This document shows, in pieces, positions 1-64,000 of a stretch of DNA of 64,000 nucleotides; the first letter of the stretch is position 1, and each line of letters opens with the position of its first letter. The stretch lies in assembly GCA_040954595.2 (NCBI GenBank), contig CM082595.2:6748193-6812192 (forward strand). Direction: 5' to 3'. The DNA comes from Balanoglossus misakiensis (lineage: Eukaryota; Animalia; Hemichordata). Under the pieces are notes generated by a model. The model made no database searches. It saw nothing but the letters and a program-made list of their open reading frames with translations, and was not told where the DNA came from. The translations under genes and the position numbers were made by a program.

Positions 1-19
1 AAGTTTACACTAACGTACA

Positions 20-83
20 TCTATCTATCTGTCTGTCTGTCTGTCTGTCTGTATGTCTGTCTATCTGTCTATCTGTGATAGAT
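20..83. repeat. (TCTA/TCTG)n microsatellite
   Basis: Tetranucleotide repeat read directly. Confidence 0.9.
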
Positions 84-1210
84 AATTTCCTACACAGGTG
101 ACTGAATACAATCATTCATCTGTATAATACACATGAAATTGCCAATCTATCCATAGTTTTTTTCCATTAGTGACTGATGTCCATTTCTCTTTGTGAATAC
201 CTTTTAGAATTTATTTTATCATCACCTGCTTGTGCAGTAAACAGACTCATTAACTCCAGGGTGACCACCTGTGATACTCGATAATGGCAGCTCTGATAAC
301 CGTCTCTTTAGAGCCACTCTCGGCTATTTAACAGTAGCGCTTTTTGAGGAAGCGAACCGGCAGTGTCGCGTTGAAAGCAGACGTCAAAAGCGTTCAAGAT
401 GACGATCACGTGGTGCGGCCGTGACAAGTCATGTAAATATTGGTGACTTGCGTCTGAAAAGGACAAATGCGGCAAACGACTTGCAGTTAAGACAAATATA
501 TACGAACAGCTTTTAAGAACTTGATCGGCGCAGGAAAGAGGAGAAATCCCCACGGAAAATCAGGGCCTTTGAATGTCATTTAGACTGACAGAAATAGGTT
601 ACTTTTCATCGTGTGCTGGGCTGGGGTATTTCGTTTCGAGTTAGCGTGCTGCGCTCGTACGCCTCGGCTTTGATTGGAAATCGGAGCGTGTCTTCGGATA
701 ATCACAGGTCGGCATTGCCAACACGCTCTGACACAGCGGCCTTTAATACTCACGGATTCTCTCCCCGACACTCTAATTCCTGTTTACCGAAGACTGTCAT
801 TCCGGAATCGATTAAATTACAGCGGTTTAACAGCCTGCGCTGGCAATTTACTTCCCGGTCTTGGGGGCATGGCGGATATTAAGTATACAGTATATATTTG
901 AGCTGCGGGGAGACACCGTGTCAGGACTCCCGTGTAGTCTGTTTCAGCGCGAAGGGGGGGGGGGGGAACATCGAGAATGCTCCCCGCTGTCAACTCATCG
1001 AATTGAGGTTGACACGAAGCGTAAAATTATACTTATTCGTATTTGTGTACAATGATTCCTAATATTTTTCGTGTTGATCAGGTGTGGACTAGACGCGTTT
1101 CGCGCCAGTGCACGCGTATTTACGGTTTACTGCGCGCGGATTTGTGTGTAAATTACTAACAGATAATAACTGATGAACAATCAGCGACAGGTCTGTATCG
1201 CGCAATCGAA

Positions 1211-1585
1211 TAGTCTGGTTCCCTGCCCCAATCCCACCGCTGGCTGCGCTACGCTAAAGGGAAAGGGGTCAGGTACGGCCCGATTTCACACCCAGAAACC
1301 TGGGTGTGAAACAAGATGGATGCCTCCAATGTCCGTATGCCAGTCAAGATTCATCCAGGCAGTTTATTTTGTTTCGTTTGTTGTAAAGTTGGAAATCGAA
1401 TGATAAACATTCATGGAGGTGAAGGAGAGAACGGGAAATGAGTATCTTACAACAACTTATCAATTTAACAACTTAATTTTCGTATGTATTGACCAATGAG
1501 AGCCATGTTTACAATAGGCCGTGCCTGACCCTTTCCCTTTAGCGTAGCGCAGCCAGCGGTGGGATTGGGGCAGGGAACCAGACTA
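1211..1585. mobile_element. Non-autonomous DNA transposon (MITE), ~70-bp TIRs, 9-bp TSD
   Basis: TAGTCTGGTTCCCTGCCCCAATCCCACCGCTGGCTGCGCTACGCTAAAGGG at 1211, with its reverse complement ending at 1585. GCAATCGAA flanks both sides (1202-1210, 1586-1594). Partial TIR copies at ~55027-55063 and 59140-59200. Confidence 0.9.
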
Positions 1586-2578
1586 GCAATCGAACAGTAG
1601 ACAATCGACGACAGACATTACGTAAACAATTAACATATAGGAAATGGTGCTTCTATAATTAATATTCATACAAGCTTATAACCGTTATATTCACGCGTAG
1701 ACCCACATGGACTCAAATGTAATGGCCTTTTTTGATGCACGAGAGACGAGATAAGCATTTATTTTTAATGATCTTTTGGTTGTCGGCCGCCATGCAATGA
1801 TCAGGATACACGATCTCTACAAAGGCGACTTTACATTTACCGAATAAATAACCCCGCAGACAAGCCGACAGTGGCGGGGAGAGAGAAAAAAAATAGAGAT
1901 CGCCGATTAAACGGACAAATGAGTTTGTTCGTCAATTTTAGTCAACCACTCGCCGTGAATTCCAAATGTTGCACGATCGTACACATTTCCTGAGTCGAAG
2001 TACACCCATCGATTACATTGTCCAATAAAGCTGGGACACAATTCATTGTATTAAAACGCAACAGATCCGCAGGAGGCGTTGCCTGCAACTTCATCACGCC
2101 TCGTTATTCACGTATTTGCGTCGTTACCACACGTACAGTTTGCGCGAATTTCTCTGGGAAGGGTGCGTTTCCATGGCTACTGAGAGTAAGCTTTATTGAC
2201 GCATGAAACGTCAGTGTTAGCATCCCCACCATTCTAACGTCGTCTTCACATTCTACAAACAACCGCCAAACGACAAAACAGCAATCTAATCACAATGCAC
2301 ATGCGCACGTCATCAACAAATATTCTTCTAAAATAACCAACTATAGCCTTCATATGCGTGGTGTGTTAACATACGTCATATAGGCCTACCTACACATAGT
2401 TTTTTATGTAGTGAATAAAAAGACTCAAACATATTTTAATTTTGTTATATTGGAACAAAAAAGATGTAACAATAAATGCTTGTCAGATATAACCATCCCA
2501 CAACCAGTTTTCAAGAGATCGCACCATATCGTCCTATCACTTATACAGTTTCCTATATTCTCTGTTCTCGTCCTGCAG

Positions 2579-8195
<5,617 letters not shown>

Positions 8196-10274
8196 AGTGA
8201 GCCCCGGAGGGAAGGCTAACACTACCCCCATGTTCTTTATATCCACTGCACACAGAGTGGAGTTCCTGTGTTCCCTATTCTACCAAAGAATGATGAGACT
8301 TAATACAGTTACACCCTTCAATCAAATCGCCTGAATTATTCTCATAACGGATTTCGTATAGTATTCTTGACGACAAAATCCAGGACCTATCTGTCCATGT
8401 AATTTAAAGTTTGGGTCAACACACTCATAAAGTATGCATCCAGTTTGCATATGTATAAGTAAACACTGACTTTTATTTGTGAGTTGAATTCTCAAAATTG
8501 AATCAATCAGAGCGTCTCCACACAGTCTCCAAATTATCTTGTCGCCCCTCCCATTGCGAGTAGACTAACCCTAATGTGTTCACCGAGCCTGTGGACTACT
8601 CTAAGTGACAACAACGATTGGGATTGAATGAGAGTCCAACTTTGAAACGAAATCAAACTGAACTTCGATAGCAATAATGTTTAGATTTTTCAGCTGCATC
8701 ACACCACTTTCCGGGTTATAACTTGAATGAACTCGAACGATAACGATACAGGCGTACTCCTTGCATTTGCTTCCATGGCAACCGACCTTGTTTCTTCAAA
8801 ACCTCCCAAACAGCGCCTTCTATATATGGCTAGGTTGTTGCATATTCCCATATCGTCTACCCAGACACGCTCAACACTTTGTTAGTATTCAAACTTGTTC
8901 ATACTGATCGACCCTCTCAGAATGGTTTAGATCTGACAATGCTAAATGAATAAGATCGTCCTAATGTTCGATTCACTGAATCAACAAGTTGAAAAAGACA
9001 GGGATCTGGGATTCCTGGCAGAAAAATATTTGAAAAGTTTATCAATGCAATTAATTGTAACATATAGCTGTAAATATGGAGAGTTCACGATTAATTGGTT
9101 TGTAACAGAAATCGGAGAAGTTGTGAACAGACTTGACCGCTTCCTAGATTCACCTATTGATTGTTCGAAGCGCGAAATTATCAAATTTTGATTGTAGTGC
9201 ACCTCAGGTATGCCTGCTTCAAAACGGGGGCCATCCCAGTGCTGGCGGCCATTGAGAGGTAGGCTTTTCAAAATGTAAGCCATCGCCCTATTGGGCGACA
9301 GCAAGTCTGTCCGGCATCACTGTGCACGGTGAACCAATAGCAAGCAGCGTCTTTAGAGAGAGAGTCTACTTTTGTATGAATCGATTAATGTAGTCTTCCA
9401 TGTAAATGAGATTTTGATGTTGATTTTTTAGAAGTTTTAACTTATTGAAGCTCCATCGTTTCTGTATTACAGACGCTTGTGTGTGTGTCGAAATTTTGGC
9501 TAATGAGATTAATCGTTTTCTGTACTCCCAGTTTTGTCAATTTAAGAAAAAATGGACCAAACTGGCGAATGTCACTCTTAGCATTTGGTAACACGTGTCG
9601 GTCACGTGAATCACAGACAGACAACTGGGTTAGTGCTTTGGGATTCACATTTTCAGAGAACCTCTTAAGGTAACATTGATAAAAATATCCTGCTTACCTT
9701 GTTGTAAGGTAGTAACGTTCTCGCACATTTTTTTCAAATTCAATGATCACAGTGTTCAGATATGTAAAAAAAAATGTGTAAAAAAACATGAATTAATTAT
9801 TCAATGGAAATAATCCAAGCTTTAAGCTTGTTTTATGGTATTGTTAAACAATAACAGCGGAAAAAGTGTTATTTATGATTACTGTGTTACTTATTATTCA
9901 ATTGCGTGGCACAAGATTTTATCGGACAGCTGAAAAAGTGTTTGTATTCTCATTCAGGTGTTTTCAAGTGGTCATGGAATTTTTATGGGCTGCAATATTC
10001 GGGTTTTTGGTGCCACGAGGCCATGTTTTAATGGCCGGTCTAGTTTACCCAACGTAATTGGGTGATTTAATGAACAAGCTGGGATGGCTGCATGCACTTC
10101 GACACTTTTCACCGTCTGCAATGCTGAGGAATTCATGTCATAGGCGTCGCTTGTGCTGGAGCAGACTATTTACCAGTACATGTGCATGTACAATGAAAAT
10201 GGTTTGAGCTGCGCAGAAGTAATGTTCTGACCTTTGATTTTGTTCAACAGTCCAGTTGATAAGAAACACAGTGA

Positions 10275-10624
10275 TTGTATAAATTGTTGCCAGTCTCAGT
10301 TGAAAAGATACATTATTGTATAAATTGTCGCAAGTCTCAGTTGAAAAGATACATTATTGTATAAATTGTTGCGAGTCTCAGTTGAAAAGATACATTATTG
10401 TATAAATTGTTGCAAGTCTCAGTTGAAAATATACATTATTGTATAAATTGTTGCAAGTCTCAGTTGAAAAGATACATTATTGTATAAATTGTTGCGAGTC
10501 TCAGTTGAAAAGATACATTATTGTATAAATTGTTGCAAGTCTCACTTGAAAAGATACATTATTGTATAAATTGTTGCAAGTCTCAGTTGAAAAGATACAT
10601 TATTGTATACATTGTTGCAAGTCT
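10275..10624. repeat. 41-bp minisatellite, ~8.5 copies
   Basis: Unit GTCTCAGTTGAAAAGATACATTATTGTATAAATTGTTGCAA recurs at 10293, 10334 ... 10621 with no spacers. Confidence 0.95.
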
Positions 10625-13600
10625 AACAAAGACATATGTTGCCACCAGGGAAGAAATTTGGTTGTGTTTGGTTCAGGGTGATACATTCTTATCACTAAAG
10701 CATTCATTGCTGTCTAGACGACAGGTGGCTTTTCATTTTCGACTTGAATGAGAAAGCATTCAATGTGTGTTTATCAACAACATCGGTGGTCAGTATATTC
10801 TTTCTGTGCAGCTCAACCCGTTTTCGTTGTAGTATACTTTGAGAATGCGAGGCTATATAGTCTGAAAAATACATGAAAATAAGCGGAGTTGTAACATCAG
10901 TCCATCGATATTGTTAGCGTCAACCACCAGTTTCCAGCCTAGGTTTTGTACGACTGCCGAAGCAAATTGCGTCAGTCGGTTATCAGAGTCGAAAAGTTCG
11001 CCTTGTGACTAAAAATGATTTTTGTTTTCTGTTCCGTATGTTTGTTATACAACAGTATGCCGCTAATATGTCGGATAAACCTTTATATCACACCCTGACC
11101 CCCCCCCCCCCCCTCTCCTGCACATATCGGTCCGACCACACCAGAAAAGACAAGGGGGTTGAACTAAAACGTGTGAATAAAGGTGTTAAAAGAACAGCAT
11201 TCACAGTTCGAATGCATTCTAATTAGATGTACTTATCTGTAATAATCGAGAAAAGTTATTCTACATATCCAAGCTGTGGTAGTAACACTACTTATGAACT
11301 TATTATGGTGAAGGCATTCCATTGTTTATCTTTAAAATATTATTGTTTAGACTGCTTGACCGTTTGCTGATTGAGAAAAGTTTTAATATATAAATATAGC
11401 GTTATATAAATTAATGAAATATTGTTTGCTTTAATGATGGGCGTACATTCTGCTCAATGTACAAAGATGTTTATGTCATGTGTTAATTTATCGAGTCTTA
11501 TGTTTGGAATTACGTGGAAGAAAGATAATTAGGAGTTTTGACTATAAGCAGTTTCAAGTTGACCGTGGTCGATTAAGTAATTTATTATATCCCAGCAATT
11601 CTCCCGCTACACCCCCGGATCAAAATGGTCAAACCTCCAGCTGCAGCTGTGTATCGTTTGGATCGGAACAATCCATTGTATTATGGGTTAGAGTTACAAA
11701 GCTAACCCTAACGAAGCTGGAGTTCTTTGTTCCTAATTTGAACTTTTGATGTGTTCTTGAGTTTATTTTCTGTTTTCCTGTGTATCACGGAACCACATAT
11801 ACTCAGTTTGGTTAAATCTTGTGTTAAATGTAGTGTAACGTATTATGTATAGACTGAGCGATGCTTGTGATAAGCGAGCGTGTTTGAAGATGTATTCGAA
11901 GAATATTGCAATTTATGCTGTATAGAGTCGAGGACCTTCCTTATCAAAAGAATTCAAGTTCAAATGTACCCTTTTAGAATAAAATTTTCTGAAGTTTATA
12001 GAAATTTCATTGTCCGAGTGTTATTTTTTTATTTAGACGTGACATAACAACTCGACTGGTTGCATCGCTGAAACAAAAAGACAGGGAGATACATTGGGCC
12101 GCATACGTCCCCGCCTAGGTCAGAGTTCGAACAAACAAACGACAGCGCGAAAGAAACCTCTCCGAGACAGTAGCCTCATTCCACCCGCCAAGAGTTATTA
12201 CCGAGCGGATATTAAATTCCATCATTCAACACCGACAGAATTGCTTGTTAAATAACACCAGACACGGGGACTGCCCTGGTGCCTCGTTATTTACACGAAA
12301 CGACACCTTTCTCGATATTAAGCGCCAATTTTCCATCATTGAGCGTAATTGAGGTTGCCACTTCTTGTGATCCCGCGGATTTCTGTTACTATATTTGAAC
12401 ATCAATTTGTCGTTGATGTATCCCATGCTATTTGCAACAGATTGTGTTCCAATCCACCACTGCGCAGACTACACGTTTATTCTGTCACACTATCACCCAG
12501 TGCGTTATTTTGATATATTTCCTTGGAGGTTGGAACATTTCTGTCTTGATAATAGTCAATCTTCTACAAATTGTGTAAAGATGGTTGGTCCATTATTGTT
12601 TAACATATGTTCAGATTATGAACCTCTTTAAACACTTTGTCTTGATTTTGAAGAAGTAATTCGTGTAGTAACATTCCATCATAGCCTTATATCCAGAATT
12701 TCGAGAAAATTCTGTTAGTATAGTCATATCATTTTCTTAACTTTCGCAAAAAAGGTGAAGATTGTCCAGTATCGCCGTTATTGACTTCCTGGTAGAGCCA
12801 TTCGATGTTTCTAACAAAATGGAATAACTTGGGTGCAGAGAGCTCAACAATATTTTATCAGGTAAAAACTAGTTTTTTCTGTGTTGCTGCTTTGGGGCCA
12901 AAGGCTCTACAATGAGAAGAGAAATTCCGTATAGTGGAAAGTGTTCGATCACCTGACGCATACTGATACAATATCTCTGTGACTGTCATTAATGAATTCT
13001 TACGCAGGCCTGCCTTCTCCAACCTGCATCAGGACTTCAAAACCACTCTGAATCATTTTACGACAAACAGAATGGAAATACCGTTAAAAGCATTCGAGTA
13101 TGATAAACGATGTGTTGATTTAGCCAGAGCTTGGGCATCTATCAGCCATGTTGAAACAGACAGTACTGTCTATGGTTGAAAGCATGGCTATATTACATTG
13201 TCGACTGAAGGAAAGCCTGCAAGCTGACACAGGCCGTCGATGCTCCGGTTCGTTTTTATTTCAAGGATTATATCTTGTCTGGTGTACTACAAATATCCTA
13301 TGCACCAAGATAACTAAATTTTAAACAACCTATGGTAGAGGGCGCACTTCAGTTTCCACAAGACAGAATAAGCCTTGCACCTCCACCCCATAGTCACATG
13401 TTGAAGCACCCAGATCAACATCCGACTCGACACAGCTGCAAGGTTTAACTACAATGGCTACATGCCCAAAATTTAATGATAGTGCAATCAGCATTTCTTC
13501 AGGCTCATCTTCATTTATTGAAACAATGGTCTGTTTGCATTAAAGCTAGAAGTTGTGAGCGAGAATCAATCTTCAGGGCTAGGAACAATCATGTTCACTT

Positions 13601-13754
13601 GCACATATAAATGAAGCGTGTGGTGTATGGCTGTATTACTCGAGAAATAAAACATACAGAACACAGACATACTTGGATGCCTTTGCTTTATTGATTTGCA
13701 CTACTGGATGTAATATGCACAACACAAAGCAGACTTTGAAATAAAAGAGGCAGT

Positions 13755-15611
13755 TTAACTTTCGTCATCCTCATCTTCATCTTCATCCTGGTTGATCTGG
13801 AAGTAACGGAGTTCGTAGGTCTCTTTGTTGGACGCCACCACACGCAACCAATCTCTCAGGTTGTTCTTCTTCAGGTACTTCTTGGTCAAGTACTTCAGGT
13901 ATCTGAAAATTGAACATAAGATTTATTCAAATCAGTATAGAGTATGCACTTTTCTAACACTCTAAACAAGTTTTAGGGAGTTTTAAAAAAAGAACTCCAT
14001 GAACTTGATAAAAAGTAAATTAATACGCAAAATCAAGGAGTACCACAGATAAAAAATTCTGAAAGGCATTATCCATAATTATATTATACCAGTATATTGA
14101 TGGTGTAAATCACACTATTTTATTGGTCGAGACACGACCCATGACTGTGATATATTCGTCATATATCACGCAAAACTCATAGTCAAAGAAAATGCCTTTT
14201 TAAAATGTTTTATGCAAAGTTTCAATATACTGGTATAATATAATAGCAATAAAACACCCCCAGCCGTGGTATACCACTCGATTTTGACCAGTTCAACTCC
14301 ATATACGCACTCGCTATCGCTCGTGCGTATATGTCGTGAACTGGTCAAAATCTCGTGGTATACCATGGCTGGGGGTGTTTTATTGCTTAAATGGTTACTC
14401 TTTCTTATTTTCCAGATTTCAATTTTGCAAATCCACAAACCTTTTCGAGAAGGAAATGTCAGCCTGAACAATGAGCTTGCTCTTGTTCCGTTCAATGGTC
14501 ACATGGTTGCCAAGGTTACTAGTCTTGCCATCCACCTTGATCCTGTCATGCAAGAACTGCTCCTGTTGCATCAAGGGAGGAGAAAAGGGGATATTGGTAC
14601 AAGGTTAGGGAAGGTGGCCCTAACCCAACCAGGGAAGATAGCCCTGTTCATTTTGCTAGGGAAGATCACCCTAGTCTGTACCGAACTAGGGAAGATAACC
14701 CTAATTCACAAAGACAGGATTAATAACTTGCAAAGGAAATAACCTCAATGAAGTTAACCTTTTAATGCACATTGCAAGTGTATAATTTTAATAAAGTATA
14801 TTTCTGTCATTTTTACCAATGGTTCTTTCTCAATAAATATGCTTGAAAAAAAATTAAATACCACACATTACTTTTATCCAGCCTTTCGCATAAATTTCAG
14901 GCTTTTCTAAAATAAATCCAATTTATAAAGAAGCAAATTTCCACAATCAAATGTGATCACTTACAAAGTTATTGGCGTCCATGATGCCATCTTCAACAGG
15001 ATGGGCGCAGTCAATGACAAACTTAAAAGTTTGCTTCTTCTTTTTGCCTTTGCTGACTGGCTTGCCTTTTTTCTGATGAAACAAAAAAGCAAACGTCTTC
15101 CTTGAGTGACAATATTTGACAGAAGGCACCTGTCCACTATCAAGGTTATTTCACAGGTCCCCCTTTCCCCTACCACTGTCATGGCCATACCACGTGGTGT
15201 TTCGCAATATGGCCACCCTTGTTACAGGATAGGCGTCACGTCACACGCCATGGATGTCACAATATCGCCTAGCTGCAGTACCGTAGCTAAAGGTTTTCTA
15301 TTCCGATCCAACCGACGAACAGGGAAAAAAGAAATAGAGCGTACGGTACTGCAGCTGGCGACCAACAAGATGCAATTAATGCACACCAAGCATCACGTGG
15401 TCTCGGCCTACCAGCTTGGGCGAATTTCCGTACCCAGTTGTATAAAATCCCGTTTTAACGACTAAATTACCAATTATATTTATTCTTCACAGCTCAGTGT
15501 CATATTGAATAACTTAAAAACAACATGGTTTCATCAAAGGCTATATTTCACAGTCAAAAGAGCGAAAAATCAACCAGATATTCAGAGCAGCGTGAAACTT
15601 ACTACTGGCAT
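13755..15611 (-). CDS. RPL22: 60S ribosomal protein L22 (eL22), 128 aa
   Basis: Exons 15611-15603, 15072-14965, 14562-14441, 13902-13755 (387 nt) give [57 protein letters not shown]...[58 protein letters not shown] on the minus strand at ~13687. Confidence 0.97.
14081..14241. mobile_element. MITE-like element with 20-bp TIRs (RPL22 intron 3)
   Basis: ATATTATACCAGTATATTGA ... TCAATATACTGGTATAATAT. Confidence 0.7.
14245..14387. mobile_element. Near-perfect palindromic MITE (RPL22 intron 3)
   Basis: AGCAATAAAACACCCCCAGCC.TGGTATACCAC ... GTGGTATACCATGGCTGGGGGTGTTTTATTGCT folds back over almost its whole length. Confidence 0.8.
14603..14703 (-). promoter_or_regulatory. Array of four stem-loops in RPL22 intron 2 (putative RPL22-binding splicing-regulatory element)
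   Basis: On the pre-mRNA: UAGGG-uuaucuu-CCCUA, CUAGGG-ugaucuu-CCCUAG, CAGGG-cuaucuu-CCCUG, GGUUAGGG-ccaccuu-CCCUAACC. The structure is seen directly; the function is inferred. Confidence 0.7.
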
Positions 15612-15960
15612 GTTGGCGGTCGGAAGTAGAAAGGCCGTGGAATCTGTTTTACAGGGGCTTGGTACTCGGCAACACTCGGTTTCATTTAACGGAACACATT
15701 CCGACAAACATTGGGTATCTGTTTGTAAACACATTGGAAAGAAAACAAATTTTTGATGATAATATGGATTGATAGTTCAGAAGAATTGCAATTTATAGAA
15801 AACGGGGGAAAAAACTTGATTTTCCGAAGGTTACCGAACGAACGCGAACGGTATGATGGGAAAGGTCACGTCGTCCCCAAAATCCAATATGGCGGCGATG
15901 CCATGTTGACCTGCACGGAAAAATACGATTTATTTTGCGTGGGCCTTCATTTCTGGTAAA
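15612..15960. promoter_or_regulatory. Bidirectional promoter RPL22/GPS2 with 5'TOP tract
   Basis: Minus-strand CTTTCTACTTCC just 5' of the RPL22 ATG (TOP/TCT-like), ETS-type CGGAAGT at 15621, YY1-like AATATGGCGGCG at ~15887, likely GPS2 5'UTR donor near 15956. Confidence 0.7.
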
Positions 15961-16208
15961 CAAGTTAATCTTTACCTGTCGAGCTGTTCAGCGCAATTCA
16001 TATTCCAAATATATAGTCATTTTGTGTCTTTGATGTTATCACGATCGTTTCTGAGTTTGATTGTGGCTGGTATCAAATGATCACATTATGTGTACGAGTC
16101 TTTCAGATCAGCTGAGTTGACCTAGACCTCCACTGTACATATTTTCAGGGATTCGTTTCATTATCGCCACAGGTCTTGTGAAGCTAGCGAGTGTGTGCGT
16201 TGACCACG

Positions 16209-19200
16209 ATGCCAGCTCTGTTAGAAAGGCCTAAAATGACCCAAGCTATGGCTGCGGCCTTGAAACATCACATTTTGAAGGAAAGGGAAAGGAAGCGGCA
16301 AGGTACGGTGGGCTTCACTTGAATGTGTCAGACGTGTGTGTTTACCCTCAGGAGGCGTGGTACTGTGTGTCTGTGGGGGAGGAGTCAGTGCTCAGTAAAT
16401 TTTCCTTAACGGTATTATCACAAAAGGGCGTCCAGTTCTGTCGCCGGTCACTTTTCCAGTGCCAAACGAGACGTTATTTTACGTTTTCAACGGCCTTTAT
16501 CACAATAGTGAGTTTATTGTTGTCGACATTGATCACCAAAACAATAGCGTGATCACGGTTATTTTTCTAGCAGCCATTGCATGATCAAGTATATAAAACA
16601 GGAAATAATGCGGGTTCAGTGGATTTTGCTTGTAAATCAATTCATTTGTCAATGATAAATCTCCATGTGATATGTAAAAGGTTAGATTGTATTGATGGAC
16701 TGAAAATTGACTGAGAATTTCAAACGTCCCCTGTTGGGTTGTACAACAAAAAATTACTTCACACACTAAGCAAGCATACTCAAAGAATTGTTTAACATGT
16801 GTAATCATAACAGCTAAACACATGAACCATCTTTCTTTTGAGTAGAAGAAGAGGAAGCTGACAAGGCGATTGAGAGAAAGAAAGAAGAAAGGGAGAGAGA
16901 GAGGAAGAAAGCTGAAGCAGAGTCTTTGAACTTGGAAGAGACAAGAGAAGAGGTAAAAAACTAGTGGGTTGGAATTTTAAACTAAATTAAATGTCAATAC
17001 AACATTCTTGTACCTGTAATGAGATACAGTATAGATAAGTTACCAACTGCATCAGCTCTGAGATAGCAAATTTAACACTTCATATTCACATCTCAGCATT
17101 CAAATATATAAACAAATATCTCAAGCTACATAAACAACGCCATAAGCTATACAAACTATCATCTAGCTAACACTGCAGTAACTCATGTACTGTAACATTA
17201 CTGGCTGATGTAACATTGATTTGGGCTCACTCTATCAATCTCACACTTCCGGTGACCTAGACTGTGAGAAAATCATGTCTGATCTTCACAGATCCAGAAA
17301 TTAGAAGATAAACTGAAAGAGCTGCAGCATCAAAAGCATGAACTCTTCCTTCAACTGAAGAAGGTCTTGAATGAAGATGAAAACAGAAGGAGACAGAAAA
17401 TAAAGGAGCAGAGGTAGGAAGATTACTGCAAAGATCCTCGTGCTTAAAGGGACAAAGTCTCTCTCTCTTTCTGGCCTTTGATACCAGACACCTTCCCCAT
17501 TAATGTTTGATACAAGACACCATTTATGTTAATTAATGTACATGTGTATATGTAGTGAATGAATGTTCAACCACACACAACTTCCATCCCGTTTGTATGA
17601 TATGAGAGTAAAAGTCTCACCAAAATGAATAAATAGTACAAACTGATTATTCATTTTGGCGAGTTTTTCACTCCTGTGTCTACAAGTGAGTTGGAAGTTC
17701 TCTATATATCTACATGGACATTAACATAAACGGTGTCTTGTATCAAACATAATTAATGGAAAAAGGGCAGCGAGACAGAGACTTTGTCCCTTTAAATATT
17801 TTTTTCAGTCCTCACTAGATATTGTAATCTGTGTGCGAAAAAAGTCCAATTTTATTTTGTATCTTTTATTTTTTCAGCGAACGTGAGTTTATTCACCCTA
17901 GCATGAGTCATCCACAATACCATCAAAATTTGACGATGGCTGGACCACCGATGATGGTACATGGTAAGAGATATTTTAGCCGATTCAGCTCCAAACATGG
18001 GAAGCTTCAACCAAACAGTTGCAAATCCCAGTTTTGTTGTGGCAATGTCATGACTAAGTAATACATGTACATTGAAGTCCAAGTTTATATTAATAATTAA
18101 CAATGACATCGCCTGTGCTTATGACAGATCCAGTCACTGGTGTAAATCTGGACACATAATAAGATGGAAAGTGGAAATCATGCCAGCATAGGTTTTATGT
18201 TGGTGGCCATGCAAAAAAAGTACCCCACAACATTGTCATCAGAAGTCTGAGACCTGTCTTTTCTTACCATATATGGGCATATGTATATTACAGATTGTAT
18301 GAATTCCTGTAATGCATTTCAAAGCACCCTCACTTCAATCATTTCATGCATAACTTTTTACAGATACCCAACATAAAATTTGTTTTCAGGTCATATAACT
18401 GCAGGAAGACCAGCACTGCTGGGAGACTCCCCCAAAGGACATATTTACCGGCCACAGACTCCACCTTCACAAGCAGTTCATGTAAGTAGTGTCATCCTCA
18501 ATGACCTGTACAGAAAATAGTTTTCAGAACGCTCTCATCTCCAAGATGTACCGTTGTAAAATACTTTGATTTAGCAGCATGCTTTTTAGCGAATGTAGAT
18601 TTGGGGTTTAACCCTAATGCTACTGGGTGTCATACCTGTGTAGAGCGTCAAGTCCCTTAAAATACGTATTTGCCACTTTTTCTTCTAAAACGTATGGCTC
18701 TCATACATACTTGGACACACTTAGCAGTCTGAGCCCCCTGTAAAATGTACCAAATCGCACTGGTTTGCACTGTATTGGTCTGAGGGTCTTGTATAGGCCC
18801 TACTGATTAACACGCACTTGGCAGTCTAACAGGCCTGGGAGCCCGGATTCTAGGCATCCTGGAAATCAAACCAGTTTCAACTGACTTGGAGGCGTTTGGG
18901 ATACTGAGTATGCTCATTTTTTGTTTTCCCTCCTACTTGGCAGCCTGGTGTGAAGAGACCTCGGAGCCCCTCACCACCGGTCGTACAGCTTTACCCACAA
19001 CGACCGAGCACTCAGGGAGCGTACGCACAGAACCAACACCACAGCAGTTACGCCGCCCACCAGACTGCCCACACCTCTTACCACGGCGGTCAGCACCACA
19101 GCCAGGCTGCTGCTGCTGCTGCCCCATATCAACAAGGTAGGGATTTACTCTCGGTCACACTTAGAGCGCGTAGCTCGTCTCACACGCATGTTCCAGCTGT

Positions 19201-22090
19201 AGCCGCTGGTTACAGACGTTTAGTGAACAGTCAATCCCATAAGGCAGTGCTCTGTCCTAACAACAGAGAAGATGGCGGCGGCCATAATCTGTGTCGGAGA
19301 TCGGGAAAAGACACTAGCTTGGGTGAAAAGGAGGGACAAATGAAATATGGAAGGAAGAGAAGGCAGTCCACTATTTGAAGGCATCGAACGGACAATTTGC
19401 GGGGAAGTTACGCGCATGCGCGTGAGACGATCTATTGCCTTTAACTGTACATCTCAAAGTGTACTTCCATAATCCCACTTTCTAATAAACACAGAATCAC
19501 ACATACACCCTGCTATGACAAATCCAATGTTTTATTAGCTCGATACTGATGTGTGATAAACATAGTTAGATTCCTCTCCAAAATTAATCTACTCAAAAGT
19601 TTTGATTTTGCGCACACATAACTTTAATTAGCTACACCACAGGTCATTTGAATTCAAGGTTACATTCAACCTCTTCTTATTTTCTGTTTTTTTTTTCCCC
19701 AAGGTCATTCCAGCTACAGTGGAAACAAGTCCAGTAATAACTATCCCAACCAATCACACGTTAGCTACCCAGGTGCACAGCAACAGGCGTCGCACAGTAA
19801 CTACCCAGCCACCCAATCAGGAAACAGTAAATACACCAGCAACCAATCAGCTTTCTCGTCCTATCCTGCTCACTACGTGCCACAGCAGCCACAGATGAAC
19901 GCTCAGAATTACCAGTTGCAGCAACAGCAGCGTAAGTTCTAGGGCAGGCACCCCGGGAGAGTTACTGACTGGACAATTACCCTAACCCAATCGTGACAGG
20001 GGAGTCTGTGGTTACTCTCCAGGGGGCGACGCTCCTGATACTGTAACACTGAACAGTTACAAGCCATGGTTTGGTTTACTTCAGTAAGCTGAACAACACC
20101 AAAAATTCAAAGTCAACAGAAGTAATAGTGTTTGTCACCCCCCCCCCCCCCTCCCTCCCTGACTCTTTCACCCCCAGTACACTTTACAGAGGTCCAACTT
20201 TACCACACAAAACAATGAATGTGGGCCAAACCATTGGGGTGAAAGTGTAAAATGCACTGTGTGTTTTATTTTATAGGTTACATGCAACCCAGTGGTCAAC
20301 ATGGACAGCACAGTTCAAACATGTCCATGCAACAGCAGTTAGAACACGCCAACCAACAGTCAGGGTTCTCTGAAGAACAAGGCCACTATAAGTTGCCTCA
20401 GGTTAGTGTGTGTAGAATCAACATCTTGTACTTCGTCCTCTGTGTGTGTCTGTATTTCCTCAGCATGACAAAAGATCAGGGTCAAATGATTGGGTGCATC
20501 ACTGGGCCTGTGAGCCAATGGCTCAGCAAAGGGGCTGGTATCATGGGTTTTTGTGCATGGGTCAGTCCATCTGTCCATTCTGAATATAATATCCAATATG
20601 TTTTTTGATGATTGTGGACACTCTGTTGATTGGCATTTTTGTTACATCTGTATCACCTTATAGGCAAACTGACATTTGTTTTTTTGCACCACTGTTTGTA
20701 GCACTGTTGAAAATTTGTAGGTCGCCTTTAATTGTTTGTAAACAAAATCTTGATCATGTGTTCTGCACTGGACGAATGTCACTTAAACAAAAATTGAGAG
20801 AAAAAATATGCAGGTTTCGTCATCACCTGACACTTTTGCTGGAATTTTATCTTGCAGCAGCAACAGCAGCAGGCAGCCCAACAACCGCAGGGACAAGCGC
20901 AAGCTCAACAGCAACACATCAGGCCCCTGGCACAGGGTCACCACGCAGCCATTCATCCACAGCAGTCCCATCAACCCATGCTCTCACAGCCATTACAACC
21001 TCAGATGCATCTACAACCTGGGAACAAGGTAAGGAGAATCAAAAACTTTCCCGGTAGTCTGGAATCATCCCAGTTTATAGTGTTCAATAAAAATATATTT
21101 TAAAGGTTGCAAAGCATGATGTCGACACTAGTGTGATGCAGTATTGAGGCCGTGCATAGATGCAGTTGTTCTGAAGCTGTAATTCTGAGACTAATGTGAT
21201 GCTCTGTCAATGAAAAGTTATGCGTGAATGCAGGCAGAAAGTGCACCATATTTGTGATCTGTATTCTAGTCTAGGTTTCTCATACACGACATGATGTACA
21301 CATAGTTGTTTGCTGTACAAATAGAACTGACACCTATCGCTTATGCTTACAGCCAAGCATAGTAACAGGGTATGCAGCGCGACAGACCAGACCGAGCTCA
21401 CCCATGTACCATCCCAAGCAACAAGCTCAACCACAGCACCAGCAGCCCCAACCACCACAGCCACAGCAGCATGGTGTAAGCAAATTCATATTCTGTGTGG
21501 TGCCATATTAAAAGGGGAAAGATGATATGTGAATCAAGAGAATGCCATTGACCCTATTACTTTCAACCAGTTAAACCTGTCTAAACCGAACACCAAAGGA
21601 ACTGAATAAATTGTTCGGTTTGTAGAGGTGTCCAGTTTATAGAGGTTTTTTTAACATGTGCTTCTATGTCAAAGGGACAGGAAAATGTGTTCTGTATAGA
21701 CAGGTTTCCAGATTAGACAGGGTTCTGTTTAGACAGGTTTTACTGTATATCAAATTGTCAATGTGATAAAAAGTAACAACCACATTGTATGTAATGATGT
21801 ACATGATTGTAGCAGTTACACTACTTTTACTTGCTAGCAGCTATAAGACCCATACCCACAGATGTGACACCGCTAACCTGAGTTGGTTTTCTCTATACAG
21901 TTTTTATTCCGGAATCCATGCTTGATGAACTGGTCTCAGTAGTTGAGTTTTGTCCAGTCTGAGACACTCTGTTCCGTTAATCACAGTCTTTTATTTGTTC
22001 TATTTTCAGGCCAGCTATCAGAGTCAGAGCCCCCGCCATGGACACCCAAGTACATATCTCAACCAGCAACCGTCGGGCAGTAGATGGTGA
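16209..22090 (+). CDS. GPS2: G protein pathway suppressor 2 (NCoR/SMRT-HDAC3 complex subunit)
   Basis: Exons 16209-16302, 16846-16952, 17292-17413, 17878-17963, 18390-18481, 18944-19136, 19704-19931, 20277-20401, 20858-21028, 21353-21475, 22010-22090. The N-terminus MPALLERPKMTQAMAAALKHHILKERERKRQEEEE...LEETREEIQKLEDKLKELQHQKHELFLQLKKVLNEDE matches the GPS2 coiled coil; the tail is Q/P/H-rich. Confidence 0.93.
17448..17791. mobile_element. Palindromic MITE with TTAA target (Kolobok-like)
   Basis: TTAA|AGGGACAAAGTCTC ... GAGACTTTGTCCCT|TTAA, with long internal inverted arms. Confidence 0.88.
21568..21745. mobile_element. Tc1/mariner (pogo/Tigger-like) MITE
   Basis: CAGTTAAACCTGTCTAAAC ... 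GTTTAGACAGGTTTTACTG|TA. Confidence 0.7.
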
Positions 22091-22432
22091 ACACAAAAAC
22101 CACCACCACAAGAGATTATATATACCATCCCTCCGCTTAACAGTACAGGTATCTGATGTCCCAGTCCCTCCAGTGGCCCCCAAACCCTGGGTGATGCAGT
22201 CACCCACTACTTGCTTGTGACATGGTAGTGGTGAACTTTGTCCTTTGCCCTTTGTTACCCTGTGTTTGGCCTGCTGCTCACAGAACAGAACATTTAAACT
22301 TGAAAGGGTGCAAAGTACGTATGACTGAAATTAAGACAGTGGAGATAACATAATTTGAACGCTGAGGCCATATACATAGGGAACAGATTTTAGTGGAGTG
22401 CACGTAACTTCAAGTGTATGTATATGTCTTAA

Positions 22433-22721
22433 AAAGGAAAAGTCTCTCTCTCTTTGCCCTTTTGACATTAATTATGTTTGATAAAAAATACTGTTTATGT
22501 TATTCTACATGTGGATAAATAGTGAATCAACGTTCAACCACACACAACTTCCATCCTGCTTGTAGACATGAGAGTGAAAACTCACCAAAATGAATTATTG
22601 ATCTCTACCGTTTATTCATTTTATTGAGATTTTTACTTTCATATCCTACAAACAGGATGGAAGTTGATTGTATCAAACATAATTAATCGAAATAGAGCAG
22701 AGAGAGAGAGACTTTGTCCCT
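22433..22721. mobile_element. Kolobok-like MITE copy
   Basis: Same family as 17448-17791, with an internal deletion. Confidence 0.82.
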
Positions 22722-23127
22722 TGAACTTAAAGGCATCACACATTGGGGGGGGGGGGGGGGGGGCTAGGATATTGCAAATGTATAAACTAAGCAAAACAAT
22801 CATGTAGGTAACACCAGTTCTAATGTGACTAACGCTGCCATGATAAACAGTAGTAAGTTACTGCTCTGTTTTTTGCATAATAAAAGTTATATGTAGTTAT
22901 CAGCAATGTATTATTTGCATATATTTTGCATATGCGTAATTTTGTAGTCATTTCAAATCTAAAAGTTGTATTTTTGAACACAGTAGAAATCATTAATGAT
23001 AAAGATTGCATATAATTTTAATAATATATGCATGATTTTAAATCAGTGTTTTCAAAAGCATGAGATCTGTTTTGTTGAAATCTATTTGCTGTCCTTAGTT
23101 TGCATAAAATTGGTTGTTGTCATGAAA

Positions 23128-23644
23128 AGGGACAAAGTCTCTCTCGCTGCCTTTTTTTCATTAATTAGGTTTGATACAAGACACTGTTTACGTTATTCTA
23201 CATTTGGATATATAGTGAATGAATGTTCGACCACACACAACTTCCATCCTGTTTGTAAGATATGAGAGTAAAAATCTCGCCAGAATGAATAAATGGTGAA
23301 CACCGATTATTCATTTGGCGAGTTTTTCACTCTCGTGTCTGCAAGTGGGATGGAAGTTGTGTGTGGTTCACTACATATACACGTGTACATTAACATAAAA
23401 AGTGTCTTGTATCAAACATAATTACCGTTAAAGTCATTTAATAAGACGCACCTTTTTTGAGTGACAGTGTGTGCCGAAAAGGGGGTGCGACTTATAATAC
23501 TAATGTTCTGTTGTATTCATTTCCTTAAAATCTCCTCCCAAACAAGTCTTTCAAAGAAGGGGTGTGACTTATAATACCGCTGCGACTTATAAAGTGACTT
23601 TAACGGTAATAGAAAAAAGGCAGTGAGAGAGAGACTTTGTCCCT
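23128..23644. mobile_element. Kolobok-like MITE copy carrying a nested insertion
   Basis: Same termini as 17448-17791, interrupted at 23425-23606. Confidence 0.85.
23425..23606. mobile_element. TA-target Tc1/mariner-type MITE nested in Kolobok-like MITE
   Basis: TA|CCGTTAAAGTCA ... TGACTTTAACGG|TA. The host element is continuous once this insert is removed. Confidence 0.82.
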
Positions 23645-24819
23645 TTAACAATTTGCACATTACTATAGTTGCATAAAATGTGTCCAATAGTGAATTGAAA
23701 GGGATAAACTTGTTGAGATGTGTTTCTGGTCACAAGAGGACACCTGTCAAGTAGCAGAGTTCAAAGTTTCGTGTACAGTTGGTGAAATAGTGATATGAAT
23801 GACTAAAGCCCTTGGTGAATATTATGCACAGAATTGTGTTGGTATTTTTGTTATGTAAGGTGAATGTCAGGATGTTTTTTAGTTCAACACATCAATGCGT
23901 TTCTTGTTTTTGGAATTTACACAAAGTGTAGTACCATTATGTCGTTTGAAGTCTTTGTTACTTTTTTTATTGTTGTCACCCCATCATTAATTTATTAATT
24001 TTTATTGTGGGTCCCATTTTAGAATCTCTTTTCATCATGTAGACATATATAGCCTGTCATCAAAAGTCATGGCTGGACTATAACAGGGTTCAACATTGTT
24101 ACAGGAAAATCTTGGATAGTCAGGTTGAATTTTGAGGCCACTACTAGTAAAAAAGTCCTTGGAAATCTTGGTGCACATTAAAATTGCTCAATTAGGGGCA
24201 AAATTGCCAAAATGGTTTTAGCTTTTGAGTAAAATTTTAGGTTCCTGTCGCTCTACTGAATATGGTACGTATTAGTAGGAAAGAGTGTATGCCTACCTTT
24301 GTGATTTGCATTATAATAGGCTGGGCTACAGCATGCTATGAGTTGAATAACTGGACCCTTGTATTCAGAAAAAAGGGGTGAGTCATTTGAGAATGAGACT
24401 CCAGCGTATTTGGGGATCTTTTTACAGCGTTATGTAAAAAGAGTCTGCCTATTCAAGATTTTACCAGGACCAAAAGTTTAGGTATGGTTACAAGGCCCAT
24501 TTGAAGTTTAGGCAAGGTTCTTTGCTGAAATTAAGCAAGCTGAGGATGATGATGATGATGATCATGTTTGAAGAAAAAAAACTTATTTTGGTAGTCAGAG
24601 TATAGATTTCGGCCATACAAATTCATTGTACAAATCGGTTGATTTATTTTTCGATGTCTGTAGGGGAATTACTGCACATGGATGATACCTTGTAATACTT
24701 GTATAATTAAGTACAACGAGTATTGTATTTTGTTTGTTTTATACGTTAATGTCCTGGCCGGTGACGTGAAGTAAAGACTGATTGAAAATCTCATACTGTA
24801 TACTGTTCTGTTCAAAATG

Positions 24820-24866
24820 ATGTATGTATGTATGTATGTATGTATGTATGTATGTATGTATGTATG

Positions 24867-24898
<32 letters not shown>

Positions 24899-25084
24899 TG
24901 TATGTATGTATGTATGTATGTATGTATGTATGTATGTATGTATGTATGTATGTATGTATGTACGTACGTACGTACGTACGTACGTACGTACGTACGTACG
25001 TACGTACGTACGTACGTACGTACGTATGTATGTATGTATGTATGTATGTATGTATGTATGTATGTATGTATGTATGTATGTATG
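24820..25084. repeat. Compound microsatellite (TATG)n-(TACG)n-(TATG)n
   Basis: Read directly. Confidence 0.97.
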
Positions 25085-25505
25085 CTTTTTGTACTGCAAC
25101 TGTAACTTTCTGTGGGTGTGTTGCTTATAAGGCAAGAGTATACCTACTGTCAGAAAGGATCGAATAAGCACTCTAAAACAAAGAGTTCAGTCCAAGAAAG
25201 TGAGATTAATTTATTCAGATCAACAGCCACCCGTGCTCCCGCTTCTGACACTCTAAAGACTAAAATAAATCACTTGTATACACAATTTTCGGGGGCAACC
25301 ACCAAATATCATAAATATACATTTCTCATTAATTTCCCAAATTTCTACTTCAAATAAGTTAACAGAAAGGCGATAGGCGGAAAGTTACTTTACAAAACTT
25401 CTTTTTGGTTAAAAGTAAAGCCTCTAAAAAGTAAAGTTTCTCTGAGTACGGTCAAAAGTACACTGACGTTTCTACTATTCGTGCACGTTTCCTTGGTTAT
25501 CCAAT

Positions 25506-26603
25506 TCATCCCTCGTCTTCTCGAAGCGACTTCACTTCTTCTGACGTCAGTCCGTCCTCTTTGGGCTGTTTTTTGCTGTCGCTGTTCTTCTTGCAGCTGG
25601 ATATCGCGACCACGACGGATCCCAGCACAACGACACCGGCACCGGAAAAGTCAAACGGTGTTAACGTGTATTTAAATAAGAACAAGTCGGAGAGATAGGA
25701 CACCACGAGTTGGATGTTCGAGAGAAGAGCGACGGTCGCCGCCGTTTCCAACTGCAGACTCTTATACCGCGTCCAGGTGCTGAAAAGCGTGCTGACGCAG
25801 ACGACGAATAAATAGCAAATGACGTTCGCATCCAAGTCCCACTTGGGCTGACCGACGAAGAACATCAGCACGCAGTTCATCAATGCCCCAACTACGCTGT
25901 TGTAGAACATGATCGCGTACACGTTCACCCGTCCACGAACCGCCCGTCCGATGATGTACCCTGCCGAGATGCCGAAAACGGACAGCAAAGTGAGCATATA
26001 GGCCATAGTTTCACTTCGACTCGGGGCTGTGTGCGCCGGAGCCAGGAACTCCGGTCTGGTGATGAGCAAGATGCCTACTGCGTTGAGCAGGGCGGCGGTC
26101 ACCTCGGCGACCCGGCAAAATTCTTTCAGGCACAGACACGCCAGCACGGCCGTTACTATGGACAAGGTACCCTGTATGATTGCGTTGATGTTGCCGAGGG
26201 GGGCCATGGGGAGCGCGTAGAGGAGGGCTATCGAGGCGACCGTTCCCACGGCCCCGTTGCCGACCAAGGCCAGCCGGTCCTTCCACGTCTGAAGACGCAG
26301 GTCCACCTGCTTGTACAGTATGAACGGCACCACCGTCGCCGTTCCCACCACCCCGGTCAGGAACTTGATCTGGTACTGCGTCACGCCCGCCCGCTGGGCG
26401 AACACGATGAAGACGGCGCTGACGGCGTACGAGATCCCGCTGAGCAGGGCGAGCGATACGCCGAGCGCGGAATCGATGCAACGGAGAATCGGACCGGGAG
26501 ATCTTCTCCTCTTCTCCGGGTGGGTGTTCCAGCTGAACAAATCGTCGTCGTCCGCGGAATCGTATTCGTGCCAAACCCGGACCAAGCTGAACGGCTGGTC
26601 CAT
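25506..26603 (-). CDS. Solute carrier family 35 member G-like (EamA/DMT superfamily) transporter, intronless CDS
   Basis: Long GC-rich ORF with about 10 hydrophobic segments in two EamA-like repeats (YALPMAPLGNINAII...LACLCLKE; GILLITRPEFL; SLQLETAATVALLSNIQLVVSY). First ATG is at 26603; the ORF is open to a GTG at 26687. Confidence 0.85.
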   Translation of the reverse strand: MDQPFSLVRVWHEYDSADDDDLFSWNTHPEKRRRSPGPILRCIDSALGVSLALLSGISYAVSAVFIVFAQRAGVTQYQIKFLTGVVGTATVVPFILYKQVDLRLQTWKDRLALVGNGAVGTVASIALLYALPMAPLGNINAIIQGTLSIVTAVLACLCLKEFCRVAEVTAALLNAVGILLITRPEFLAPAHTAPSRSETMAYMLTLLSVFGISAGYIIGRAVRGRVNVYAIMFYNSVVGALMNCVLMFFVGQPKWDLDANVICYLFVVCVSTLFSTWTRYKSLQLETAATVALLSNIQLVVSYLSDLFLFKYTLTPFDFSGAGVVVLGSVVVAISSCKKNSDSKKQPKEDGLTSEEVKSLREDEG

Positions 26604-29344
26604 GCCAACGCCGATCGACGTCGGAGACAAAAAACGCGAGGCAAACGGAATCACTCGCGATCCAATGTAATGAATTCCGCCAGGCACGACGATTTTTCAC
26701 TTAAATCCATTGAAAATCAATGCTGAACAACCGTGAATGCATTATTTATGACGAAACAACTTAAAAATATGCGATTCGTCGACTCTCCTTAGACATAATT
26801 ATCATATTCGTTTTGTTGTTACACTGATGAACAAGTATATGAATTTAATTGTTTCCGGTGAAATAAAAATATTCAATACCAAGGATCACCAGACACGCTT
26901 TTACCGACAAAAGATTTTGGTAAGAAAAAATATTCAAGCTTGGAAAAAAATTATGCTGCATTGACAAAGAAACCGGGACGTTTTCTTGGGAGTTTAGGAT
27001 ATTTTCAAGCCCGTTCGAAGAAACAAAAGTCATATTTTGAACATGCCAATAAAATTATGCCCGACAGGACCTCTTAGAGCGAGCGTATCACTCGTGAGTT
27101 ATCTGCGAGAGGAACTCTCACCGAATAAGATATTCCAAATCTAACGCGATGATGCAGCACTGCACGTCATCAACTCGACTGATGACTTTTTTTTCCATTA
27201 TTGAATCCATCATCCGCAAAGTCTGGAATTTTGCGCGAAAACAAGAAATCGTAATAACGTCGGTGATATATGGGAGTAAAACAAAACACCTTATCGGCTG
27301 GAATGGCTCCCCTTACCCTAAGCATGTACCCCCTGACAATCAATCATCCCCAAGAACTGTGAATAATTAATAATATGAATCAGTATTATGAACAAACAAA
27401 AAACCCAAATTTCTCTCGAGAGTTCGGTGCAGACAAGAGGGCGGAGAGGACGTTCCCGGCGGGAGGATGTTAACGAACCTGTAACATTTCTCAAATCCCA
27501 TGTGTCTTATCAAATTTTAATAAAAGCAATTCCTGAAATGTATAAACTACACACGCACTGAAACATTACACATTTTTGGGGATCCCACTTTCCGCTATTG
27601 CAATGCGACGCACGGCATTTTCGTTCACATTACTTGGCCGTTTTAAAATTCTACTGTGCTTTTTTCGGTCGATAAATCAACAATGAAGTGCATTTCTGAT
27701 GTGGTCATCTCAGAAAGAAATGTCTACTTTTTTCAGGAAGGATGAATTTCGCGTTTTCATGTCTCTCTCTGCGATGCGTGATGATGTCAATTGTACTCGG
27801 CCGTCAACAGATGCTCATCCGTTGGGGGAAAGGGCCGGAATAAGCTGAAAAAGACTTTTCTGGTCTGGTCCGTAAACTAACCATTGCGTTTGAAGAATTT
27901 GCTACAGAAATATTTTCTAAATGAACTGGTGTTGGCTGATGTAGTCTTCCATTGAAATTGCCAAATTATTTGTATAAGATAAAGCCATTCAAAAATCATC
28001 GCTTATCACGCACTTAGTGATTTTTGTAATCGAGTATTTTCGATTACCGTTTTTAATGGTCTTGAGTCAATTATATGAAATATACACTGCCAGCCATGGT
28101 CTATGATGCTTTTCCAAGAAAGTTTGTCTAATTAAAAAACACCAGGATGACGTAAACGGTTATGATTTAGAATATCGACTGGTTTTCCCGAAATAAACGT
28201 TCGTGAAAACAATCACTCGGTTGTATTGATTTTGGTTTCCAAGGTGATCGATGTGTATTCCAAAAATTAACTAAAACCATTTGCGTGAAGACTTTTTAAG
28301 AATAAGGGATCGAAATTTCGATAGTCCGCATCCGGTCTTTACGCCTAATTGGATTTTTAAACGTTGTACTTTTCAGTTAATGATGGTTTTAACACAAGAG
28401 AAGCGTGGTACGTTCCTTAAACACTTAACTGTCACAGAGAATGATATGCGCATTTTAGCAACTTGTTTCAAAGTAGCCAGGACATTCAGTGCATATTGAT
28501 CATAGCAGGTTTAGTCTTTTCGCCACCACCAATATCATCATCATCAAATATACGTGTCGATTTCGATTTTACTAAACGTCCATTATTCCATCGACCGCTG
28601 GCAAGTTTGGTCGAATGTTATTCATGTTAACAATTTTGTGATATTAATGATTAACGACACTGTAACGATCAATCCTTATGTAAACGCAAGTTTTCTAAAG
28701 TCACTTCTGATCGAATGTACTTTTAGGATACCGGATAGACGCAAAGATGCATTGTCTTCTACTATAATAGCGCCAGAGTACTTTTACCTCGTCAATTTCC
28801 ATCTTTATGATTATGTGAACCACGCATTCCGTAGTTGTTCTGTTTATCGATCTATTTAGACCTGGAGAAATCATACTGCAGGGACGAAACGCGATTACAA
28901 GAAACGCTTGGTGTGTGTGTGTGTCTTTTTTAAATGACGGTTTTTAAGCCGGTGCAGGGTCAGCGATAATCCCTGCGCACCACCCCACTTCTCCAACCGG
29001 GGGTCGCACACCCGACTCACCTTGGCATCTACACGTCGCTGGGGATTTCCCGTAAACTAATGTCCTTCAGAACCATGTCGCACATAATCCGGCGGTCGTA
29101 TAAGTGAACCCCGGCGAGAGTTGCAGACGACACTTAGTGTCAAAACTAACAAAGTCTATCCATCATTTATCAGGCCAGCTCTTGCGGGGATTTTCTAGAG
29201 AAGAGCACAATTAAGCTTTTATGTTGTATTTCTTCAACCGGGGTGACCTCTTCGGTGTCTCAACGGACGGGATTCAGAACATTAAAGTGAATGAATATTA
29301 TTCTCTAATTTAGGAAATTCCTGTCGTTGCCGTCCTCGTGCTTA

Positions 29345-29456
29345 GGGAGCTTTCATTTATTATGAGCGGGGTGGGAGGAGGGTCACACTTTATGATGAAT
29401 CGTCCTTAATTCCCCCCCCCCCTCCGGCCCACCCCTCATAAATACGGAAAGCTCCC
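29345..29456. mobile_element. PIF/Harbinger-like MITE
   Basis: TTA|GGGAGCTTTC ... GAAAGCTCCC|TTA. Confidence 0.7.
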
Positions 29457-29849
29457 TTAAGTTTTACAGAAAATGAAGTAAATCAAACTCAAACTAAATA
29501 TTTATCATTCTCTCCGACAGGCATTTGCTTGAGCGTTCCCCGCGACGCGTAAACAGGTCTCAGGACGTCTTGACATCGAGACGTTGCGAAACTCGATCCA
29601 TGTACATGTACGTGTGCTTAAGTTGTGTGGCCGGGATAGGTACAGTCTTCAATTTAACATAAACTAACCTTGTGGTCTACTGCTATCGTGTTTCGTATCG
29701 AAGGCATGGCATTTGACCTACGTACTGCTTTTAGGCACGGAGCCCGCAACGCCCAGGGTCCTTGCTTTAGGCAATACGCACGGGCATACCAAGAGAGGGA
29801 CTTTCCGCTGCCGTAATCTGTCGTTCCCCCCACCCCCCTACCGTCGACC

Positions 29850-31066
29850 ATGTTTACTCCTGTTTTAGCCGGACAGTTTACGCGCGACCGGATGGTCTTT
29901 CCCGGCTTTGTACGGAGGGACTTCAAAGAGGTGGTCGGGAATTTCGAGTGTAGAGAAGACGATGTCTTCGTGATGTCGTATCCAAGATCTGGTAGGTGGG
30001 AGAGGGCCGAGTATTTTGTCATTGAACGATAAAGCGACAATTTGACTGAAAACCACGAGGAACGTTTGTTTGGTTGAATGGTTATTTGATTGGTTGGTTG
30101 GTTGGCATAGCTAAACCCAATTTTTATATCTACTCTCCGCCATCTTTCTATGCAAATAACTTTCCCCAGAGCAGGGGTGATGTCGTGCGATAAATCTACA
30201 CAGTCTCGGCGACTGAAGCAGCATATTAATCTAACGCAGCCCTGTTCCCATCTCTCACGAACAACAGGCACAACTTGGGTCATCGAGATGGTGTCGCTGA
30301 TCCTGAACGGAGCGAACACCAAGAGCAATCGAAAAGGTCACCAGTTCTTTAGGTCGCCAGTTTTAGAAGTGGTGTACGCTGATATACAGAGGTGAGACGG
30401 GGTCCATTACTTTCAGTGAAAAATATAGTCCACCAATTCTTGATTTCAAATTCTCGATTTAATAAATTAATAATCTAAAGATGCCTTGATCCAAATGTGG
30501 CAAAAAGTTTTAAGACTTAGGTTTTCGGAGTCGAATGCCGCGTACTTTTGGTTATATCCACCGGCTATACCTTTTTGTTCTGTATATCAGCATGACGCAG
30601 TGCGCATCTTGGTAGACTTTCGGTAACGTGAATTATCACGTGGTCAGCCATGAATTGTCACGTGGTCAGCTTACATGTGTATTAACACACCCCGGATGGA
30701 AGCCTTCATCTTCACTGTTGTACTTGGACATGTCAAGGTTAAGGATGTGTGATATTGTCATGACACATTGCACTATGTATTTTGTATCTCTCTGTACATC
30801 AGATACATGTGGATTTTGCGCCTGATGATCAGGTATAAAGCGTGGTTGCCCAACTTTGTGTGGAAACACGTGGAATTCATGGAAGAGTCCGGCTTAGAAT
30901 CGGCAGACGCAGTCAAGTATCTGAAAACGATGGAATCACCGCGTGTAATCAAGTCACACTTGCCCTTCCAGTTCTTACCCAAGCAAGCCATGGAGAAGAA
31001 ATCAAAGGTACGTGTATATGGTTAGGATACGTCACGAGTAGCCGTTCAAATGTTCACCACATTTTC

Positions 31067-31115
<49 letters not shown>

Positions 31116-33214
31116 CTGTGTATAGATGTTCTCCACATGCGCGTATGTATGTGTATGTGTGTGTGTGTAAGGTCTGGCTGTATGTCTGACTGACTGACTG
31201 ACTGACTACCTCATTGATGCTGTACAAAAATCATATAGGCTAAGGCGCTTCACATCCCAAATTATAAAAATGTAATTTTCTAATAAAATTAAATAATGCC
31301 GTTTTCTATCTTTAAGCCTTAGCACGGAATAAAATAGCCGGGACATTGTTGAAATGAAAATAAACGTTGGAATTATATTGACATCAACTAGTTGCTAGAC
31401 ATGACGAAATAATCTGAAACTTAATATAATTGTAATAGTCATCGCCGTTTCTTCATCACTATAGATTGTGTACGTCTCCAGAAATCCAAAGGACACCTTA
31501 GTTTCATACTATTACTTCCACAGAAGTTGCAAAGCAATGGATCATTACGTGAATCCATGGACTGATTTTTACAAGATGTTCAAAGATAAGACACGTAGGT
31601 ACAAAGTAATATTTTCCAGGAGAACATTCAAATTCCGAAGGAGTTTTACTGTTAAAATATCGCTGGTTGTATGTGAACGTAACTTATGGGGTCTACAGCT
31701 CTTCCCACTGAAAATTGTTTTGAAATGTATCGATAAATTGTGTGGGGGTGACATTATGTTGTTTACCAGATAATGAATCAAGCCTCTACCATTGTGTCTC
31801 TCAACCACCCATACTACAAAATAATGGCCATATAAAGTGATTGTAATGCTCACTCGGACTGTACAGGAATGCCTTATTTCTTCTACAAGTTGCATAAACA
31901 GCAGCATGAAAGATGTTGAAGCGCCCTCTAACACCACTTTCATGTTTTTCCCCGATCGAGTCGTTTCAAGTCAGCGGTGGGCCATAGCCTTTTATTTCAC
32001 CCTTCCTGTTGCAGTGAATTGCACTACTATAACAAGCTTTCTTGCAAGACATATTTCCGTTAGAACAAGTCCAATACACAGTTCCGTTGCCACACACAAC
32101 AGAACACATAACCCTAAAATGCACTTTCCATACCAACAGTTGGCTATGGAGATTGGTTCGACCACGTGGTTGGCTGGTGGGAGCATAGGGACGAGGAAAA
32201 CGTCTGTTTCTTGAAATACGAAGACATCATGAAGGTAAGCTAAAGTAGGCAAAATGGATGTCCCTGTGAGACAATAGGCCATTTGCATGACCTATAACAT
32301 GTAAATGACCTATGCAAATGCCTATTGTCTTTCTCTATGGCCGCTCCGTTCACTGATCAGTTTCAAGTCTATCGCCCCCTTTGATTCAATGATTTAACTT
32401 TCCGAATTTCAGAGAAATATGACGTGGATATTTTAGAGTTACCGTCACATTTTTTCTCATTGTACGCGTTTCAGGATAGCAGAGGGACACTGCTTCGTCT
32501 GGCTAGATTTCTCGGAAAGGACCTGACAGACGAAAACGTAGAAACAATTCTCGAGTACGTTAAATTTGAGAATATGCAGGAGAATCGCGCTGTTAATCAC
32601 TGCGATGTGACTCGGAGCGAGGAACCGCCGTTTATAAGGAAAGGTTAGTTGTATCTCAAAATTACGTTGTGCTGCTTATTCGCTTTGGTCGTTTGAGGGC
32701 AGGATACTTCAACCACCTTGCATTTTGCGATATGGCATCATCATGTGGTTTCAGTTACAAAGATGGAAGTTTTTAACACCCAATATTTATAACTTTATAC
32801 ATCTTTTCACTGTTGATGAAACATTTTAGATTTCGCTTGGATTAATCTGATCTTGTTTCTAAAACATACCGTCCTCTGGATCTTCTTTGAAACTACATCA
32901 AAATCACTTCCGGTTGGTCAACTTTAAACATTACACTGTGTTAGATGACGACTCCGCGTCTTACGTCACATCCGGTTTCACCAAACATGGCGGTGAAACG
33001 TTAACTCTATTACCCAGCATTTTTGTACACCGTTATACGTGGATGGTTATCGTTGTACAGAAATTTCATCTTAATGCATTTGACCCCTTTTAATATATTT
33101 TATATAGGGATCATTGGGGATTGGAAAAACCATTACACTGTCGCACAGAATGTGGAATTTGAAGAGCTGTACGAGGAAAGGATGAGAAGCACTGGATTGA
33201 CGTACGAATGGTGA
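29850..33214 (+). CDS. Cytosolic sulfotransferase (SULT-A)
   Basis: Exons 29850-29991, 30268-30391, 30803-31007, 31465-31594, 32140-32234, 32475-32643, 33108-33214. Motifs [63 protein letters not shown]. Confidence 0.93.
31066..31120. repeat. (TCTG)n microsatellite
   Basis: Read directly. Confidence 0.9.
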
Positions 33215-33478
33215 CAGTGCCCTCTACAGTTGAGAGGAGCGGTTAGAGCATTGGAGGGCATCATAATCTATTATTATGCGACGATTTTACTGATATATCA
33301 AATTATTCGGTTGTGCAGGCGGGCTGCTCATAAATATGACTGTTGTACGTAATGGCACACATCTGTAGAGTTACGACTAGCCATAGATGAGTTTGCTTCG
33401 CTGATGTGGTTAGGTTATGAGACTGCAGACAGACTGCAGACCCTCTGCAAGCGCCTGTGCCAAATCATCGCTCCCAAT

Positions 33479-33730
33479 AGGCCCATTTCAGAACCCCACG
33501 AGACCCTGCGAGATCTTGCGTGGTTTGGTAATTCTGGATATTTCTCATGTGACACAGGAGAAACAACATAGGGCCCATCGTGTTATTAAAACGGCACAAA
33601 AGTTACAATTTTTGTTAATTAAACCTTGCACTTATTCTAGTTTCATACACCATTTGACTTGTAGTTATTGTCTAGCAACACGTTGCTACGGTAATTTAAC
33701 AAGTCTCGCGAGTTCTCGCAATTGAACTGG
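33479..33730. repeat. Interspersed repeat, diverged second copy at ~37877-38070
   Basis: Shared blocks AATTCTGGA...GACACAGGA, AAACGGCACAAAAGTTACAAT, CTAGCAACA...GCTACGGTAATTTA...TCTCGCGAG. Confidence 0.7.
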
Positions 33731-35567
33731 ACAGTTTAGGGGGTTTAAAGGATTAGGCTATATATAAAATTGAACTATTTAGCGCCAGTGGATTTTCTGT
33801 ACAATCATCGGGTTTATAATTTAGTGATACAGACACTTTAACCATGGTGGTAAATATGGGAAAAAATCAAATTAGCAGCATCTTTAATTAACATATTTAC
33901 ATAAAAATCTAAATACAACTCTTTCTTTAATTAATTATCATTTTAGTGTCATGTGTGTTGTCATTTTATATTCGCTGTGTCATGTCTCTATCTTCATGAT
34001 CGTGGCAAAGTTTGTTCTTGTACATGTATTACCTCTCCAACGTTAAAAGTGTATCACATCGACCTTGCGGTCCGATTCCTGATGGTGATTTCACCTTCCC
34101 AAAAGCAGGGCACGGCACCTCTTCACGTTTACTTGATATTTATTACGACAAGGTGACTGGTGTCAAGGGAGTAGGCTTAGTTATTGATGATTGCCTCCAC
34201 CCTCTACAAAGAACTCGTTCAACAAGGCGTGTTACTTGGGGGAGAGCAGTGTTGGCCTCTAACCTGCCTAGAAAGTGTATCACGACTTTCCCGCCAAAAC
34301 GGCCAAGGTGGAATATGTAGGCCATGACCGACAAATAAACAAAATGCATGACCTTGTCCTCGTAAATAGTTCAAAACAACTGTGACAACTAGAACAGCCT
34401 CTGAAAATGGACTATTTATAGGAGCTGGCGAACTAAATGCGGGAGTACTCAAGCGAAAATTCGGGTCACCGGAAGACCCAGCCAAAAGTACCAGCGGCAC
34501 GCATACAATATTGCATTCAACTTTTACGTGTTAATCCAGTTTCTCCATATCGCCGTTGAAGTATGTTTAGGTGACCCTAGCTACAGCGAGTTTCGACGCA
34601 TTGTAATATGCTTATGCCGCCAGACTAAAACTATTAACCCCCCAGCTCCCTCTTTGGAGATCCAATTTTACCAAAGAAAACAATGAATTTGGACTAAACC
34701 ATTGTGGTGAAAGGGATAAGACTGCCAATTATAATTGTGGTCGAGAATCTTTTGAGAAAGTGACAGAGTTATCAAGTGAACTTTATGCAGGATTACTTCA
34801 AGAAAAACAACACACCGCGCCCATGTACTCGCAAACCATCGCAGTTCTCAAGCAGTGGCGTGCATAAAGCGAGTACAATCGTTTTCAGTGAAGGAAACAA
34901 AACGCAAACAAAATATGTGGATTACACGGCGCTTGCTGGTAGCACTGATGTGTCCCCAAGTTGCTATAACAACATATTCATGGCGATTTATCAAAAACAC
35001 CCTGGACATTCAATAATAATATCAAGGTTTATATATCAGAAACCTACAACTTAACATTTCCATTTCCACTTCGTAGGACTTCATAAAATAATTATATTAT
35101 ACATACATAAAATACATTGAAAACCGATTCGATTGTTTTCTACACAACTGTAGGATTTGTTAAGAAAAGGCATTTGTGGACTTCAAGGTAAAGTCACCAT
35201 TGCTAGGATACAATGAATAAATATGCTATTAAAGTCAATGTATAAGAATAAAAAAAGTAAAACTTGTTTGTTTGTGCGAAATAATGCCAGTAAAAATCAT
35301 GTCAAAAAGTATACATATTCGTGTGTATATTATTTACGGAACATGACCTTTATATATTAATAAGAAAATCACTTGGCGAAAGTTACCGTATAAATGGGTT
35401 CCCGTTTACATAACAAGGTACAGGAAAGATTTTCACCGGGTATGTGCTAATAAATATTGTCTGTGTAATATAGCATATTCCGTGTGGTGCCTCTTTTGTC
35501 ACAGTGACTTCTTCAGGTATTGATCGAGAATTATAGCTGATTATGATAAATATGTGTGGTCTATACA

Positions 35568-37736
35568 TCACAGACGCGTGGCGGGCTCCCACTCAAAGTC
35601 AAGCCCCGACTCCGCCATCCGCTCCTTGTACATTTGGTCAAACTCAGTGTTCTGTGAGACTGTGAAATGCTTCCGCCAACCCCCAACTACACCTAGAAAA
35701 CAAAACATACAAAATTCGATCTGTTAGAATATACAGAAATTACCAGCTGAATTCTGAGATAACTCCGGAAGTTAATTTTGTGGCCATTGGTAATGTTTCT
35801 CAAGTAACAATGTTTTTTTTCAAAACACCTAGTAAATAATTTAAAACCAAATTCCATATCATATCATATCATTTCATATCATATCATATCATATCATATC
35901 ATATCATATCATATCATATCATATCATATCATATCATATCATATCATATCATATCATATCATATCATATCATATCATATCATATCATATCATATCATATC
36001 ATATCATATCATATCATATCATATCATATCATATCACATCACATCACATCACATCACATCACATCACATCACATCACATCACATCACATCACATCACATC
36101 ACATCACATCACATCACATCATATCATGCTAAATCTTTCCTACCTTTTCGTATGAATGAATTTCTTTCTTTCTTGTTTGGTTTGAACATCCTGTCCATGT
36201 TAACTGCTGGATTTGCCTTCATTTTCTCAAAGGAACAGCACTCAACAATCTTCTCAATGGTTGACTCTGTCAGGTTTACGTTTAAAAACTTAGCCATGAT
36301 CTTGACAGCTTCTTTTGGATTCTGAAGAGAGAGAAAAAAAAATGGATAACAGTCTCCCTTCCTGCCCAGATCAAACTAGTTTGACTCTGACCAGTAAAAG
36401 CTTGGTTATTTTTAGACTACTCGAAACCTATACATACATACAGACAAGGTTATGTCTGACTTTATTACATATTGATATATTAAAAATAATGTAAACATAC
36501 TTACTTTCTTTAGGTCTTCGTATTTGAGGAAAAGGACATTGTCATCATTCTGGTGTTTCCACCACCCTAACACATGATCAAACCAGTCCCCGTAGTCAAC
36601 TGATGAAATAAATTAAATACGCATAGTCTATCAGTTATCCGTCAATTGGTATAATTTCCTTGGAAAAATGGGTAAACATATACGTTGCAGGGTTCTTGGA
36701 CATTTATCCTCTGGACATTATCAACCGGACTCGTACGTAATCATTGGCCTAATCCAGTATGGAATTACTCTGTTCTAATCCTGAATGTTAGGTGGAAGAT
36801 ACACCATCTGCAGAACTTAGTGTATACGCCCCACCCCGAGACAATCAAATGTTTAGGTCATTTCAATATAAAGAAGGTGCTATAAATAACAATTCTTTTA
36901 GTTTTATTTATGTTTAAAGGGTGATGTGAACAAAAACGGTTAGCATTTTTGCTTACGTCCTAAAGCCCTACCTTGGTTGTTGATAAACATCTCAAAAAAC
37001 ATATCCCACGTTCCCTCACTGAAGCCATAGCCGGGTACCAGCTTATAAAAATGGTAGTATGATACAGCTGTATCTTTGGGATTTCTTGCAATGTAGACAA
37101 TCTGTTAAAATAAGTTTGGGATTTATACAAACTATGTGAGATGATATGGAACAAAACATACTTTATGCCAGAACATCACAACAAGGCAGAGTAACATTTT
37201 GTTATCTAGGCCTATTGTTTAAAGGGGTGTCTACTTCATGAACCATCTTACATAAAAATAAATTCTTGTTGTTCTCACAGATCACCATTTATCGAAGTAT
37301 CCACCGTTTTCGTACCAAATTTTAGTGGATCGAAAACTTATTAAAACTGAATGGTGGTTTGGTTGGTTATGTGAAACATGTCCATGTTAGGACGAGGAAA
37401 TTGACCTGCAACAGAGAAGTGGCTGTAAAGGAAGTTCCAAATCTGACTGGCAAACTTTACTCCATTATGCAAAGTCAAGGGAGGGTCTTACCTTGCATTT
37501 CTTTCGAAGGGCCTCCGCTGGAAAGAACTGATACGGCAGATGAGTTTTGAGTAAGCGGGGAGAAGGCAACGTTTCCATGTGCTTGAAGCCGTTCAGCGCC
37601 GACACTTCTCGACTTTCGGGCAACGACGACAGAACCGACTCTTTGATGAATGTGGGAACGAGCTGTTTCAGATAAGTGATGATTGTAAAGAGCCACTTCC
37701 ATCTGTATGCAATTAATGAAAAGGGGAGAAATCAGT

Positions 37737-37770
<34 letters not shown>

Positions 37771-40700
37771 TTTGTTTGTTTTTTTTTTTGTTTGTTTGTT
37801 TGTTTGTTAATACATAGAATGACATTTTGGAGGATTCAAGATTCATCAATAAATGAAAGTTGAATGTTGCTTAACCAATTCTGGACATTATCACATGACA
37901 CAGGAAAAACAATAGATGTGCCATCGTTCTAAACGGCACAAAAGTTACAATATTTTTTAAAAAACTGTACATAATTATATGTTTTTTTCGTCAAAAATTG
38001 ACTGTATTTCTTGGCTAGCAACATGTCGCTACGGTAATTTACCAAATCTCGCGAGATCTCACAATGAGTGGAAAATCCTCACAGAAGATTGCCGAATGAC
38101 TTAAGAATCGACACATTCCAACTGCCTCAACTGCCTGTAAAACTATTTGCAACGTCACTTCAAAAAGTTAATGATTAGGCTAAACCTAGAACTAACTCAA
38201 GTATGCATTGATGGTTAACCCAATTTTTTAATATTGTTCGATTTTGGTGACCTGTTACCTACTATTTTGACACAGCTTATATTTTTTGTGATTTATTGAG
38301 CCAAACACCTCTTCTCGTCCATTTATTTTTGCTACGGTATCAAGGCAAAGATAATACGACTACTGTTATGTTTGCGTATTTGTGTGCAGTGGTTATCCAT
38401 CTGCTATCCAAGGACTGAGAGAAATTCAAGGCACTGCCCATATCTAAAAGAGAAAATTCGAACAACAACAACAACAACAACAATATATAACATCATTATC
38501 AACATGGGGAATATTTGATCCATTTTAAAAATATATTTCCGTGGAAGTAAAAACAAGATGGCTATGGCACAAATATCCACCAGATTAGGTTTTTGTAACT
38601 TACTTTTCTATGGCCCCAACAAACATTTCTATCAGGGGACTTCTAGCATTCTGAGTCACGGCACGATTGGACTCTTCATTGCAATGGTTCAAAACGAGGG
38701 AAACCATTTCGGTCGTCCACGTTGTGCCTGAAGAAAGGCAAATGGCAACTAAATAACAAAATACCAATACATAATCGTCACGTGTCTACTTGTATGCAAA
38801 TGTCATTGTTAACAAAGAGTTTTTCTTACAAAATTGTATCTTTGCTAAGTGTTACAAAAATCACTTCAGTTGTTTTTAAGAAATGGACTGTCGACCGAAA
38901 TAAGACTCGGTCGCCCCATGCAGCCAGGCCTTAACGTACTCGAGTAGTCGAATCTCATTTCAATAGCAGTTTGGTAAAAGGTCGCGGAAGGAGTTAGGGC
39001 AGGTCAAATATTGCGTGCAACGGTGACCTGCTTGTGGCTGAAACATGTTTTTTGCAGATATCACAAAAATAGCTCGTTTAATTAGCTTTTTTTCCACATT
39101 TGTTGATTTTTTCTAGTAGAAATGTTGCAGTGTGTCTCAAAAATAAATGCATCTGATGAACTCAATTTGTAAAGTGTGGCAGATGTCACATCTTGACATT
39201 CTGACGACAAAATAGGATTTTTATGGGCCCGGGGGGCTTGTCTAGATAAGAAGACCTACATAAATTGGTGAGGAAAGGTTGGTCTATACCTCGTACACGT
39301 ATGCCCAATGTCCTTGTCCAACCTTGGCGTGAACCTTTGATCTGCCTACGTGCAAAAGTCAAACTCGATAATGTCTTCTTAAGGTCAGGACGAAAAATGC
39401 TGTCCTTGAATTCGCCGCGTGTACTTTTATGTTTAAGGAACCCATTTTCTCAACGAAAATATCACGTTACGTTTTCTTTTTAAGTCAGTGTTGTTGGCTT
39501 ACTTTTCCTTCACATTAATTAATTAATTGAAATGTGATATACTTTTCTTGTTCATTACCAAGTGCAATTCTACAGAAAGCAGTCTAATTGTGTTAGTTTG
39601 CATCGATCATGTTTCAATACCTTGCTCGTGGTCTGTGTTCCTTTGCCCCCCCCCCCACAACCCAAACATGGACCAATATTTTTGTTCATTCTGGCCTGAG
39701 TGAATTCATAATACATTTCTATTAAAAGGGCACTGCGTCCTACTTGTGAGCCAGGTCGACCTGAAGTGGTTACCAGCTGTCAATAATCCCGCGATGACAT
39801 ACGCGCACTTCCTAGAAGCGACATTGTATTCCATGTAAGGTAACGGTGTCTTACATTAGTACGACAGCTAAATACATGTATCTGATTTTTTAAAACGAAT
39901 TTCGTGATTTTTCTGTCGCGTCCACGGAAGGTAGAGCCCTGAATGTTGTATGAATGATTGGTGTCAAAATGAAAAATATTGGCTTAAGCAATTAAAACTT
40001 CATGTTAGTACCATGTGTCTCTTTTCTTGGTTATTTTTCTAAGGTGTTTGGGTATGGAAAGCACACACACGGCGTGATACAGTTCCACGCTTGGCGCATT
40101 GTCAGAGTAGCGTGGGCAGAATATTCCCTTGGGGATGCGTACTGTATTACTGAGATGCCGTTACTATGTCATTCTTCTCCGCGAAGGTCTCTTCTCGTAA
40201 AGTACAAAGAAAGGTCAATCACTGGCGCCGACAAGGCTACCAAGTAGTGAATGAATCAGATTGTAAAGATTTAAACGTGACCATGTACAAAAGTGTAACA
40301 CTGTGTTGACAGATATCGTCTTGGAGGTCACCTTCTGAATGCCAAGTTTCTCTCGGACCGTCCAACTGTGCTGCAACATTTACACATTCCTCTATATTTC
40401 CTCCCTTAATTTGCACTACAAAGCTGAATAGTGGGATTCTAAAAGACATTGCTTGTTCTAAGTTCTGTTTTCACCGACAAAAGCATCTTGCCGAGAGGCT
40501 AGAGATACAATTGATCAAAAGACAGGTTTGAGCATGCCATATGAGAAGTCGTGGGAACTACAAGTATTGTATAGACGAAGGACACGCCCAGGTTTCGCGT
40601 CCGTTGATGTTTTTGTTGATTGATTGATCGATCGCGATTGGTGTTATCTTGTCATATCTCTATACTGGCATATAATTAGTGTAGACAATCCTTTCTATTC

Positions 40701-42232
40701 GATAATTTATGAGTGCGATGGGTTCACGGAACAGCCTCGCACGATTACATCAGAGGCCATAACCTCGTGAAAGTTTGTGCACGATACGAGTTTGATGCTG
40801 GGCTCCCGCGAGCGAACTCCCCCCCCCCAGCGAACGACACCCCTGTAGCCAATAGGATTTTACGACAGCTACAGGCTAATCACTCGCTACCAAACACACC
40901 TCGCCTGCCGTAAGACTCTTTCTGATTGGCGGGAGGGAAATATGCAGCCGACAAATGTCCCGTGCCAACTAACCAAATGTGGAAAACTTCACACGATTTC
41001 ACCTCCAGTTATATTATGCCACACTTGCCGGAGTTTAGCATTGATAAGCCGCAAATCAAGCAGAAAACAACTTTCAAAGCAAAATGGCCTGTATATGCCG
41101 TTCGCATGCACGCCAAGGTGTGCCCTTCCCCCGCGCAGTAACTGTATCACTCAAAAACTCATGTTAACAAAACTGAAATCTTGTAACAGGTTTTTATAGA
41201 TAATAAAAGTTAATTTATCTCGAATAAATCATTACGTCGGTCAAGTTCCCCCAGTTTTGCGTCGTTGGGGGGACGGGGAAAACGTGTGTTCCAGCAAGTA
41301 CGCTCGATTAGAAATAACTTTCATTTCTTACGCGATACACAACTTCTTTCTGTTGAAGATGACCACCGATTGGCCTTGACCGCAAAGCATCGTCTTTTCA
41401 GTATCCTATTTCCGAATTTAAATTGAATGAGAGTCGCTGAATAAAGCAGCGAGTGGTGATCCAGTTTTCTGATCCTGGCCTACAAAGTTCGCAACAAACA
41501 TGCAGCGTCCGTGGCCTCTCACTTTCCAGGAAAACCTCCGCGGTACATAAACAGCCCCCGATGGTTGGCCATTGCGTTTCACACAAGCACGCGGAAAGCG
41601 CGCGCGTATTTTACATAAGCTAGATCGGACTCCGAGAGACACGAATGACCAACTTTCTGCCGTAACAAATGCGTTTCATGCTCTGAAATTTTTTTGGCAG
41701 TGGTTCAAGGAAGTAATGCTGTGCGTTCATCAGTGAAAATGGGGCCGATTCAAGCGGGAAGCCGCTGTCCCTTGATCGGTGTTAGTCCGAAGGGTGTCAG
41801 AATAGAAAATGACACACAACATGCATTTTTGTGAGATTTTTGCTTGTCACACAAAGAAACCGTCACAGTATGGAGACAGTATTGCTCATGGAAAACTTAC
41901 TTAAACTTCAGCTTGGTGAGAATGATTCTTTTTCAGTAACATGCAAACGTGCTGTACCGAAACTTGCAACAGGGAACCCTATTCTGTATCGAACGAATGT
42001 TTCAATTTCGTTCGGCATAAAGAAAACAATTCAAAAGTAAACTTTCAGAAGTCCCGTTTTGAAAACATCACTCACCCGATTTCGGATAGGTAACGACGAA
42101 AACGTCATTTTTTCGGCACTGAACAAGTTCCTGGGACTCCAGAAGTCGGCGATTGACGAACGATGTGAAGGGAATTCCTTTGAAGAGGAATTGGCCAGGT
42201 GTACTGAAGAGTACTTCTTTTCCGGCGCTCAT
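35568..42232 (-). CDS. Cytosolic sulfotransferase (SULT-B)
   Basis: Exons 42232-42076, 38727-38604, 37702-37492, 37101-36972, 36599-36505, 36321-36144, 35692-35568. Motifs [66 protein letters not shown]. Largely missed by the ORF track. Confidence 0.92.
35856..36126. repeat. (ATATC)n then (ACATC)n pentanucleotide microsatellite
   Basis: Read directly; fills most of the last intron of SULT-B. Confidence 0.97.
37740..37808. repeat. (GT)n/(GTTT)n microsatellite
   Basis: Read directly. Confidence 0.9.
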
Positions 42233-44703
42233 GGTTCCCTTGTCGCTACGATGGCGTTACAGTGGGTATCTCTTTCTCAGTTTGGAAAGATGTGTACGGG
42301 CAAACCCCGGCGTTCTCCTTAGTACAAGTTTGAATCCAGGGGGGTCCACGCTGTTGGCTAAACGATTTTTATCTCACCTTAATCATGAGTTAACGGACTA
42401 CCTAACTTATCGAATCGCACCCACTTGAAAATACCAAACATCGAATTTTGGAGATCGCCCACGACTTGTTGTAAGTGATTGACACGATGACGTCGCAATC
42501 AGCCAACCTGGATGTATTTCGTGAGAATGTAAATTTACATACATTTTGATAGAACACCCCTAGCATGGGGAGGGGGCGTAGAAATACAGTTTACCCATGA
42601 TTCAATAATTTGTTGTGATCACGCAGCTGGGAAATGTGTATCACACCGCCTTAACTTCGTGTTCTTTTTGCGACCTATGGGGTCATTTCGATTGAAGTAT
42701 TCTTAGAAGAAAAAAGGCCCCTTTCAGATTTTTGCATGCGTTCCCAAATTCAAGCTTTAGGGTTTGGTACTATAGCACCTAACTTCTTGAATGCAATCCT
42801 TTTCTACCCCAAAATAGAGTTGACGTTGAATTTTCTTGATATCGCATCAACTTGAAAAAAAATACATTAATTAGGCCTACTCAAGATAGCCTTCAGCTGC
42901 ACCCTTTATAACCCTGAATAACGATATTTCTGATTTATCCAATCACGGTTTCTGTAAAAGTTAAATGAAAATCGCCGGATCTCTGCATGTTTCGCACGAA
43001 AGGTTGACAAACTTTTCGATGATAGGACAGCGCATGCTCAATTGCTTCGATGAAGTGAGTGGGCGCGCACTGTAAACTTTGCCAGATTGTCGGACCCCAT
43101 CCGTCTTTCGGGCTTTCATTTTATGATGGGGGTTGACACTTTACTCCTCGATTACGTTACTCGAGAAAGGTTGACGAACTTTTCCTAGTTAAAGTTGCTG
43201 CGCATGCTCAAAGTGTGTGGACGCGCACTGTCAGCAGTCAACTTGAACTTTGCCAAAATCTCAAACACCGTCCGTCTTTGGGCCTTTCGTTTATGGTGGG
43301 GTTATTCCTATACGGACGAATTCGTTTGCTGAGCTGCGCGATGTATCTAAAGTGTCTGTATGCATGGAACATTAAATTTGAATTCCAGAAAAGTCGTTAA
43401 GCCAGGACTAATTGTCAGCTTTATCCCGAAAAAAAAACACTGGAGATTGTGTTAGGCCCACATCTCACGTTAGTGTGCAACTCGCAACCGAAGCGAAGAC
43501 AGCGTCTTACAGACGCGTTCTTCCTCGGAGAAGTTGGCACTTGATCTGAGCGCTCAACTGTTGTGACGCGCGGCGTTATCTTAAACGCAGATCCACTACC
43601 ACGATCATGACAGTCACATGACATACACTTGAAAAAACTATATCATCAGTTCACACGAAATTTCAAAATGTGGGGCACGTTAACACCCTGTTTGTGAGTC
43701 AAATGTTAATCCTCTACAACATTTAATCCGGTACGACAGCCTGCGTCACTCGTCATTGTTATAATTAAGGAGAAAAAAACACATCACGTGACTTATATAG
43801 AACAGCTGAAGCCATAATTTAACATTTCTAGCACACTCTATCATCGCCAAGCTATTTCGTTATACAAATATTTTGCTGCACTACTTCAAGAACCACCTTT
43901 GTATATCACCCAGAAATCAGGTCACACCAAAAAGATCGACGAACTTTTTTTTACGCGTAGCCCATTTGTCAAACCCTAACGACGTAGCCAAGCACTGCAC
44001 CAAATGTGGGGCGCTGATATTGTGTTAAAGATTAAGTGGCTCTTGATATTTTTCCTTGATTTCTTCCGGGTTTAATTATGGACGTCTCCATCCACCCACC
44101 ATGCATTACAGGTGTTAATGTTACGGTCGAGACTCAAAAGAAAGAATCATATACCAGGTTCACACACGAAAATATTTGAGACACTATTTGCCTATGGTAA
44201 ACAGAGAGCATTATGTATAGGCGCTGAGGCTCAGTCCCATAGTCAATGGGTTGCGGAGAGGTGTTAATCCTTACACCGGCTCAGGTCTGGCCGGCAAAGC
44301 CGTCTCAAATCTGAGCCGTTTCAGGACCACTTACACCGTCCACACATGTTCTTTTTAAGACGGATTCTAATCTGAGACGCTTCAGGACCGTTTAATGGTG
44401 CCTGTGTGATCCCATATCAGTCACCATGAGCTGATTCCAATCTTCCACAGCCACTGAATTGTCGACACCATATATGCAAGGGAGAGATGGTATCCTTATG
44501 ATTCTTCACTTAAAATGCATTTTGCATATGGCAAAGTATGCAAAATCTCGTTTTGGCACTGTAAAAATTAAAAGTAAATCATGATTCGCTACAGGACGGC
44601 TGAGCAAAAGTTGTTACTGTTGATGATTGTCATTATCTCTTTAAAGAAGGAAACTGGTGCAATTACTGGATTCATTGGCTGCTAACATTATCCACCGATA
44701 ATT

Positions 44704-53126
<8,423 letters not shown>

Positions 53127-53747
53127 TTCTAACCTGACAAAACGTCGCCAGTCGTGGGACGATGTTGCTATAACGCAGAAGCAATTAATGTATAACAACC
53201 TTTTCACATTAAAATGTAACTACGAAAACACCTTGCTCAGTTGGCATTGTGCATACATTGTCGGAATACAGGCTAAGTCCAATGACCCTTCCTATCAAGG
53301 CTGGGTAGCCGGTCGTGTAACGTCACTGACCTCATTCAGGTTAAGTCGACTCTGTCCGTCGTAGGGAACTCGTGCCTGGAACCTTTGACCTTAATTGCAA
53401 GACGGAAGAATATCAAGTTGGTTTGTGTTGGTTGCACACGTCATTGTTGGGTGCTGAGGTAATGGGAACTATTTTGAAACTCTGATTGGCTATTGTGATA
53501 AGATATCAATTATACAAAGTCCATTACCAGTGCTTCCCGTTGATATATAGGTCTTTGGTATGTACGATTTCTTTGGCCTACACGTTTACGTTTAAAAATG
53601 CTTTGTCACAAATTCATTTACATTAAGGTGACTCATGGCTATGCATATTCATATCCTTTCAGTAGGCTTTAAGGTGATCGCCCTTGCTGCAGTGTCAGTG
53701 TGATCGCTCTTAGTGGTTGGTGTCAGTGTCACAGTCCAGCTGTAACC

Positions 53748-58373
<4,626 letters not shown>

Positions 58374-59628
58374 ACGCAACAACCAAATTTTGTCAACGAT
58401 GCAACAATGCAGAATAGTCTCAACATGAAAAGTTGCTGTCAGAATGGTATCAAAATGTTCACCATTTGTTTTAATCACAAATTAAAACTCCACATTTTCA
58501 ATTTCAAGTATTAGAGTTTACAAGACATGCTATAGTATTAGTTAAAATCAAAATATATATTGCATTTAAACTAATGTTACCATATGTATCGAAAAATGAT
58601 TAAAATTACAAAGTGTTTGTTTTCCAATTTTATACACTATTACTTAATTCATTCTAAAACTGGGCTATATTTTTTCCAGACCTGTATACACGTGACAGGG
58701 TATGAAAGTGTTCTGTTGTTTTACAGGGTGACTATTTAAGTCCTTAAAGCGTGATTCAAGAGATTATCAATATCAATACAATGTACAATTACAAAGTATT
58801 TGTTTTTCAATTCTATTAAATATCAATGCAGGGCTCAATACTTGGCCCCACGTTATTCTTAATCTCATGTTTCTGAGATTCATTGTTGTCAATTGTGACA
58901 TAATGGCTTCTTGAATTCAAATAGCTTTTAAACCATAACAAAGGCAACCCCCTAACACCTGAAATTTCTGTCGGAATAGTCGCCATTTTTTACAGACTGT
59001 AAAACATCTTCTCCTGAGTTAGGGATGTAAACTTGATTAGTGCCTATGACAACTATTTTTCAGTCCTATTCTCATTGTAAACCAAACTGTTATCTTTTTT
59101 CCTTTCAATTTGTTTTTGTTTGTTTGATTAATATGTGAATAGTCTGGTCCCCTGCCCCATTTCCACCGCTGGCTGCGCTACGCTAAAGGAGTCAGGTATT
59201 GACCGATCTTGGCCAAAAACCTGGCCCGCATAATGAAACAAAGACCACGTCAGAACATATGGGGCGCTCTTTTTTCGCGTGTGCCACCCACTGAAAATCT
59301 GTGATTGGCTAGATCTCAATTTACCGTGGCAACTGTAACTAAATATGTATAGGTGACCTTTAATGTCTTCTTTTCAGCTGAAAGGTGTCGTCCTCTCATC
59401 GCGCGCTGCCATCACCATTATTCAGCAAAAATGCCGAGGTATGACGTTATATGGTCAAGATTGTGAACTCTGTAAGACCATTCAAAACTACCGACCGAAA
59501 ATATGCTCTTCTGAAACAAAATGTCTGTATTGCTAAGCTTAACTTTGCAACATAATGTATCAATGAGTCACGCAATCAACAAGTCAGTGATGACCTCATT
59601 TGACCCCAATGTAGGGGAAAACATTCAC

Positions 59629-59791
59629 CTGCTTTTGGGTAACTTTACTAACTGACCAAAAATACGTCATCATCGTGGCATTTGACGATTCCTGGCGATT
59701 CTAAGATTCGTCGGTTCACGTACCCACCGAATGTGACCCCGCCGTACTCGTATTCTCCGAGAGTTTTGAACCGTCGCTTGGGACTGGTCAT
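59629..59791 (-). pseudogene. Orphan duplicate of SULT-C exon 1 with in-frame stops
   Basis: Near-identical to 52973-53126, but a 9-nt insertion gives GTC AGT TAG TAA AGT TAC CCA. No downstream exons were duplicated. Confidence 0.88.
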
Positions 59792-60421
59792 TTCTAACCT
59801 GACAAAACGTCGCCAGTCGTGGGACGATGTTGCTATAACGCAGAAGCAATTAATGTATAACTGCCTGTTGCCTTTTCACATTAAAATGTTACTACGAAAA
59901 CACCTTGCTCAGTTAGCAGCATTGTGCATACATTGTCGGAATACAGGCTAAGTCCAATGACCCTTCCTATCAAGGCTGGGTAGCCGGTCGTGTAACATCA
60001 CTGACCTCGTTCAGGTTTAGTCAACGCTGTCCGTCGTAGGGAACTCGTGCCTGGAACCTTTGACCTTAATTGCAAGATGGACATATACATGTATCAAGTC
60101 GGTTTGTGTTCGTTGAACACGTCATTGTTGGGTGCTGAGGTAATGGGAAATATTTTAAAACTCTGATTGGCTATTGTGATAAGATATCAATTATACAAAG
60201 TCCATAACCAGTGCTTCCCGTCGTTGGTATGTACAATTTCTTTGGCCTACACCTTTACGTTAAAAAAATGCTTTGTCACAAATCCATTTACATTAAGGTG
60301 ACTCATGGTTATGCATATTCATATCCTTTCAGTAGGCTTTAAGGTGATCGCCCTTGCTGCAATGTCAGTGTGATCGCTATTGGTGGTTGGTGTCAGTGTC
60401 ACAGTCCATGCAGCTGTAACC

Positions 60422-63914
<3,493 letters not shown>

Positions 63915-64000
63915 AAGCAACAACCATTTAAGCACATGCATAATAGTCCCAAGATGAAAAGTTGCTGTCAGAATGGTATCAAAATGTTCACCATTTGTTT

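Follow-up and report, generated by a model that had tools for sequence, protein, structure and literature searches.

The RPL22 gene in the window (by which we mean the whole 64-kb stretch of DNA that was analyzed) carries four hairpins near the 3' end of its second intron. Judging from their sequence, their conservation, and the splicing signals within them, there is a good probability that these hairpins are a conserved eL22-binding element that would switch the gene's own pre-mRNA to an upstream poison acceptor.

The RPL22 gene and its second intron

The gene lies on the minus strand, and its coding part has four exons:

15603..15611, minus strand: RPL22 coding exon 1 (Met-Pro-Val), part of the open four-exon translation
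14965..15072, minus strand: RPL22 exon 2, which ends in phase 0
14563..14964, minus strand: RPL22 intron 2, 402 nt, GT..AG, phase 0
14441..14562, minus strand: RPL22 exon 3, matched with 0 differences by a contig of run X3
13755..13902, minus strand: coding part of RPL22 exon 4, including the stop codon

When joined, the four exons translate into an open 128-aa eL22, and exon 3 finds proteins of Pfam PF01776 in a protein match. A contig of RNA run X6, which is from another organism, skips the same 402 nt of intron 2. In run X3 (RNA-like), a contig has its first base exactly where exon 3 starts and continues unbroken into exon 4. Two upstream forms could produce this, but assembled contigs cannot show transcript starts, so we do not count it as evidence. 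None of the assembled contigs of run X3 lies on intron 2 (this covers contigs, not reads), and runs X4, X5, and X6 match only the exons or the intron-3 repeat described below, besides small pieces at low depth. In a tree of exon 3, which has 41 columns only and from which L003, L059, and L070 were left out, the window's row is nearest to amphioxus and cartilaginous fish rows, without support; in a comparison over three exons, amphioxus has the best score.

Several other features of this region were seen. Just 5' of the start codon, at about 15634-15621 on the minus strand, there is a pyrimidine run, which is what one would expect of a 5'-TOP transcript start. Intron 3 contains two adjoining inverted-repeat elements (14078-14392), with arms of 51 nt at 94% and 23 nt at 100%; they reach a depth of 1e5-4e5 in DNA run X1 and are matched by contigs of other runs as well, and they are a very high-copy MITE-like repeat. 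Intron 1 contains an inverted repeat whose 15-nt arms match perfectly and are separated by 56 nt (15271-15356), and one contig of run X1 skips 15329-15406, so this may be a polymorphic insertion. Elsewhere in the window, at about 10300-10600, a tandem repeat with a unit of about 41 nt is visible as repeated short ORFs.

Four hairpins near the 3' end of intron 2

The first-pass annotation had reported four hairpins on the minus strand, and we found each of them where it had been placed:

14684..14706 (core 14703-14687), minus strand: hairpin 1, loop UUAUCUU
14656..14674, minus strand: hairpin 2, loop UGAUCUU
14630..14646, minus strand: hairpin 3, loop CUAUCUU, with a compensatory C-G outer pair
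14603..14625, minus strand: hairpin 4, the most stable, loop CCACCUU

As had been described, all four have a G-C closing pair (G on the 5' side and C on the 3' side) and a 7-nt loop that ends in UU. The pattern GGG-N4-CTT-CCC has four matches in the 64-kb window, all of them within the hairpin cluster, as compared to a mean of 0.14 and a maximum of 2 in 100 shuffles. Folding of 14560-14760 was proposed as a check on the hairpins, and all four do form (-62.5 kcal/mol, z -2.77; 1 of 200 shuffles was as good). When the sequence is folded in the context of exon 2 to exon 3, the core pairs of hairpins 1-4 have probabilities of 1.0, 0.68, 0.68, and 0.79, respectively. A weak fifth hairpin that had also been suggested does not hold up: its pair probability in the exon context is 0.0, it has no covariance-model match, and the other allele of the sample differs at 14744 and 14746.

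The linkers were said to be unrelated, which is not wholly accurate. Hairpins 1 and 3 have a 23-nt stretch in common, at 87%, that reaches into the 3' linker, so local duplication of the unit probably contributed to the array. The array is not part of a genome-wide repeat, which had been named as a way for the original idea to fail: in DNA run X1 it has single-copy depth, versus 1e5-4e5 over the intron-3 repeat. Between the two alleles of intron 2 in one sample, none of the 20 listed differences falls within the 60 core positions (Fisher p 0.036); in hairpin 3, the other allele differs at a variable position of the loop (14639). No Rfam family reaches its gathering score at the hairpins (the best score nearby is 14.4 bits, where 50 are needed).

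The unit is conserved at the same place in many animals

To find orthologous introns, we scanned metagenome contigs with a pattern that consists of the acceptor AG and exon-3 codons only, so the scan is blind to the hairpin. It found at least 119 loci at the intron 2 acceptor; among the 119 listed, two (L003 and L059) are not RPL22 and four have less than 120 nt of upstream sequence. The unit is present in 46 of the 119 loci listed and in 24 of 65 exon-3 peptide groups, across several animal phyla, which bears out the expectation that the hairpins would be found in orthologous introns. Carrier loci among the matches listed have 1-3 copies each. With the window included, there are 83 units in the 23,263 bases directly upstream of exon 3, whereas the remainder of the DNA examined, 264,340 bases on the sense strand, has 2; two more distant hairpins of L010 pass the unit filter of this count. 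As in the RPL22L1 switch, the hairpins are at the 3' end of the intron and precede the E-x-F/Y-L exon 3, and among the DNA examined the unit was found only in intron 2 of the RPL22 family.

The carriers include stony-coral loci (L005, L007, and L119, whose exon 3 is identical to that of Stylophora or Porites at 37-38 of 40 positions). By exon-3 identity and the tree, they also include an ascidian (L031), a bivalve (L109), and a locus that groups with a centipede (L041). Further carriers belong to several other animal clades, and three are vertebrate loci that we take to be of the RPL22L1 type, in part from the match of L101 to human primers. A covariance model built from 34 units, with L101 excluded, finds the L101 hairpin at an E value of 0.0003.

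Among the loci listed, the unit is absent from vertebrate RPL22 (L040 and L047), from insect-type loci (the L013 group and the L027 group), from one animal clade of 14 loci and four other animal loci, and from all 38 loci outside the animal clade. A search of 33 sources with the covariance model likewise gave no clear unit for loci of the insect type, for vertebrate RPL22, or for non-animal loci (the best score was 17.5 bits, outside the intron end). Because 33 of the animal-clade loci listed have no unit, the element is dispensable in some lineages. The element probably goes back to the common ancestor of corals and bilaterians; following the vertebrate duplication, RPL22L1 kept it, while RPL22 likely lost it.

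A few loci depart from the usual arrangement. L010 (122-233 and 601-630) has a pair of units whose loops are 6 nt long and which are located 440-530 nt upstream of exon 3, as well as a long-loop version of the unit near the acceptor, and L030 and L058 show possible long-loop relics. L063 (871-911), a non-animal RPL22 locus, has two matches to GGG-N4-CTT-CCC about 370-390 nt downstream of the start of exon 3; their outer pairs are C-U rather than U-A, and they are weak with the covariance model (14.5 bits).

Of the 44 distinct units, 37 have a 7-nt loop, with the consensus YYAGGG-N4-(C/A)UU-CCC-URR. All 37 of these loops end in UU, which was not selected for; the G-C closing pair, present in 34 of 34 aligned units, was. 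The outer pairs were not required by the selection either (the inner four pairs were selected by the filter and are uninformative), and it is in them that covariation, which the first-pass annotation had proposed to check, is seen. The outer pairs of the 34 units show 31 two-sided changes, versus 11.0 in shuffles; none of 500 shuffles was as high, and every slid control was lower. For example, pair 4-20 of the unit changes from U-A to C-G twice and is never broken. On the other side, G-U pairs on the sense strand outnumber those on the antisense strand by only 13 to 6. The copies within an array are not independent of each other, and neither are related species, so the covariation should be read as support and not as a probability.

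A predicted alternative acceptor in the first hairpin

The relevant signals around hairpin 1 are as follows:

14719..14723, minus strand: TTAAT (A at 14720), which is the putative branch point for the alternative acceptor and has a pyrimidine-rich run after it; placed by inference rather than mapped
14702-14701, minus strand: predicted poison acceptor AG, in hairpin 1
14688-14686, minus strand: in-frame stop codon TAG in hairpin 1, which is codon 5 of a 138-nt extension

There is no other AG in the 24 nt before the AG at 14702-14701. Use of this AG would add 138 nt to the message, of which the fifth codon is a stop that lies 245 nt ahead of the last junction. The same arrangement recurs in other lineages. 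Among 17 lineage representatives, 10 have the branch-point consensus at a distance of 17-21 nt upstream of the AG in their first hairpin. The corresponding figures are 2 of 20 for later hairpins and 20 of 332 for background YAG sites. The range of 17-21 nt was chosen after inspecting the data, and the representatives are a hand-picked set in which some lineages are related to each other. With a wider window of 15-30 nt, the consensus is present for 10 of the 17 first hairpins versus 55 of 332 background sites (p 1e-4). In all 17 representatives, the acceptor in the first hairpin would lead to a premature stop, at codon 5 in 13 of them: where the loop has 7 nt, four codons separate the acceptor from the UAA, UAG, or UGA of the 3' arm.

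Neither the AG nor the stop codon is necessarily maintained for splicing. YYAG is kept in all hairpins, first and later alike, and what fixes the AG may therefore be protein binding or pairing of the stem; the stop codon is an automatic consequence of pairing with YYA.

The equivalent AG is seen in use in L101, a fully spliced mammalian record of the RPL22L1 type in which exon 2 is joined to the GG of a hairpin's 5' arm. This junction lies 67 nt before the normal acceptor, and a comparison with L050 indicates that the acceptor that was used is the AG of the first hairpin. By its branch-point consensus, pyrimidine run, UAG-G, and stop codon, hairpin 1 of the window is a candidate poison acceptor of this RPL22L1 type. 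(The L101 sequence, at 1-461, includes the 67-nt poison extension and derives from the unproductive isoform, either as a cDNA or as a retrocopy.)

Two other candidates were considered and set aside. Other AGs in intron 2 (14727 and 14842) would lead to early stops too, but they have no cross-species support. Skipping of exon 3 (122 nt) would shift the frame, but nothing points to skipping.

The last hairpin overlaps a likely branch point

At the other end of the array, the signals for productive splicing are:

14608-14604, minus strand: predicted productive branch point CTAAC (A at 14605), in the 3' arm of hairpin 4
14563..14591, minus strand: polypyrimidine tract and productive acceptor CAG, with no AG between hairpin 4 and the acceptor

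In the window, no other consensus branch point lies 15-40 nt before the productive acceptor, and the same is true of 16 of the 17 representatives. The predicted branch A is 43 nt from the productive acceptor, which is at the far end of the usual range. In 13 of 16 arrays, the stretch from the last hairpin to the acceptor is free of AG. Also, the 3' arm contains U-R-A in 9 of 11 last hairpins versus 6 of 20 other arms (p 0.008). These observations suggest that the last hairpin likely buries the putative branch point of the productive acceptor. The idea of a masked branch point fits the vertebrate loci poorly, because the last arm of the three loci of the RPL22L1 type is CCCUAGU, which is a poor match to a branch point.

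Probable binding by eL22 and similarity to rRNA

The binding motif of eL22 is described as a G-C closing pair with a loop of 5-9 nt and a U at its 3' end (PMC4838235; Jansen preprint). PMC5755908 renders the motif from SELEX as NNNNG-N7-CUNNN, with a U directly after the closing C; the units have a C at that position, and the wordings of PMC4838235 and of the Jansen preprint are without this U.

The loop of hairpin 1 is also found in rRNA. A eukaryotic LSU rRNA locus contains G-UUAUCUU-U, with the identical 7-nt loop on a stem of A-U, G-C, A-U, and G-U pairs; we examined five LSU rRNA-like loci (L122-L126, contigs from a viral collection), of which one (L126) was confirmed by Rfam. We take this stem-loop to be helix 57. 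On the ribosome, eL22 contacts rRNA helices 57 and 59 (PMC13630204), and the rRNA stem-loop that it contacts fits the SELEX motif (PMC4838235). The 28S segment bound by RPL22 in human CLIP is described as lacking small stem-loops (Fan et al., bioRxiv 2024.08.15.608201), so rRNA mimicry is something that we infer.

Published binding data for the family are mixed. Two CLIP studies, in the portions cited, report no RPL22 peak on RPL22L1 (PMC12035866; bioRxiv 2024.06.15.599158). The RPL22L1 protein does not bind its own intron hairpins (bioRxiv 2024.08.15.608201), so self-binding by a member of the family is not automatic. Given the match of all four hairpins to the consensus, we think that the array likely binds surplus, ribosome-free eL22.

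Known systems

The closest known system is the human RPL22L1 gene. Its intron 2 has juxtaposed stem-loops with the L22 consensus and an alternative acceptor (Jansen preprint), and two stem-loops overlap the splice site of variant 3 (Fan et al., bioRxiv 2024.08.15.608201). This site shows RPL22 CLIP enrichment, its use depends on RPL22, and the variant is stabilized by inhibition of nonsense-mediated decay (bioRxiv 2024.08.15.608201). The human primers printed in the same preprint contain the unit, with the loop UUCUCUU. The window's array is thus the counterpart of a published element: it lies in the same intron of the same gene family and has the same unit, with juxtaposed hairpins over an alternative acceptor and a premature stop. 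The first-pass annotation knew of no description of such a four-hairpin array, which overstates the novelty, as juxtaposed hairpins of RPL22L1 intron 2 are in print and four is simply the top of a range of 1-4. Still, there are differences. The window has four units, and the gene that contains them is an RPL22 gene of the invertebrate type, which makes its own product, rather than a paralog, the likely regulator. In the first hairpin of the window, the 7-nt loop leads at once to an in-frame stop; in the mammalian record, the loop is 6 nt long and the 67-nt extension shifts the frame. The RPL22L1 papers, in the portions cited, mention neither branch-point masking nor conservation outside vertebrates.

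MDM4 shows that multivalent arrays exist. Its intron 6 has three stem-loops with the L22 consensus (Jansen preprint), and, as in the window, these are a cluster of consensus hairpins near a splice site, which in MDM4 is needed for RPL22-dependent unproductive splicing. Unlike the window's array, they lie downstream of a 5' splice site, the outcome is exon skipping, and the target gene is unrelated.

In yeast, eL22 limits the expression of its own family via the introns of RPL22A and RPL22B, at the level of splicing (PMC4838235, PMC5755908, PMC13630204). The yeast elements are long alternative stems unlike the SELEX motif or the rRNA loop, and they act at the 5' splice site and by a later stall; they are not homologous in sequence to the window's hairpins. 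In particular, the long stem of RPL22B with its conserved 23-nt core (PMC13630204, PMC5755908) has no match in the window, which has short independent hairpins instead. L10ARE of RPL10A/rpl-1 (PMC4937301) is similar in that an intronic element, found from invertebrates to vertebrates, allows a ribosomal protein to switch its own splice site and produce an isoform subject to nonsense-mediated decay. It differs in that it serves another protein, is a single 39-nt element, acts on 5' splice sites, and is unrelated to that protein's rRNA site (PMC4937301). Finally, Drosophila RpL22 autoregulates through circRpL22 (Ng 2024, via PMC11883427 and PMC11508205). This is again autoregulation together with repression of a paralog, in an invertebrate, but it works via a circular RNA, and the insect-type loci listed are without the hairpin unit.

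How the hairpins might control splicing

We propose the following mechanism. eL22 would bind the G-C-closed 7-nt loops, which resemble the LSU rRNA loop. Binding would stabilize hairpin 4 and so hide the branch point CUAAC from U2 snRNA. The spliceosome would then take the branch point at 14720, which stays open, together with the AG that comes next, within hairpin 1, or else the intron would be retained, and the resulting transcript would be removed by nonsense-mediated decay. If there were little free eL22, then the hairpins would breathe and productive splicing would win. The first-pass annotation had read the array as an autoregulatory splicing switch. That reading is supported, in that the hairpins are conserved, covarying, and not a repeat; what it missed are the predicted poison acceptor and stop codon in hairpin 1 and the predicted branch point in hairpin 4.

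It is also conceivable, if unlikely, that the hairpins sense eL22 but the output is a plain block to splicing (retention and decay) or a change in transcript stability, with the acceptor in hairpin 1 unused. Masking of the branch point would suffice for this by itself, and retention of intron 2 likewise gives an early stop. Yeast RPL22B is regulated by inhibition of splicing (PMC4838235), and if eL22 clamped hairpin 1, then it would bury the AG of that hairpin too. However, retention does not need a branch-point consensus at a fixed distance upstream of the first hairpin, and L101 shows the first-hairpin acceptor in use.

We consider it quite improbable that the hairpins instead bind another splicing factor (e.g., an SR protein or a zinc-finger protein that binds double-stranded RNA) independently of the level of eL22. 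In favor of such a factor are the two negative CLIP results (PMC12035866; bioRxiv 2024.06.15.599158), and knock-down of SRSF4 lowers the human poison variant (bioRxiv 2024.08.15.608201). Against this, knock-down of RPL22 abolishes the human switch, and RPL22 is enriched on the site (bioRxiv 2024.08.15.608201). The unit also has the consensus selected by eL22 and a loop in common with LSU rRNA, and among the DNA examined it is confined to intron 2 of the RPL22 family.

It would be more surprising still if the units were palindromes that act in DNA, as sites for a transcription factor, or pieces of a small RNA hosted by the intron. Invariant 4-bp arms could be a dimer site, and introns of ribosomal protein genes often host snoRNAs. 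However, the UU of the loop is always on the sense strand, the position of the units is tied to the 3' splice site while their copy number and spacing vary, and the Rfam families all stay below their thresholds at the site. The idea of a neutral repeat, short tandem or mobile, for which one could cite the partly common linker of two units, is refuted: coral, ascidian, bivalve, and vertebrate loci have the same unit in the equivalent position. It is also at odds with the single-copy depth and the covariation, so its probability is practically nil.

Novelty and significance

Elements of this kind were already known from human RPL22L1, and autoregulation of splicing by ribosomal proteins was known from yeast RPL22 and from RPL10A. 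In the passages of the literature examined, the element is not described outside vertebrate RPL22L1, and neither the lack of it in vertebrate RPL22 nor its overlap with a branch point is mentioned. PMC10735318 makes no mention of RPL22. What appears to be new is the anatomy at the two ends of the array, with a predicted alternative acceptor and a codon-5 stop in the first hairpin and the last hairpin over the likely productive branch point.

In cancer biology, the mechanism by which RPL22 represses RPL22L1 and switches the splicing of MDM4 is an open question. The published papers, in the portions cited, give the hairpins and the isoform but no mechanism, and the conserved anatomy makes one directly testable. 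Also, the range of hairpin copy number, from 1 to 4, is a natural series for studying cooperative sensing of a free ribosomal protein.

More broadly, we lean, by a little more than even chances, towards viewing the array as a pan-animal cassette that mimics rRNA and is at least as old as the split between corals and bilaterians. Its 20-nt unit would combine an eL22 site with a poison acceptor and stop codon (in the first hairpin) and a mask for the branch point (in the last), and, for finding genuine splicing targets of eL22, it would be a much sharper motif than the loose SELEX consensus. As only RPL22L1 would have kept the cassette after the duplication, the repression of RPL22L1 by RPL22, which is relevant to cancer, would be an ancestral leftover. 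If this is true, then it answers a question raised in PMC4838235, namely whether repression of a paralog is an inherited or a convergent trait. In animals, one of the duplicates would have inherited an ancestral self-regulation, and the known control of human RPL22L1 by RPL22 would be a relic of that ancient self-regulation.

Follow-up and report, generated by a model that had tools for sequence, protein, structure and literature searches.

The closest described system is that of human RPL22L1, where intron 2 has an alternative 3' splice site (exon 3A, or variant 3) under the control of RPL22 (bioRxiv 2024.08.15.608201; bioRxiv 2023.12.29.573614; PMC12035866). According to the available text of bioRxiv 2024.08.15.608201, variant 3 has 64 residues, depends on RPL22 and is stabilised by NMD inhibition, and RPL22 is bound at two stem-loops in intron 2; the excerpt of PMC12035866 gives 63 residues for the human alternative form, and its CLIP data are without an RPL22 peak on RPL22L1. 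A branch-point mechanism is not named for this switch in the available portions of these three sources. The site that L22 binds is given as a stem-loop closed by a G-C pair, with a loop of 5-7 nt ending in U, in the excerpts of bioRxiv 2023.12.29.573614, PMC3750023 and PMC2668802, and the loop length is given as 5-9 nt in that of PMC4838235.

In the case of yeast RPL22A/B a protein of the same family binds its own intron, productive splicing falls and NMD follows (PMC4838235 and PMC13630204, in excerpt), and in this the yeast genes resemble the locus discussed below, for which binding is predicted. The yeast element differs in being a long alternative-fold switch without a consensus hairpin, described in the excerpt of PMC13630204 as an allosteric switch with a conserved 23-nt element and alternative pairing partners, and in stalling splicing after branch-point recognition; the available parts of the two papers describe no poison 3' acceptor, and that of PMC4838235 leaves the conservation of the autoregulation open.

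Two other systems are relevant, each known to us from part of the source. In the L10ARE system of RPL10A/rpl-1 (PMC4937301) the choice of splice site in a ribosomal-protein pre-mRNA is switched by its own product, by way of an element kept across animals, but these are 5' splice sites and the element is a single one of 39 nt, and the eight C. elegans genes in the text available do not include rpl-22; the same paper proposes that paralog cross-regulation descends from autoregulation. In intron 6 of MDM4 (bioRxiv 2023.12.29.573614) tandem motif hairpins bound by L22 alter splicing and mutation of the motifs abolishes the effect, but there the hairpins follow the 5' splice site, the outcome is exon skipping and the gene is unrelated.

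We describe here a tandem array of four hairpins that closes intron 2 of an RPL22 gene, within a stretch of 64,000 nucleotides that we refer to, as a whole, as the window. The array is a real and deeply conserved regulatory element, which appears from its sequence to work like the RPL22L1 exon 3A switch, yet lies outside the RPL22L1 clade. As in the human switch (known to us from the excerpts above), the intron is the orthologous one, stem-loops with the L22 motif overlap an alternative acceptor, and a premature stop and predicted NMD follow. In contrast to human RPL22L1, the host is an invertebrate RPL22 gene, so that self-regulation is predicted and not repression of a paralog; and there are four hairpins, the last with a CCCUAAC arm, and an in-frame stop at codon 5, where RPL22L1 has two hairpins and CCCUAG. 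Searches of the open-access literature listed no paper that describes the invertebrate array or the burial of a branch point.

The host gene

The gene is on the minus strand, has four exons and is an eL22/RPL22 gene of the invertebrate type, with its ATG at 15611. Its parts are as follows.

15603..15611, minus strand: coding part of RPL22 exon 1 (MPV), with a pyrimidine-rich leader ahead of it (from the sequence)
14965..15072, minus strand: RPL22 exon 2, 108 nt (Pfam PF01776)
14563..14964, minus strand: RPL22 intron 2, 402 nt, GT..AG, phase 0 (position the same as that of RPL22L1 intron 2)
14441..14562, minus strand: RPL22 exon 3, 122 nt (Pfam PF01776)
13755..13902, minus strand: coding part of RPL22 exon 4, with the KKYLKK RNA-binding cluster and a normal stop (Pfam PF01776)

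Exons 2, 3 and 4 each separately match the Pfam family Ribosomal_L22e (PF01776), the KKYLKK cluster, a motif named in the excerpt of PMC3750023, is intact in the protein, and exon 4 is apparently the last exon. The closest named protein is Branchiostoma RPL22 (81% over 101 columns), with which it forms no supported clade in the protein tree, and in that tree of 103 columns it falls outside the clade starred as RPL22L1. By tree placement the host gene is not RPL22L1, the vertebrate paralog that RPL22 represses in trans, and the sequence suggests an invertebrate host, which may be a deuterostome.

The window has other elements that we record here. Intron 3 of the gene contains, at 14245-14387, a near-perfect palindrome of 143 nt with 51-nt arms (94%), which is MITE-like and present as a single copy in the window; all of its miRNA matches in Rfam are below threshold. 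Directly adjoining it is a 167-nt element (14078-14244) with perfect terminal inverted repeats of 23 nt. In intron 1 there is a perfect 15-nt inverted repeat pair at 15271-15356, which sits inside a looser pair with copies at 15176-15202 and 15388-15414. Elsewhere, an intronless frame of 396 codons (25506-26696, minus strand) resembles EamA/SLC35G transporters, its Atlas clusters being commonest in Chordata, and an intronless frame of 334 codons (48949-49953, plus strand) resembles, by eye, a rhodopsin-type GPCR.

The hairpin array

The hairpins, all from the predicted fold, are as follows.

14683..14707, minus strand: hairpin 1, loop 14698-14692, with UAG/G in the 5' arm (the slash marks the splice position) and UAG in the 3' arm
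14656..14674, minus strand: hairpin 2, 6 bp, 7-nt loop ending UU
14630..14646, minus strand: hairpin 3, 5 bp, 7-nt loop ending UU
14602..14626, minus strand: hairpin 4, 8 Watson-Crick pairs and a G-U pair, loop 14617-14611; its 5' arm is GGGUUAGGG and its 3' arm CCCUAACC

All four fit the published L22-binding motif: each has the G-C loop-closing pair with G on the 5' side of the Dobbelstein-Shenk motif, and each has a 7-nt loop ending UU. The cores have the form AGGG-N7-CCCU, at 14702, 14672, 14645 and 14621, and this form is absent from the rest of the window. On a strict test (G-C closure, a loop of 5-7 nt ending in U and five Watson-Crick pairs) intron 2 has four hairpins, whereas among 1000 dinucleotide shuffles 925 have none, 73 have one and 2 have two; with both strands scanned, the array is the sole cluster of four strict motif hairpins within 150 nt in the window. 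The loose motif GG-N4-6-U-CC is weak as evidence, with five seen against a mean of 0.95 and a maximum of 5 in 300 shuffles. The region folds at z = -3.3, and no Rfam family matches the array. Binding of eL22 to these hairpins is predicted from the motif.

On the minus strand at 14733-14746, upstream of the upstream branch motif described below, there may be a fifth hairpin of the motif in degenerate form, with 4 bp and a loop of 6 nt whose last base is U. In the predicted fold of the window 14600-14596 also pairs with about 14683-14679 (minus strand); this further helix encloses hairpins 2-4 in a multibranch junction and would bury the branch region further.

Orthologous introns and covariation

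Orthologous introns were sampled from metagenome contigs by a pattern covering the acceptor and the start of exon 3, with no hairpin presupposed. This gave 110 loci, 80 with a flank of up to 1500 nt and 30 with up to 300, which together with the window form 53 groups. Hairpins are present in the orthologous intron in 53 of the 110 fetched loci, and with the window counted 54 of 111 sequences have the core motif within the final 200 nt of the intron. Over the 53 groups it is found 53 times in the 9,616 nt of these intron ends, compared with four times in 93,013 nt of other DNA of the same strand. The hairpins sit at the 3' end of the intron between the ...NF and E...FL parts of the protein, as in RPL22L1.

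Placement of the loci is by a protein tree of few columns, and on that tree bearers group with stony corals (L005, L020, L090), ascidians (L024), Helobdella (L066) and bivalves (L082, L094); the L001 set lies near Helobdella with weak support. The vertebrate bearers L040, L055 and L078 sit in the starred RPL22L1 clade, the only class here for which regulation has been shown, and the hairpins of the window align with theirs. Bearers with no placement on the tree (L009, L017, L032, L047, L081, L083 and L087) are probably animals. There are 28 groups without an array. These include the insect-like L010, L019, L021, L027 and L059, the unplaced L006, L089, L016 and L068, and vertebrate RPL22 (L031, L037); the other 17 are in two long-branch clades with no named relative and are, as judged from their sequences, probably not animal. 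Thus the hairpins are carried by vertebrate RPL22L1 and are absent from vertebrate RPL22 and from the insects sampled.

Some loci are unusual. L008 has two hairpin copies, 532 and 442 nt upstream of exon 3 and about 90 nt apart, and a degenerate copy near the acceptor, and the clade of L008, L087 and L047 may have a different hairpin layout. Exon 3 of L037 is that of a fish-like RPL22 copy whose reading departs near the end, possibly because it is a pseudogene or through an assembly error. For statistics by lineage, 23 groups were merged into 16 lineages, with L078 (no intron) and L008 (distal copies) excluded.

For covariation we used a hand-made list of 36 of the 41 hairpins with 7-nt loops, 35 of them distinct, five near-duplicates from the L001 set and the corals having been dropped. 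The outer stem covaries. In the alignment 89% of cells pair, both sides change in five of the nine pairs, and the covariation score is 0.317, as against 0.158 in shuffled alignments (0 of 500 reaching it) and at most 0.14 with slid partners; the hairpins were chosen on their GGG/CCC core with the outer pairs unselected, and kinship of the sequences can inflate the score. The loop-closing G-C is invariant in the 35 distinct hairpins, which were selected on the core. If the requirement for U is dropped from the search, U is still the last loop base in 53 of 54 cases, and all 41 of the 7-nt loops end UU. With the inner AGGG/CCCU and the final UU of the loop invariant, and the five inner pairs hardly varying, the sequence is constrained as well as the pairing. 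The pair that includes the branch A discussed below is U-A in 17 and C-G in 13 of the set, and since this position is almost always one or the other, U-A there may in part reflect avoidance of AG near the acceptor.

A predicted poison acceptor and its branch motif

The signals at the upstream end of the array are as follows.

14719..14723, minus strand: UUAAU, predicted to be the upstream branch motif, with A14720 as branch nucleotide and the poison acceptor 20 nt away (motif in 12 of 16 lineages)
14701..14703, minus strand: predicted poison 3' splice site UAG, which would extend exon 3 by 138 nt (homologous to the L078 junction)
14686..14688, minus strand: in-frame UAG, codon 5 past the poison acceptor and 245 nt upstream of the exon 3/4 junction (from the reading frame)

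Nearly all 5' arms read YAG/GG, which is an acceptor. In the window the AG is at 14702-14701, and UAG/G at 14703-14700 aligns at the sequence level with a junction in L078, a vertebrate RPL22L1 locus (L078:629-1008, minus strand) that is intronless, 98% identical to mammalian RPL22L1 and has a 67-nt extension of exon 3. Alone of the 110 loci, L078 has an exon-2 end with no GT after it, exon 2 being joined instead to the GG that follows the poison AG. Its origin may be a transcript of the poison isoform or a retrocopy, and its frame gives 34+30 = 64 residues, equal to the 64 reported for human variant 3. We had entertained the 3'-arm UAGs of hairpins 1 and 2 as cryptic acceptors, but dropped them as the L078 junction indicates the AG of the 5' arm.

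In 12 of 16 lineages the AG of the first hairpin, or of the sole one, has a YURAY 14-22 nt ahead of it with no intervening AG; this holds for 12% of 866 other AGs in the same loci, two of nine middle hairpins and one of 13 last hairpins. There is no scored upstream branch motif in L066, L083 and L087, but in L083 by eye, and in L081 as scored, it is UACUAAC. In the corals a better branch motif precedes the AG of the last hairpin, so that there a single hairpin bears both signals.

Use of the poison acceptor would bring in a stop at codon 5 for 17 of the 23 groups. Either a stop or a frameshift would result in 22 of them, the exception being L020, where the acceptor of the first hairpin is in frame with no stop. 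The stop falls at codon 5 (the UAR or UGA of the 3' arm) because the intron is in phase 0 and GG, seven nucleotides and CCC make four codons. In the window the 138-nt extension reads GYLP-stop, which predicts that the poison form is an NMD target.

The productive acceptor and a predicted buried branch site

The signals at the downstream end are as follows.

14604..14610, minus strand: CCCUAAC in the 3' arm of hairpin 4, predicted to be the productive branch site, with A14605 (-43) as branch nucleotide (from sequence, fold and comparison)
14573..14590, minus strand: polypyrimidine tract of the productive acceptor, predicted unpaired (from the fold)
14563..14565, minus strand: productive 3' splice site CAG (from the sequence)

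In the initial annotation the 3' arm of hairpin 4 was seen as a consensus branch site with its A at 14605, 43 nt from the acceptor, followed by an AG-free pyrimidine-rich tract up to CAG, and on the minus strand we find the same, with the tract at 14590-14573. The A is in a match to yUnAy (consensus from the excerpt of PMC2367711), and the last AG ahead of the productive acceptor ends at 14620. The hairpin was also called the strongest, with 8 bp; it does have that many Watson-Crick pairs, but hairpins 1 and 4 tie at -12.6 kcal/mol. In the predicted fold A14605 is paired with a probability of 0.98. Within the last 150 nt of intron 2 the only matches to yUnAy are at 14605 and at 14571, the latter being too close to the acceptor at -9. 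The position of A14605 at -43 is beyond the 21-34 nt range in which 83% of human branch points lie (PMC2367711, in excerpt); of 20 groups, 15 have the homologous A at -24 to -39 and the other five have it at -43 to -83. Another branch motif of similar quality, at least 15 nt from the acceptor, is present in one of 20 groups (L032, at -35), and L066 has a competing CUAAU whose distance to the acceptor, about 13 nt, is below the 15-nt cut-off.

The comparison with other hairpins is informative. U-R-A is in the 3' arm of the last hairpin in 11 of 11 invertebrate lineages with at least two hairpins, as against one of nine middle hairpins (p=7e-5) and five of 11 first hairpins (p=0.012), p-values that treat related lineages as independent and concern a motif defined after the loci were seen. 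It is also present in three of four single hairpins. The base after the branch A is a pyrimidine in just 9 of 13 lineages. Downstream of the last hairpin one AG is seen where 11.6 are expected, and between hairpins 12 where 16.9 are expected (13 lineages), so that AG exclusion begins at the last hairpin. L017 retains the branch A although it is mismatched against C.

Two classes depart from this pattern. In L024 the sole hairpin ends CCCUAG; there is an AG at -37, and a branch motif lies separately at -22. In vertebrate RPL22L1 (L040, L055, L078) the last hairpin ends CCCUAG with no branch motif. A buried U-R-A is thus not required for the switch, as it is missing in vertebrate RPL22L1, which is regulated. 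For the window we consider it likely, from sequence and comparison, that the true productive branch point is the one buried in hairpin 4. The proposal in the initial annotation that RPL22 bound here would hide the branch point and give negative feedback is plausible, given the fit to the L22 motif, the covariation, the U-R-A in all 11 lineages and the AG exclusion, but the form of the output is better described otherwise, as discussed below.

A probable switch between two 3' splice sites

We suggest that the four-hairpin array is probably an autoregulatory switch between two 3' splice sites, in which A14605 is hidden and splicing is diverted to the poison acceptor. When free RPL22 is scarce the short stems would open and leave A14605 free to pair with U2, so that splicing would go to the CAG at 14563 and give full-length mRNA. 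Free nuclear RPL22 would bind the stems and hold them shut, making A14605 in hairpin 4 unavailable, and the more accessible A14720 would then be used with the next AG, the UAG/G at 14701. Exon 3 would in that case gain 138 nt and the GYLP-stop, 245 nt before the last junction, and the mRNA would go to NMD. In the window the predicted cost of opening is 7.7 kcal/mol for the buried branch site and 3.5 for the upstream one, and the buried site is the costlier in all 14 groups scored for both. The poison AG is itself in a stem that costs 11.7 kcal/mol to open, and the preference for it under bound RPL22 is not explained by the model. Occlusion is not the only mode of action of this protein, since in yeast Rpl22 lets the branch point be recognised and stalls splicing afterwards.

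It could instead be that the upstream branch point, A14720, serves both acceptors. On that account the folded array would shorten the distance and hide the AGs between the acceptors, bound RPL22 would be a roadblock beyond which scanning from the branch point does not pass, so that the first AG is taken, and CCCUAAC would not be a branch point. Such a mechanism accounts for choice of the first AG, covers vertebrate RPL22L1 and L024, both without U-R-A in the last hairpin, and fits the strong conservation of the upstream motif, up to the UACUAAC of L081 and L083. There are also no AGs predicted to be unpaired between the acceptors in 16 lineages, but in this the linker AGs do not stand apart from G-containing dinucleotides in general (0 of 12 are unpaired, and 11 of 120 of the others), and with this control we rejected hidden linker AGs as proof of scanning from the upstream branch point. 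The linear distances of about 60-200 nt, the depletion of AG in the tail but not in the linkers, and the retention of the branch A in L017 despite its mismatch all speak against a single branch point, which we think unlikely.

With regard to the output, the initial annotation had RPL22 hide the branch point to give retention of intron 2 or skipping of exon 3, with no alternative acceptor. Its reading of the consequences is correct: the retained intron reads ...NNFVSDHI and then stops, after five codons, and skipping of exon 3 shifts the frame. Retention could be a side product, and in yeast Rpl22 autoregulates by inhibition of splicing and NMD of the pre-mRNA (PMC4838235, in excerpt). As the main unproductive product these forms are not supported: the upstream branch motif, the acceptor in hairpin 1 and the L078 junction indicate an alternative 3' splice site, the conserved upstream motif and the invariant AG of the 5' arm would be left unexplained, and the known vertebrate output, from the excerpts available, is an alternative acceptor. 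The stop after skipping lies in exon 4, apparently the last, so that the product would not be a classical NMD target. We regard retention or skipping without an alternative acceptor as quite improbable, and the output is likely to be the alternative 3' splice site with NMD. Least probable of all, and in our view very much so, is that the repeats are sites for another factor, or relics, with no RPL22 feedback. Silencers of the hnRNP A1 type have UAGGG(A/U), and telomere-like repeats TTAGGG/CCCTAA. The arms GGGUUAGGG and CCCUAACC of hairpin 4 are compatible with such an origin, as is the constraint on the sequence of the five inner pairs, but C follows UAGGG in 28 of 47 hairpins, the stem covaries, the 7-nt loops end UU in 41 of 41 cases, and the motif is limited to this intron end in the DNA examined.

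Returning to the switch between two acceptors, a broader reading is possible, which we put forward tentatively and at slightly less than even probability. A palindrome of 25 nt would bear three signals: the YAG/G acceptor in its 5' arm, the L22-binding loop, and in its 3' arm a CUAR, which in the first copy would be the in-frame stop and in the last copy the branch point. Such a unit would be the RPL22 switch of the common ancestor of corals and bilaterians, acting by occlusion of a branch point clamped by protein, which after the vertebrate duplication was kept in RPL22L1 and lost from RPL22, and was lost also from the sampled insects. On the same reading, its being kept in the one vertebrate paralog and lost from the other would give the one-way repression of RPL22L1 by RPL22.

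Implications

The consensus YUAGGG-N7(UU)-CCCUAR is much sharper than the loose published motif, and we suggest that it be used in seeking other eL22 targets. Repression of RPL22L1 by RPL22 is of importance in cancers that are MSI-high and for how cells respond to Pol I inhibitors (bioRxiv 2024.08.15.608201, PMC12035866, in excerpt). How the hairpins switch the acceptor, and where the circuit came from, are not addressed in the parts of the RPL22L1 literature consulted on these points, and the comparison made here yields a testable model with two branch points. The array is also a concrete example of how an ancestral autoregulation can be passed on as cross-regulation between paralogs.
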